Positions 1 to 64,000 of a stretch of 64,000 nucleotides of DNA are shown here, in pieces. The notes beneath the pieces are model-generated. The model was not told the DNA's origin, did no database searches, and saw only the letters and a list, made by a program, of their open reading frames with translations. A program made the position numbers and the translations under genes. Within the stretch, counting starts at the first letter, position 1. Each line of letters opens with the position of its first letter. This DNA is from a virus. The stretch spans positions 47,910 through 111,909 of the IMG/VR virus record IMGVR_UViG_3300025626_000006. The stretch is one strand, 5' to 3'.

Positions 1-591
1 AGTTTCATTACCAATAATTACAATTCTTGTTGTTGTCACTTTGTCAACAGGTAGAGTTGAAGTTGGTATGAATGAAAATGAGTTTAACCCATTAACAGCG
101 ATTGCTTTACTTGTAGCGTATGAATTAACATTTATTACAGGACTTACTTTTCCTGGAACACCAGCATTACCTGTTATTGTTCCAACGTCACTATTAAGTA
201 ATATAGCAGTGTATCCTAATTGTTCGTTACCACCATTTTTGGTTGTAACATTAATCGGCACCATTATTTCTTCTTCTCTTACTGAGATAGAAGTTTGTGA
301 TACAGTTAGGTATGGTAACTTAACTGTTGTTTTTGGTAACGATAGAAGTTTATACTTCATTAAGTAGTTCTCATCGGTAATAGCCTCTAATACTGGCATA
401 TTCTCGATTACAATACCATAGTAGTCACTACCTAATGAATGCGCGGGATTCCAAAGGTCATAATCTACCTCATCATCAGCTAATGCGAATTGAGTGATTT
501 GAAATTTGTCCCTACCTTCGGCAAGTAACTCTCTTCCACGCTTAGTAAGTATAGCGTCTACTGTTACAGATGAATTATCTAAAAATCCCAT
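1..591 (-). CDS. Virion structural (tail/baseplate-associated) protein, 3' end beyond window
   Basis: Not in the ORF track. Read by hand from ATG at 591: MGFLDNSSVTVDAILTKRGRELLAEGRDKFQITQFALADDEVDYDLWN..., resembling tail-collar/fibre N-termini. Preceded by a TATTTATA motif. Confidence 0.6.
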   Translation of the reverse strand, partial: MGFLDNSSVTVDAILTKRGRELLAEGRDKFQITQFALADDEVDYDLWNPAHSLGSDYYGIVIENMPVLEAITDENYLMKYKLLSLPKTTVKLPYLTVSQTSISVREEEIMVPINVTTKNGGNEQLGYTAILLNSDVGTITGNAGVPGKVSPVINVNSYATSKAIAVNGLNSFSFIPTSTLPVDKVTTTRIVIIGNET

Positions 592-613
592 AATTGTTTT
601 CCTCTTTTATACA

Positions 614-621
614 TATAAATA
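614..621 (-). promoter_or_regulatory. Putative late-promoter motif TATTTATA (one of about 12 copies)
   Basis: TATTTATA/TACTTATA-type motif upstream of minus-strand starts. Other copies at 10965, 16075, 18189, 18889, 27602, 34536, 43391, 47203, 52460, 52893 and 58643. Confidence 0.55.
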
Positions 622-675
622 TAGTTTTTTTTATTATTTAACCTATTTCTTGTTTTATAGTTTATTTAAGGTAAA

Positions 676-3600
676 TTAAAACCCTAAATTACGTGCGTTT
701 CTATTTCGTCTACCCCTTAATCCTCGTTGAACTATATCAGTTGATATACGAGTTTGATTTGGTATTATTTTTGGGTTACTAGCTGCTTTACCACCTCGTA
801 TTCCTTTAACCCTTGGGATTGGAAGTGGTTTAGATACTTGGAATGAACTCTCAACGTCTTGTGCTGAATCAACAGCGTCTTCTTTATCTACTTCTTTGAT
901 ATATGCTACTAAATCTTCAACAGGAACGAGTTTAACAGGTTTGATAGGTTTTGTACCACTACCAGCACCTGAACCTACACTACCATTATCAGATGGAGTA
1001 TTGTACACTAATACAGTTGGTTCAACTTTAGTTATTTCAATCACAGGCCCACCATCGGGTGTATCTAATGAATCTGTTGTTAATGAATCACTTGATATTT
1101 TACAACCATTGTAAAGTAAATTTTCTATATTACCAGCAAGACGTGTGTCTTGTACTCTTGCGAAATGAAACGATGCTGAATTAGCGAATTCGATTCCTAA
1201 AGAAGCACTTACTGAATTACTATAAAAGTATTTTGGTTCTAAGTAGTGAGATGACATTCTCGCATTTGTTATATGTGAACCTGTTGGTGAATATTCCCAA
1301 TACGGGTTTGTATCATCAAAGTATTGACCAGTTGTTATATTTAGTCTTTGTATTTTTTCAAACTTGTAAACAGCTGATGTAAAATTATCTATGTCAATAC
1401 TTGAGGACAAATGAAGGAATGACCCACTAATACTTTGTACCACAGTAATAGGATTAGCTTTGTACTGATGGTCAGTATGTGATATAGTGTCAGGTCTTTT
1501 GTAATTATTTCTTTCAAATACATGAGGTTCAATCAATATACCTTTGTGCCAATCAGCTCTCGCAGGTACAATTTGTTTCATAGAATCAAATATAGACATA
1601 TCATATCTTGATAACATATCTATGATTAATTGAATACCAGTACGACCAGTATACTTTTGAAAATAGTTTCTAGCTCTAAAGTCTAATATATCATAACCAT
1701 CGTTATTTCTGACATCAGTATCCCCTACTAAATCATCTATTTCAAAATACCCCTCTGATGCGTATATATCAAAGTTGACAGTATCTGTTGTTGAAAAGTA
1801 TGTTCCTAATAGGTTTGAATCATTTGGAGCAAAATCATATTGACTCACTTCATTTGATTTATCAAATAGTAATGGGCCTTTTAACGAACCTGATTCAATT
1901 CTTACTTTATTGTTAGTAAGGTTTAATGCACCTACTGATGGAATTGTTACATACATCGTATCAACTTCACCCACCAATTGACTCGGACTTCCGTTTGCAT
2001 ATGATGCTGATAAGAAATGACCATAGTCCGAAGTTGATATTTTTTGATTTGGATGTCTTGATATTATAGAACCACTAATTGTGTTAAAAGTACTATCAGG
2101 AAATATTCTGTATAATACTTTTTCAAATGAAGTATCTAAATCTAAGTCAGTTGTATTGTCGTCACTAAAATAAGCTTCTCTATTTTTAGCGTGTTCTTGA
2201 ATTATCTCATTTGATAATGGTTCTGAATAATATCTGACTTCTTGAATACTTGAAGTTGTATTAATTCCATTATTAAATGGAGATTCTAATCTGTTTAAAC
2301 TACTTGATTGTTGTGTTGAGTTCCAAATAATATTAATATCATGTGATGTTGTTGATGCAGTCGGATTAGCTAGTATATCACCCCAATCGTCTACCCACGC
2401 AGAATATAAACTATATCCACCAGAACCAGAGTTTACTGTCACAGCGATATCACGTTGTTTCTTATATGGAACAGTTGGTGTGGTCATAAACGCTGAACTT
2501 CCGTTTGTGACTGAGAAATGTCCAGTAGCTAATTGAGAGTTGTAATGCCATCTCAAATCAGAAGTAGCCCCATCCCATTGGTGTAATCTAAATACAGTAT
2601 GGTTACCTTGTGGCATTTTTCCTATAATTTCAATAGCACCTGGTCGTTTAGATTGTATAGTATCCCATGGGTGTATGGCTGGTTGACCGCCTGATAATTT
2701 TAGTTTATATACAAATCTATCGTGTTCGTATACATTTTTAGTATCTGCGATTTTTGGCCCACCATACTCTCTAATTTTAAGAAATGAACTTGGAATACCA
2801 TATGATGATATCAATGATTTAAATGACCTAGCAGTACCTTTAGATTTATATATACCAGGTAAGTTGTTTAGTAAACGTCTCCACGTTTCTTGTACTATTT
2901 CTTTTGTAGGTTTCGTCTCAAGTGAGCCGGAATTAATCCCATCATTAGTACCTGTTTTATTAACACCTAATTCATAATTCCATAAAGCTGCGTCTGAGTA
3001 TCCGTTGAACAACTTCCAACCAAACCCTTCAGCTACTACATCGACTAATTGATTTGGAAGTCCATCTTTTGGATGTTCTTCTCGTAGGTTTACAGTTGTT
3101 AGAGCTTCTATGTAAGTCCATACTATATCAAAATGTTGCCCAAGCATATTAATAAATGTTATATACTCAGAGTTCTTTTCGTCATCTTGTATATTTACAG
3201 GAATTAAATTTCGTAATCTTCCAGCGTTTACGGCATCATAGTCTTCAGCTATTTTGTAAGTTTTATTATACCACAACTTACCTTGTGAAGTTGTTGACCC
3301 ATAGAGCTCATTTGGATTTGTAGAAGCTTTTGGGTATGGTTCTACAATAAACTCAGATGATGAGTGATGTGTATATAGTGAAGCTTGATTACTATAATAT
3401 AACCAATATTCAAAATCGTCAAATCCACCAATTAATGCGTCTCGTCTATTTTGTGATTGAGATATGTTAGTTAATGCTTCAGAACCACTTACATTATTTA
3501 ATGTGGAAATTCTTGAATCAAATCTTTCAATTTGTTGTAGTTTATATCTAAAGTTCTTGACTCTCTCAGCTGCTGACGAGAAGTTTACAAAGTTTGAAAA

Positions 3601-4890
3601 ATCTGAATGGTCGGTGTTTAGTTTAATGTTACCTAAAGACCCACTAAAAAACTTGTCTATTACTTGTTGGCTAGTTGGGTATCCTGCGTCTAACAAACTA
3701 TTCCAACTTTCAAATTCTCCACTACCATTATTGGATGATGCTAATTCGTAGTTAAAGTTTGGTTCAGAAAAATCATTAGCACTACCGATTGTTTCCAATG
3801 CATTGAAGACTATTAATTTCTCAACATAAGGTTTTATTAATTCTAATTGAACATCTACTACGTCATTAATTTTAACTGATGAGTCAACTTCCGTATATAA
3901 CTTTAATATTGCCTCATCTACTGATTGTAATCCATCAGCTTGTGTATTATATGTTAAGCTAAGATTGTCAGTATTAATAACAACAGTACCACCCGTTTCT
4001 ACTAACCTTGCCGTATCTTGTGGTACATCTGGTGGTAATGATCCAGATGTTAAGAACGGCTCATCATCTTTCTTAATCCAAGACAATGTAGTATTAGAGT
4101 TTCTTGTTAGTTTATATCTATCAAAGTTTTGGGTTACAGGATACGCTGTTGCACTTCCCGGATAAACTGTATTGAATGGTCGAGTCGTGTCTACTTCCAT
4201 AAACGTTGCCCATTTACCAACACCACCATTACCATCTAAGGTTGTAGAAGTTGGTATCCAAACCAAACCTGCTCCATCGTTTGGATAGGGCAGAGTGGCA
4301 ACAGTAACAGGATTTAACGTTCCAAAGAATGCCATATCTAAGACATTATTTATTTTGTTATTACCTAAGTTTAAAATAAATGGCGTATGATTATCTCTGC
4401 CCTCAAAAGAATTACTTGGACTTCCAATATTTTTTCCATTGTATACGTTTCGTAATCCCAAAAATGCATTAGGGGTTACTGAAGCAATTCTAATTTCTTT
4501 TTTGTCTGCGGATATCTCTGTTATTCTACCCCTAGCTACTTGATGAACATGATTATATACAATTGAATATGTACCCGATTGAAATCCAGCATATCTAATA
4601 TCCTTTTCAGGTTGTACTAAAATAGCAGGAGATGTTCCATTTGCTGGAACATTGGTTTTTATTTGATTACCAATACTTGAGTATTGTCTTTGGTCACCAG
4701 AATAAACGTGGTACTCCATTGTTGGAATCGTAAGACCCCGTACACCAGTACCAGTTAAATCTTGTGGTTGTAGCTCTAACTCAACTATCCCATTTGATAT
4801 AGCGGCTAAATCGTCTGCAGACCACGTCTGCCCAAAAGTAGGAGACTTGGAATTAACTTGGTCGGTATTTGTATATCTATCTAAAGGCAT
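676..4890 (-). CDS. Large baseplate wedge-like virion protein
   Basis: 1404 aa, with a tail-P2-I/gp7-like segment (WRRLLNNLPGIYKSKGT...LISSYGIP...IREYGG) and a LamG-like end (IQEVRYY). Lies in the baseplate cluster. Confidence 0.6.
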   Translation of the reverse strand: MPLDRYTNTDQVNSKSPTFGQTWSADDLAAISNGIVELELQPQDLTGTGVRGLTIPTMEYHVYSGDQRQYSSIGNQIKTNVPANGTSPAILVQPEKDIRYAGFQSGTYSIVYNHVHQVARGRITEISADKKEIRIASVTPNAFLGLRNVYNGKNIGSPSNSFEGRDNHTPFILNLGNNKINNVLDMAFFGTLNPVTVATLPYPNDGAGLVWIPTSTTLDGNGGVGKWATFMEVDTTRPFNTVYPGSATAYPVTQNFDRYKLTRNSNTTLSWIKKDDEPFLTSGSLPPDVPQDTARLVETGGTVVINTDNLSLTYNTQADGLQSVDEAILKLYTEVDSSVKINDVVDVQLELIKPYVEKLIVFNALETIGSANDFSEPNFNYELASSNNGSGEFESWNSLLDAGYPTSQQVIDKFFSGSLGNIKLNTDHSDFSNFVNFSSAAERVKNFRYKLQQIERFDSRISTLNNVSGSEALTNISQSQNRRDALIGGFDDFEYWLYYSNQASLYTHHSSSEFIVEPYPKASTNPNELYGSTTSQGKLWYNKTYKIAEDYDAVNAGRLRNLIPVNIQDDEKNSEYITFINMLGQHFDIVWTYIEALTTVNLREEHPKDGLPNQLVDVVAEGFGWKLFNGYSDAALWNYELGVNKTGTNDGINSGSLETKPTKEIVQETWRRLLNNLPGIYKSKGTARSFKSLISSYGIPSSFLKIREYGGPKIADTKNVYEHDRFVYKLKLSGGQPAIHPWDTIQSKRPGAIEIIGKMPQGNHTVFRLHQWDGATSDLRWHYNSQLATGHFSVTNGSSAFMTTPTVPYKKQRDIAVTVNSGSGGYSLYSAWVDDWGDILANPTASTTSHDINIIWNSTQQSSSLNRLESPFNNGINTTSSIQEVRYYSEPLSNEIIQEHAKNREAYFSDDNTTDLDLDTSFEKVLYRIFPDSTFNTISGSIISRHPNQKISTSDYGHFLSASYANGSPSQLVGEVDTMYVTIPSVGALNLTNNKVRIESGSLKGPLLFDKSNEVSQYDFAPNDSNLLGTYFSTTDTVNFDIYASEGYFEIDDLVGDTDVRNNDGYDILDFRARNYFQKYTGRTGIQLIIDMLSRYDMSIFDSMKQIVPARADWHKGILIEPHVFERNNYKRPDTISHTDHQYKANPITVVQSISGSFLHLSSSIDIDNFTSAVYKFEKIQRLNITTGQYFDDTNPYWEYSPTGSHITNARMSSHYLEPKYFYSNSVSASLGIEFANSASFHFARVQDTRLAGNIENLLYNGCKISSDSLTTDSLDTPDGGPVIEITKVEPTVLVYNTPSDNGSVGSGAGSGTKPIKPVKLVPVEDLVAYIKEVDKEDAVDSAQDVESSFQVSKPLPIPRVKGIRGGKAASNPKIIPNQTRISTDIVQRGLRGRRNRNARNLGF

Positions 4891-5458
4891 TTTTTATATC
4901 CAAATGTACTCCAGAATAAATATCCTCTTGTACTCTTTTTTTAGCTTTAGCTATTGTACGATAATCATAACCATCCATTTGATACAATCCACATGGTAAT
5001 GGTGTAACTCTATATTTGGTTTCATATCTTGTTATAGTCCTTGGCGTATTAATATCTCTTGCTTCGTATTCAGTAAAATTTTTAATTCGTGTAAACTTTT
5101 CAGTTTTCTGTATTCGTTGACACTTTTTTCTTATAGCTAAATGCTCTTGATAAAGATTTTGATTTTGCCATTTTATATCTATAAGTAGTTTATTTTGAAA
5201 TCCTAAAATCATTGCTTTATCTAAAACATCTTTTAAATTAGGATAACTTTTAATCTCACCTCTTAGTATTATATCAATATCATTTGTTTTAATATTAGCA
5301 CCATACACTTTTTCTGCAAATGAACCTACTAAATAAACTTTATAGTCGTCTAAGTTAGTAGCTTTTTTAAGCTGACCCCACCATGATTTGAATGCCATCA
5401 TTGTTGGTTCATTCCATGGGGTTCGAGTTTCTATGTTACCTGCTCTAAAATAAAACAT
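4877..5458 (-). CDS. Pol-beta superfamily nucleotidyltransferase-like protein
   Basis: VYLVGSFA...TNDIDIIL matches the hG[GS]x(9-13)DhD motif. Confidence 0.55.
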   Translation of the reverse strand: MFYFRAGNIETRTPWNEPTMMAFKSWWGQLKKATNLDDYKVYLVGSFAEKVYGANIKTNDIDIILRGEIKSYPNLKDVLDKAMILGFQNKLLIDIKWQNQNLYQEHLAIRKKCQRIQKTEKFTRIKNFTEYEARDINTPRTITRYETKYRVTPLPCGLYQMDGYDYRTIAKAKKRVQEDIYSGVHLDIKNAFR

Positions 5459-5466
5459 ATATTCCT

Positions 5467-6057
5467 TTAATCTGAGTAATAGTCATCTGAGTAATAGTTT
5501 CCACCACCACCACCACCAATGGAGTTTGAACCACCAGTAACACCCGATAGGTTACCTACTCCACCACCACTTGTGTTTCCAGCTGGTTGATTAGCTTGTG
5601 CATTATTAAGGTTAGCCATATTATTATCAATGTAACCTGGTGGCACCATTGATGTGGTTTCTGTTTGACCTTCTACATAACCCCATCCAGCTGTTGTAGC
5701 TAAGTCTCTTGGGATTTGTGAATAAGTTCCTGTATTAATTCCGGCTGGAACACTTGGGTATACAAATGACAATTTCTTGATAACTGTATCTATATTATTT
5801 CTAAACGTTTGGTCATCATATCGTGTAGCTTTTGTTGATGGAGTACCTTCTATTGGTAGTACAGGCAACTGTCCATATGTTGGTGTTGCAAGGTCTGAAC
5901 TATTTGGAACTATCTCATATGATATTATCTGACCTCTAACGTTTCGCTCAATAGGACGTGACACCTGTGGGTTTTCTCCACTTGGTGCTTGTAATGGAGT
6001 TCCTGAATCTACGTTAACTGGTGTAGATGTTTGATTTGTTGTAGGTGCCATTGCCAT
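5467..6057 (-). CDS. Hypothetical virion-associated protein with Gly-rich tail
   Basis: 196-aa ORF inside the structural operon. Confidence 0.4.
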   Translation of the reverse strand: MAMAPTTNQTSTPVNVDSGTPLQAPSGENPQVSRPIERNVRGQIISYEIVPNSSDLATPTYGQLPVLPIEGTPSTKATRYDDQTFRNNIDTVIKKLSFVYPSVPAGINTGTYSQIPRDLATTAGWGYVEGQTETTSMVPPGYIDNNMANLNNAQANQPAGNTSGGGVGNLSGVTGGSNSIGGGGGGNYYSDDYYSD

Positions 6058-6058
6058 A

Positions 6059-8134
6059 TTATCTTACCACTTTAAAATAAAAATTATCATCATAGTATCG
6101 TGTTGTACCACCTTGGTCTACTCTAAAACAAAACTTATAGAATCTTTCAGGTTGTAATCCATTAAACCAAAAGTTAAAGTAATTACCACTTGAATCACAA
6201 CTTAACTTTGTATAGCTTGTATCAAATGGAATAATAACTTGGTCTGTATCGGCGTCAACTATCGAGTAATATGATGTGGTTGGTAAATACTTTATAGACT
6301 TTAATGGGTTTGACGCAAAACTTCTACTTGGATATCGTTCTCTACCAAATACTCGTATCTTACCTTTTGATTTTTCTTTATATTCGGTTTGTAGGTTTTT
6401 AACATAAACTACTATATCGTCTGAAACTAATGATGATAGTGACCCCGTAACAAAAGAAGAATCATCCCATCGTGTTTCTAAAACAGGTGGATATATTGTA
6501 TGCGTGTCTGATGAAAAGAATTTGATTGTACCAAACTTTGTTGGAGAACTCTCATCTACATTTTTCTTTTTGATTATGAACCCATTGTTATTACGAGTTC
6601 CATCAATCCACTCTGTAACATATTGTGTTACATTGGTGTCAAAACTTTCTGTGTATTTATCAAATGATTGGGTGTAGTGTAATCCGCTAAATGATGACGT
6701 GAACCATGTACCCCCACCTTCGGTTACAGACCAACGTGCGTCATAAAATACATCGGCGTATAACGATGAGGTTGTATCGACATTAAATGAGATTAAATTA
6801 AAGTTGTCCAATGACCCACTAGCCGAATAACTACCACTAGCGAAGAATGTCCATCTAAACAAATAATCTCCATTTTGACGTGCATTAAATGAAATTGATG
6901 GAGATAGGCTTGATGTTATATTTTTAACATATCCAGTTAAGTCATTTGTGTCAACCACACGACCATCAGGATCAATAATATCAAATTCAATTCCTTGTGC
7001 AGTTCCATCAGCGTATGTTGTTTTATAGTTACCAGAATCTAAATCGAAACTAGCAGTATACCCAGCGTCAGCTTGTAAATAGTATTTTCTATTAAGAGTT
7101 GCTCCGCCAAATCCGTTTGCGTTTAATTGCATTTTACTATTACTAATGACAGCAGACCCAGTAGTTTGTGGATTTCCAGCATCACCCGTAATTGGTTGGT
7201 TTAAGGTGTAAGTAGTAGGTAGTGTATCTGACTCAACATTAAATTGGTCTAAGATTAATGTACCAGGAGGTGTTGTTGCAAATAATAAGAAGTTGTCAAT
7301 ATTACCCGATGAACCATCAGCTCCGTTAGTATCAAAGAATGTATATTGTATTTTATACTGACCGGCCATACTTGATGTAAATCCAAGTTTGTAAGTTCCA
7401 GTAGCTGATATTGATTCCTTGTATCCTACAATTTCATCATTTAATCGTGAACCGCTTGGGTCGATTACATTAAAATCTACACCTGATAATGTGTCTCTAT
7501 TAAAATCAAAATGAATATTATATATTTTAGCATCGTCCAATGATGCTGACAAGTTTGCCGTTCCACCACTAAAATTAGATGATGATAATACTAACTTACC
7601 ATCTATTGCTTGTACAGATGGTACTTCACCTAATGTACCATTGATAGCTTCAACTAATGTAAATCCACCAGTATTACCAACGAAATCATAATATGCTTCT
7701 AATGCGCCAACTGTTGCAGCGTCAAGTGGTTTGTCCACTGTTGAATTTGCTGTATCCCAACTTGAACCACTTAGTCGTTGTGTCCAAGTAACACTTTGGT
7801 CTTTTAATGGATAGTCTATTTTTCCAATACCCTCTTCCCAAGATTCTTTTAATGGAAACGTATATAGAGTGTAGTCCGATTGTATTTCTCTACTCTCAAT
7901 GTTTTCTAATCTAAGTCTATATTGTGGTGATGTTATTGTACCAGCATCCACAAGACTCTTTAACTCGTTTAAATTAAATTGAATTAAAGCTCGTGAGTTA
8001 CCTAATAGGGTAGTGTTATCTGTGTCGTAAAACTTTCCGACTTCAAGAATTTCATCTTTACCTGTGTTTTGAGACTTACGAACATTGTCTTCGTATATTG
8101 TAGCGTCTTTTTGTGGATATATTCTATAAATCAT
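6059..8134 (-). CDS. DNRLRE-like virion protein with two inserted beta-sandwich repeats
   Basis: N-terminal KDATIYE...NTGKDEILE...SRALIQF and C-terminal NNGFIIK...FFSSDT...PVLE. An internal duplication (FNVIDPSG / FDIIDPDG) is visible. Confidence 0.55.
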   Translation of the reverse strand: MIYRIYPQKDATIYEDNVRKSQNTGKDEILEVGKFYDTDNTTLLGNSRALIQFNLNELKSLVDAGTITSPQYRLRLENIESREIQSDYTLYTFPLKESWEEGIGKIDYPLKDQSVTWTQRLSGSSWDTANSTVDKPLDAATVGALEAYYDFVGNTGGFTLVEAINGTLGEVPSVQAIDGKLVLSSSNFSGGTANLSASLDDAKIYNIHFDFNRDTLSGVDFNVIDPSGSRLNDEIVGYKESISATGTYKLGFTSSMAGQYKIQYTFFDTNGADGSSGNIDNFLLFATTPPGTLILDQFNVESDTLPTTYTLNQPITGDAGNPQTTGSAVISNSKMQLNANGFGGATLNRKYYLQADAGYTASFDLDSGNYKTTYADGTAQGIEFDIIDPDGRVVDTNDLTGYVKNITSSLSPSISFNARQNGDYLFRWTFFASGSYSASGSLDNFNLISFNVDTTSSLYADVFYDARWSVTEGGGTWFTSSFSGLHYTQSFDKYTESFDTNVTQYVTEWIDGTRNNNGFIIKKKNVDESSPTKFGTIKFFSSDTHTIYPPVLETRWDDSSFVTGSLSSLVSDDIVVYVKNLQTEYKEKSKGKIRVFGRERYPSRSFASNPLKSIKYLPTTSYYSIVDADTDQVIIPFDTSYTKLSCDSSGNYFNFWFNGLQPERFYKFCFRVDQGGTTRYYDDNFYFKVVR

Positions 8135-8143
8135 GTTTTACCT

Positions 8144-10066
8144 CTAAAATAACGGAACTACTCTACCACGAATATCAATATCAGGAAATTTAATTTCAAA
8201 TACCGATGGGTCTTTAGGTGGGTATACAATACCCTTCTTTGTAGCGTTCTTAATGTTATACTTTCGTGGTGAATATTGACCACCATCTTTATTTATTATT
8301 TGTAAACCACCCTCACCTAAAGCGTTCGGTCTAACCACACTCTGAACACCGTCAACTTCATCTAACATTACATAAAGGTCAGATAACAGAATGGGTTGGT
8401 TGATTCCAATTTTGTCTACTGCAAAATAATTTTTTAATTTAGCTATACAATTTAAAAGAACTTCGTTAGCGTTAAAGTTTGGTTTAACTACAAGTTCGAA
8501 ATCAATAGCAATATTTACTATATATGCATTCTTTATATTGATAGCATCTGTTAGGATTCTATAAAAAGACATATAGTTTAATAAGTTTGTTTTAGTTGCG
8601 TTGTTTATTAAAGCAAGTTTCTTGTTAGAATCGTATCCTAATACATAAAAGTTTATAGCTAATGGATTTGAAACAGATGTATCTGTAAATACCCCATCAT
8701 CTAATAATGTTTGGATTTGAAAATCTGGCGCCACAAATGCTTTTGATATAGAACCAAATTGAGGTGGCATAGCGTAAGCTCTTACTACATAATCTTCTCG
8801 TGTTACTGCTCTTGCCTGAGCTCCAAAATATGCTTTAGCATTTTCTCTTACCTCATCCATGGTCTCTTCAAACTTACCACCCATTGCTGGTACTTCATTT
8901 GATACTGCTATTGACTTTTTAGCTTCTTTAAATAAGTCACCATCTAATCCTATATCTGTTGTTTCGATAACTACATTAGCTAACTTATTCAAATCTTGTG
9001 CAACAACATTATCAATAACACCCTTACTAATTCTATACGTTACACTTAATGTAGTGTTTGCTGGAGCGACTCCATAGGTTTTTGAATACAAAAAGTTTGA
9101 TGGGTCAAGTCCTTGATTTAAGTTACCAGTTGCATTGTACAATGATGACCCAACGTTATCTGGATTTGGAAGTAACTCTTCATCAGCATTTGATGATACA
9201 CCTGCTCCAAATTGAATTTCAATCTCCCCCTCGTCTGTTACACGAGTTATATATCGTTTAGGAACTTTTTTTAATTTTAATAAAGCTGGAGTTTCACTTG
9301 CAAATGCTGAATGCTTTAATGAGTACTCTGATGTGTTAGGTGATTCTTCAAATACAGTATCTTGCCCAAGGTAATCTACCTTAGTCCACTCATCACCCTC
9401 AGAATCCATTATTTTAATTACGTCAATTAAACCATCTTCATCTTTTAATCGTATCTTATCATATATCTTAGGAGAACCGAATGTATATGTTTTAACCTTC
9501 TCTTTACCACTTGTAGCTTGTACATATTTTTTCAAAAGAAATTTTACTGGTAGATTTGTATTGTCATCTATTTGATAAACGGATACTTCCGTTGGGTCGA
9601 ATGATGATGAATAATTAAATCTAACTTTTTGATTTGTAGTAAATGCAATATCACCATCAGATTCTGCGGTGACTTTAGCTCCTTCTTGAAGAGTAAGTGC
9701 GTATCTAAAATCAGGCGATACATTAACACCAGTACCAATAGCTGGAACTAATTGGTACATACTTAACTTAGAAGTTGCTGGCACATTAAGTTTAGGTTTA
9801 TATCCTAAAGATTGTGCGATTGCAAATACGTTCTTTTTTTCTTGTGCTTGTTCTAATAGAGACTCTCTTAACTGAACATCCGTATAGTACGAAAGTACAT
9901 CACCTACATATGATGCGATTTCCATCATCATCATACCAGGAGAAGCCTCGTTGAAGTCATTGTAAGTTTGAGGGAAATAGTTTTTTGTGAAGTCTATAAG
10001 ATTAGTTCTTATACTTCCAAAATCTCTACCTATTAAACTAACATCTTTTTTAATTTTATCTGCCAT
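8144..10066 (-). CDS. Baseplate wedge subunit (T4 gp6 / baseplate J-like)
   Basis: RDFGSIR...YNDFNEASPG...GDVLSYYTD, FGAGV and QARAVTREDY motifs. Confidence 0.85.
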   Translation of the reverse strand: MADKIKKDVSLIGRDFGSIRTNLIDFTKNYFPQTYNDFNEASPGMMMMEIASYVGDVLSYYTDVQLRESLLEQAQEKKNVFAIAQSLGYKPKLNVPATSKLSMYQLVPAIGTGVNVSPDFRYALTLQEGAKVTAESDGDIAFTTNQKVRFNYSSSFDPTEVSVYQIDDNTNLPVKFLLKKYVQATSGKEKVKTYTFGSPKIYDKIRLKDEDGLIDVIKIMDSEGDEWTKVDYLGQDTVFEESPNTSEYSLKHSAFASETPALLKLKKVPKRYITRVTDEGEIEIQFGAGVSSNADEELLPNPDNVGSSLYNATGNLNQGLDPSNFLYSKTYGVAPANTTLSVTYRISKGVIDNVVAQDLNKLANVVIETTDIGLDGDLFKEAKKSIAVSNEVPAMGGKFEETMDEVRENAKAYFGAQARAVTREDYVVRAYAMPPQFGSISKAFVAPDFQIQTLLDDGVFTDTSVSNPLAINFYVLGYDSNKKLALINNATKTNLLNYMSFYRILTDAINIKNAYIVNIAIDFELVVKPNFNANEVLLNCIAKLKNYFAVDKIGINQPILLSDLYVMLDEVDGVQSVVRPNALGEGGLQIINKDGGQYSPRKYNIKNATKKGIVYPPKDPSVFEIKFPDIDIRGRVVPLF

Positions 10067-10077
10067 ATCCTATTACC

Positions 10078-10515
10078 CTATGCTATTGATAGACCACCTT
10101 GTTCATCTACATTTAATATAATTATGTTATTTGCTCCACTTTCTCCAACAGAAAATGTAAAAGAAATATTAACTCTATTACTATCCGCTAAGTTTTCTAC
10201 TACTATTTCAGTCATATTAATATATGGTAGCCAGAATTTAATATCTTCCGATACAGTATCTTTTAGATTATCTAATAGCTCTTGAGTTATATTTTCAAAT
10301 AAGAATGATGGAATATCTGTTCCAAATAATGGTTGTAGTGGTCGTTCTCCTTTACGCGTTAATAGTAAATTTTTTAAATTAGATAAAGCTTGGTCTTGTG
10401 TTGTGTAAGTGCTAGCGAATATTGGAGTACCCCCTAATGGGAATGGTATTCCAACTGCCACATTCTTTTGTAAATCTAAAGGATTTATCTTTTGTGATAC
10501 TCTAGCTTTTGCCAT
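10078..10515 (-). CDS. Baseplate wedge/sheath initiator, gp25-like
   Basis: NLKNLLLTRKGERPLQPLFGT...LFE...WLPYI GPW/gp25 signature. Confidence 0.9.
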   Translation of the reverse strand: MAKARVSQKINPLDLQKNVAVGIPFPLGGTPIFASTYTTQDQALSNLKNLLLTRKGERPLQPLFGTDIPSFLFENITQELLDNLKDTVSEDIKFWLPYINMTEIVVENLADSNRVNISFTFSVGESGANNIIILNVDEQGGLSIA

Positions 10516-10961
10516 TACAATAACCCTGATTTCTTTTTATTAATAGCTTTCATTAGCCCTGAGTAATCTCGTGTTAATGCATCTGCTACACCAGAGTCAA
10601 CGACTTTCTGCATATCAGTTGTTCGTCCATCTGAATCTGTTTGTGGTATCATGGATGTATTTACTTGACCATTACCACCAAATGCTTGAGCCATATCAGC
10701 CCCAAACATACCATTTGGTGTACCACTCATATTTCTCCATTGACCATCATTAGCGGTTTCATTTAATAAATCAGAAAACTTGTTCTCTTTGAACATTGCT
10801 GTGTTTGGTTTACTTTTAGTTTTTCGACTAATCGCTTGCTTTGGAGTATTAGCTTCTTTTAAAAGAGATTCCTTAATAGCCATTGTCTGTTTAGCTACTT
10901 GCTTTTTTACCTCTTCTTTAATTAACAATTTGATTGCTTTTACAAATTTGTTTGTGTCCAT
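10515..10961 (-). CDS. Hypothetical late protein
   Basis: 148-aa ORF with the late motif just upstream. Confidence 0.45.
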   Translation of the reverse strand: MDTNKFVKAIKLLIKEEVKKQVAKQTMAIKESLLKEANTPKQAISRKTKSKPNTAMFKENKFSDLLNETANDGQWRNMSGTPNGMFGADMAQAFGGNGQVNTSMIPQTDSDGRTTDMQKVVDSGVADALTRDYSGLMKAINKKKSGLL

Positions 10962-10985
10962 AGTAATAAATAGTTTAAATTATTT

Positions 10986-12041
10986 TTATTGTTTCATTAA
11001 GCCCAATTCAGTCGTTATTTTTGCAATACGAGCTGTTATTGCGGCTGTTTGTCCTTTGAGTGTAGCACCTGCGCCAGCAAGTGGGGCATTTACCCCTACA
11101 ATAGTGTTTGGAGTTGTAGAAATGTTTCCAATTGCTCCAGCTTGCGCAAAACTACTCACAGCACTTGTTAACTCATTTAACTCATTTTTGATTTCTTCGA
11201 TTTGAGTAAACATATTATCCATAGCAGCTTTCCATGTTGGAGTTGATATATTTACATCACCACTACCAATGATAGCTACACTATCTGTTTTAGCATTAAG
11301 TACAATCCTATCACTATTAGCTACAATCTGATTACCAGTGTAGACTGCTGTTGGTATAATCCCCCTAGCTCCAGCTACATCATGTGCTGAGTCAAGGGAT
11401 ATTTTATGTCCCGATGTAAGGTATATTGACGTGTCGTCATCATTTACATCTTCGATTGTGAATGTGTTCCAACCATCTGCTTTTTGAGTATTTCTTAAAA
11501 TTGTGATTGGGTTTGCTGGTGGGCCTGACCAAGTAGGTTCTTTAGATGTTTGTGCTCCTGATGGTGTATATCCTAATCTTATCGATTGACCGAATCTACC
11601 TTCAAGTAAAACATCACCACTAAATGGTTGAAGTTGTGATAGGTCAGCTACTTCTTCAAATCCAAAATCAAAAGCAAAATCAGAAGAACCACCACCCGAT
11701 GGATTCCCTGCTGCAGCTGCTTCGTAACTACCACCGTCTGTACCAGATGATAACCCAAGTGAAGATTTAGGAAGTACGTTGTGATTTATGTTTCGTTGTA
11801 AAGATACCGAAGTTGTATAGTAGTATCTTGAAGTTCTTGATAATGAACTAGCGTCTGGTCCGGGATGTTTTAGAATATGAATCATTTCACCTATAACAGG
11901 AACACGTTGAATATTCGTGTCCATTGGCCATGCTACAACTTCACTAAAAGCGTTTCCACCATTATTGATTTCTACTATTATGGAGTGTAGAAAATCAGAT
12001 TCGGAGTCATTAAGTTTAACTTGTTTAACAGTACCTACCAT
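10986..12041 (-). CDS. Baseplate hub/spike protein (gp5/VgrG-like)
   Basis: OB-fold-like PVIGE, GDVLLEGRFGQSIRLG, and a beta-helix-like SDRIVLNAK segment. Adjacent to gp25. Confidence 0.65.
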   Translation of the reverse strand: MVGTVKQVKLNDSESDFLHSIIVEINNGGNAFSEVVAWPMDTNIQRVPVIGEMIHILKHPGPDASSLSRTSRYYYTTSVSLQRNINHNVLPKSSLGLSSGTDGGSYEAAAAGNPSGGGSSDFAFDFGFEEVADLSQLQPFSGDVLLEGRFGQSIRLGYTPSGAQTSKEPTWSGPPANPITILRNTQKADGWNTFTIEDVNDDDTSIYLTSGHKISLDSAHDVAGARGIIPTAVYTGNQIVANSDRIVLNAKTDSVAIIGSGDVNISTPTWKAAMDNMFTQIEEIKNELNELTSAVSSFAQAGAIGNISTTPNTIVGVNAPLAGAGATLKGQTAAITARIAKITTELGLMKQ

Positions 12042-12415
12042 TACTCGTCTCCACTTTCTTCTTTAGGTAAATCTTTTTCTACTTCATCGATAGCGTCCAT
12101 TAGTTGGCGCTTTTCGTCTTCTGATAACATAAACCCACCATCGTCTGATGAGTTATTGTCTTTCATCATTCTTTGAACAATAGCCGCTAGTTTTACTAAT
12201 GCGTCATCATTCCTAACTGATATGTCAAGATATTCCTTTATTAATGGAACAACTACTGATGCATCATTTAGATTCTTGACCATTGGTTCAAGTTGTGCAA
12301 TCAGTAGTTTAATTTGTCTATCTTTCTTTTTTTGATTGGAGTATATATCCCCCATCAAGTCAGCAAAAGACTTTCCTTTAAATATTTCATCGTCTTTGGT
12401 CATTGAATTCCTCAA
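12041..12415 (-). CDS. Hypothetical helical protein
   Basis: 124-aa ORF, translationally coupled to its neighbours. Confidence 0.45.
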   Translation of the reverse strand: MRNSMTKDDEIFKGKSFADLMGDIYSNQKKKDRQIKLLIAQLEPMVKNLNDASVVVPLIKEYLDISVRNDDALVKLAAIVQRMMKDNNSSDDGGFMLSEDEKRQLMDAIDEVEKDLPKEESGDE

Positions 12416-13118
12416 TTCTATGGTTTAGATTTTGTAAACCACCATTTAAATAATCGATATATAATTCTTTATATAAGTATTTTAATTTTCCAATTACTTT
12501 TGTTATATATTGTGTTTGTACGCCGGTTCTTTCTCTAATAAGTATGTAGAGTGCCTTTTTGTTGTACGAATAAAGGTCGTGTCGTGTTCTAAATAACTCA
12601 TTAATAGAGTCAGCAATTTTTTGGTCTCGTTCTTTTGTAAACAATTTAAATAGATTAGCATCTATATATCTTACATAGAAATCAAAAAAGTCAGATACCG
12701 ATTCTCTCATTTCTTTATCAAATACTTCATTCGTTATATTTCTTGAAGTATCAATCGCTTCTACCTTATCTTTTTGCTTCATACGTTGGTAGTTCTGATT
12801 GTTTTCATTGAAGAGGTAGTTTCTAGCTACAACTGTAAAGTAGGAAAATGCTCTACCATTTTCTCCATTGAATTTAGTTATCTTTTGATTTAGAAAAGCT
12901 ACTACGTTTGCCTTTACGTCATCGTAAGGAACATCGAAGTAATACGTTTTGTAAGTATGTATTACATTTTCAGACAACTTATCGAATGGGTAGTGAATAA
13001 ATCTATTGTAGATTTTATTCTTTAACTTCATATCATCAGAACCATTATATGCGTTTATAGCTATTTCTGTGATTTTTGTAAAATACCTCTTACTTCGTTT
13101 CCTTCGCTTCTTGGCCAT
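12387..13118 (-). CDS. Phage sigma factor, T4 gp55-like (probably late)
   Basis: Sigma region-2-like KFNGENGRAFSYFTVVARNYL, comparable to the gp55 FAYFT motif. Confidence 0.6.
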   Translation of the reverse strand: MAKKRRKRSKRYFTKITEIAINAYNGSDDMKLKNKIYNRFIHYPFDKLSENVIHTYKTYYFDVPYDDVKANVVAFLNQKITKFNGENGRAFSYFTVVARNYLFNENNQNYQRMKQKDKVEAIDTSRNITNEVFDKEMRESVSDFFDFYVRYIDANLFKLFTKERDQKIADSINELFRTRHDLYSYNKKALYILIRERTGVQTQYITKVIGKLKYLYKELYIDYLNGGLQNLNHRIEEFNDQRR

Positions 13119-13380
13119 AATATTTTTCTAAGTCTTCTATTATTTCATACATCTGCTTAAATATAGTCCCAGTCTCATCGTCAGCTTCAAATGCTCCTTT
13201 GGTATCTAAGTCTTTTAACTTTTCCATCGACTTATCAATCTTTTGAGCGATTGTCGATATTGTGTTTTCCTGCTCTTCAACAACATCCTCAGTAGCTTCG
13301 TTCTTACGGAGTAAATTCCATGTTGTAAAAATGAATACTAATGATACAATTGTATTGAGTATAATAATTGTTGTTATCAT
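13090..13380 (-). CDS. Membrane-anchored coiled-coil protein
   Basis: N-terminal hydrophobic helix followed by a coiled coil. Confidence 0.5.
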   Translation of the reverse strand: MITTIIILNTIVSLVFIFTTWNLLRKNEATEDVVEEQENTISTIAQKIDKSMEKLKDLDTKGAFEADDETGTIFKQMYEIIEDLEKYYGQEAKETK

Positions 13381-13381
13381 A

Positions 13382-14164
13382 TTAATCTTCTACTATGTCT
13401 TTAAATGCATCAAATACATTTACAGACGTTTTTGTTTGTTTAGAAAACGTATCGCTTAACTTACCTTTAGCTGACGGTCTACCATTGGGGTTTCGAGTTG
13501 ATTTAACTTTACTACCTTGTGTTTCCCATCTTTTGTTTTCATAAATAGCAGCCATCTGGTCTGCAGTGTGCATGATGAATGGTAATGAGGTTTTTAATCT
13601 GTCATCGTTATTGTACTTAATGTAATATTGTTTATTACCTTCGTCATATAACCCATCAGTTAATCTCATACCTATCATTTCCACTTCGGTATACTTTACA
13701 CCAAAATGATTTAGGTTGAACATAGTTCGGTCATTGGTATTCATCCAATGAATATCAGGACTTGTTTTATATATCTTTCCTTGATTCTTAACATGCCACT
13801 CAGAATCATTCTTTATATAATAGTCTTTGTCAGCAGTACCTAACTTACCTAAGTCATGGTGAAGTGCTGTAAACAACAAGGTCTCTCTGTCAATGTCTTC
13901 CATTATCATTCCAAGGTCTTTCCATAGGTCGTATACCTTTAGTGAGTTTCTACACACTCTAAGTACATGGTCTACATATCCACCTGGAAATGCATTATGA
14001 TAATGTTCAACTGATGATGCTGGTGTGTAAATCATTCTCTCTTCATAATGGTCATACATTTTGTTAAGAGATTCCAACCTTTCACCAGTAAAGGTTTGGT
14101 TGATTAACTTTCTGAACTTTTGGTAGTTTTCTACAAGTTCTTCTGCTGTAAAGAAATTTGTCAT
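13382..14164 (-). CDS. HD-domain phosphohydrolase
   Basis: HNAFPGGYVDH...LHHDLGK...HTAD. Confidence 0.85.
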   Translation of the reverse strand: MTNFFTAEELVENYQKFRKLINQTFTGERLESLNKMYDHYEERMIYTPASSVEHYHNAFPGGYVDHVLRVCRNSLKVYDLWKDLGMIMEDIDRETLLFTALHHDLGKLGTADKDYYIKNDSEWHVKNQGKIYKTSPDIHWMNTNDRTMFNLNHFGVKYTEVEMIGMRLTDGLYDEGNKQYYIKYNNDDRLKTSLPFIMHTADQMAAIYENKRWETQGSKVKSTRNPNGRPSAKGKLSDTFSKQTKTSVNVFDAFKDIVED

Positions 14165-14174
14165 TTTATATTAT

Positions 14175-14816
14175 TTAAATTATTACGTCTACTATTCCTA
14201 ACTCCTTAGCTCGTTCAGATGACATAAAGAAATCTGATGATGATATGTTTTCCCAATATGCTTTATCTTCGTTAGAATATTTAGCCATTAATTCATTACA
14301 ATCGCTTTCTAATTCTTCGCTAAATTTAGCATTAGATTTTACATCATTTAATTTACCAACAACAACTGTTGATAATTGGTGAACCATAATCTTAGAATGT
14401 TTTGATATCATTCGATTACCAGTTCCACAAGTAAGTAGTAATGCAGCTGCAGACATGGCTGCTCCCCTAACTATAATATTAAAAGTTATACCTTGTGCTT
14501 TCATTGTATCCATAAAGTCAATTAAAGCCAAAGTTTCTATTACATCTCCTCCTGGAGAATTTAATAGAATATTGAACACCTTAACATCTTCGTTAAGTTT
14601 CATTAACAATCGTGTTTTAGCAACGACATCGAATGTCATTCCTGATTGTATTTCACCTTCAATAATAATTACATTATCTTTAGTATCAATACCATAGTCG
14701 AATTCTCTGAAATACTTTCTGTTTGGGTCTGTCATTCCTTGCTCTTCTTTATTATAGGAAACCGATATACTATCATCTAAATAGGTGTTCGATTCATTTC
14801 CGTATAGTTCGTCCAT
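14175..14816 (-). CDS. clpP: ClpP-family protease
   Basis: LNSPGG, AMSAA (catalytic Ser), IMVHQ (His), DFFMS...LGIVD. Confidence 0.85.
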   Translation of the reverse strand: MDELYGNESNTYLDDSISVSYNKEEQGMTDPNRKYFREFDYGIDTKDNVIIIEGEIQSGMTFDVVAKTRLLMKLNEDVKVFNILLNSPGGDVIETLALIDFMDTMKAQGITFNIIVRGAAMSAAALLLTCGTGNRMISKHSKIMVHQLSTVVVGKLNDVKSNAKFSEELESDCNELMAKYSNEDKAYWENISSSDFFMSSERAKELGIVDVII

Positions 14817-14835
14817 AATTCTATTATTAAAGTTA

Positions 14836-14869
14836 TACTAATATACAACATTTGTATGAGAATACCAAA
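14836..14869 (-). promoter_or_regulatory. Bacteroidota sigma-A-type promoter
   Basis: TTTG-N20-TATATTAG on the minus strand, upstream of clpP. Confidence 0.7.
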
Positions 14870-14878
14870 TGTTTTTGT

Positions 14879-15967
14879 TTATTTTTTAGAAGTGTCAGCG
14901 TAGTTGTGTTTTGAGTTACGTTTTATGGATTCACCATAAAGTTCTTTAGTGTCTAAGGTTTCAACTTTTTCATTAGGAACAAACCTTACTTCTTCTTTTT
15001 GAGGTTGTTCTTTTTCCACCTCTTTTTCACTATCTCCGCCCGTTTTTTCATCAGCATTAAACTGCTCGTTAAAATCTTGCATCTCTTCTTCAGTCCACAT
15101 ACCATCATCTATAATATCTAAAACCTTCTCACTATCATCAATATCTTCAGCTTCTTTATTTTTTTTATCGTTTCCTAATAACTTATTTAATGCTATTACC
15201 ATAGCTATCGCTAATGGGTCAAACACAAAGACAATTAGTAATGTAAACCAATTTACAATTACATTCATAGCTTTACCAGTTATTTCAGACATATATCTAA
15301 GAGGCCCAATTTCAGCGGCTATCTCATTATTAGATTCTAAATCTAATATTTGTAAGTCAAGCCTTGTAATTGAATCTGTAACTGATTCTATCTTTATACT
15401 AATATCATTTCGTGATTGTACAGCCAAGTCTAACTCTTTTGTTAATAACCTTCGAGTTGAGGATGATTGTGTCGTAATTATATTACCAAGCGTGTCTTTA
15501 TATTGTATCTTATTATTAGTTATACCATTCCTTAAATCACCAATCGATGTACTTAGGCTGGATTTCTCATTCATAAAATAATTTAATTGTTCATTAAACC
15601 TATTCTTTTTTAGTTCAATTACATTTATCTGTTTATCCATAACACCAAGTTGGTCAGCTGTTTTTTGATAAGCAGCAGTTAGGAATCCATAGATACCAGC
15701 TGATGTGATTATCATTAATACACCTACTGCTAAGGTAAGATACCACTTCATCCACCCAGCTTTATTCCAATGGTTATGTAGGTATGATGCTATTATTAAT
15801 TTAGAGAACTCTAAAGCAGCCGCCATAATTATTACTTCTGTTTTTGCTCCAGCAAATAAAGAGCTAAGCCCAAAGACCGAATAGTATGCTGCTGAACCAG
15901 CCAACGCAAGTGTACTGAGTATCATCAGTAATATGAATATATTTGACCTGTTAAATATTTTTTTCAT
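14879..15967 (-). CDS. Multi-pass membrane protein with coiled coil
   Basis: Three N-terminal TM helices, a coiled coil, EIGPLRY...IVFVFDPLAI and an acidic tail. Confidence 0.6.
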   Translation of the reverse strand: MKKIFNRSNIFILLMILSTLALAGSAAYYSVFGLSSLFAGAKTEVIIMAAALEFSKLIIASYLHNHWNKAGWMKWYLTLAVGVLMIITSAGIYGFLTAAYQKTADQLGVMDKQINVIELKKNRFNEQLNYFMNEKSSLSTSIGDLRNGITNNKIQYKDTLGNIITTQSSSTRRLLTKELDLAVQSRNDISIKIESVTDSITRLDLQILDLESNNEIAAEIGPLRYMSEITGKAMNVIVNWFTLLIVFVFDPLAIAMVIALNKLLGNDKKNKEAEDIDDSEKVLDIIDDGMWTEEEMQDFNEQFNADEKTGGDSEKEVEKEQPQKEEVRFVPNEKVETLDTKELYGESIKRNSKHNYADTSKK

Positions 15968-16134
15968 GTTTTTGTACCAAAATTGATTTTATTAACTTTT
16001 AGTTTTGTACTTATATCTACACAACCTAAGTTGCTAAGCTTAATAACTTAGTAATTATCTAAGATAATCACAAGTATAAATATAGATTATTAAATTAATT
16101 AATAAATAATAACAAGCTTTCCCCATACTATGCC

Positions 16135-17046
16135 CTATTGGTGTCTACCAAAATTGGAAAGATAATTTAAGACTGTCAACTCTTTTTCCTTAGCTTCTAC
16201 TACAATGTCAATATCATGACCATATGTATTTATTTCTGAGTAGATGTAATCCGAGTGAGCTTGTGGTTTTGCAGTCTCATCTTCAAGTGTTCTTGATTCA
16301 GAATAATGTACAACAGGTTTTATATCACCCCACGTTGACATAGCTAACTCTAATGCTTCTTGTTCTGACATACCACCAGTGTTAAAGGTGTGGTGATGAT
16401 AATCAAATACAATAGGAATACCAATACGTTCATGTATGTACATTAAATCTTTTACTGAGTACATAGAACCTTTATCATCATTCTCTACTGTAAGACGTGT
16501 CTGAACTGATTCAGGTAATCTCTCAAAGTTCTTACAGAACCTATCCATAGCAGATATCTTATCACCATACACGCCATTACAATGTATATTTATTTTATTG
16601 TAAGGAGTACGAGACAATCCCATGAGGTCAAATGTCTCACCATGTATAGTTAAGTCTTTGATTGTGTTATCCACAACTCGGTCAGTTGGTGATACCAATA
16701 CGTTAAATGGGCCAGGATGTGATGTTACACGTTGACCATACTTTTCAGCTAATCTACCAGCGCCATTTAGTAATATAGCGAACTTACGATAATCAGGCAT
16801 ATCTGTTAACTTGAACTCACTAGCCCAAGGTATTAGATTAGAGCTCATACGGAACAGATTAAACCCATTCTTATGATTCCATTTGATTATTTCGATAAGG
16901 TCTCTAGCGTTCTCTAAAGCAAGTCCAGATGACTTTGATATACCTTCTTTTAGAAAGGTTCGTTTAATCATACTACGATTTGTAGTAATCTTTGGTTTTT
17001 GTTTACCTAACGTTTGATTGATACAAGCGTATCCTAAATTTACCAT
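16135..17046 (-). CDS. uvsE: UV-damage endonuclease
   Basis: LGYACIN, FRMSS, HPGPF, ENDD, FDYHHH, HYSE, AHSD, EAKEKE. Confidence 0.92.
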   Translation of the reverse strand: MVNLGYACINQTLGKQKPKITTNRSMIKRTFLKEGISKSSGLALENARDLIEIIKWNHKNGFNLFRMSSNLIPWASEFKLTDMPDYRKFAILLNGAGRLAEKYGQRVTSHPGPFNVLVSPTDRVVDNTIKDLTIHGETFDLMGLSRTPYNKINIHCNGVYGDKISAMDRFCKNFERLPESVQTRLTVENDDKGSMYSVKDLMYIHERIGIPIVFDYHHHTFNTGGMSEQEALELAMSTWGDIKPVVHYSESRTLEDETAKPQAHSDYIYSEINTYGHDIDIVVEAKEKELTVLNYLSNFGRHQ

Positions 17047-17073
17047 ACAGTTTTCATTTATTAATTATTATAC

Positions 17074-17131
17074 TACTAATATAACAAAAAAAGGGGACTT
17101 ATACAAGCCCCCTATGTTAAATAATTGTTAA
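17074..17131 (-). promoter_or_regulatory. Sigma-A-type promoter with upstream tandem TTAACA boxes
   Basis: TTAACA-N5-TTAACA...CTTG-N20-TATATTAG. Confidence 0.65.
17086..17112 (-). terminator. Intrinsic terminator overlapping the uvsE promoter
   Basis: GGGGGCTT-GTAT-AAGTCCCC followed by T7 on the minus strand. Confidence 0.75.
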
Positions 17132-17331
17132 ATTTCTTGCCACTCTACATCCGTAACTTCTTCAAGGAAATAGAAAAACCCATCGCTTCCCTTCAGTACA
17201 GTGTCGCAGTTCAAATAAGACTTCCACGTTTCTACAATCGGACGCCGGTCGGAATGTATTTTACGCTTGATTAAATATAACTTGTTGTTGTGTTGTAATT
17301 TGGGATATCTAAACCACGAATACGCTGACAT
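17128..17331 (-). CDS. Hypothetical protein
   Basis: 67-aa ORF whose stop lies in the promoter repeat. Confidence 0.5.
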   Translation of the reverse strand: MSAYSWFRYPKLQHNNKLYLIKRKIHSDRRPIVETWKSYLNCDTVLKGSDGFFYFLEEVTDVEWQEI

Positions 17332-17336
17332 TTAAC

Positions 17337-17681
17337 TTATTTAACTGTTACCTTAATGTTTTTTGCTTTCCTATCTTCATATTTAGGAATTGTAATATTA
17401 AGTAATCCATCTTTAGCTATTGCATTTGTAGCAGATAAGTCAAACGACTCGTGAATTTTATATTTCTTTTCAAGTTTACGAGAATCTTTCTCAGCTTTAA
17501 TTGTTAATAACCTATCTTCAACGTTAACTTCAATATCTTTATTGGATAATCCAGGTACTTCTAACTCCATAGTTAGTATATCATCTTTAATATACGAACT
17601 TGTATCTGAAATACTCTTACCATTATCAACATCCCAGTTTAACATACTTGATATAACGTGGTCAAAATTTGTGTAAATCAT
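17337..17681 (-). CDS. Small heat-shock protein (Hsp20)
   Basis: LEVPGLSNKDIEV...LTIKA...KDGLLNITIPK...IKV alpha-crystallin domain with an IXI-like tail. Confidence 0.9.
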   Translation of the reverse strand: MIYTNFDHVISSMLNWDVDNGKSISDTSSYIKDDILTMELEVPGLSNKDIEVNVEDRLLTIKAEKDSRKLEKKYKIHESFDLSATNAIAKDGLLNITIPKYEDRKAKNIKVTVK

Positions 17682-17792
17682 AATTTTCCTCTTTTTAAAA
17701 TTTATTTCTTTACGTTATATACTACCAATATTGTTCCAATGGTGATTTCACTATCATAACCTGACAATGTGTCACAATGTACTGACAAAATG

Positions 17793-18179
17793 TTAGTTTG
17801 ATGAGATAGGACTACCTTTATCTATGAGTTGATATACACTTGCTGTACCTTTATCGTGTTGATGAAGTAACATATACCCATCCATAATAAACATTCTAAG
17901 TGTACGTTCTTTAATACCTTTATCTATACAATTGATAATAAAGTGTGAGTCTGTTAGAATTACATCAACCTTTAAAGGACTAACATCATCTTGTGATTCT
18001 TCGTCATTCTCATAGTCCCATATGTCCCCACCTTCATCCTGAGATTGTTCATCTTCCCAATCGTCAGCAAACTCTTCGGAATGGAATAACCAATCATATA
18101 AGTAATAGACTTTTTCGTCATCTGCCAACTCCATAAAGAAGTTATATTCTGCTTTATCCCATTGTAGTGTCATATCCAT
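17793..18179 (-). CDS. Acidic hypothetical protein
   Basis: 128 aa, D/E-rich. Confidence 0.5.
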   Translation of the reverse strand: MDMTLQWDKAEYNFFMELADDEKVYYLYDWLFHSEEFADDWEDEQSQDEGGDIWDYENDEESQDDVSPLKVDVILTDSHFIINCIDKGIKERTLRMFIMDGYMLLHQHDKGTASVYQLIDKGSPISSN

Positions 18180-18197
18180 CCTCTTTAATATAAATAG

Positions 18198-18551
18198 TTA
18201 AGGACGAGCTTTCCACACTCCATTTAAATAAAGTATTCCTTCTTTGGTTATAGCAGTAAGCTTATTTTCCATAACAAAATCAGAAAATATATCTAATGTG
18301 TTATGTATAGCTTCAGATGTATACACACGTTTAATTTGTCCGATTCTAATTAACATAGCTTGAGCATATAATTCATCTACTGGTGTTTCCGAATTAAGAA
18401 GTTCATGTATCTTACCCTTAGCTATTGTATAATATGGGTCTTTCTTTTCTACAATAATATCTCGTATCGATGCTATGTAGACTTCCAAATCCGTTTTACT
18501 TAGATTATCAGCGTCTTCTAATAAGGAGAATAGGTCGTTTTTGGGAGGCAC
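18198..18551 (-). CDS. Hypothetical protein
   Basis: 117-aa ORF. Confidence 0.45.
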   Translation of the reverse strand: MPPKNDLFSLLEDADNLSKTDLEVYIASIRDIIVEKKDPYYTIAKGKIHELLNSETPVDELYAQAMLIRIGQIKRVYTSEAIHNTLDIFSDFVMENKLTAITKEGILYLNGVWKARP

Positions 18552-18554
18552 AAT

Positions 18555-18863
18555 TTACATATTTAGTCTGTACTTCTTCTTAGCAATTTCTGACGCTTCG
18601 AAACAAGTAATAGCGATTTTGTGAGCTTCTGCCATTGTAAGGTCTACTTCGGTGTTACCTATCATTAGTGTTCCTATCTTAGTAGCACCATGTGGGTATC
18701 CCTCTGAATGGTCTTGATGTTCTAACATTTGGAAATCAATTTGACTCCAAAGTTTTCCTTTTCTTTCATCGTGCTTTTTTCTAGCGTCATCCGTAATACC
18801 ATGTGATTGGTTAACATATCCACCTCTACCGGCACGATGTTTGTTTGCATTATATTTCTTCAT
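18555..18863 (-). CDS. Hypothetical protein
   Basis: 102-aa ORF with the late motif upstream. Confidence 0.5.
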   Translation of the reverse strand: MKKYNANKHRAGRGGYVNQSHGITDDARKKHDERKGKLWSQIDFQMLEHQDHSEGYPHGATKIGTLMIGNTEVDLTMAEAHKIAITCFEASEIAKKKYRLNM

Positions 18864-18917
18864 GAGAATTTAATTTATGATTTATATCTATAAATAGTTT
18901 TCTCATATATAATTAAA

Positions 18918-19235
18918 CTACTTTCTTCTTCGATTTCTTAAAGAAACTCTATTAAACTTTTTCTCATCAATAGCTGTTTCTTTTCTAAGCGGATGTGTAC
19001 GTCTAAAGTTTTGATTGATTTGTACACTTCTTGAAGCCCAATACCAAGCGTCCCATACGGACGCTTGGGGTGGGATAAATAAATCATCACCAACAGTGCC
19101 ACCAAGCCCATCTGATACATAAAACTTCCCATCGGATGTCATTTGTGTTTTTGCTTTAGAGAATCGCTTGTTAACTTTTCTTTTAAATGCGTTGAACTTT
19201 CGTTTAGCTATCTTACTATCTGCTGGTTGCTTCAT
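18918..19235 (-). CDS. Basic hypothetical protein
   Basis: 105-aa ORF. Confidence 0.5.
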   Translation of the reverse strand: MKQPADSKIAKRKFNAFKRKVNKRFSKAKTQMTSDGKFYVSDGLGGTVGDDLFIPPQASVWDAWYWASRSVQINQNFRRTHPLRKETAIDEKKFNRVSLRNRRRK

Positions 19236-19240
19236 TCTAT

Positions 19241-19450
19241 TTAATTTTTATTTAAGTTTTTTGTAAGCCCTCTGTGTATATGACAAGTGGTTAGTTCTTT
19301 GTTAACAGAACACCTTTCCACTATTTTACCATTTTCAAGGAGTACTTCATATACGAGACCTTTTTTTAATCTGGTTCTGTTAAGGACTTGTCCAACATGG
19401 TAAGCCCCATTTAAGTTTAAGATTAGTTTGTCTCCTTTTTGAAATACCAT
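19241..19450 (-). CDS. Small SH3/KOW-like protein
   Basis: FQKGDKL...GQV...YEV pattern. Confidence 0.4.
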   Translation of the reverse strand: MVFQKGDKLILNLNGAYHVGQVLNRTRLKKGLVYEVLLENGKIVERCSVNKELTTCHIHRGLTKNLNKN

Positions 19451-19451
19451 A

Positions 19452-19652
19452 TTATTTAATTACTTTAATTATTTTAGTTTCGATAACTGCACTCACCTCG
19501 AATTCAAGATTAGCACCTTCGAAGTCCTTAACTACCTTAGTCTCAGCGTCTGTAACCGATACCGCGTTAACGACATATTGTTCTGTTACTTTTTTTACTC
19601 TTCCTTTGTCATCCGTATGATGAACTTTTACTTTAGCGATGTAATACTGCAT
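19452..19652 (-). CDS. DUF4494-like protein (Bacteroidota-type)
   Basis: YYIAKVK...KKVTEQYVVNAVSVTDAE...IETKIIKV. Confidence 0.75.
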   Translation of the reverse strand: MQYYIAKVKVHHTDDKGRVKKVTEQYVVNAVSVTDAETKVVKDFEGANLEFEVSAVIETKIIKVIK

Positions 19653-19672
19653 TTTGTTTTTGTTTTTGATTA

Positions 19673-19891
19673 TTAATTATTATTGATTATTTGACTTAAT
19701 TCAAACTCATCAACGAGTTTGTACGTTCCGTTAGGCCCTACGTCATGGTAGTCCTCACTTATGATGTGATAGTATTCAACCATCGTCTCACCATTACTTT
19801 GTTTTCCAGCGGAAATAACTATATAAGAAAAGTTATCACCTTGGTCTTGATAGGAAGTTACTTCCCTTTTAAATTCTTTAAAATTTGCCAT
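19673..19891 (-). CDS. Hypothetical protein
   Basis: 72-aa ORF. Confidence 0.45.
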   Translation of the reverse strand: MANFKEFKREVTSYQDQGDNFSYIVISAGKQSNGETMVEYYHIISEDYHDVGPNGTYKLVDEFELSQIINNN

Positions 19892-19892
19892 A

Positions 19893-20090
19893 TTAAAATT
19901 GTTTTCTTAAATTTGAATCATATTGTTCTGCAATCTTTCTGAGATACTCTAGCGACTCGGTACTACCTATTAAAGTGTCTACCTTACGAGTATACATCCT
20001 AACTACATATTCTGTTCCTAAGTCCTTAACCATTTGTTGTAAGGTACTAATACTTGGTAATTGTTTTTTATTAAATCCCATATTAATCAA
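19893..20090 (-). CDS. Hypothetical protein
   Basis: 65-aa ORF. Confidence 0.45.
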   Translation of the reverse strand: MINMGFNKKQLPSISTLQQMVKDLGTEYVVRMYTRKVDTLIGSTESLEYLRKIAEQYDSNLRKQF

Positions 20091-20442
20091 ACCATTGTGT
20101 TCTGTTAGTCTTTATATTCTTGATACCCTCATCAGTATACTTAGGGTTATCCTTTTCCATCTCATCGAAACGTTCTTTAATTTTCTCAAAAGCAACGTTC
20201 TCATTCTTCTTACCAATCTCACCAGCTTTCTTTAAATCGTCCTTAGTAAGTTCCTTACCTTGAGATGCGGCTGAAATTGAAGCGTATCGTTTTGTATGAT
20301 ATGAACTTAATGGTTTGGAAAATTGTTTTAGGTACTCAGCTTTTGAATCTAAGTATTCTAAGAACTTATCAAAGTTCTCTTCACCTAATAGGTGTAACTC
20401 TGCATCGGTAAGAGGATTGTCTGGGTCGTACTTTAGATTCAT
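20083..20442 (-). CDS. Hypothetical protein
   Basis: 119-aa ORF. Confidence 0.5.
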   Translation of the reverse strand: MNLKYDPDNPLTDAELHLLGEENFDKFLEYLDSKAEYLKQFSKPLSSYHTKRYASISAASQGKELTKDDLKKAGEIGKKNENVAFEKIKERFDEMEKDNPKYTDEGIKNIKTNRTQWFD

Positions 20443-20460
20443 ATCTTTAAATATACAAAA

Positions 20461-20901
20461 TTATTTATTAATAAACAAGCCTTTTCTCTTCATTTGTTCG
20501 TTACAATAGAAATCAAATAATTGTTCAGCGTCCATTGCTCTTCGATTCATCATTTTGTCCCAAAGACAAAACCCAAAGTGCTTGTGTAATTCTTTTTTTA
20601 AACTATCAAGAATTTTAATGTCGTCTTTTAAAGCTTCTTCATCTAACTTCATTGCCTTGATATGTTTCATTTTTGATTTAATTCGAGCTTCAGCTTCCCA
20701 CTCAAAGTAATCAGAACCCTCGGTCATTCTACTCATATGTTCGTTGAAGATTGCCAACTGCTCTTCACGAGCAGCGGCAGCTTCTGAGTAAAATTGAGAG
20801 TAATCAAAATCTCCGTTTTTAATTCTATCGTAAAGATGTTCTTTAACGGAGAGTTTCCTTTTACGGCCTTTAGTCCACCATCTATATGGGTTATATGCCA
20901 T
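20461..20901 (-). CDS. Hypothetical protein
   Basis: 146-aa ORF. Confidence 0.5.
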   Translation of the reverse strand: MAYNPYRWWTKGRKRKLSVKEHLYDRIKNGDFDYSQFYSEAAAAREEQLAIFNEHMSRMTEGSDYFEWEAEARIKSKMKHIKAMKLDEEALKDDIKILDSLKKELHKHFGFCLWDKMMNRRAMDAEQLFDFYCNEQMKRKGLFINK

Positions 20902-29281: not shown

Positions 29282-29674
29282 CTATATTTTTTTATCAGTT
29301 AATCCTAAGTATTTAATAAATATATGTCCCGATTGGTAATTAGTTGCTAATGGTACTTGATGTACGTCACACAGCCTCATCAACATACTAACGTCAACTT
29401 CGTGTGGGTGTTTCCCAAGTGGGTCTCTAAAAAATATAACTGCCCCTATTTCACCACGAGTTACCATAGCGGCTATTTCTGCATCTCCCCCATATGGACC
29501 AGAGTTGACCATCTCGATTCCTTTAACACCAGCGTGTTCAATTGTCTTACCCGTTGTACCAGTCGTTACTATACTAATATCCTCTCTATTAAAGAAAGGT
29601 AGTCGTTTCATCACGAAGGCTACCATATCTGCCTTTTTACCATCGTGTGCTATTAACGCTATTTTCATATTCAA
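29282..29674 (-). CDS. mgsA: Methylglyoxal synthase
   Basis: IALIAHDGKK, TGTTG, SGPYGGD, FFRDPL..HPHEVDV..L.RLCDV...PLATN. Confidence 0.95.
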   Translation of the reverse strand: MNMKIALIAHDGKKADMVAFVMKRLPFFNREDISIVTTGTTGKTIEHAGVKGIEMVNSGPYGGDAEIAAMVTRGEIGAVIFFRDPLGKHPHEVDVSMLMRLCDVHQVPLATNYQSGHIFIKYLGLTDKKI

Positions 29675-29744
29675 TCGTGTGTTTTTTAAAATATTTTCGT
29701 GTGAAAAGGAAGCTGACGCTTCCTTGCTTTATTCGCTTATCACC

Positions 29745-29969
29745 TTAATGCTTTCTCAATGTCTCTATAAATGCCTTGATGAAGTGATACCAAAATATAG
29801 ATACCGATATCGGCCATGTAAGTAATGATATAGCTCTTTGCTCCATACTCCAAGGATATCCTCTGTGCTTCACACCCTTTCGTACCGTCCAATCCATTAT
29901 CATTTCGACAACGAACAGATTGACAGCCCCAACAAGTAGGTAGAGTGATATTTGTTTAATTATTTCCAT
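29745..29969 (-). CDS. Small membrane protein
   Basis: Two hydrophobic segments. Confidence 0.45.
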   Translation of the reverse strand: MEIIKQISLYLLVGAVNLFVVEMIMDWTVRKGVKHRGYPWSMEQRAISLLTWPISVSIFWYHFIKAFIETLRKH

Positions 29970-30277
29970 AGTTCATACTCTTCTTTTGTTAATATGTCGA
30001 CTCGTTCATTGTCCCAATGCTGAGAGGGTATCTCTTCTATATAGGTATTGATGTAATACTCTGAAAGTATATCGGATAGTTCTTTGTCTCCTAACCTCTG
30101 TAACTTACGTTCATTAATATATATCTGAGGATAGTCTAAATAGTATACCTCTAAGTTATCTAATGATACTGAAAACTTCTTTGAAGTTCTATTTGCATCT
30201 TCCCTGTTGAAGTGTATGACTCCGTATAATACTGAGGAATCTTTGATATCACCAAAATCTACCATAGTTGATACCAT
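29960..30277 (-). CDS. Hypothetical protein
   Basis: 105-aa ORF. Confidence 0.45.
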   Translation of the reverse strand: MVSTMVDFGDIKDSSVLYGVIHFNREDANRTSKKFSVSLDNLEVYYLDYPQIYINERKLQRLGDKELSDILSEYYINTYIEEIPSQHWDNERVDILTKEEYELWK

Positions 30278-30397
30278 TTTTTTTTGATGGGTGTTTCCAT
30301 CTCATCGATAATCCACTTCAATCTTTCACTTGCCATCATAGGACAATCCGAATCACACAATTCTTTTATAGACTTTAAGTCTTTTAATATAACTTCT

Positions 30398-30580
30398 TTA
30401 TTCATCACCTTCTAATGCTTGAGTAATTTGTGTATATGCTATTTGAAAGGAATCTAGTTTACTTATTGTATTATCATCTTCTCTTAACTTACTAGCTAAT
30501 TGCATCACTTCAAGTCTAATACCATATGCACTAGCTTCAAACAATATCTCTTCTATATGTTCTGCGTTACTCATACTCAT
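30398..30580 (-). CDS. Hypothetical protein
   Basis: 60-aa ORF. Confidence 0.45.
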   Translation of the reverse strand: MSMSNAEHIEEILFEASAYGIRLEVMQLASKLREDDNTISKLDSFQIAYTQITQALEGDE

Positions 30581-30765
30581 GATGTAAATAGATTATAGAT
30601 TATTAAAGATACAATAAAGATAGCTCCAGCAATGATAGTTACCTGCATCGCAGCTTCTGTGCTTTCAACCTGCTTCTTACTTCTACCTTGTCTATACTTT
30701 ATATCATCTTCCGTAGATGACTTCTTTCTTAAGTATTCTTTTCCGTTGTTTGCAAAATGATTCAT
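30577..30765 (-). CDS. Small membrane protein
   Basis: YRQGRS followed by a C-terminal TM helix. Confidence 0.45.
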   Translation of the reverse strand: MNHFANNGKEYLRKKSSTEDDIKYRQGRSKKQVESTEAAMQVTIIAGAIFIVSLIIYNLFTS

Positions 30766-30855
30766 ATTATTCGTAGTGTTTATCCAACAAGAGTTTAGCG
30801 ACCTCTTCGCTAATCATGTTTTCGTTATATAGTTTCCAAATTAATTTACTCATGT

Positions 30856-31704
30856 CTAATTACTTAATGGTGCTTTAATAGTAGGATGTGATTGATAATC
30901 TTTTAGCTCAAAATCAAACTCTCCATTTAATATATCTACATTACTTAATGTAAGTGTAGGTAGGTCTTCATACCCCACTCTATTCATTTGTTCTTTAGCT
31001 TGGTCTAAGTGATTATTATATAGATGAACGTCACCAAGATTTCCGATAAGGTTACCTGGCGTATATCCAGTCTCTTCACACAATAGTAATAATAGTAATC
31101 CATAAGATGCGATGTTGAATGGTAGTCCTAAGAACGTATCAACACTTCTTTGATTCCACATAAGCGATAGTACTCCATCTGAAACATTACATTGGAATCC
31201 GTAGTGACATGGTGGTAACGTCATCTGGTCTAATTCAGAAACATTCCAAGCTGATACCATATGTCTTCGTGAATCAGGGTTATTCTTTAACCCATCGATG
31301 AGGTTCTTCATCTGGTCGATACCTGGATGAATAGTCTTGGTCTCATTTAGTATGTGGTTTGTTTGACGATGAGAGCCCCAACGTCTCCATTGTTTTCCGT
31401 AGATAGGGCCTAACTCACCATCTTCTCTCCCACTCTTCTCGTAATCACCATCCCATATGTGACAATTATTATCGTGAAGATATTTTATATTAGTATCCCC
31501 CTTTAAGAACCACTTCAATTCAGTAGCGATAGTCTTTAGAGGCATTTTCTTAGTTGTAAGTAAAGGAAATCCATCACACATACAATGTCTGATTTGTGCA
31601 CCGAAGATTGATTTGGTGCCTGTACCAGTTCGGTCTGATTTGTCTGCTCCGAGTTGAACAATCAAATCTAATAGGTTTAAATAACGACTGTCTAGTCTAT
31701 TCAT
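30856..31704 (-). CDS. thyA: Thymidylate synthase
   Basis: DRTGTGT, FPLLTTK, ELKWF, LGPIYG.QWR, SRR, LPPCH, QRSVD..LGLPFN, DVHLY. Confidence 0.97.
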   Translation of the reverse strand: MNRLDSRYLNLLDLIVQLGADKSDRTGTGTKSIFGAQIRHCMCDGFPLLTTKKMPLKTIATELKWFLKGDTNIKYLHDNNCHIWDGDYEKSGREDGELGPIYGKQWRRWGSHRQTNHILNETKTIHPGIDQMKNLIDGLKNNPDSRRHMVSAWNVSELDQMTLPPCHYGFQCNVSDGVLSLMWNQRSVDTFLGLPFNIASYGLLLLLLCEETGYTPGNLIGNLGDVHLYNNHLDQAKEQMNRVGYEDLPTLTLSNVDILNGEFDFELKDYQSHPTIKAPLSN

Positions 31705-31891
31705 TGTAACTAAGTTTGATATTGTTTAATACAATATACGAAATTTAATTCATATATCCTAATTAATTTTATCTTTTTCTTCTATTGGCATTTCATTCTC
31801 GTCATATGTTGGGGCGTTGAGTAGTTCACAACCTATCCACATCCATACTGCGATAAAGACAAATGACCCAATAATAAATAATGTGTTCATC

Positions 31892-32296
31892 TTAACTCTT
31901 TTTTAGGGTTTGTTTTCGGAATATAGACAATGGAATTGATATTGATAAACTTCCCATAGATGTAGCGAGTACATCTCTCCCATCAAACATATTGTTCTTT
32001 TGGGTTGAGTCTAATGTTTCTTTTGCTATTCCAGCAGCGAGTCCCATTCCAATGGAAATAAAAAGGGCCTTCCTTTTGTTTCCGTATTTTCTTAAAGCCC
32101 ATTCATAGGTAATGCCGGTAACAACAGCCCCAGCAGCGAAGTGATATTGTTTATCCTTTTCTTGGAGTATGAATTGATTATTGTTATAGAACTGACCAGA
32201 ACAATAGCTGGAAATAGATAACAACAATATAAGGTAAAATAGTTTCACTAAGACTCTCCATAATGGTTTGTATATATAATTAGTCTTGATATACAA
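31892..32296 (-). CDS. YfiM/DUF2279-like membrane protein
   Basis: DKQYHFAAG...KETLD...DGRDVLA with TM helices. Confidence 0.6.
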   Translation of the reverse strand: MYIKTNYIYKPLWRVLVKLFYLILLLSISSYCSGQFYNNNQFILQEKDKQYHFAAGAVVTGITYEWALRKYGNKRKALFISIGMGLAAGIAKETLDSTQKNNMFDGRDVLATSMGSLSISIPLSIFRKQTLKKS

Positions 32297-32753
32297 GTTT
32301 AGCTTTTAATTGTTCAATTAATTTCTTCTCGTTAACTCCCCAATGACCATGTATACTCTTCGACCCAGTCGATTTAGATTTAAGGTAGGGGATAACATCT
32401 GTTGTAGGTACTTGGTATATTTTCTTAAGTGTAACACCATCTCTGATAGCGAAGTACATATCTTCAGTCTCAGCGTACCCTTTTATTTTATTCTCAGATA
32501 ACCAATGAAATTGAAACGAACCCTTGCCTGATTTAGACCTTTCGTTTATAGCCTTGTATTCAACAGGCCTTTTCTTATTGGTATCATATGCGTCACCACC
32601 TTGTGTGTTGTTACCATACTCATGACCTAACTTGTCAGCGATGAACAACTCTATGAACCTCTCGTTATAGAATATGTTCTCAAGACCCAATTCGTTCTTA
32701 GCGATTTGTTGAGCCTCTTCCAAAAGTTTTTGTATTTTACTAACTGATGTCAT
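32280..32753 (-). CDS. PvuII-like PD-(D/E)xK restriction endonuclease
   Basis: Colinear with PvuII as recalled: GLENIF, GGDAYD...VEYKAIN, F.FH, YFAIRDG...IY. Start placed at MTSVSK. Confidence 0.65.
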   Translation of the reverse strand: MTSVSKIQKLLEEAQQIAKNELGLENIFYNERFIELFIADKLGHEYGNNTQGGDAYDTNKKRPVEYKAINERSKSGKGSFQFHWLSENKIKGYAETEDMYFAIRDGVTLKKIYQVPTTDVIPYLKSKSTGSKSIHGHWGVNEKKLIEQLKAKLVYQD

Positions 32754-32922
32754 TGGAGTGAGTTCTAAATCCCATAATAGGTTTGTGACCATTTACTTTG
32801 TGTACTCTCGATTGGATTAAATCCTTTGAGAAATTCAATGCCTCTAAATCTTCTGAGGTCTTTACCCATTCAACGAATAGGTGTGTAAGTAATTTGCTCT
32901 TCAGCTTTTTAACTATATTCAT
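32740..32922 (-). CDS. Hypothetical protein
   Basis: 60-aa ORF. Confidence 0.4.
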   Translation of the reverse strand: MNIVKKLKSKLLTHLFVEWVKTSEDLEALNFSKDLIQSRVHKVNGHKPIMGFRTHSNDIS

Positions 32923-32938
32923 TTTTTATTTATTTAAA

Positions 32939-33124
32939 TTAGTACATACAAGTTACAGTGTCGTAGTCTTCAACTGATAGGGAATCCCACCAATCTTTTG
33001 CTACCTCTTCTTCTTCGATTGAGATACTAAACTCTTTATCATAACTTCCATCCGAGTTCTGAGGATAGATACACATACTTGAAGTGTCAAATACACTTCC
33101 TACCGATTCTAATACTATTAACAT
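32939..33124 (-). CDS. Hypothetical protein
   Basis: 61-aa ORF. Confidence 0.45.
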   Translation of the reverse strand: MLIVLESVGSVFDTSSMCIYPQNSDGSYDKEFSISIEEEEVAKDWWDSLSVEDYDTVTCMY

Positions 33125-33135
33125 AATTTTTAATT

Positions 33136-33576
33136 TTAATTAAACAATACCCATTCTTTTTCTTTAGCCGTAGCTTCTACTTCATATGGGTGGGTCATGT
33201 AATCATATCCCATATCGTAGTATCTTTTAAACCATGAAGGTGATTGAAGATGGTGTTGGTACTCATGAACCAACGTCTCAATAATAGTTTGTCTTGAATT
33301 CATTTTTGGATGATACAAAACAATAGTGTTGTCTTGTCTATCGAACTCAGCGTCTGGGTCACAATCACCCATCTTTAATTCTTCAGGAAAGTCTTCTGAC
33401 ATTTCTTGGTCATCTTCACCAGTTAGTCTGACATATATGTTCCAATGTAATTCAACCCAAGGTGAACACTCATGGAATTTTGATACTCCATAATGTTTTA
33501 CTATCTTAGGGTAAACCTCATCGACAATCTTTTGAACTTTTTCTTTACTTAATAATCCTCTTATCATATCACTCAT
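33136..33576 (-). CDS. Zincin-like metallopeptidase
   Basis: TLVHEYQH..Q...Y..HPYEVEA. Confidence 0.75.
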   Translation of the reverse strand: MSDMIRGLLSKEKVQKIVDEVYPKIVKHYGVSKFHECSPWVELHWNIYVRLTGEDDQEMSEDFPEELKMGDCDPDAEFDRQDNTIVLYHPKMNSRQTIIETLVHEYQHHLQSPSWFKRYYDMGYDYMTHPYEVEATAKEKEWVLFN

Positions 33577-33584
33577 AATTACAG

Positions 33585-33664
33585 TACTAATATAAGGATA
33601 AAAAACGTAACTACCAAATTTCTAATGTTAAATAATTGTTAAATTTATTAACAAGTTATTAACA
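33585..33664 (-). promoter_or_regulatory. Repeated promoter with TTAACA boxes and two upstream 9-mers
   Basis: TTTG-N20-TATATTAG with TTAACA-N5-TTAACA, plus two TTATTAACA on the plus strand. Confidence 0.75.
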
Positions 33665-33665
33665 A

Positions 33666-34514
33666 TCAATTTCCTCGTTTTCTACTTACCGACCCATTTG
33701 AACGGCTGGGTGGTGATGAGGTTCTTGTTGGAGTCGTGTTTATACTTCGTGTATTAGTGTTTGGACGACTGTTGTTATTATTCCTAATATTGTTATTAAT
33801 CTCAGGTCTACTATAACCTCTTGGTTTAGAGTTGTTTATGACACGAGGTTTATTTCTAATAATAATAGTGTTTGTATTATTGTTTGTATTAGTATTGTTT
33901 CTGATAATTCGTGGACGTGAGTTATTTGTATTAACAACAACTCTATCTTTTATTACATTAGTTCTTCTACCAACTACAACATTGTTTGAACCTCGTCTAC
34001 CACTATGATAAGAATAACGTCCACCATAGTAGTTGTTGTTATTCCACCATCCATTATGATAACCATTCCAAGTATTACCCCAGCCATAGTAACCATTGTT
34101 CCAACCATAGTAATTATTATATCCCCATCTATCATATCCAAATGGTGACCATCTGTGTGGAGTAAAATATGGATAACCCCATACCCAATCATTCCACATC
34201 ATATCTCTATCCCAATAAGACGAACCCCACATATTAAATCCATATGGATTATAGAAGTTGTACCTATTACCTAATATCCGATTATTCCAATCGAATGAAC
34301 GAGGTTGGGTTAACGCATATTGTGCATAGTTGTATCTAAACGTGAAATCTGTTCTGAGTAACCTATCGAACTGACCTTGTGATTTAATCACTGTGACCTC
34401 TATCTCGTTTCCGTTGGAATCGTAGATGGGGTCGTGGTTTAATGTTGATACTTGGAATGTCGCACAACTTGTCGTGAGCAATACGAATGATAATAGTAAT
34501 AGAATGTTTTTCAT
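33666..34514 (-). CDS. Lipoprotein with W/Y/G/N-rich and N/R-rich low-complexity regions
   Basis: Signal peptide with lipobox LTTS-C. Start moved to MKNILL because the late motif at 34536 lies upstream. Confidence 0.7.
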   Translation of the reverse strand: MKNILLLLSFVLLTTSCATFQVSTLNHDPIYDSNGNEIEVTVIKSQGQFDRLLRTDFTFRYNYAQYALTQPRSFDWNNRILGNRYNFYNPYGFNMWGSSYWDRDMMWNDWVWGYPYFTPHRWSPFGYDRWGYNNYYGWNNGYYGWGNTWNGYHNGWWNNNNYYGGRYSYHSGRRGSNNVVVGRRTNVIKDRVVVNTNNSRPRIIRNNTNTNNNTNTIIIRNKPRVINNSKPRGYSRPEINNNIRNNNNSRPNTNTRSINTTPTRTSSPPSRSNGSVSRKRGN

Positions 34515-34690
34515 AATATATCTTTCTGTGTTGTATATAAATAGTAAAAAAAGTGACATGAAAATTAATTAGCTAAATACCAGAGTATATAACAACACTA
34601 ATAACAATACCACTATATGTAAAGATAAAGAAGATATCTATACACATACATAGGTATATACATAGATAACCTCAAAATCTATACCGAACC

Positions 34691-34873
34691 CTAACTCAGT
34701 TTAACCTTAATCCCTTTAAGTGTATTCTCATACCCTTTAGGATACCTTCCAAATCTCCAAGTACAATAAGATAGGGCTTCCTTAACCTCAAGGGCTGTTA
34801 TCTTACCACTCCTTTTGATAAACTCAATAGACTTTTTCTTTGGTACATAATTTAAACTGATTCCTTTTAACAT
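34691..34873 (-). CDS. Hypothetical protein
   Basis: 60-aa ORF downstream of the promoter at 34933. Confidence 0.45.
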   Translation of the reverse strand: MLKGISLNYVPKKKSIEFIKRSGKITALEVKEALSYCTWRFGRYPKGYENTLKGIKVKLS

Positions 34874-34932
34874 ATATTAGATTTTAATTGTGCCTCTCAG
34901 TTATAGGGAGAGAGACTTAACCCTTATTACCT

Positions 34933-34966
34933 TACTAATGTACGACAATTACTTCAGACTGCCAAA
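34933..34966 (-). promoter_or_regulatory. Sigma-A-type promoter
   Basis: TTTG-N20-TACATTAG; leader hairpin GTCTCTC/GAGAGGC. Confidence 0.7.
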
Positions 34967-35212
34967 CATTATACGACTTATTTTAAAAAGTTATTAACAA
35001 TTACCCAATTAGCTAATAGAAAAGTAGCTGTATATGGGTAATCCCATCTCAGAGGGGACTTTCTCCCCAGTCAAAAAAACCGGGGTCGATATGAAAACGT
35101 ACCACAGCCCCCCGTAACTAATTGATTGCTAGAGGTTTACATTTAAATGCCCCCACCCCCCCTTTGGGAATCGGAGAACCTCATCACCTCGCTAGCGCTC
35201 GGTTGGGTTATT

Positions 35213-35422
35213 CTAACCCAGCATATTGGGGTTGGTATCCCACTCACGCCCGATGAAGTAATCCAACTTGCGATGAGCTGAATCTACCCCTCGAAGGTTA
35301 TTTGCCTCTACGGCTTCATTTAACTTGGTTGTCCAATACTGAATCTTATTCCAGTATCCGTTAGTATACTTAGCCTTGTCGCTGTATACTCCTGTATTCT
35401 TACTATTGAACTCATCTCTCAT
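35213..35422 (-). CDS. Hypothetical protein
   Basis: 69-aa ORF in the gene-poor region. Confidence 0.5.
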   Translation of the reverse strand: MRDEFNSKNTGVYSDKAKYTNGYWNKIQYWTTKLNEAVEANNLRGVDSAHRKLDYFIGREWDTNPNMLG

Positions 35423-35628
35423 ATACTATGTATTTAGCTATTATTTATTTATATCACTTTTTATTTCACCCAATCGTATCGAGCCGTTACACCCCCATTG
35501 AGCTTGGATACTCGTTTCATATCATAGGGTAACGTACTCCCTCAACTACTTTGAGCCTGTTTTTGGATTTTGAAAGGGAACTCCTTAGTTAATTCCTCGC
35601 AGTATTCCCCCCAAAACCTCATCAACAG

Positions 35629-35686
35629 TACTAAGATAAGGATAAATTTCCACATATCCAAGCTTTTTATGTTAAATTTATGTTAA
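35629..35686 (-). promoter_or_regulatory. Repeated promoter with TTAACA boxes
   Basis: CTTG-N20-TATCTTAG preceded by TTAACA-N5-TTAACA. Confidence 0.65.
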
Positions 35687-35687
35687 A

Positions 35688-35930
35688 TTATCAACAATTA
35701 GCTGTTAATATCTCTGCTTGGGGACTTTTTTAGGACAGGACCCCCCTACAATATACAAAAAATATTTGAATTGCACAAGTTTTTAGCCATAAACTTATCA
35801 ACACCCCATTGTTAATAACTTTTTAGGCGTTACATATGTAAACAATTACGTCAATTTGTCAGGGTTTTAGGCTAAAATAGTTACATTTGTAACACAAAAT
35901 AGTTATCAACAAAGGGCTGTTAATAACTTT
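35688..35930. repeat. Three inverted pairs of DnaA-box-like 9-mers (candidate origin)
   Basis: TTATCAACA-N6-TGTTAATA(A) at about 35688, 35795 and 35903. Confidence 0.55.
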
Positions 35931-36401
35931 CCCAGTAAAAATTTTGCTTTCCGCAAAGACATGGACAAGACCCGCTACTTATTATTGGTAAATTATTATC
36001 CCTGAAGAATACTACGAAGTGTTTGTGTTAATTGTGGGAAAAGTGAATGATTTTAGCAATATCTCCCCTAGCCCACTCCCTATATGGGTTCTTTAAATAC
36101 GATAAACTCTCTTTTAATAAGGAATAAAGAGGGGCTTGTTTGCCAGAAAGTGGGAAATAGTGGTAAAAAGAGGGAAAAAAGAAGGGTTTAAGGCACGGAT
36201 TCCCTCAACTTGTTGTAGGGATTCCTTTATTTGTCCATATAGTGGAAGAGTCTATTCATGACTATGTAGAATAGGACAAGGATAAGGATAGACTTGATAT
36301 AAATCATACTCCTATAAGTATATAAAATTTGGTGGTAATTGAGGGTTTTCAGCTATCCGTAGGTGGAATGAGCTAGAATAATTTGTGTAACCTATGTAGG
36401 G

Positions 36402-36659
36402 TTACCCTACTATAATGGTTCTACCCATGTTATAGGTTTCTATCATATACTGAAAGTCGTGTTCATCTAAGAAGTCCCATACTAACTCTTTCATTATCTC
36501 TGAATCTCCTGTTAGTATTTGTGTGTTTAGATAACCTTTCTTTCCGTTAAGAAGTTTCTTCTCTAATAAGGGTATAACCTTATGATGTCTTATACCATGT
36601 AAATCTATTGTGTTTCTATTTAAGTTTCTTTTACTCATAATTAATCCTTTGGATTCCAC
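36402..36659 (-). CDS. Stand-alone Smr-domain protein
   Basis: IDLHG...ILTG.S..MK..V...L...N.G...V. Confidence 0.7.
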   Translation of the reverse strand: MESKGLIMSKRNLNRNTIDLHGIRHHKVIPLLEKKLLNGKKGYLNTQILTGDSEIMKELVWDFLDEHDFQYMIETYNMGRTIIVG

Positions 36660-36865
36660 TCATCATTAAAGTATTTATCCCCACTTTTTGGAGTATGATA
36701 CTTCTTTACCTTTGAGTCGAACTGATAAGCTTGAAATGAAATCGTTTCCAATTGGGTACGATAACTCATATACATAGGATGTGTTTGAAGAATTTTCTTC
36801 AACCCCTCATCGGTGTGTATTGTAATATTATCTTCGTTATCTATTGTGATTGATTTTAATATCAT
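36641..36865 (-). CDS. Hypothetical protein
   Basis: 74-aa ORF. Confidence 0.4.
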   Translation of the reverse strand: MILKSITIDNEDNITIHTDEGLKKILQTHPMYMSYRTQLETISFQAYQFDSKVKKYHTPKSGDKYFNDEWNPKD

Positions 36866-37080
36866 TTTCGTGACCTTGCTTTAGTTTCATTAACCTTCCA
36901 TTTCTTACAATACCTCTCTACGAAGTTTCCTATACCCATATCCTTTATATCGCTACCAATGGGAATAATCTTAGAACGAGCCGAATTAACTTTGTCTATA
37001 TGATAAGGTATTAGTGTTACCCTCACCTTTGAACATCTCGGTGGTATATAAGCAACTGTGGTCTGATTTGTATTTTCCAT
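36862..37080 (-). CDS. Hypothetical protein
   Basis: 72-aa ORF. Confidence 0.4.
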   Translation of the reverse strand: MENTNQTTVAYIPPRCSKVRVTLIPYHIDKVNSARSKIIPIGSDIKDMGIGNFVERYCKKWKVNETKARSRK

Positions 37081-37185
37081 ATAACTGATTTTTAACCATC
37101 CATAACTGTATTAGAAATAATTTGGGATACTTTCCAAATTTTTCTTGACACACGTTATCGAACGTTTCTCGTGGGTCGATGTATC

Positions 37186-37398
37186 TTATGAGTCTTGATT
37201 AGATGTTAAGTCTTGAGTAATATCTTCTTCGGTAAGGTCAAATTTAATGTTTTTGAATTCATGTTTATATACGAATGGTCGTTGTGCGTTTTGTACGAAC
37301 CACATTCCTGCATCTGATAGAGATTCTACGATTGAACTTGATGATGGGGTATTGACTTCTTTTTTGTTTTTGTTTCCAACTTGTTTAAACTGCGTCAC
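37186..37398 (-). CDS. Hypothetical protein
   Basis: 70-aa ORF. Confidence 0.4.
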   Translation of the reverse strand: MTQFKQVGNKNKKEVNTPSSSSIVESLSDAGMWFVQNAQRPFVYKHEFKNIKFDLTEEDITQDLTSNQDS

Positions 37399-37811
37399 TG
37401 TGTTTCCTTTTCTTTCTTTCTTAAAAATAATGAATAACTTCTTCTTACTATATATACTATTTCTGTGCTTATAGGAGTTAATTTATATGATTTAATTTCA
37501 CTCATATCTATAAATTTTACCTTCTGATGTACATTTAACTTAGGTTTACCACTTTTGAATCGTAAAAGGAACGGATATGTATCTATTCCATTGATTTCTC
37601 TATTTGGTATTTCATAGTAAGCCTCAACGTCAATATCCAACTCTTCTTTCCATTCTCTGATAATAGCATCGTAGGAAGTTTCTCCTTCATCTATCTTACC
37701 ACCTGGCAATTCCCAATAACCCCCATATGAGCTATTTTCGTCTAAACGTTGTCCAATAAGGAATTTCTCTTCATCAAATAGAAGTCCAGCTACTACCTTC
37801 ATCGATATCAT
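37395..37811 (-). CDS. NUDIX hydrolase (MutT/NudG-like)
   Basis: WELPGGKIDEGETSYDAIIREWKEELDI Nudix box. Confidence 0.9.
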   Translation of the reverse strand: MISMKVVAGLLFDEEKFLIGQRLDENSSYGGYWELPGGKIDEGETSYDAIIREWKEELDIDVEAYYEIPNREINGIDTYPFLLRFKSGKPKLNVHQKVKFIDMSEIKSYKLTPISTEIVYIVRRSYSLFLRKKEKETQ

Positions 37812-38010
37812 CCTGTTCTATACCTAATGCATAATAGTCCATTGGTACATTGTATTTAGTACATAACTTTACCATAGCTTCTGTAGCGTGAATCATAGCA
37901 TCTGTTCTTGTACACCACATAAGTTTAGCCATTATATTTTCTGGAAAGAAATCTGAGGTTGAACTCGGACTCCAATCACTTTTACCTAATTTAATTCCCA
38001 TACGTTCCAT
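37774..38010 (-). CDS. Hypothetical protein
   Basis: 78-aa ORF. Confidence 0.4.
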   Translation of the reverse strand: MERMGIKLGKSDWSPSSTSDFFPENIMAKLMWCTRTDAMIHATEAMVKLCTKYNVPMDYYALGIEQDDIDEGSSWTSI

Positions 38011-38290
38011 TTATTAAATGTAGTGTCCATGCAATCATTCCGTTGATTTGTAACAGTACTAAGTTCCATTGTTTACGAGATGCTGTTTGTATTAATACAC
38101 ATATAAATCCTGATATGAATAGCCATGGATTTAATGTCCATTGTCCTGCTACTAAGAATCCTGCTCCCATATATCCAATCCTACTAGCTAATCTTTCTAT
38201 TGGTCTGAGTTTTCTTTCTCGAACCATTGATTGTAATACTTTCTTTCTCCAAGATTTTCCTAACATCTTACTCTTCTCTAAAATCTCCAA
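37991..38290 (-). CDS. Small membrane protein
   Basis: Three hydrophobic segments. Confidence 0.5.
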   Translation of the reverse strand: MEILEKSKMLGKSWRKKVLQSMVRERKLRPIERLASRIGYMGAGFLVAGQWTLNPWLFISGFICVLIQTASRKQWNLVLLQINGMIAWTLHLINGTYGN

Positions 38291-38879
38291 AGTCCACTCC
38301 CTTCACATTTTTATTAGGGAATACAAATCTCCATTTATGTTTACCTGCCCATATAATCTTCTCAAATCCACTTGGAATTAGAGCACCATCTTGACCTCGT
38401 TCTTCGTAATCAAATATAATGGTTATTTGTACATTGACCTCTTCAAATACTTTTGATAGATTTCTTTCAAATCGTTCCAATTCTTTCCATGGGCCTCTAT
38501 TTAGTGATTCATGTTGGAGTGCACAATTTAGATAGTTAAATGTTTCTTTAAGAGTTTGTTTATCATAACAATTGAAGTTAGCTGCTGGAGCCATATGTCC
38601 TTTGTCATATATGTTATCTTTATAGTCATTATTATCTGACGTATTCCATCCATCTGGTTTCCAAAAGTTCATACCATCTCTACTGATATCACCTTGGTTA
38701 CATAATACTTTATATGTTACTTGAAGAGGTTGTTGGTAGTCTTCTGAATATAAGACTTGGTATAATTCACCTTCGTATAGTCTATTTTCTTGTCCATTAA
38801 GTGTTGTTGCGAACAACATCATGGTATAGAATCCTAATGCGATTCTTAAAAACCAATCTACGCTATTTATTTTTTTCAT
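38268..38879 (-). CDS. Secreted DNA/RNA non-specific endonuclease
   Basis: YDKGHMAPA, TF...N...Q...LNRGPW..LE, with an N-terminal signal/TM segment. Confidence 0.9.
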   Translation of the reverse strand: MKKINSVDWFLRIALGFYTMMLFATTLNGQENRLYEGELYQVLYSEDYQQPLQVTYKVLCNQGDISRDGMNFWKPDGWNTSDNNDYKDNIYDKGHMAPAANFNCYDKQTLKETFNYLNCALQHESLNRGPWKELERFERNLSKVFEEVNVQITIIFDYEERGQDGALIPSGFEKIIWAGKHKWRFVFPNKNVKGVDFGDFREE

Positions 38880-39196
38880 AGGGATAAATTTTCTTCTTTA
38901 ACGAATACTCCGTTAATTGTTTTGCCTTTTCTATTTTCTATTTCGTTGTATGCTAATTGTAAACATTCTGTTGGAGAATATCCCAATTGTTGGCATAATA
39001 TAATAAGAGTAACAAATGAATCACCGATTCCATCTTTGATTTCATCTTCCTTATTTTTCAAAAGTGCTCCAGCAGTTTCACCTACTTCTTCCATCACTTT
39101 CAACATTTGTTTTGGTGCATTCTCTGGTTTATCAATACCTTTTGATATAGCCCAATTTCTTACTTTAATTTCTAAATCGTTAAATGTATTATTCAT
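38876..39196 (-). CDS. MazG-like pyrophosphatase
   Basis: KVMEEVGE...DGIGD..VTL...AYNEI..RKG. Confidence 0.85.
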   Translation of the reverse strand: MNNTFNDLEIKVRNWAISKGIDKPENAPKQMLKVMEEVGETAGALLKNKEDEIKDGIGDSFVTLIILCQQLGYSPTECLQLAYNEIENRKGKTINGVFVKEENLSL

Positions 39197-39371
39197 TTTT
39201 CTCGTTTTTTCTACTTGGTTTTCTACCTGGTCGTTTCTTTACAACATGCGTACCATTCTCAACGTTAGCTAATATCTCTTTAAGTTTAGCTACATTTATT
39301 GGATTCCCACCCATTGCAATGGTATGTTTTAAGTTTTCTACAACTTCATTGTATCGTTCTTTTTTAGTCAT
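39189..39371 (-). CDS. Small basic protein (AT-hook-like end)
   Basis: KKRPGRKP. Confidence 0.4.
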   Translation of the reverse strand: MTKKERYNEVVENLKHTIAMGGNPINVAKLKEILANVENGTHVVKKRPGRKPSRKNEKNE

Positions 39372-39384
39372 TATTTTTCATAAT

Positions 39385-39915
39385 TTATTTTGATATTCCT
39401 TTATAGTATAATTCTTCTTCTAAGTCGATTCTCATCTTATCTAAATTCTCTCTATACTCATCATCTTCCCAAACTCTGTCATAGTCAACCTCATGGTCAA
39501 CTTCTTGATAGTAGGATTTGTTTTGACTATAAAAGAATGCGCCAAATGGCTGAATACCTTCATCTTCAAAATTACCCCAAACCATTGAATCTGAAGCTCT
39601 AGCACATAACCAATCTTTAAGTCTCAATACGAACGCTTCTGGCATATGCCATGCTGAATGTAACATTACACTAATTTGGTCGTCTTCAAAGTTTTCTTCG
39701 GGTTCTTCACAATACATCCACTTTGCACCAAAACATTCTGATGCTTTTGCACCACTATCCCAATCATCTTTAGTATAATCAAAGAATCGTTCTCCTAAGA
39801 CCCCAGTTCCAGTTTCGTAACTACCTGATAATGGAGTTAGCTTCTCATTAAGTTCTTTTAAGGTCTCTTTATCAGTACATTTGATATTTACCCAAGTATA
39901 TACGCTATTAGCCAT
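39385..39915 (-). CDS. DUF1281/YubB ferredoxin-like protein
   Basis: MANSVY...FGAKW...SAWHMP...FEDEG. Start moved to 39915. Confidence 0.6.
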   Translation of the reverse strand: MANSVYTWVNIKCTDKETLKELNEKLTPLSGSYETGTGVLGERFFDYTKDDWDSGAKASECFGAKWMYCEEPEENFEDDQISVMLHSAWHMPEAFVLRLKDWLCARASDSMVWGNFEDEGIQPFGAFFYSQNKSYYQEVDHEVDYDRVWEDDEYRENLDKMRIDLEEELYYKGISK

Positions 39916-40096
39916 GTTTTTGTATTTTCCAATTAAAGGGTTCTCTATTTCTTTGAAATTGTTCCATTGTGTAATCAATATCATTTGTTTCGAATGTCTC
40001 ATAATATGATTCACTCGTTTTACCATATGTGTTAGATAATGGTGATATTTCAACGACTACTTTAGTCTTTGATTTTTCGTTCGAAGTATTCTGCAT
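39908..40096 (-). CDS. Hypothetical protein
   Basis: 62-aa ORF filling the gap once the upstream start is corrected. Confidence 0.45.
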   Translation of the reverse strand: MQNTSNEKSKTKVVVEISPLSNTYGKTSESYYETFETNDIDYTMEQFQRNREPFNWKIQKHG

Positions 40097-40550
40097 CTGT
40101 TAGTATTTGAGGGTTTTGTTTTATTGTTTGCATAGTTATTTTGTCTTTGAGTAAAGTTGTACTCCAACCATGAGCTCTTGACGTATAAATAATCTTTGGT
40201 GGTAAGTCATGACCTGTGAATTTATCTTTACCAATATAATCTTCACCTAAGATTCTTACATCTGGTTTAAAAAACTTAATTAATTCATACAATTCATCTT
40301 CGGTCTGATAAATAAACACCTCATCAACATAACCAATAGCCATCAAAGCTCTATATCTTTCATATAATGGGATAATAGGTTTGTATTTTGATTTTCTATG
40401 TAATGATGGGTCTTTCTGTAAAAATACTATGAAATGGTCACAGTGTTTTTTAGCATCTTCAAATGTGTAGATGTAACCAGGATGAATTATATCAAAGTTT
40501 CCTGCCGTAAATCCTACTACTTTTTTATTTATCGTCTCCACGTTTTCCAA
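40062..40550 (-). CDS. TagD-like cytidylyltransferase
   Basis: GFTAGNFDIIHPGY...YVDEV...ILGEDY...R.HGWSTT. Confidence 0.85.
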   Translation of the reverse strand: MENVETINKKVVGFTAGNFDIIHPGYIYTFEDAKKHCDHFIVFLQKDPSLHRKSKYKPIIPLYERYRALMAIGYVDEVFIYQTEDELYELIKFFKPDVRILGEDYIGKDKFTGHDLPPKIIYTSRAHGWSTTLLKDKITMQTIKQNPQILTDAEYFERKIKD

Positions 40551-41168
40551 TTAATTTAGTTTCTTCTTTTTTTAAGTCTTCGGGCAAATCCTCATTAGCT
40601 ATTATTTGACCCGTCTCATCTTGTACTCTATTTACACAAAATTGACGTTCTTCTGAACCACCAGTTCCCCATAACCATCCAATTGTACCTTTGACTTGTT
40701 TTATTTCACGTTCAATCTTATTTAAATTTCTCTCTAACAATATTGCGTCATTACTATCCATTTCGTATTTAACACCAAATTTACCTGCTAAATCTAACAT
40801 TTCTGCTAAATCTTGTGATTCATACGCGTCTTTTACCGACTGAAACACACTTTCATCTCCACCTGTTTTATCTGGGTGAGTTTTGGTTGCTAATTTCTTA
40901 TACAATGCTTTTACTTTAGTTGGTGCGTTTTTAAGAAGAGCTCTACGTTCTTTTTGTTCTTTATCCTTTTCTGCTCGTTCTCGTTTTGCATTTTCAAAGT
41001 GTATGTTTGGATTTTCAAATTTTATTGTTTTCTTTTTACTTGACACATAATACTTCGAGAAAAACGAATCAAAATCTGAGGTGTACTCGTTCATTGATTC
41101 ATTTATCTCTTCAAGTTCTAATTTTAGATACTCATGTTTTAGTTGAAGTATTTTGAGTTTTCGGTTCA

Positions 41169-41169
<1 letters not shown>
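40525..41169 (-). CDS. J-domain protein
   Basis: LYKKLATKTHPDKTGG...F..VKDAYE. Confidence 0.85.
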
Positions 41170-42773
<1,604 letters not shown>

Positions 42774-43385
42774 TTATTTACCTTTTTTATTTATTTGTTT
42801 TTCTTTTGCTTTTTTAATTTGTTCTGCTCTCCATTGAGGTTGTTTACCACGAAGGTTTCCACGCAGATTGTGGAAACAATTGTAACACAAAAATCTTAGA
42901 TTCTCTTTTAAATGATTTGTCCAATCATCGTCTTTATGGTCAAGAATCAAAGGAATTGTATCATCAGTAACACGTTTTTCGTCATACCCACAACAATGAC
43001 ATTTATGTGGGAAATCTAATTCTTCTTTATGTGAATTGTTTATTAATCTTTTTTTAAGTAGAAATACAGGATATGATGGATGTTTACCTGTTAGTATATC
43101 TATTAGAGAATATTTACCTTGAGTTAGATTGTATGGTTTTTTAACACCCTTACCTTTCTGATTCTTATGTAAATCCCAAAGAGTTTTACCAGTTGTCTCA
43201 TCTTTATATAACTTAGAATATTTCTGATATGTAGTTAAGGACACGTTTAGGAATCTGGCACCACCTGAGTTTGATTTTGAGTTCTTCATAGCGTATCTAA
43301 TCTGAGACTCTGTCAAATTCAAAGGAGTTCTACCTTTTCCTAATACATAACCATTTGGTAATTTATGACCTTTTTTCATATCCAT
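42774..43385 (-). CDS. HNH endonuclease (possible homing nuclease)
   Basis: CHCCG...LILDHKD...N...NLRFLCYNC. Confidence 0.8.
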   Translation of the reverse strand: MDMKKGHKLPNGYVLGKGRTPLNLTESQIRYAMKNSKSNSGGARFLNVSLTTYQKYSKLYKDETTGKTLWDLHKNQKGKGVKKPYNLTQGKYSLIDILTGKHPSYPVFLLKKRLINNSHKEELDFPHKCHCCGYDEKRVTDDTIPLILDHKDDDWTNHLKENLRFLCYNCFHNLRGNLRGKQPQWRAEQIKKAKEKQINKKGK

Positions 43386-43403
43386 TTATATATAAGTATC
43401 TAC

Positions 43404-43631
43404 TTATCCGTATTTTTGTACTATACTATCTAAAAATTGAAAATCTTTATAGGATAACGTTACTCTATCGTTCAATACTTTATTACTTATTGTTAACAAT
43501 CTTTTTTTATCACGCCAAGCCATAATCCCTTTAATATGTTTAGGGTTCTTGTATACAATGTCAGTACATACTTTTATCATACGTTTATGTCTACTTAACT
43601 CTAAAACTACAAAATTAGACTTCATTTCCAA
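43404..43631 (-). CDS. Hypothetical protein
   Basis: 75-aa ORF. Confidence 0.4.
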   Translation of the reverse strand: MEMKSNFVVLELSRHKRMIKVCTDIVYKNPKHIKGIMAWRDKKRLLTISNKVLNDRVTLSYKDFQFLDSIVQKYG

Positions 43632-44029
43632 AATATTTGAACTGATAATAATAACACTGCCAATCCTAATGATACTGCTACTTTGGGTGTTACTCCTTGA
43701 TTAAAGAAATAAGATAAGCCTAAAGCGTATACTACCATTCCTACTGCAAATCCTGTAAATCTAGCTGACCACATGACTCCATCAAATCCCATAACAGTAT
43801 ACTTAGTACCCCATATATACATAAATGATATAGGTACACCAGCAATTGCTAACCACATTGGATTATCTTTGAACCAATCCCACTTGAATTGACCATTTAA
43901 CTGAAAGAATACAGCTATGTGACCACACAAGAAAAAGAATATACCTAATAATAGATTTCTACTCATTCTCATATGCTTTAGGAGAGGGTAGATTTGAATA
44001 GTAACACCATTCAGCATAATTAGCATCAT
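43622..44029 (-). CDS. Four-TM membrane protein (SMR/DMT-like)
   Basis: Four hydrophobic helices; the true start is probably near MSRNLL. Confidence 0.55.
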   Translation of the reverse strand: MMLIMLNGVTIQIYPLLKHMRMSRNLLLGIFFFLCGHIAVFFQLNGQFKWDWFKDNPMWLAIAGVPISFMYIWGTKYTVMGFDGVMWSARFTGFAVGMVVYALGLSYFFNQGVTPKVAVSLGLAVLLLSVQIFWK

Positions 44030-44098
44030 ACTCTGAATCAGCTAATACATCATTACCCTTCTGCATTTCATCGTCAATTAATCTTTTAGTAAAACTCA

Positions 44099-44392
44099 TT
44101 ACGATAATCTGATTAAGATTTCATGTTCTCTATATAGATTGTATTTTTCACCATCTAATTTTAACTGAGTACCAGTATTTGGAACGATAACAATATCACC
44201 CACATTTAATAACATAGGTATTTTAGTACCATTAGCAGTATAAATACCTTGACCAATGGCGATTACCTCACCCTTCATCTGTTCTTTACTTGACTCTGGT
44301 TTATATAAACCACCCTTAGTTTTTTCTTCCTCTTTAACCACTTTGATTAAAACATGGTCGTTTAGAGGTTCATACATTACGTTTTTTGCCAT
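44099..44392 (-). CDS. groES: Co-chaperonin GroES
   Basis: PLNDHVLIK...KTKGGL, GEVIAIGQG, VGDIV. Confidence 0.93.
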   Translation of the reverse strand: MAKNVMYEPLNDHVLIKVVKEEEKTKGGLYKPESSKEQMKGEVIAIGQGIYTANGTKIPMLLNVGDIVIVPNTGTQLKLDGEKYNLYREHEILIRLS

Positions 44393-44411
44393 AACTTTTC
44401 TTATATTTGTT

Positions 44412-44445
44412 TACTAATATACAACTTTTATTTGGATTTACCAAA
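44412..44445 (-). promoter_or_regulatory. Sigma-A-type promoter for groES
   Basis: TTTG-N20-TATATTAG. Confidence 0.7.
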
Positions 44446-44700
44446 TTTATTTTGGGTTTGTATAAAACTATTTTCCCACTTTATTAAATCACACTTCCTT
44501 ACATACCTCTTACTTCCGAGATTAATTAAAGGTAACCCCTTCTCTTCTTCCCATTTGTTTATGGTAATTCTATCAACCCCATATAATATTTGGAGTTCTT
44601 GTTTTGAAATTCTTGGTTCAAAATCAATATGAGTTTCTATTGGTTTTTTCCTTAACTGACCACTAGCAGTCTTTTGTTGAAGTCGTTTTCTACTCGCCAT
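44428..44700 (-). CDS. Excisionase/MerR-like HTH protein
   Basis: SKQELQILYGVDRITINKWE...GLP...G.KRY. Confidence 0.7.
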   Translation of the reverse strand: MASRKRLQQKTASGQLRKKPIETHIDFEPRISKQELQILYGVDRITINKWEEEKGLPLINLGSKRYVRKCDLIKWENSFIQTQNKFGKSK

Positions 44701-44957
44701 AACTATTTTTGTTTTTCATTTCTCTTTGGTGTTAAAGGTTATATGTCTCTACATACAAATTGATGGATAAACCCATCTTTATATGCTTAAACTCTTATTA
44801 ATGGTGTAAATAAGCACCATTAAATGTTATTTCATTATGATGTGAAATCCTTTTCTCATTTCTTTTCTTTTTACAACCACCACATTTTTTAAGATATGCT
44901 GCGTTTAAAGACCCACATCCGCAAGTCCAAATATTATCTACATACCAATTTGGCGGC

Positions 44958-45203
44958 TTATTTTTCATTTCTACTTATTATTCCTAAAAGATTATTTAAA
45001 TCTTCAAATTCTTGAAATCTTATGTCCGATTCCATAATCGATACTTCTATTCCATCACGTTCCCAATCATCTGAATCATTGGAAATAAATTCTACACCAC
45101 CAACTTCTCGTGAATAATAAAACCAATCTGTTTCACTACCACTATTGGCTGCCGTTTCATCGTACCTGTTAAATCCAAGTTCGATTAAGTCATTTTCTGA
45201 CAT
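44958..45203 (-). CDS. Hypothetical protein
   Basis: 81-aa ORF. Confidence 0.45.
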   Translation of the reverse strand: MSENDLIELGFNRYDETAANSGSETDWFYYSREVGGVEFISNDSDDWERDGIEVSIMESDIRFQEFEDLNNLLGIISRNEK

Positions 45204-45213
45204 TGAGTTCTCC

Positions 45214-45414
45214 TTATCTAATTATTTTAAGGTTTTTTACACCATCACAATCTAAACAAAACTCTGTATCTATTCGTCCCCTTACACAAGAATCATGTTC
45301 CCACAACTCAACTGTATTTGTCGAACCACACTCACACTTTGAGCCAGTACATTTCTTATGAAGATACTTTTTTAACTTTGGGTTACTAACCCACTCTTCT
45401 TTTAAATATATCAT
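45214..45414 (-). CDS. Small zinc-ribbon protein
   Basis: CECGS...FCLDC. Confidence 0.5.
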   Translation of the reverse strand: MIYLKEEWVSNPKLKKYLHKKCTGSKCECGSTNTVELWEHDSCVRGRIDTEFCLDCDGVKNLKIIR

Positions 45415-45416
45415 AA

Positions 45417-45773
45417 TTATATTTTAAGGTCAGAAAACCCACTATTTTTTTCAACTGAAATACCAACAGCTCTTTTTTCATTAGGATTTTTGTCTGATTT
45501 ATTGTTTATTAGGATTCTCTCAGCTCTACCGATACCCATCACCAATTGGTGAAATGGAATTCCTAAGATATCCATTTCTTGGATAGTAATATCTCTTAAG
45601 GATTCGGGTCTAGCAGTAGTCAACACAATGTGATGACCTTCGTTGAACCAACCAACCATCTTATCAACAACGCCAGGTAGGGCTTTTGAAAGATTAGGGT
45701 CGAGGTTTTCGAATTGCACTTGGTGGACTAAAGTCCCATCGATGTCTGTGAAAATTGTTTTCTGTTTTATCAT
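45417..45773 (-). CDS. HAD-family phosphatase-like protein
   Basis: FTDIDGTL...LTTAR. Confidence 0.75.
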   Translation of the reverse strand: MIKQKTIFTDIDGTLVHQVQFENLDPNLSKALPGVVDKMVGWFNEGHHIVLTTARPESLRDITIQEMDILGIPFHQLVMGIGRAERILINNKSDKNPNEKRAVGISVEKNSGFSDLKI

Positions 45774-45812
45774 AGATTAATTAAAGGGTTAAACACTCAC
45801 TCATTATTACAG

Positions 45813-45880
45813 TACTAATATACGAATTTTTATTGAATTTACCAAATTTTAATGTTAAGAAATTGTTAAATTTTTGTTAA
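45813..45880 (-). promoter_or_regulatory. Repeated promoter with three TTAACA boxes
   Basis: Three TTAACA at 11-bp pitch; TTTG-N20-TATATTAG. Confidence 0.8.
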
Positions 45881-46547
45881 AGTTTTGAGTATGGAATCCT
45901 ACAAAGTTAGGAAGTTCATGCTCTGGATTACGATGGTAATCTCCAATATTTTTAGTAGAATATACACAAGCATATAATCGTCTTGGTTTATTTGACGTAT
46001 TTTCAGAAGACCTGTGTAATGTATTACCTTCAATAGCTACTATGTCACCAGCTGAAGGATAAAGTTTTTCCCACTCTCCATTTGATGTGTTACATAATTC
46101 TAATGTTCCTGACTCATCTGTAAAATCATCCAATATCCACGAAAAGTTAATTGTTTTATATATACCATTTCTTGACTCATGTAAATCAGGACCATATTGG
46201 TTATCAAAATGTTCGTTAAATTGAAACTCTTCATTTGGTAATTTTACAACAACTTGGTCGTTAAATAAGAAAACATTAGGTGTATTTAGATAATATGAAG
46301 ACAAGTCATACATAAAATTATCAGTATAACATTTTAGTAGTCTTGAATTTAGACTACTCGCCATTTCAATACCACCCCACCATTGACCAGTACCAGCATC
46401 ATATCGTTGTAAACCAATCACACCTTTTTTTACCAAATGATTTTTCATATGTAAAGTTTCTACTTGTGATATTTTTAACAAATCAGCTGGTATTACATTT
46501 TTTAAATGAATGTAACCTTGTGAATTAAATGTTTCTAAGTTTTTCAA
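45855..46547 (-). CDS. PhyH-family 2OG-Fe(II) dioxygenase
   Basis: DQVVVK, HFD, LDD...GTL, AGD...G...HRS..N....RR. Confidence 0.85.
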   Translation of the reverse strand: MKNLETFNSQGYIHLKNVIPADLLKISQVETLHMKNHLVKKGVIGLQRYDAGTGQWWGGIEMASSLNSRLLKCYTDNFMYDLSSYYLNTPNVFLFNDQVVVKLPNEEFQFNEHFDNQYGPDLHESRNGIYKTINFSWILDDFTDESGTLELCNTSNGEWEKLYPSAGDIVAIEGNTLHRSSENTSNKPRRLYACVYSTKNIGDYHRNPEHELPNFVGFHTQNFNKNLTIS

Positions 46548-47179
46548 TATACTTGTTCTTGACGATTATCAACCCAACTAAATAATCTAGAGTCTTCTAC
46601 ATCATGAAGTACTACACACTTTTCATCCAATGGGTCATCATTGTAAAAGTATCTATGACCAAACAAAGCAATATCTGTACCCATCTCTGAAATCATGATA
46701 TCACTAAATACTTTACACCCATTAGCCCAATTTATGTTATCATATGTACTTAATGCTAAATCTACTGCTCTCGAATCACGAGCACTTCCATAAACTGTAC
46801 AATCTATTAATGTATTGTTACTTTGACTTGGTTTTAGTCCTGAAAAGAATGTGTGTTCTGGATGTAACTCTTTTAGAATCATATCAAATGGTCTAATCGG
46901 TTTAGCGTCTACATCACAATAAACACCACCATAGTCTCTAAGTAAAAGTAATCTTACCCTGTCACAAATAAAAGCCCATTTGAATAATTCAGGGTCTTTA
47001 AGGTAGTTTTGTAAAAATGGGTCGTCTTTGTAAAGGTCAAATACCTCATTACCCCAAAGTTTAACATCCCAATATGGATGTAACTTTTTCATCAAGTCTA
47101 CATATTCTTGACAATGTTCTGGAATAGGGTTATCACCTACCCATAGTTGGTGAATGATTTTGGGAATTTTAGTATTCAT
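46544..47179 (-). CDS. Glycosyltransferase (GT32, DXD type)
   Basis: IPKIIHQLW...DRVRL..L..YGGVYCDVD. Confidence 0.9.
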   Translation of the reverse strand: MNTKIPKIIHQLWVGDNPIPEHCQEYVDLMKKLHPYWDVKLWGNEVFDLYKDDPFLQNYLKDPELFKWAFICDRVRLLLLRDYGGVYCDVDAKPIRPFDMILKELHPEHTFFSGLKPSQSNNTLIDCTVYGSARDSRAVDLALSTYDNINWANGCKVFSDIMISEMGTDIALFGHRYFYNDDPLDEKCVVLHDVEDSRLFSWVDNRQEQVY

Positions 47180-47225
47180 ATATAACTGTGTTTGTATTCT
47201 ACTATAAGTATTAAAAATAAATTAA

Positions 47226-47441
47226 TCAAATTGATAGGTGACTTAATTTTTCATGAAGACGTTTCATATGTTTACAAGGTGAGTGTCTATTGAACTCCCT
47301 TGCTTTACATTCACACTCTGATATCCTATAATCGGTAACAGTTACATCATAATACGATAGTTTTCCGGTCTTTTTATTCCTACTACCCATTTCTCTATAC
47401 TGCCATTTACTACCCTTTGGCATTGTAAATATACTATTCAT
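47226..47441 (-). CDS. SWIM zinc-finger protein
   Basis: CECK.......PCKH. Confidence 0.75.
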   Translation of the reverse strand: MNSIFTMPKGSKWQYREMGSRNKKTGKLSYYDVTVTDYRISECECKAREFNRHSPCKHMKRLHEKLSHLSI

Positions 47442-47730
47442 TTTCGTTATTAATTAGTTCATACAATTTTTCAGTACTTAAAACTGATGGTTCACTCCAT
47501 TTAAGTTCATGGTCACGATACTCAAACTTCTCAGCAATAGTTGATTGAGCCTCAACCATTTTTGTTAGATGTTTTACTAAATCATTAGAATACAACAACA
47601 CATCCGAATTGACTTCGATTTCGAACTCATGACCACCTTTCGGTTTCCAATGTGGAACTTCACCGAACCCCTCGGGCCCAACGTTATAGTTTTCGAAATA
47701 CTGACAACCTACGATTAATTTACAATCCAT
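47434..47730 (-). CDS. Hypothetical phage protein (ENY...HWKPKGG)
   Basis: Q..ENY...WKPKGG pattern recalled from other phages. Confidence 0.55.
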   Translation of the reverse strand: MDCKLIVGCQYFENYNVGPEGFGEVPHWKPKGGHEFEIEVNSDVLLYSNDLVKHLTKMVEAQSTIAEKFEYRDHELKWSEPSVLSTEKLYELINNENE

Positions 47731-47735
47731 AATTT

Positions 47736-47933
47736 TTATTTTAATCCAATTATTAATTTTTTATAGTCTACTGATATTAGTCCAAGGACACCAAGTACTA
47801 AACCTAATACACAAAATGCCATTTCATTTAGAACATCAGAGAAGTGGATATATTGTTGGATAGTTCCACTCATAGTTAAGTATCCTAATCCAAATCCTAA
47901 TATTGTCAAGATGATTGATTGATAATTTTTCAT
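47736..47933 (-). CDS. Small membrane protein
   Basis: Two TM helices. Confidence 0.5.
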   Translation of the reverse strand: MKNYQSIILTILGFGLGYLTMSGTIQQYIHFSDVLNEMAFCVLGLVLGVLGLISVDYKKLIIGLK

Positions 47934-47943
47934 AATTTATATC

Positions 47944-48552
47944 TTAAAGGTTTAATGATAATTTAACGTTATTGAATTCTTTATCGGTCATATACGTTTT
48001 GTTCATACTTAACCAACCACCAGCTTTCTTAACCATACTCATATAATGTTCATAGTTTGGATTTTCAGAAGTCATACTTTTGAAGTTATTATATTCATTC
48101 ATCCAATACTCAACTGAACCCCATTGTGGAGCGTTTTTTACGAAAACATATGAAGGGAAGTATTTTAATGGAGTATTGTTATCGGTAGTTTTTGTACCTT
48201 CATTGTACTCATAGATATCTTCCATACCATTGAACGAACCAGCTTTGAACTGATTACCAAACTCTGAAATCATTTCATATACATTCTGTTCAATTTCTGA
48301 ACCATCTAAATTAGATAGAGAAACATCAACTGAAGAACCACCACTATATGTTTGTGATTTACTCCAAACCTTAATATCAGGAAAGTTTTTCTTTACATAT
48401 TGTTTGATGATTGAGGCGGTATGTTTAGCACTCATATGGATGTAAGTTTCTTCATTCCATTGGGAATCTTTTTTCAACTTCAACGCCGAAATTGGTAATT
48501 GATACTCTTCACCTAAAATCGTTAACTTAATTTTTTTACTCATTTTATTCAT
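47944..48552 (-). CDS. LPD29-like protein
   Basis: IKQYVKKNFP.IK...YSGGSSVDV...GSFNGMEDIYEY. Confidence 0.65.
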   Translation of the reverse strand: MNKMSKKIKLTILGEEYQLPISALKLKKDSQWNEETYIHMSAKHTASIIKQYVKKNFPDIKVWSKSQTYSGGSSVDVSLSNLDGSEIEQNVYEMISEFGNQFKAGSFNGMEDIYEYNEGTKTTDNNTPLKYFPSYVFVKNAPQWGSVEYWMNEYNNFKSMTSENPNYEHYMSMVKKAGGWLSMNKTYMTDKEFNNVKLSLNL

Positions 48553-48594
48553 TTTTTAATTATTAGTGGATTAAACTCTCAACCCTTATTACAC

Positions 48595-48652
48595 TACTAA
48601 TATAGTGATAATATTTGAAACTACCAAACTTTTAATGTTAAGAAATTGTTAA
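48595..48652 (-). promoter_or_regulatory. Repeated promoter with TTAACA boxes
   Basis: TTAACAATTTCTTAACA...TTTG-N20-TATATTAG. Confidence 0.8.
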
Positions 48653-49102
48653 ATCTTCAGTTACCATTTCGTTCTCTTTGTAAGCCATTGAAGCCCAACT
48701 CGTAGCATTAACTGATTTGTATTGTTCGTTAGAATAAAGGTTGGTGTTGTAGAACATACCATTGATGTGACCTACATTCAAATCAATCAATATAGATTCA
48801 TCGATTAGTTTAACCTTCTTACCTGTTCTACTAAAGATGGTTAACCAAAAGTTACAACCTTCAGGTTTGAATTGAACAGTTTGGAGAACACCTTTCTTAT
48901 AGCCGGTGATTGTGGATGAAGGATGTTCACACATTCGTGGATTATCGAAATCTCTAGCATCAACACAAGTCATACCTAATTTCGTTTTAACTATATGTCG
49001 GAACTCACCACTACCATATTGGGAAAGGATATCTACTAACATCATATCGGAATTACCGATGATTTTTAAAAGGGGATTGTTAATCTTTCTTTGGATATTC
49101 AT
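48638..49102 (-). CDS. Hypothetical protein
   Basis: 154-aa ORF ending LTIS inside the promoter repeat. Confidence 0.5.
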   Translation of the reverse strand: MNIQRKINNPLLKIIGNSDMMLVDILSQYGSGEFRHIVKTKLGMTCVDARDFDNPRMCEHPSSTITGYKKGVLQTVQFKPEGCNFWLTIFSRTGKKVKLIDESILIDLNVGHINGMFYNTNLYSNEQYKSVNATSWASMAYKENEMVTEDLTIS

Positions 49103-49105
49103 TTC

Positions 49106-49378
49106 TTATTTGTTTAAGGTTATCATTGATAATGGAACATTGTATGAACCATATCCGTTCAACACGCTGATTACACATTTAGTTCTGTTGATTTTCTCAA
49201 CTCTACATTGTTTACCTTTTAACTTTGGGTGATTAACTGAAACATTAGCTCCAACATATAGAGATTGTTTTGTTTCGTAACCAACCATAGACTTTTTACT
49301 TTTGATAACATCAATTATCATGGAGTTAAGATTTCTCAACTCATCGATGTTCATTTCATTTAATTTTGAATAATTCAT
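49106..49378 (-). CDS. KOW/SH3-like protein
   Basis: LYVGANV...VEKINRTK..I......YNVP. Confidence 0.55.
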   Translation of the reverse strand: MNYSKLNEMNIDELRNLNSMIIDVIKSKKSMVGYETKQSLYVGANVSVNHPKLKGKQCRVEKINRTKCVISVLNGYGSYNVPLSMITLNK

Positions 49379-49422
49379 AATTTTTACTTTTTATTTTTGA
49401 TTAGACTCTCACTCATTAACTA

Positions 49423-49491
49423 TACTAAAGTACGACAATTAATTGAGAATTCCAAATAAAAAGTGTTAAAGTTTTGTTAAAGTTATTAACA
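49423..49491 (-). promoter_or_regulatory. Repeated promoter with TTAACA boxes
   Basis: TTTG-N20-TACTTTAG; leader shared with the 22543-22570 segment. Confidence 0.8.
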
Positions 49492-49492
49492 A

Positions 49493-50143
49493 TTATGAAC
49501 GATGTTTAAATCCAGCTGGTAATGGTGTTTGAGTTTCCCACATATCAATAACTTCATACTTATCATATCCAAATTGTATATAATCGTCTTTGAATTTAGT
49601 ATAACACAAATTTCTTAGTTCATCTTTATTGAATATTCTATTGGCTGGTAATATGGTTTTACCAATTGATGGTACATCAGTAAGAGTTACTGATTTCATA
49701 AATGGTAAAGTTAATAAGTCAAGCTTGAGTGTTTCAGCTCCGATGACAAAGTCAATTCGTTTATTAGTATTTCTGATAAGATTCCACAAACCCCATCCAT
49801 TAATCCAATCATCACTCATAGCTTCTAAACACTCTATTGGAGTGTGTTTTTCAGGATCAATCATTTCATGTTCTTCACCACCCAACCCATACTTGTAATA
49901 ACTTAGCCATCTGTAATATGGGTGTCGTATACTCGCAATATGAATGTAATCATCACCTGCTTCTTCAGGCCAATTGTTTACATGAGTAAAATTGGATGGG
50001 TGTTCATCAGAAGGCCAATCGGGATTTAAATCACAATGTTCTATAAAAATATCTCGGACAGACCTTGATGCTACCTTGGCAGGAGCAGTCCATACGAATT
50101 TACACTTGTGACTTATATTAGCCCCTCGTTTTGCAAAGTCCAT
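49493..50143 (-). CDS. Sulfotransferase family 2-like protein
   Basis: AKVASRSV (5'-PSB), IRHPY.RWLSYY (3'-PB), DFVIG.ETL..D, D...FGY. Confidence 0.7.
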   Translation of the reverse strand: MDFAKRGANISHKCKFVWTAPAKVASRSVRDIFIEHCDLNPDWPSDEHPSNFTHVNNWPEEAGDDYIHIASIRHPYYRWLSYYKYGLGGEEHEMIDPEKHTPIECLEAMSDDWINGWGLWNLIRNTNKRIDFVIGAETLKLDLLTLPFMKSVTLTDVPSIGKTILPANRIFNKDELRNLCYTKFKDDYIQFGYDKYEVIDMWETQTPLPAGFKHRS

Positions 50144-50721
50144 TATCTTTCAGTATTAAAAAAGAAAGTCTGAAATAATCTACCATCATACTTATCTTGA
50201 CCAAAATAATCTAACGACATATGAAACTTATCACCTCTGTAAATGATTAATCTATTATATACATTAGCAAATCTATCTACCAGTTCCCATTTAGTCATGT
50301 CTTGTGCATCGTTACCAATTATATCCATCAACCCTTGGTCGTAAGAACCATCTGCGTGTCTTGGAGCTTCAGTAAGACCTGTTGTTTTATGTCTGAATAT
50401 ACCAGTACCACCACTTAGTGGAGCGTCTGGAGTTAAATAACAAACACCTGCCCATTTAGTAGTTTGGTCAGCATGAATCCAACTTCTGTCTCTTGATATT
50501 GTAAATTGATATGAACCTGTGTATTCATCACCCCATTCTATAACATTCCCCCAATTAGGCGATACTATATTATTAATAGTTTCTTTAATTGAGTCATTAA
50601 GAAATTGTTGGGTTCTTGGGCCAGGATAATTACCTCTAACTGAAAAATCTTGTTTTAATGCGAATTCTCTGACATCATCTACGTCTGTGTAGAAGTTGTC
50701 TATTATATATGCTTGTACCAT
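50143..50721 (-). CDS. 2OG-Fe(II) oxygenase-like (DUF6445-type)
   Basis: IIDNFY, WIHAD, YLTP, GT..FRH, NRL..Y....FH, RLFQTFF. Confidence 0.75.
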   Translation of the reverse strand: MVQAYIIDNFYTDVDDVREFALKQDFSVRGNYPGPRTQQFLNDSIKETINNIVSPNWGNVIEWGDEYTGSYQFTISRDRSWIHADQTTKWAGVCYLTPDAPLSGGTGIFRHKTTGLTEAPRHADGSYDQGLMDIIGNDAQDMTKWELVDRFANVYNRLIIYRGDKFHMSLDYFGQDKYDGRLFQTFFFNTER

Positions 50722-50738
50722 AACTAATTAATTTTAAT

Positions 50739-51647
50739 TTATTTCATATATTTTGTTATTGATTCAGGAGCATTATCCTTCACCCAACTAAATAATAAAC
50801 GTTTCCATACTTTTTCATTAACCATACCCTTACCTTCTCGTTTGATAGGTAATGCTAAGAAACCTTTTGCTATTCCTTTTACATCATTACCATCTGCGTC
50901 TTTATAGAATACAGTATGTTGTGGGTTATTTAGGATTACATCACATCTACCATTTAATCCTCGTGGCATTGCTTTTGTTACAAGACCCCATACAGTATTA
51001 GCCGCTCCTTCATGGGTCTTAAGTAAAATATCTTCAGGAACCATACGGGAACGTTCTCTGTTATTTTCCATAGCCGTTACATAGTTAGTAAGTACCCAAG
51101 TTAAGTGTATGTTTTTAGAATTATATCCAGCTTTTCTTAACTGTGGAATAATTGATGTGATATCAGTTACATCTTTAGCAGTAATGTCAAACATTATATT
51201 AGGTAGTACTTCAGGATTATTCTTACCCATTAACATAGCTTCGAGAGTTTTTTCTTTTATACCCATAGCTTTTACTAAAGTATGTAAAGCATAAACATGG
51301 TCTGGTTTTTTGAGATTCATGTTCTGAAGGTTATACCCATCCGCCTTAACTTGATTTATATTTTCCAAGTCTTTTGGTTTTATATTCTTACCATGTTTTT
51401 TAACAATAGTATCTATTGATATTTTACCAAATCGGTTTAGTATTTGAAGTGACTTTTTTAATTCATCTACGTCTCTTACTTTGAATGAGGCTGAGTCAAT
51501 AAAGTGACTTCCTGCGAAACCTTTACCACTACCAGCTCCACCAGCTAAAAATACAATTTGACCATAGTTACTTCTATTATTATAGGTTAATAACTTTTCG
51601 TCTAATTGTTCTTCTGTAATTACTTCTTGTATAAGTTCTTTAATCAT
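50739..51647 (-). CDS. P-loop kinase (zeta-toxin/AAA_33-like)
   Basis: FLAGGAGSGKG, MFDIT, GY, A..NN..R.R.VP. Confidence 0.7.
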   Translation of the reverse strand: MIKELIQEVITEEQLDEKLLTYNNRSNYGQIVFLAGGAGSGKGFAGSHFIDSASFKVRDVDELKKSLQILNRFGKISIDTIVKKHGKNIKPKDLENINQVKADGYNLQNMNLKKPDHVYALHTLVKAMGIKEKTLEAMLMGKNNPEVLPNIMFDITAKDVTDITSIIPQLRKAGYNSKNIHLTWVLTNYVTAMENNRERSRMVPEDILLKTHEGAANTVWGLVTKAMPRGLNGRCDVILNNPQHTVFYKDADGNDVKGIAKGFLALPIKREGKGMVNEKVWKRLLFSWVKDNAPESITKYMK

Positions 51648-51648
51648 A

Positions 51649-51870
51649 TTACTTCCTTAGTGGGAAATTTGGGTTATCTGAATTAGTTATTTTTTTAGAA
51701 GGTGTATATGGAAACATTTTATTTAGCTTATCTTGACGTTTTTTACATCCGCAATCTTCTGCTCCTGCTATTTCAGCAATCTTTTCAGCTAACTTGTCTA
51801 AACGAGTTGCTGATGTGATTTTAGCTATTGTATCTCCTAAACCTTCTGATTTATTCATCATCATTTCCAA
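51649..51870 (-). CDS. Conserved phage protein (GLGD...CGC..RQ..LN..FP)
   Basis: Motif visible in the translation. Confidence 0.6.
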   Translation of the reverse strand: MEMMMNKSEGLGDTIAKITSATRLDKLAEKIAEIAGAEDCGCKKRQDKLNKMFPYTPSKKITNSDNPNFPLRK

Positions 51871-52081
51871 TTCTTACGTTAAATCCGTTACTAATAAATA
51901 TGTCAAATAACCGTTCGACCATAACTTCTTCACCAGTATATATACAACAACTACCATTTTGATGAACAATACTTGCTATTGAATGTCCTTGGAGTGTTGG
52001 ATAAGATAAATAACGTCTTAGAATGTTCACAACATTCTCAAAACTATTAACGTCATCATTTAATAAATATAACTTTTTCAT
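51851..52081 (-). CDS. clpS: ClpS-like adaptor
   Basis: LYLLNDDVNSFENV...VHQNG.C. Confidence 0.75.
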   Translation of the reverse strand: MKKLYLLNDDVNSFENVVNILRRYLSYPTLQGHSIASIVHQNGSCCIYTGEEVMVERLFDIFISNGFNVRIGNDDE

Positions 52082-52086
52082 TATTT

Positions 52087-52275
52087 CTATAACTCGTATC
52101 TTATTACCTCTGTAATGTCATACTTGTTCTTATATTTTGTAATATAAATGTCTAATTCCATCTCATTACACAACTCGGCTTCAATTGACTGATTTGTTTC
52201 TGACTTCACATACACTATGTGTGTGTTTTCTGTACTCTCTAAATCATCATTTAGTTCTTTTATTTCTATTTTCAT
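52087..52275 (-). CDS. Hypothetical protein
   Basis: 62-aa ORF. Confidence 0.4.
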   Translation of the reverse strand: MKIEIKELNDDLESTENTHIVYVKSETNQSIEAELCNEMELDIYITKYKNKYDITEVIRYEL

Positions 52276-52462
52276 TATGACTCTCCATCATATCTAATAA
52301 CTCTTGTACTTTTTTACATTTTAAGTATTCTTCAGTACTTAAATAGTGGTCAAGTAATTTTGTCAATATTTTATATTTCGTTGTACCATCTACAAACGTA
52401 GGATTGTACGACATAATGTCATACACTTCATCCATAGCTTTCTCAATGTACTTGTCTTCCAT
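52247..52462 (-). CDS. Hypothetical protein with UVR-like EEYxKC end
   Basis: L..Y...EEYLKC. Confidence 0.45.
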   Translation of the reverse strand: MEDKYIEKAMDEVYDIMSYNPTFVDGTTKYKILTKLLDHYLSTEEYLKCKKVQELLDMMESHNENRNKRTK

Positions 52463-52488
52463 AAATATGATTCGTGAAGTTAATAAAA

Positions 52489-52869
52489 CTATATTTTAGC
52501 GAGAGCTTCTGATAAAATCCACCCTAAAATACCAACAAGACCACTAAAAAGTACCCAAAGTGCTTTTACTACACCACTTTTCCACTCTTTTAAGTTAGAT
52601 ATTTCATTTTGGAGTTCAATAAATTCTTCTTGAATACCTTCTGTATCGAGTCTGGCATCCGTATTTTTGTTAACTCTTACTATTACACCATTTTCTGGAT
52701 TTAGTAAGGTATATTTAATATCTGATAAGTCTTCTTTTATATCTCCATATGTCATTTTCATATCCTTGATAGTATGTTCCATTCGTTTAAGCTCTCCGTT
52801 TGGGAGCTTAGTTTTCATAGACGCTATTTCGTCAAGTATATTTTCTAAGATATCTTTTTGTGTAGCCAT
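52489..52869 (-). CDS. Coiled-coil protein with C-terminal TM (holin/hemolysin-like)
   Basis: Coiled coil plus a single C-terminal TM helix; late motif upstream. Confidence 0.4.
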   Translation of the reverse strand: MATQKDILENILDEIASMKTKLPNGELKRMEHTIKDMKMTYGDIKEDLSDIKYTLLNPENGVIVRVNKNTDARLDTEGIQEEFIELQNEISNLKEWKSGVVKALWVLFSGLVGILGWILSEALAKI

Positions 52870-52888
52870 TTGAAGAACCCTCTTTTAT

Positions 52889-53461
52889 TTAATATAAATA
52901 TGAGGTAAACTCACTATTAATATGATTTTCAAGTAAATCTTTTCGTTTAGATTCACTAAAGTGTTCTAGTGCTAGTACTGACTTTATTCTTACTTCTGGA
53001 TATTTTCTTTGAAGTTGTTGTACTGCTTTGACATTCTTTATAGAATCGTCCATAAAAGCAATATCCGTATAACCTTTTTTGATATGTTTTTCTATCCAAT
53101 CAGCTTTGTCTTTTGGGTTGTTACTCCCTAAAGTTACTGGATATACATCTAACCCATACTCATCTTTAAAGAACTTTCTGATTGGGAATCCTATTTTACG
53201 TGCCGTTAGTATCGTTACTTTCTTACTTGGATTCTTTAACATACGTTGTAATAGTTTGAAGTTTTTCTTTATGACCTGTGGTTCATTCAGCATACTATTA
53301 AAATCTTTAAAATCAAATTCGTCACCTGGTTTTTCTTTGTACTTAGCGTATTCACCAGGATTCAAAGTAGATTTCTTACCATCTTTATGTGTTACATAGA
53401 TGTAGGCAACACTCTTAGCAAGTGTGTCATCAAAATCAAATACTCTTAATGTTCTTCCCAT
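52889..53461 (-). CDS. HAD-family phosphatase
   Basis: FDFDDTL...ILTAR...K...FMDDS.KN. Confidence 0.8.
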   Translation of the reverse strand: MGRTLRVFDFDDTLAKSVAYIYVTHKDGKKSTLNPGEYAKYKEKPGDEFDFKDFNSMLNEPQVIKKNFKLLQRMLKNPSKKVTILTARKIGFPIRKFFKDEYGLDVYPVTLGSNNPKDKADWIEKHIKKGYTDIAFMDDSIKNVKAVQQLQRKYPEVRIKSVLALEHFSESKRKDLLENHINSEFTSYLY

Positions 53462-53505
53462 AATTTTTACCTTTTAGTGAATACAATATACAACAATTTA
53501 TTGAC

Positions 53506-53832
53506 TTATCCTAACTTTTTTACTATAAAGTCTATATCTACTTGAATACCATAACCTGCACCTTCAAAGTCATTCAATGGTTTAAATTTAATTTTGGTCT
53601 TCTTTTCAGCATATTTAACTAATTGTTTAGTTATAGCATCTTTTGATATATCACCTAATTTATCTATCTTATCTAAATCAACTGATTTTCTTGGAATAAA
53701 CTGTATTACATTATGTAACCTACCATGTACTAAGAAATCAGCTATTTCTGATATTGAATCAGCGTTTTTATCGTTAGATTGTAATAGTATCTTTCCTTCG
53801 TTTAATAAATCTTTTAATTTCATAATTTTCAT
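53506..53832 (-). CDS. Hypothetical protein with MKLKDLLNE leader
   Basis: Leader resembles a capsid-targeting peptide. Confidence 0.5.
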   Translation of the reverse strand: MKIMKLKDLLNEGKILLQSNDKNADSISEIADFLVHGRLHNVIQFIPRKSVDLDKIDKLGDISKDAITKQLVKYAEKKTKIKFKPLNDFEGAGYGIQVDIDFIVKKLG

Positions 53833-53978
53833 AATTTTACCTTTATTATCTTACTGATATAAGTTTCTTTTTATATAATCTTCTATAAATCCAACCTCAA
53901 CTTGATATGGTCTCCACAATCCTATGGTGAGAGGTTTATACTTCCATTCTTTAAATTCTGTAATTTTTAATTCTTTCA

Positions 53979-54212
53979 TTAGAATGGTAACATTGTCATA
54001 CCAACTTTATTTAGTAGGAATTCCATAATAACTACAAATGTTATTCCACCTACTATCTGCCATACCCAAAATTGCCATCCAGTTAAACTTTCTTGCCATT
54101 TACGAAACTTACTTCTTTTAGCCCACTCATATACTCCTAGCTTAGAGTTGATTTTATTAGCCCACCAACCCATATCAAATAGGTTACCAAACATAATTAA
54201 TAATTTTCTCAT
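53979..54212 (-). CDS. Trp-rich small membrane protein
   Basis: C-terminal TM helix. Confidence 0.5.
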   Translation of the reverse strand: MRKLLIMFGNLFDMGWWANKINSKLGVYEWAKRSKFRKWQESLTGWQFWVWQIVGGITFVVIMEFLLNKVGMTMLPF

Positions 54213-55900
54213 ATAGATACCTTTTGATTCTGAGTTTTGAAATCTTTCTTTCTCATCACAGTTTTAGCTATTACTTTATTAGCTTGTTTCATAAAAGGTA
54301 TATTGATATTGGTTCTATCATCTACAGCGACTACTTGCTTATATGTATCTAAGAATGATAAGAACTCTTTTTTCTTTTTAGATAACCTTTTAAAGAATCC
54401 TATAAGTTCTGCTTTTGATATCTCTTTATCATTTCTTGGGTCGTTTAACCTATCAAAGAAATGTTTATCTGTAAGTACTACATCTACTGGATTGAGTTTC
54501 TTATCAGCGAATGTATCTATTTGTTTTAAATCACCCATTGGGATTTCTGATAAGGGTTCTCTGATTGTTGGTGATGGGTGATTCTTATCAATACATCTAC
54601 CATCCAATGTTGTTGGATTTTTACATTTATTACCAAATCTATCAAAATAGATTTCTGTAAATATGTTTTGTGTTCCTGCGTTTCCAACATAAGAAACAAA
54701 ATACACTCTTTGTTTACCAACTTTTTTAGAAAGTACTTGTCCTTCTTTACCTGATTTTTCAAGTTCTTTTTGTGCATTATCAGGTTTTAAATAAAAGTTT
54801 CTCTTTTGTTTCATTAGAGATGCTTTTTTACTTTTCTTCTTCTTCTTCGGTTTTTTCTTTTCTGTGATGAATTTCTGTTCTTTAGCGACCTTTAATACTT
54901 TTTTCTTTTGAGAATTTGATAGTTTATGGTAATCAGGTCCAAATTCTTTGTGTGAGATTACATCTAACATATCCATTACAGTTGTACGGTTCGATAGTTT
55001 TTTACTACCTTGTGGATGTGCACTTTCTGGCGAATCTTCTTTTTTCAATCTACTTTTCTCAGCTCTACCTCTGTTCTTAGATTCATCTTCGAATCCAACA
55101 ATCTTCCCACCTTTGTGAGATGCATCTTTACCATCACCATTACCATAAGTACCTTTGTCTCTGTTGTACTTATTTAGTTCTGCTCTATACTTCTTTGCTT
55201 TCTTAGATTTTCCGTATTTTGCGTATTCTTTTTTGTAATCTCGTTTAGTTTCTTCACCAATATTTAATCTTTTGTAATCTTTTGATGTAGTTTGATGTGG
55301 TTGATTATCATGACCACATTTATGACATATGTATAAATCATCACCACCATCTTTTATCATCCAAGTCCAACCACAATTAGAACACTCTATCTTGTCAGCC
55401 ATTATTGTTTCTTTAAGACCAGTGATTTTGTTAGTTTTTTTCCAAGCTTTTTTATCAAATATCAAGTCATCTTTGACCATCATTATCATTAAATCTCTTC
55501 CGAACTTGTTACCATTTTTGATGTGAGTATATTCTTTAGCATTTTTTCTAGCCCACTTGTACCATAATGCTGATAAAGTTAAGAACATCTTACCACCATC
55601 TCCAGAATGTTTGATGAGTTCTTTTTTGAACATCTTTCTATTTTTGTATGCATATTTCTTAAAATCTAAATATACAAACTCATTAGGACTATCCATAGGA
55701 ATAGGTCGGCCTTCTATTATTGATTCTTCTACCGATGGTAATAGTCTAAATTTCATGAATGGTCTACCATTAATTGTGATATCACCTTTTTCATTCTTAT
55801 CAATAGATTTAACGACAATTCTCTTGTTTTTAAATTTACCACCTAAAACTGTATCACCTACCTTAATTGGTATTACTATATTTTCCCAAAGAATTCTCAT
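54209..55900 (-). CDS. Multidomain putative internal head polyprotein
   Basis: KOW-like, Zn-ribbon (CSNCG...CHKCG), HNH-like (RDYKKEY...GDGKDASH...NR) and HFFDRLNDPRN modules, separated by hydrophobic-x-E linkers. Confidence 0.55.
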   Translation of the reverse strand: MRILWENIVIPIKVGDTVLGGKFKNKRIVVKSIDKNEKGDITINGRPFMKFRLLPSVEESIIEGRPIPMDSPNEFVYLDFKKYAYKNRKMFKKELIKHSGDGGKMFLTLSALWYKWARKNAKEYTHIKNGNKFGRDLMIMMVKDDLIFDKKAWKKTNKITGLKETIMADKIECSNCGWTWMIKDGGDDLYICHKCGHDNQPHQTTSKDYKRLNIGEETKRDYKKEYAKYGKSKKAKKYRAELNKYNRDKGTYGNGDGKDASHKGGKIVGFEDESKNRGRAEKSRLKKEDSPESAHPQGSKKLSNRTTVMDMLDVISHKEFGPDYHKLSNSQKKKVLKVAKEQKFITEKKKPKKKKKSKKASLMKQKRNFYLKPDNAQKELEKSGKEGQVLSKKVGKQRVYFVSYVGNAGTQNIFTEIYFDRFGNKCKNPTTLDGRCIDKNHPSPTIREPLSEIPMGDLKQIDTFADKKLNPVDVVLTDKHFFDRLNDPRNDKEISKAELIGFFKRLSKKKKEFLSFLDTYKQVVAVDDRTNINIPFMKQANKVIAKTVMRKKDFKTQNQKVSI

Positions 55901-56544
55901 AACCTACTTGTTTTTTTTAAATATTTAAACATAGAATATCCTAACTTCATACCAAATGAAGAATCACTTGGATAATGAGCTCTAGCTATGTTTCTACTTT
56001 TAGATATATCTCTACCTAAACTCATTAGATTATATTCATGTGATGGATACATATCTGATAATACTTTTCCGATTAATATTCCCTGCGTAGAATGTCCTGA
56101 TGGATACGATGGTGTTTGCATTGAGTCCATCATATGTGTTTTACCAATATCTACATTAATCAAAGGATGTGATGCCAATTGAGAAGGTCTAGGTCTATTG
56201 TAATGATACTTTAACTTCATTATTACAATAGATGAGTCATCTAATAAAGACTCAATTAGAGAGGATGGGAACTCGATTCCAGCTGAGTCACAATATTCTT
56301 TGAATACTTTATCAACGTTATCCATTTCCTTTACGAAGTTATTATCAATTCTTAGTTTTGATAATTCTTCTAACTCCAACTTTACAGCTGAAGATGTATT
56401 ACAATGTGGTGGGTTACTTTGGAATTGATTCCATTCGAATCCAGCCAACATCGATGGTTTAGAGTTAAGTTTTTGTAGATGTTTTGGATTGATATCATCT
56501 GTGTAACCTAACGTTTTCAGATTTAAAATATCAGTTAGTTTCAT
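55897..56544 (-). CDS. PAP2/haloperoxidase-family phosphatase
   Basis: K..YNRPRP, PSYPSGH, SR.IA.AHYPSD. Confidence 0.9.
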   Translation of the reverse strand: MKLTDILNLKTLGYTDDINPKHLQKLNSKPSMLAGFEWNQFQSNPPHCNTSSAVKLELEELSKLRIDNNFVKEMDNVDKVFKEYCDSAGIEFPSSLIESLLDDSSIVIMKLKYHYNRPRPSQLASHPLINVDIGKTHMMDSMQTPSYPSGHSTQGILIGKVLSDMYPSHEYNLMSLGRDISKSRNIARAHYPSDSSFGMKLGYSMFKYLKKTSRL

Positions 56545-56675
56545 CTACCTTGTCCTTTATATTTTTTCTTGTAGTTTTTACTATGTTTACTACTTGAATT
56601 TTTGTTCTTTGAATGTACACCTGGTCGTTTTTTACTATGTGTTTTTCTGTGATTTGATGCGATTATTTTTGCCAT
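56541..56675 (-). CDS. 44-aa basic peptide ending YKGQGR
   Basis: MAKIIASNHRKTHSKKRPGVHSKNKNSSSKHSKNYKKKYKGQGR, with ATGA coupling to the PAP2 gene. Confidence 0.65.
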   Translation of the reverse strand: MAKIIASNHRKTHSKKRPGVHSKNKNSSSKHSKNYKKKYKGQGR

Positions 56676-56687
56676 AACATATACCTT

Positions 56688-57101
56688 CTAAAATTGAGAA
56701 GCTTTTTTTAATTCATTTACTGCTTCTTGAAGTTCATCTAAATTAACAGGACATTCTAAATCTAACCCTGCTTTAAATACAGTTTCCTTTATACCATCTT
56801 TAAAAATAATTAAAGTAGGAGCCATTCTTATTCTATATTCTTTTTTAGCTACTGGTGCGTTTGCGATATCGACTCTGTAATAGTGAGTGACACCTTCTAA
56901 CTTATCCCAATCAGTAAATGCGTTTGATTCATTAAACTTTGCCCAAAACTCGATAACTATAATACTTACTTCATCATCACCAAACGCTGACTTTTCATGA
57001 ATTGCGTTATCGAACTTATTATCGTCAATATATTCTTGTCCGTATGAGTTTAAAAATAAACTCATCATTGTTAAAACTAATATCTTTTTCATACATCCCA
57101 A
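56688..57101 (-). CDS. Secreted thioredoxin-fold protein lacking CxxC
   Basis: Signal peptide; VIEFWAKFN, YRVDI, APTLIIFKDG. Confidence 0.7.
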   Translation of the reverse strand: MGCMKKILVLTMMSLFLNSYGQEYIDDNKFDNAIHEKSAFGDDEVSIIVIEFWAKFNESNAFTDWDKLEGVTHYYRVDIANAPVAKKEYRIRMAPTLIIFKDGIKETVFKAGLDLECPVNLDELQEAVNELKKASQF

Positions 57102-57107
57102 ATTTAA

Positions 57108-57389
57108 TTATTTTTTAGACATATCGTACATACGTTCTTCTAGCTTATCGAATTTTTCTAAAAGCATTTCAACATCTTCTTGAGTGTCCATAATAGTTTG
57201 TCGGATGAGTTCATCCTTTAAATCGTACTCTACTCTCTCAATCACAGGTTCAGGAAGTTCCATAGCTCTCTGAATATCTGCTTGTAATGCAAACCACATC
57301 CCTACTAAGGACGCAATTCCAACTGCTATCATACCGATGGTCTTTAAATCTAACGTTACTTTTGTTTCTTCACCAATTTGTTTAGCCAT
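57108..57389 (-). CDS. Single-TM coiled-coil protein
   Basis: TM helix followed by a coiled coil. Confidence 0.55.
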   Translation of the reverse strand: MAKQIGEETKVTLDLKTIGMIAVGIASLVGMWFALQADIQRAMELPEPVIERVEYDLKDELIRQTIMDTQEDVEMLLEKFDKLEERMYDMSKK

Positions 57390-57401
57390 ATTTCCCTTTT
57401 A

Positions 57402-58619
57402 CTATTTGAAAGTGTAGTTAATACCAAAAGTTGTTTGGTACAACTTACTATCCCACATTTTAGAATATTCACCCTCTATGAAAATTCCTAAATTTTTTCC
57501 TATTTTTGTTCCTAAGCTAATCCCTGCTGAGTAGTCATCCCATTGTTCTAATTCCGAATCTTGTATTAATCCTCCTCTTCCCCAGTTGTTTCTATTTAAA
57601 TAACTAAATTCTTCTTCACCAGCAATGTATTTGTGAGCTGGAAGAATGTAGTTGGCATAAGCATGAAACCAAAAATCTGATTTGTAGTGGTAGAAATCGA
57701 ATCCGATGATTGGAGCAACTTCCATCCATGGGTCTAATAAATCCCATGCTTCACCATTAAAACGGTTAATTAATCCAGGCATTACTTCTTCTCTAAAATT
57801 TAAATCAGAATGTGCTACTTGATTTCCATCAGCATCTACCCAACACCAATCTTGAGTTACATTACCATTTTCATCTGTTGATGTATAAAATATATCATCA
57901 TACCCATATTCAAATCCTAGGGCATACCATTGATTAGTATAATAAGGTACACCATTGGCATCTGGTTCCATTTCGTTTAACCAAATTTCAAATGGATTAT
58001 ACCCATAAGCTCTTTCATGACCTCTAGCTATAACCCCTGCTGAAACACTAAACTTTTTACCTATTGGTAATCTTCCTCTTACTTCAGCTGAGTTGTATTT
58101 AAGATTGATTTTACCTACTTCTCTTGATTGTATTTTTACAATATGATATTTACCTGTATGTTTTAAAAAGTAGTTAAAGTTTGTAAAATTTTCCCCTCTC
58201 CATCTTTCTTTTTCATAGTGAAATTGATATTCTAAACCTTGTACTGCAGATGTTGGAGCTCCAAACACTAATTGTTCTTCTGTACCATCATAAAAGTTTT
58301 TAGGTTTTCTTTCGTAATCAAATCTAGCTAATTTTCTAATACCAAATCCATATCTATAGTCATAAGGAAAGACAGGTGTATTATCTACTACATCTGGAGT
58401 AGAGTATATACTTCCATCGGGGTTAGTTCTTAAAAAATATGTAGGTTCTGCTGCTTCTACAGAGTTACTTATATCTCCTGCTCCGTAAAGTGTTCCATAC
58501 TTTAAGAAGTCTTGATAGAATTCTTTTAAGAATGAATCTTTCTTTTCTTTTTTAGCTTCTTGTGCTACTGTACTATATGATATGAATATACATAATAGTA
58601 AAATTAATAATTTTTTCAT
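57402..58619 (-). CDS. Putative outer-membrane beta-barrel protein
   Basis: Signal peptide, aromatic-rich amphipathic strands and a C-terminal FGINYTF beta-signal. Confidence 0.65.
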   Translation of the reverse strand: MKKLLILLLCIFISYSTVAQEAKKEKKDSFLKEFYQDFLKYGTLYGAGDISNSVEAAEPTYFLRTNPDGSIYSTPDVVDNTPVFPYDYRYGFGIRKLARFDYERKPKNFYDGTEEQLVFGAPTSAVQGLEYQFHYEKERWRGENFTNFNYFLKHTGKYHIVKIQSREVGKINLKYNSAEVRGRLPIGKKFSVSAGVIARGHERAYGYNPFEIWLNEMEPDANGVPYYTNQWYALGFEYGYDDIFYTSTDENGNVTQDWCWVDADGNQVAHSDLNFREEVMPGLINRFNGEAWDLLDPWMEVAPIIGFDFYHYKSDFWFHAYANYILPAHKYIAGEEEFSYLNRNNWGRGGLIQDSELEQWDDYSAGISLGTKIGKNLGIFIEGEYSKMWDSKLYQTTFGINYTFK

Positions 58620-58678
58620 TGTTTCCCTCTATTGTATTCTGATATAAATATACAAAAATTAATTTAAAAGTCCTAATT

Positions 58679-59119
58679 TTACTTGAGAATCTTCTCGATA
58701 GCCTTCTTAACTGCCGATGCGAACGTTGTTTTATCAAATGGTATTTCATCATTCTGTAAATCTATAAATGTAGCTTCTACCGTAGATTTAGCTTTTCCTT
58801 CAACCTCAATTACCTTTCCATCCATATAGATTAGTAAAGTAACTATTGTCTTTTTACTCACTTTAGTCCATGGGCCAAGTTGGATTCCTGTCTGAGGAGC
58901 TTCTATTGATTGTACAATAACCTCAACAGGTTTTCCATCCATACACAAATCATATTTATCTGAGATGATGTCTTCCATCATTTGTTTAATACCAAATACA
59001 ATCCTTCTTTGACTAATCTCTTCCATTTCAATTGTAGTTGTTACTCCCTTAACAGAATAACAATCTTTTTGTGCTAATAATAATGTAGGTAATAGTAAAA
59101 GTATTAATAATTTTTTCAT
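58679..59119 (-). CDS. Secreted protein, possible CsgG-fold partner
   Basis: Signal peptide; ends FDKTTFASAVKKAIE, paralleling the CsgG-like FNQSTIGIATKKALE. Confidence 0.5.
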   Translation of the reverse strand: MKKLLILLLLPTLLLAQKDCYSVKGVTTTIEMEEISQRRIVFGIKQMMEDIISDKYDLCMDGKPVEVIVQSIEAPQTGIQLGPWTKVSKKTIVTLLIYMDGKVIEVEGKAKSTVEATFIDLQNDEIPFDKTTFASAVKKAIEKILK

Positions 59120-59121
59120 AA

Positions 59122-60399
59122 TTAGAACCTAATTTTACCACCAGTTAATACTTGATAGTTCAAAGCGTTTCCACCTGATTGCCATACTGCTGTAAAACTG
59201 ATGTTATATTTAAATGTTTTTGTAATTTGAATATCCCAAGAACTAAATGGTACAATTAGTAGACCTGGGTCCCACCATTGACCTTCGTAGTATTGAGTAA
59301 ATGGAGAATAGACTCCTAATATTAGAGCTGATGTTGTTACTTTGGGAGTAACTCTAAAATTTCTATGAACACCACCAACAGCCGATAGATTTTGTAATTG
59401 ACGTTTTCCTAATTTACCTATTGTAAAGTTAGCACCTATCATACCAGTATATTTCTTTTTACCGAATTTAAATGATTCTAACGCTGTAGTTGTATTTAGG
59501 TGATTTTCCTTCCAATCAGTCATTGTAGTATTAGCACCTACTAAATTAAATGTTCTATTTGGATTAATCCACGATTTGTAAAGAGTTAAACTAAAATCAT
59601 TTGTTACACTTGTATATGTGAATAATGCACCTTTTATTTTGTTTTGTTTTGTATTAGCGTGGGTAATAGAACCTACTACTTTTACTTGACGACCATTTGA
59701 ATTATCTCTATTATCAATAACTATAATATCACCCGATGCTATTAAAGACCCTGAGTTTTTATTAGCTTCTGCACTTCCATCACCACCATCAACTGCGTTT
59801 GAAATAGAGTTAGCCAATGACATAGCCACCGTACCTTCTTTTGATTCTTCTTTTGTACTCCCATCACCTTCTGATGTACCACTTCCACTTGTACCACTTC
59901 CACTTGTACCACCTTCTGATGTACCACTTCCACTTGTACCACTTCCACTTGTACTACCTTCACCACCATCTCCATCATCTTCACCTGCTGAATTATCTAT
60001 TGCTTCTGCAACTGGAACTGAGGATGCTGAAACTGCTTGGGGTATCATGTCTCCACCTAATATACCCATAATATTTGTAATAACTCCAATAGTATTTTGA
60101 ACTGCTACTGAACTTGTAGTGTTCATAATAACTTGAGTTACAGATTCACATGGACTAGCAGAATTAGATTGAGTAACTAAATTCATCCATGAATCAAATG
60201 CACCATTTGTGAAATCATCTTGTGTAAACGTTTGAACATTACCAAAGTAATTTAAGGCAATAGAATTACCACTACCCATTTGAATAGTTTGTTGAGTTAG
60301 AGTACAAGGGTCTGTAAACGTATAAGACCATTGACCAAAACTAATCAATGGTGTTAAGAATAACAGTAATGTAATTATTTTACTCTTTAAATATTCCAC
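59122..60399 (-). CDS. Putative outer-membrane beta-barrel protein with Gly/Ser linker
   Basis: Signal peptide, a small disulfide-bearing N-domain, GSGTS repeats, and a strand-rich C-terminus ending GGKIRF. Confidence 0.6.
   Translation of the reverse strand: MEYLKSKIITLLLFLTPLISFGQWSYTFTDPCTLTQQTIQMGSGNSIALNYFGNVQTFTQDDFTNGAFDSWMNLVTQSNSASPCESVTQVIMNTTSSVAVQNTIGVITNIMGILGGDMIPQAVSASSVPVAEAIDNSAGEDDGDGGEGSTSGSGTSGSGTSEGGTSGSGTSGSGTSEGDGSTKEESKEGTVAMSLANSISNAVDGGDGSAEANKNSGSLIASGDIIVIDNRDNSNGRQVKVVGSITHANTKQNKIKGALFTYTSVTNDFSLTLYKSWINPNRTFNLVGANTTMTDWKENHLNTTTALESFKFGKKKYTGMIGANFTIGKLGKRQLQNLSAVGGVHRNFRVTPKVTTSALILGVYSPFTQYYEGQWWDPGLLIVPFSSWDIQITKTFKYNISFTAVWQSGGNALNYQVLTGGKIRF
59866..59962. 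repeat. 15-bp tandem repeat with 45-bp period encoding GSGTS/EGGTS
   Basis: Repeated cttgtaccacttcca units within the 59122..60399 gene. Confidence 0.85.
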
Positions 60400-61084
60400 G
60401 TTTTATCATCCTTTTTACGATACGAGCCGTTCCGGATTCTAAAGCTTTTTTAGTTGCAATTCCAATTGTTGATTGATTGAACTTAACTTCGTTGTCATCA
60501 CCAATTTGAGTTCTTTTAATTGTAACGGCTTCACCACTTCCACTTCCTGTAAAAATAGTTCCAGTTTCAGCATTAACAAATCGTACTTGCATACCAATAA
60601 TAGTTTTAAGTACAGTCTTTACTCCATCAATTGTAACTTCTTCTTCTTCTGATACTGAATAATCGTATATTTCTACATATACAAAATACTCAGCCAATAC
60701 AACATTACCCACAACTTTAATATCATTTGACGATATACCTTTTGCAGCTGCTTTATGTTGTTTAACCATTCTTTGTTTAATATCTTCTTTGTCTTCTGTA
60801 AATAAAAATCTATCAGTCCATTCTAAGTAAGATAATGTAATATTACTAACACCCAAACCTACTCTATTCTCTCTTAGTTCAGGATAGAATTCGTATAGTT
60901 CTGGTGTAAACCCAATATTCAAAACTTGAATAGGTAATTGGTAATCTAACATATAATCAGATACCTCATCAATGTCTGCTTTTTGTTCAAAACTAGCTTT
61001 ATAGTCTTCAGTCTCCGTTTTACCTATTTGACCATAGACTGTAAACGTAGTTAACAAAAAGATTAGTGTATATAATCTTACCAT
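60380..61084 (-). CDS. CsgG/HfaB-family protein
   Basis: Signal peptide; LGVSNI...L..TDRF...E; A.YFV...IYDY; IGMQVRFVNAETG.I..GSG.G. Confidence 0.75.
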   Translation of the reverse strand: MVRLYTLIFLLTTFTVYGQIGKTETEDYKASFEQKADIDEVSDYMLDYQLPIQVLNIGFTPELYEFYPELRENRVGLGVSNITLSYLEWTDRFLFTEDKEDIKQRMVKQHKAAAKGISSNDIKVVGNVVLAEYFVYVEIYDYSVSEEEEVTIDGVKTVLKTIIGMQVRFVNAETGTIFTGSGSGEAVTIKRTQIGDDNEVKFNQSTIGIATKKALESGTARIVKRMIKRGIFKE

Positions 61085-61329
61085 GTTATTTCTTCTTCTT
61101 TTGGTTTAGCAGGTGGTATCACTATTGTTTTAGATATTACAATAGTATCCTTAGATTCGGCTGGTGGATTAATTCTTTGTTCCATTACAGGTTGTACAAC
61201 CTCTTCTTTAGGTTCAAATATTGATTGCATATTAGCAATTAGTAATCCAAACGCTGCCGTTATGACCAACCCTACACCTGTTACTACTTGGTTTTTAATT
61301 TCCGAAAAAAATCCTTTGTTCTCACTCAT
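61078..61329 (-). CDS. Small membrane-anchored protein
   Basis: One TM helix, then a Pro-rich stalk ending EEEITW. Confidence 0.55.
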   Translation of the reverse strand: MSENKGFFSEIKNQVVTGVGLVITAAFGLLIANMQSIFEPKEEVVQPVMEQRINPPAESKDTIVISKTIVIPPAKPKEEEITW

Positions 61330-62063
61330 GTCTTTATTATCTTAAATGTTTTTACAAATTTACCATTACTTACTTGTAGCAAATAAACTCCAGCTGATAA
61401 CGTTGATAAATCAGTTTGAAATGAAGCGTAACCACTAAAAAGTTTTCGTGTAAATCTTTTATATTGTACACCACTAAAATTTATTACTCTAATATCATAA
61501 TAATCATTATCGGGCACAGTTAACTCAAATGTTAATTCACCTCTTGTTGGAACTGGATAAACTACACCATAAATTCCATCTGGCAATTCCGTAGGAAATG
61601 CAGACATTCTTTTATTAACGTATCCATCTGTATTTTCAACTTCAATATCCCATCCCAATTCAGTTCCAGCCGTTTTTCTACCAATTGTAATCGGAATAGT
61701 ATCCCAATTTTGATTAGTAACTCTAAATCTTACTGTAAATAATTCGGTTGTATTAGTTATAGTAAAATTACCAAATGATGCATCGTAACCACCCCATCTA
61801 ACAGTTTCACCTTCCCAGTCCATAGTATACGTTAACCACTCTTGGGCTTTAGGTGTCACACTAATCGATACGAACTCTAAATAATCTGAATCATAGTTCA
61901 GTGCGAATTCTAAACTACCAACATTTTCACCCTGAGTTTCTATTTCTACGGGTAAGTTAATAAACTCACTAGCAGGCACATCAATCTCAGGTACGTTAAA
62001 TACTACCTGAGACTGAGCGCTTGTTGTGAATATTAATATTAATGTTAGTAGACATAATCTCAT
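61326..62063 (-). CDS. Cohesin-like domain plus T9SS (Por) C-terminal sorting domain
   Basis: Signal peptide; INLPV...VGSLEFALNYD..LEF...ELFTVRF; C-terminal VYPVP...DLSTLSAGVYLLQV...KTFKIIK. Confidence 0.8.
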   Translation of the reverse strand: MRLCLLTLILIFTTSAQSQVVFNVPEIDVPASEFINLPVEIETQGENVGSLEFALNYDSDYLEFVSISVTPKAQEWLTYTMDWEGETVRWGGYDASFGNFTITNTTELFTVRFRVTNQNWDTIPITIGRKTAGTELGWDIEVENTDGYVNKRMSAFPTELPDGIYGVVYPVPTRGELTFELTVPDNDYYDIRVINFSGVQYKRFTRKLFSGYASFQTDLSTLSAGVYLLQVSNGKFVKTFKIIKT

Positions 62064-62064
62064 T

Positions 62065-63180
62065 TTAATTCAAACCTGTACCATTAGCATCACCTAATAC
62101 TAATAGATAGAAGTTACCAGCAGTAGTTCCATTTATTGTTGGTGATAAAAACTCTGATAATCCTGGAATCGAACTTGATTGGTCTGATGATGCCGCGTTA
62201 ATAGTATTGAACTGAGTTTCAGTAAAGAATAATACATCTGGGTTATTAGCGTAATCTGTACCATTAGTTGCTAATCTAGCAAATACTAAATACGAATCCG
62301 ATGCCGTTACACCATTAGCTTGATTTGGATTAGCAGTATAGAATTGTATACCAGAAGCCGATTGTACACCAACCGCTATTTGTGCTATCATATTAGCATC
62401 TGCCGTTGATAACGCTGTACTAGCATCTAACCCACTTGCAATCTTAAGTCTAACTTGCCAATAACCTTGGTCTACATTTTCTGAGAATGTTGCTTTTCCA
62501 TCTGCTCCAGTTGTTATTGTAGTAATATCTACCCAAGTATTACCATCCGAAGATTTCTGTAAGATTACAGGAATTGATTCAGCTGGGTTTGTACCACTAT
62601 TTAAAATAGTAGCTACATAATCAAATGCGGGTTCTACAAAGTTACCACCATTATCTTGTTTACCTAATACACCATCTGTACCATCTGTTTTTACATAATA
62701 AGCAGTTAGGTCTGTTGTAAAGTCTATATCATCAACAGAGGATTGTGTATAGTTACTAAGGAATGGTATGTCAACTGTAAACATATTACCATTAGTCATA
62801 TCAAATGTTGTAGTTGACCCAGTGTATACCCAAACTACTTTTACAATCCCATTTGTTGAATCAACATCATACGACATATAACCATCTGTACCAGATGTGT
62901 TGTTATATGCTAACGTTGGTTCATCAAACACGTCTTTATCGTAGTTGAAAGAAAACTGAATACCTTTGACTGCTGTACCTGATGTGTTACCATAGTAAAT
63001 GTCAAAAGTAGTGTTGTCACTTGAATCAATAGATTCTAATGTGTAAGTGGAATCTAATATAATCCATGGTTTAGTGTTATCTGGCGCAGTAGTTTGGCCA
63101 TAACTTAATGTACTAAATGCTAACAATAGTACCATTAATGTGTTTCGTAATAGTGTAATTTTTTTCATTGGATTTCCCAT
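62065..63180 (-). CDS. Cohesin-like, prealbumin-like and dockerin-like secreted protein
   Basis: Signal peptide; VKGIQFSFNYD; IPVIL...TTGADGK..F; LSTAD...FYTANPNQANGVTASD...LGDANG. Confidence 0.7.
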   Translation of the reverse strand: MGNPMKKITLLRNTLMVLLLAFSTLSYGQTTAPDNTKPWIILDSTYTLESIDSSDNTTFDIYYGNTSGTAVKGIQFSFNYDKDVFDEPTLAYNNTSGTDGYMSYDVDSTNGIVKVVWVYTGSTTTFDMTNGNMFTVDIPFLSNYTQSSVDDIDFTTDLTAYYVKTDGTDGVLGKQDNGGNFVEPAFDYVATILNSGTNPAESIPVILQKSSDGNTWVDITTITTGADGKATFSENVDQGYWQVRLKIASGLDASTALSTADANMIAQIAVGVQSASGIQFYTANPNQANGVTASDSYLVFARLATNGTDYANNPDVLFFTETQFNTINAASSDQSSSIPGLSEFLSPTINGTTAGNFYLLVLGDANGTGLN

Positions 63181-63203
63181 ATGTTTTTTAGTTAATAATA
63201 TTT

Positions 63204-64000
63204 TTAGTTTTTATGTCCAGCTCTTAATAAATAGTATGTTGTTTGATTTCCATTTAACAAATCGAACAAAGACCAATTTCCATAACCATTGAATATTGTC
63301 TTATCGTCCGTATCTACTGAAACTGCATCCCAATAAAAGGGCGTTTGCCAATAGTTTGTACTCCATATTTCTTGTCCACCACCAGGAAAATTAGTAATGT
63401 TACCATGTCGTTTCTGATGCATTAAATAGATGTCTGATACTGAAAATGTACCTGTATTATTGACATCCATTCTCCAATAATCTTTTGAACTAAATGTATC
63501 AATAAATAATCTATCTGTAAACCAGTTAATATCTGAAGTTGTAAGTGTTCCTATTGTTGGAGCGATGTCTATTGTAAAATCGTAATCGTTGTAATTTAAT
63601 GTGGTATTAAATGAATAATATCCGTTTGAATCTGTTGTTGTGGTGGCTTGTGTTGTGTATGAGAAACCAACTTGATTTTTATTCTGTGTCTTTAGGTAAA
63701 CAGTTTGTCCTGCAATACCTTGTTCTTCTGCACCTTTAATATAACCATCTGCTGTAATTGGTTCTACATTAGGGTCAGTAGCAGACCACTCTGCAAATGG
63801 ATGATTAGGACTAAGTTGGTTGTATGTATTACCATTTGGTAAGATATATTGAAAATTTGCTGCACCTATACCACCATAGTTTTGGATTCTATATTCAAAC
63901 TCATACCATTGAGTTTTATCTAGTGTTGCTGTACCATACGCCCAAGTATTCCAACCATAATATTTTGTAACTATATCATTAGTCTTACCAATACCTTTAA
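63204..64000 (-). CDS. PA14-like, prealbumin-like and dockerin-like protein, 5' end beyond window
   Basis: Frame is open from the window edge: LDKTQWYEFEYRIQNYGG, GYIKGAEEQGIAGQTVYL...TTDSNGYYSF, LTTSD...YWRMDVNNTGTFSVSD. Confidence 0.7.
   Translation of the reverse strand, partial: KGIGKTNDIVTKYYGWNTWAYGTATLDKTQWYEFEYRIQNYGGIGAANFQYILPNGNTYNQLSPNHPFAEWSATDPNVEPITADGYIKGAEEQGIAGQTVYLKTQNKNQVGFSYTTQATTTTDSNGYYSFNTTLNYNDYDFTIDIAPTIGTLTTSDINWFTDRLFIDTFSSKDYWRMDVNNTGTFSVSDIYLMHQKRHGNITNFPGGGQEIWSTNYWQTPFYWDAVSVDTDDKTIFNGYGNWSLFDLLNGNQTTYYLLRAGHKN

What the first reader, a model, noticed from the sequence alone, without database searches (positions are those of the whole stretch)
58679..64000. 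Phage-encoded cohesin/dockerin-T9SS-CsgG-beta-barrel envelope operon (candidate viral surface-display complex)
Seen: seven tightly packed genes, nearly all with signal peptides or a membrane anchor. In transcription order they are PA14-like/prealbumin/dockerin, cohesin/prealbumin/dockerin, cohesin/T9SS-CTD, a small anchored protein, a CsgG-like protein, a beta-barrel with a GSGTS tether, and a small CsgG-like partner. Known: cohesin-dockerin pairs assemble cellulosomes, T9SS CTDs export and surface-anchor cargo in Bacteroidota, CsgG-family proteins form OM channels or assembly factors, and PA14 binds glycans. Inference: the phage uses the host T9SS to anchor a cohesin on the infected cell and builds a chain on it. 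The cohesin-dockerin gene could self-polymerise, capped by a glycan-binding tip. Possible roles are receptor masking (superinfection exclusion), grazer evasion, or adhesion to particles or new hosts. I am not aware of such a system being characterised in phages.
Basis: partly seen in the sequence, partly recalled or inferred. Interest (0 to 1): 0.9.

Follow-up and report, generated by a model that had tools for sequence, protein, structure and literature searches.

The report
Phage cohesin-dockerin lectin envelope cassette
A large marine phage of Flavobacteria carries a mobile seven-gene block of exported proteins that look built to hang an exchangeable sugar-binding protein on a cohesin scaffold at the infected cell's outer envelope; no paper I could search describes it, and a cultured phage carries it and could be used to test it.

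Summary
Seven tightly packed minus-strand genes lie at 58679-64000, and the first is cut by the end of the contig.

- **g3:** cohesin plus T9SS type-A sorting domain, above the Pfam and NCBIfam cut-offs.
- **g2:** its N-terminal domain has a cohesin fold (Z 14.2).
- **g1 and g2:** they share a roughly 115-aa C-terminal domain with dockerin-like helices. A complex model docks g1's copy on g2's cohesin (ipSAE 0.87, best control 0.01). This shows likeness to solved cohesin-dockerin complexes, not binding.
- **g1 heads:** they are swapped among orthologues (PA14-like, GEVED, C-type lectin).
- **g5:** a divergent CsgG-fold protein without a lipobox.
- **g6:** N-terminal domain, hypervariable linker, and a probable outer-membrane barrel.
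- **g7:** only weakly CsgG-like.

The DNA is phage DNA, not a host chimera. The block recurs in at least 18 viral contigs, in a distantly related 248-kb phage (cassette 70-89% identical, core genes 25-41%), and in cultured Flavobacterium phage immuto (gp013-gp019). In one distant phage, g2 and g3 are fused.

The surface-display reading is partly supported, in silico only. The export route of g1 and g2 and the biological role are unknown. I found no published description.

The scan has found this cassette before on other DNA, and the follow-ups there reached similar conclusions.

The parts
63204..64000 (-). g1, tip protein, cut by the contig end (264 aa seen; orthologues are about 398 aa). Order: signal peptide, PA14-like head, prealbumin-like domain, dockerin-like C-domain.
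   Evidence: Pfam SdrD_B/CarboxypepD_reg are below cut-off. PA14 rests only on top PDB profile hits at E 0.12.
63207..63563 (-). g1 C-domain (119 aa) with a DVNNTGxFSxSD calcium-loop motif and two dockerin-like helices.
   Evidence: Alignment A8. Dockerin_1 is below cut-off in 6 of 9 orthologues. Homologous to the g2 C-domain (hhalign 82%, E 1.1e-5). Docks on the g2 cohesin in the model.
62065..63180 (-). g2, adaptor-like protein (371 aa). Order: signal peptide, cohesin fold, prealbumin-like middle, dockerin-like C-domain.
62626..63075 (-). g2 cohesin-fold domain (residues 36-185).
   Evidence: VIA-align Z 14.2, rmsd 2.8 A over 140 residues to 3ul4_A, with the top 17 rows all cohesins. Foldseek E 2.6e-6. 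hhalign to the g3 cohesin E 2.3e-4, probability 44%.
62068..62433 (-). g2 C-domain (122 aa), a homologue of the g1 C-domain.
   Evidence: A7. hhalign A7 against A8: probability 82%, E 1.1e-5. The AF2 model is of low confidence here.
61326..62063 (-). g3, anchor candidate (245 aa). Order: signal peptide, cohesin (residues 22-127), T9SS type-A C-terminal sorting domain (residues 168-244).
   Evidence: Pfam Cohesin 2.4e-8 and Por_Secre_tail 5e-8, both above cut-off. TIGR04183 6.6e-12.
61078..61329 (-). g4, 83-aa single-pass membrane protein with a Pro/Glu/Lys-rich tail.
   Evidence: Translation. KD19 maximum 2.07 at residue 15. Conserved in the block, also in L052 and phage immuto.
60380..61084 (-). 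g5, divergent CsgG-fold protein (234 aa) with a signal peptide and no lipobox Cys. It is the most conserved gene of the block.
   Evidence: AF2 pLDDT 78.8. Foldseek: CsgG 4uv2 E 5.5e-8, PelC 1.8e-6. 17 of 39 family members hit Pfam CsgG. JGI names relatives CsgG.
59122..60399 (-). g6 (425 aa). Order: signal peptide, conserved N-domain with two invariant Cys, hypervariable low-complexity linker (about 59830-59994), C-terminal probable outer-membrane barrel ending GGKIRF.
   Evidence: A3. Nearest named Atlas clusters are all OM beta-barrel families, scores 0.90-0.93. No structure model was made.
58679..59119 (-). g7 (146 aa), small exported protein with two invariant Cys. Possibly a shortened paralogue of g5.
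   Evidence: A2. hhalign to the g5 family E 6.5e-4, probability 28%. One neighbouring Atlas cluster has 23% Lipoprotein_16.

Best explanation
This is a horizontally mobile accessory cassette of large Flavobacteria phages. Its products leave the cytoplasm of the infected cell and assemble at its outer envelope.

**Proposed assembly.** g3 (cohesin plus type-A CTD) is handed to the host type IX secretion system and becomes the surface anchor. g2 (cohesin plus dockerin-like tail) acts as an adaptor. g1 (exchangeable glycan-binding head plus dockerin-like tail) is the functional tip and docks on a cohesin. The result is a cellulosome-style chain that displays a lectin.

**Second half of the cassette.** g4 (inner-membrane stalk), g5 and g7 (CsgG/PelC-fold, non-lipidated) and g6 (outer-membrane barrel with a variable tether) form a separate periplasm and outer-membrane sub-module. 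It most likely exports or holds the CTD-less parts.

**Shown.** The folds and families of g3, the g2 N-domain and g5; the synteny; the mobility; the head swapping.

**Inferred.** Binding, order of assembly, surface location, and the role of g4-g7. The purpose (adhesion, receptor masking or another) is open.
For: **Phage context.**
- Baseplate wedge, GroEL and 6 tRNAs lie in the window.
- The record is a 111.9-kb IMG/VR virus.
- The block lies mid-contig between phage genes in L010, L016, L021, L023 and G001:C1.

**Export.**
- Signal peptides all expose Gln. This fits the Bacteroidetes Q-rule (PMC5837995).
- The g3 CTD is above cut-off.
- GldM is present in the Flavobacteriaceae MAG that holds a carrier phage, and in 4 of 4 further family genomes tested.

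**Cohesins.**

**Shared tail of g1 and g2.** hhalign 82%.

**Complex model.**
- g2 cohesin with the g1 tail scores ipSAE 0.87 against a best control of 0.01. That mark was reached by 58 of 80 solved complexes and 2 of 110 mismatched pairs.
- The runs agree in at least 83% of contacts, and the partner's pLDDT is at least 56. My own alignments were used and Ca rode along, so the calibration counts hold only roughly.
- Contacts fall on strands 3, 5, 6 and 8 of the cohesin and on the two dockerin-like helices. From established knowledge of type I complexes such as 1OHZ, that is the canonical face.
- Cohesin-dockerin complexes are solved, so the pass shows likeness, not binding.

**Functional coupling.** g2-like, Cohesin and CTD are fused in one 647-aa protein in L052.

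**Tip role of g1.** On a constant stalk and tail, the heads are PA14-like, GEVED (1e-13) or C-type lectin (1.2e-16).

**CsgG fold of g5.**

**Mobility.** The cassette is 70-89% identical between two phages whose core genes are 25-41% identical.
Against: - No experiment exists, and transcription is not shown. RNA libraries hold the sequence, but that may be DNA carry-over.
- Dockerin membership fails the Pfam cut-off. The first calcium loop is degenerate, and g2's tail has no canonical loop.
- The C-domain is modelled with low confidence (partner pLDDT 56-61).
- The g3 cohesin with the g2 tail was not tested.
- g1 and g2 have no CTD, so their passage across the outer membrane is unexplained.
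- g5 lacks the lipobox of CsgG. Its model has only a 10-residue loop where a second membrane hairpin would sit, so a CsgG-type pore is doubtful.
- The g6 barrel has no structure model, and a crude strand-amphipathicity test was uninformative.
Confidence: 0.5

Rival explanations
1. Same assembly, but the purpose is receptor masking. The lectin head binds the infected cell's own surface glycan, which is the receptor of this or of competing phages. That would block superinfection and keep progeny from being lost on debris, as lipoprotein Llp of phage T5 masks FhuA.
For: The heads are swapped among close relatives while the stalk and tail stay constant, a pattern expected for parts that track variable host glycans. 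The cassette moves between unrelated phages of the same host group. Pelagimyophage authors also discuss coinfection avoidance for envelope genes (PMC7029224).
Against: No glycan specificity is known. A scaffold with an adaptor seems elaborate for masking. Nothing here separates it from adhesion.
Confidence: 0.2
2. The block is an envelope-spanning apparatus that acts at lysis or release. It would open or remodel the outer membrane, a spanin substitute, and the cohesin and lectin parts would be accessory.
For: The block contains an inner-membrane stalk protein (g4), periplasmic CsgG-fold proteins, and one or two barrels (g6, g8). A TM plus coiled-coil protein with i-spanin-like architecture lies just downstream (g9). 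Earlier follow-ups of this scan report the block beside lysis genes in other phages. I did not check that.
Against: Pfam found no endolysin or holin in the ten genes downstream of the block in this window. The flanks differ among carriers. This reading does not explain a T9SS-tagged cohesin or the swappable lectins.
Confidence: 0.12
3. The complex stays in the periplasm or on the inner face of the outer membrane. g1 and g2, which lack a CTD, never reach the surface, and they bind peptidoglycan or periplasmic glycans there.
For: g1 and g2 have Sec signals but no T9SS domain. g5 has no lipobox and perhaps no membrane hairpins. CsgG-fold proteins such as PelC and LpoB act in the periplasm (fold hits; Pfam LpoB hits in the family).
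Against: g3 carries a full type-A CTD, conserved in all orthologues and in the fusion protein of L052. That makes no sense for a periplasmic end state. C-type lectin, GEVED and PA14 heads are typical of surface proteins.
Confidence: 0.12
4. The segment is host DNA joined to the phage contig by misassembly, or the edge of a prophage.
For: It lies at the very end of the contig. Many related contigs also end near it.
Against: - Strand, G+C content and gene density match the rest of the contig.
- The block lies mid-contig between phage genes elsewhere, including a complete cultured phage genome.
- An independent 2017 DNA run holds identical sequence with contigs bridging g8-g7-g6.
- g5 and g6 relatives were not found in 300 other Flavobacteriaceae genomes.
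- The contig breaks are explained by the low-complexity g6 linker and by strain variation.
Confidence: 0.02

Closest known systems
Cellulosomal and non-cellulosomal cohesin-dockerin assemblies (anchoring scaffoldin, adaptor scaffoldin, dockerin-tagged subunit; e.g. Clostridium thermocellum 1OHZ, 3UL4)
   Same: There are two cohesin-fold modules, one on an anchoring protein and one on a protein that also carries a docking tail. A third protein carries a functional head plus the docking tail. The modelled contact uses the canonical cohesin face.
   Different: It is encoded by a phage. The anchor is a T9SS CTD rather than SLH or sortase. The cargo is a lectin-type head, not an enzyme. The tail is about 115 aa with one canonical and one degenerate calcium loop plus an extra C-terminal half, and it fails the Pfam Dockerin_1 cut-off.
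Phage-encoded T9SS cargo of 'Cryophage' (Bellas et al. 2020, PMC7468147)
   Same: A Bacteroidota phage encodes proteins with type-A sorting domains, one of them a PA14-domain protein, and these genes vary between phage variants.
   Different: There the cargo proteins carry the CTD themselves. No cohesin, docking tail, CsgG-like protein or barrel is reported. Here only the cohesin anchor has the CTD.
csgG/csgF 'curli' clusters of pelagimyophages (Zaragoza-Solas et al. 2020, PMC7029224; also methylophage Melnitz, PMC9004378, listed but not read)
   Same: A CsgG-family gene sits in a variable accessory region of a large marine myophage with neighbouring unknown exported proteins, and its function is unknown.
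   Different: Those are close to proteobacterial T8SS genes and come with CsgF. Here g5 is so divergent that Pfam CsgG misses it. It has no lipobox and no CsgF, CsgE or curlin, and it comes with a separate barrel and cohesin genes.
PelC-PelB outer-membrane exporter (5T0Z, 9H80)
   Same: A CsgG-like-fold protein without membrane hairpins of its own is encoded with a separate beta-barrel. PelC is among the fold matches of g5 (E 1.8e-6).
   Different: PelC is a lipoprotein and exports a polysaccharide. No sequence relation to PelB was seen. This is an analogy only and was not tested.

Membership tests
Cohesin (PF00963) | Sequence match to the family model above the curated cut-off | tested here: met
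   g3: 34.7 bits against a cut-off of 24.1, E 2.4e-8. g2 itself has no Pfam hit.
Cohesin (PF00963) | Nine-stranded jelly-roll cohesin fold | tested here: met
   g2 residues 36-185: Z 14.2, rmsd 2.8 A, 140 of 142 residues of 3ul4_A, with the top 17 rows all cohesins. g3 was not modelled.
Dockerin type I (PF00404) | Match to the family model above cut-off | tested here: not met
   Window g1 and g2: no hit at E up to 10 and up to 1. Orthologues are below cut-off: best 17.4 bits against 22.9, in 6 of 9. Profiles of both tails find no dockerin among PDB sequences.
Dockerin type I (PF00404) | Two duplicated calcium-binding loop-helix segments | tested here: inconclusive
   g1: the second loop is canonical (D-x-N-x-[TD]-G-x-F-x-x-x-D). 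The first is reduced to G-x-L-x-x-x-D plus a helix. The loops of g2 are not canonical.
Dockerin type I (PF00404) | Binds a cohesin through its two helices | tested here: inconclusive
   The model supports it: ipSAE 0.87 against a best control of 0.01, with contacts on residues 9-20 and 35-55 of the tail. This is a prediction that may rest on memory of solved complexes. No binding assay exists.
T9SS type-A cargo (TIGR04183 / PF18962) | C-terminal sorting domain above cut-off, after a Sec signal peptide | tested here: met
   g3: TIGR04183 45.2 bits against 23. PF18962 33.6 bits against 27. The signal peptide is seen. g1 and g2: no CTD of type A or B.
T9SS type-A cargo (TIGR04183 / PF18962) | Export depends on the host T9SS | not testable with these tools
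   Only this is known: GldM is present in the Flavobacteriaceae MAG with a carrier phage and in 4 of 4 other family genomes.
CsgG (PF03783, T8SS channel) | Sequence match to the family model | tested here: not met
   g5 itself has no hit. Relatives found with its profile do hit: 17 of 39, best 1.9e-17, over the same region. Membership of the wider superfamily is therefore supported by transitive homology.
CsgG (PF03783, T8SS channel) | CsgG fold | tested here: met
   Foldseek 4uv2 E 5.5e-8, TM 0.49-0.55, over about 230 columns. The best viral match is a phage 'CsgG'.
CsgG (PF03783, T8SS channel) | N-terminal lipobox Cys (lipoprotein) | tested here: not met
   The signal region of g5 and its close orthologues has no Cys. 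The distant homologue in L052 does have LLVTGC.
CsgG (PF03783, T8SS channel) | Two membrane hairpins forming the oligomeric barrel | tested here: inconclusive
   The model has an 18-residue low-confidence loop at 115-132 and only a 10-residue loop at 193-202. The oligomer was not modelled.
CsgG (PF03783, T8SS channel) | Curli partners (CsgA/B, CsgE, CsgF) encoded alongside | tested here: not met
   No such Pfam or NCBIfam hit in g1-g8.
PA14 (PF07691) | Match to the family model or fold | tested here: inconclusive
   No Pfam hit for the window fragment or for full-length orthologues. A profile of the head finds Epa9, a PA14-domain protein and RsgI3 as its top three PDB hits, at E 0.12-0.15 only. 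No model was made.
Outer-membrane beta-barrel (MBB clan) | Signal peptide, no long hydrophobic run, C-terminal beta-signal ending in an aromatic residue | tested here: met
   g6: signal peptide present, longest hydrophobic run 4, invariant C-terminal G-x-x-I-x-F.
Outer-membrane beta-barrel (MBB clan) | Barrel fold | not tested
The nearest named Atlas clusters are all barrel families at 0.90-0.93, which is a lead only. The amphipathicity script was uninformative.

The most novel reading that the evidence does not exclude
The cassette is a self-contained, phage-borne protein-display machine of a new kind. A single T9SS-tagged cohesin carries CTD-less partners (adaptor and lectin) out by piggy-back, or the CsgG/PelC-fold ring with its own barrel (g4-g7) is a new outer-membrane protein exporter. 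Either way, phages could swap lectin heads to reprogram what the infected cell sticks to or hides.
Probability: 0.2. Interest if true: 0.85.

Novelty: new variant of a known kind. Interest (0 to 1): 0.72.

Why it matters
- Cohesin-dockerin assembly is known as a bacterial and archaeal way to build surface enzyme complexes. A phage version that uses the host's type IX secretion system to display exchangeable lectins would be a new way for viruses to re-equip the surface of an infected cell.
- The cassette is very common in marine and lake metagenomes: more than 6,400 relatives of g5 were scored in one search.
- It moves between unrelated Flavobacteria phages, so it probably matters for infection of a major group of algal-bloom degraders.
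- It also offers natural, small, orthogonal docking pairs for Bacteroidota surface display.
- It is present in a cultured phage-host pair, so the question can be tested directly.

Tried and rejected
- **Megablast** of the region against GenBank phages found nothing. tblastn later found phage immuto.
- **Profiles of g5, g7, g6 and both tails against PDB sequences** gave nothing significant.
- **PHROGs** gave no useful hit for any cassette protein.
- **AF2 of full g2** gave a usable model for the cohesin only. The prealbumin and tail parts were below pLDDT 50, so the tail fold could not be searched.
- **Strand-amphipathicity script** did not separate the g6 C-domain from shuffles (z 0.0), so it says nothing either way.
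- **Sigma-70 promoter and terminator scan** found fewer sites than shuffles. It is not suited to Bacteroidota.
- **TIGR04189 (SprA) search** rang nowhere, controls included, so it is uninformative. GldM was used instead.
- **RNA libraries** hold the block. Coverage in two of them is flat over all 12 kb and could be DNA. A third holds only a relative's cassette. Transcription is therefore not shown.
A second (P0168) had no viral-contig match.
- **Virion-component reading** was rejected, because Sec signal peptides and a T9SS CTD do not fit cytoplasmic virion assembly.
- **Not tested for lack of jobs:** g3 cohesin with the g2 tail, g2 self-binding, g5/g7 oligomers, and folds of g6, g7 and g8.

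Full report
**What is there**

The window is the last 64 kb of a 111.9-kb IMG/VR virus record that CheckV rates 63% complete. Position 64000 is the contig end. All genes run on the minus strand, and G+C content is even at 0.29-0.39.

A baseplate wedge protein, a phage GroEL and six tRNAs mark the DNA as a large tailed phage.

At 58679-64000 lie seven genes with spacings from a 20-nt overlap to a 23-nt gap:
- g1 (63204-63998, 5' end cut)
- g2 (62065-63180)
- g3 (61326-62063)
- g4 (61078-61329)
- g5 (60380-61084)
- g6 (59122-60399)
- g7 (58679-59119)

g2, g3, g5, g6 and g7 start with signal peptides that all end in [AG]|Q. Full-length g1 orthologues do the same. This is the Bacteroidetes Q-rule for signal peptidase I substrates (PMC5837995). 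It independently points to a Bacteroidota host and to real export. g4 has one transmembrane helix and a Pro/Glu/Lys-rich tail.

**It is phage DNA, and a mobile cassette**

- The same seven genes, in the same order, occur in at least 18 other IMG/VR contigs at 46-95% protein identity. Several lie mid-contig with phage genes on both sides: thymidylate synthase, a RecA-like ATPase and a DnaB-like helicase.
- Many public marine runs from at least six studies hold the stretch. An independent 2017 DNA run has it without a single difference in contigs that tile the region and bridge g8-g7-g6.
- A 248-kb contig binned in a Flavobacteriaceae MAG is a distantly related phage. Its core genes are 25-41% identical to this phage, but its cassette is 70-89% identical. 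That difference is best read as recent transfer of the cassette between phage lineages.
- Downstream genes differ among carriers.
- Profiles of g5 and g6 found nothing in 300 other Flavobacteriaceae genomes searched.
- The MAG and four further family genomes encode the T9SS core protein GldM.
- The cultured Flavobacterium phage vB_FspM_immuto_2-6A (NC_055915, host Flavobacterium sp. LMO8, Baltic Sea) carries the whole block as gp013-gp019. It is annotated only as 'lectin C-type', 'cohesin domain-containing' and hypothetical proteins.

**The cohesin half (g1-g3)**

g3 is a cohesin followed by a type-A T9SS sorting domain, both above curated cut-offs.

g2 has no Pfam hit. Its AlphaFold model is confident for residues 36-185, and that part is a cohesin: Z 14.2, rmsd 2.8 A over 140 residues, with the first 17 matches all cohesins. 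Profile comparison with g3 agrees weakly (E 2.3e-4).

g1 and g2 end in homologous domains of about 115 aa (hhalign 82%, E 1.1e-5).
- In g1 this domain has a canonical calcium loop (D-V-N-N-[TD]-G-x-F-S-x-x-D) followed by a helix. Before it lies a degenerate copy.
- Pfam Dockerin_1 matches 6 of 9 orthologues, but below cut-off.

A complex prediction of the g2 cohesin with the g1 tail and two Ca passed.
- It scored ipSAE 0.87 against a best control of 0.01. That mark was reached by 58 of 80 solved complexes and 2 of 110 mismatched pairs.
- The runs agree in at least 83% of contacts, and the partner's pLDDT is at least 56. My own alignments and a riding ligand make those calibration counts rough.
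- The contacts fall on strands 3, 5, 6 and 8 of the cohesin (secondary structure) and on the two dockerin-like helices. From established knowledge of type I complexes, that is the canonical face.
- Such complexes are solved, so the pass shows likeness and not that these copies bind.

Two comparative facts add weight.
- In a distant phage (L052), a g2-like protein, a Pfam cohesin and the CTD are one 647-aa polypeptide.
- The head of g1 is exchanged among orthologues on a constant stalk and tail. It is PA14-like here, GEVED in L016 and L023 (1e-13), and C-type lectin in L032 and phage immuto (1.2e-16).

The PA14 call itself stays weak.

**The CsgG/barrel half (g4-g7)**

g5 is the most conserved gene (89-95% among close carriers).
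- Pfam misses it, but its profile reaches proteins that hit Pfam CsgG over the same region: 17 of 39, best 1.9e-17. Some of these are fusions to kinases and caspases.
- Its model (pLDDT 78.8) matches CsgG first (E 5.5e-8), then PelC, FlgT and GNA1162.
- It has no lipobox. The L052 homologue has one.
- The model leaves only a 10-residue loop where a second membrane hairpin would be. A CsgG-type pore is therefore doubtful, and a PelC-like ring under a separate barrel is an alternative analogy.

g6 has a conserved N-domain with two invariant Cys. Its low-complexity linker varies from about 10 to about 150 residues among orthologues. Its C-terminal 235 residues end in an invariant G-x-x-I-x-F. The nearest named language-model clusters are all outer-membrane barrels. 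No structure was made.

g7 is a small exported protein with two invariant Cys and only a weak likeness to the g5 family.

**How it most likely works**

All products leave the cytoplasm, so they act on the infected cell's envelope and not in the virion.

The best-supported scheme is a cellulosome-style chain. g3 is anchored by the host T9SS, g2 is an adaptor, and g1 is an exchangeable glycan-binding tip. g4-g7 form a periplasm and outer-membrane sub-module.

The open points are these:
- How g1 and g2, which lack a CTD, cross the outer membrane: piggy-back on g3, or through g4-g7.
- Which tail binds which cohesin.
- What the display is for: adhesion, masking of receptors, or something tied to release.

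I give the assembly-at-the-envelope reading 0.5. The rivals are listed with their tests.

**Comparison with the known**

- Phage-encoded T9SS cargo has been reported once that I found (Cryophage, PMC7468147).
- Phage csgG/csgF clusters are known in pelagimyophages (PMC7029224).
- Three literature searches found no paper on phage cohesin-dockerin genes or on this cassette. The papers that mention phage immuto concern other topics, by title and abstract.
- The parts belong to known kinds. The combination, the phage setting and the T9SS anchor are new.

**Earlier notes of this scan**

The cassette was seen on other genomes, and several follow-ups reached similar readings. I used them as leads to the two papers and to the lysis rival, and I checked what I reuse.

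- the docking model with controls;
- the g2-g3 fusion;
- the contrast between cassette identity and core-gene identity;
- the cultured carrier, confirmed gene by gene.

Noticed in passing
window 57402-58619 (-): g8 is a 405-aa protein with a signal peptide that ends GINYTFK. It looks like an outer-membrane protein but has no Pfam, NCBIfam or PHROG hit. Its middle is a strain-variable spot, with loose ends at 58047 and 58295 and raised depth. It follows g7 only in some carriers (L010, L011, L014, L015).
   Followed up: partly
window 57108-57389 (-): g9 is a 93-aa protein with one N-terminal TM helix and a coiled-coil-like acidic tail. Its architecture resembles an i-spanin, and its only hit is phrog_1009 (unknown function). 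No lipoprotein partner was seen.
   Followed up: no
window 56688-57101 (-) and 55897-56544 (-): Two further envelope-type genes sit next to the cassette. One is an exported thioredoxin-like protein without a CxxC motif (Pfam E 2e-4, below cut-off). The other is a PAP2-family phosphatase (3.6e-10, above cut-off). Phage immuto also has a thioredoxin-domain gene shortly after its cassette.
   Followed up: no
L052:5836-6420 and L053:3145-3723 (immuto gp012): An exported non-specific DNA/RNA endonuclease (Endonuclease_NS, 8.8e-28) with a signal peptide lies inside or directly before the cassette in two distant carriers. It is absent from this window's block.
   Followed up: no
G001:C1 (L037-L049), 248,233 bases: A contig filed in a Flavobacteriaceae MAG is a jumbo-size phage genome or a large part of one. 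It has homologues of this phage's baseplate and other core genes at 25-41% identity. It is likely mis-binned viral DNA, and it gives a host hint.
   Followed up: partly
window 59830-59994 (-), g6 linker: The low-complexity linker is GSGTS-rich here and K-, N-, S- or E-rich elsewhere. Its length and composition differ in every orthologue, from about 10 to about 150 residues. Many related contigs end near the cassette, which suggests that assemblies break there.
   Followed up: partly
window 41169-42770 (-) and 26818-27973 (-): The window holds a phage-encoded GroEL (phrog_5725, 6e-163) and a cluster of six tRNA genes (Glu, Ala, Ser, Met, Arg, Leu).
   Followed up: no
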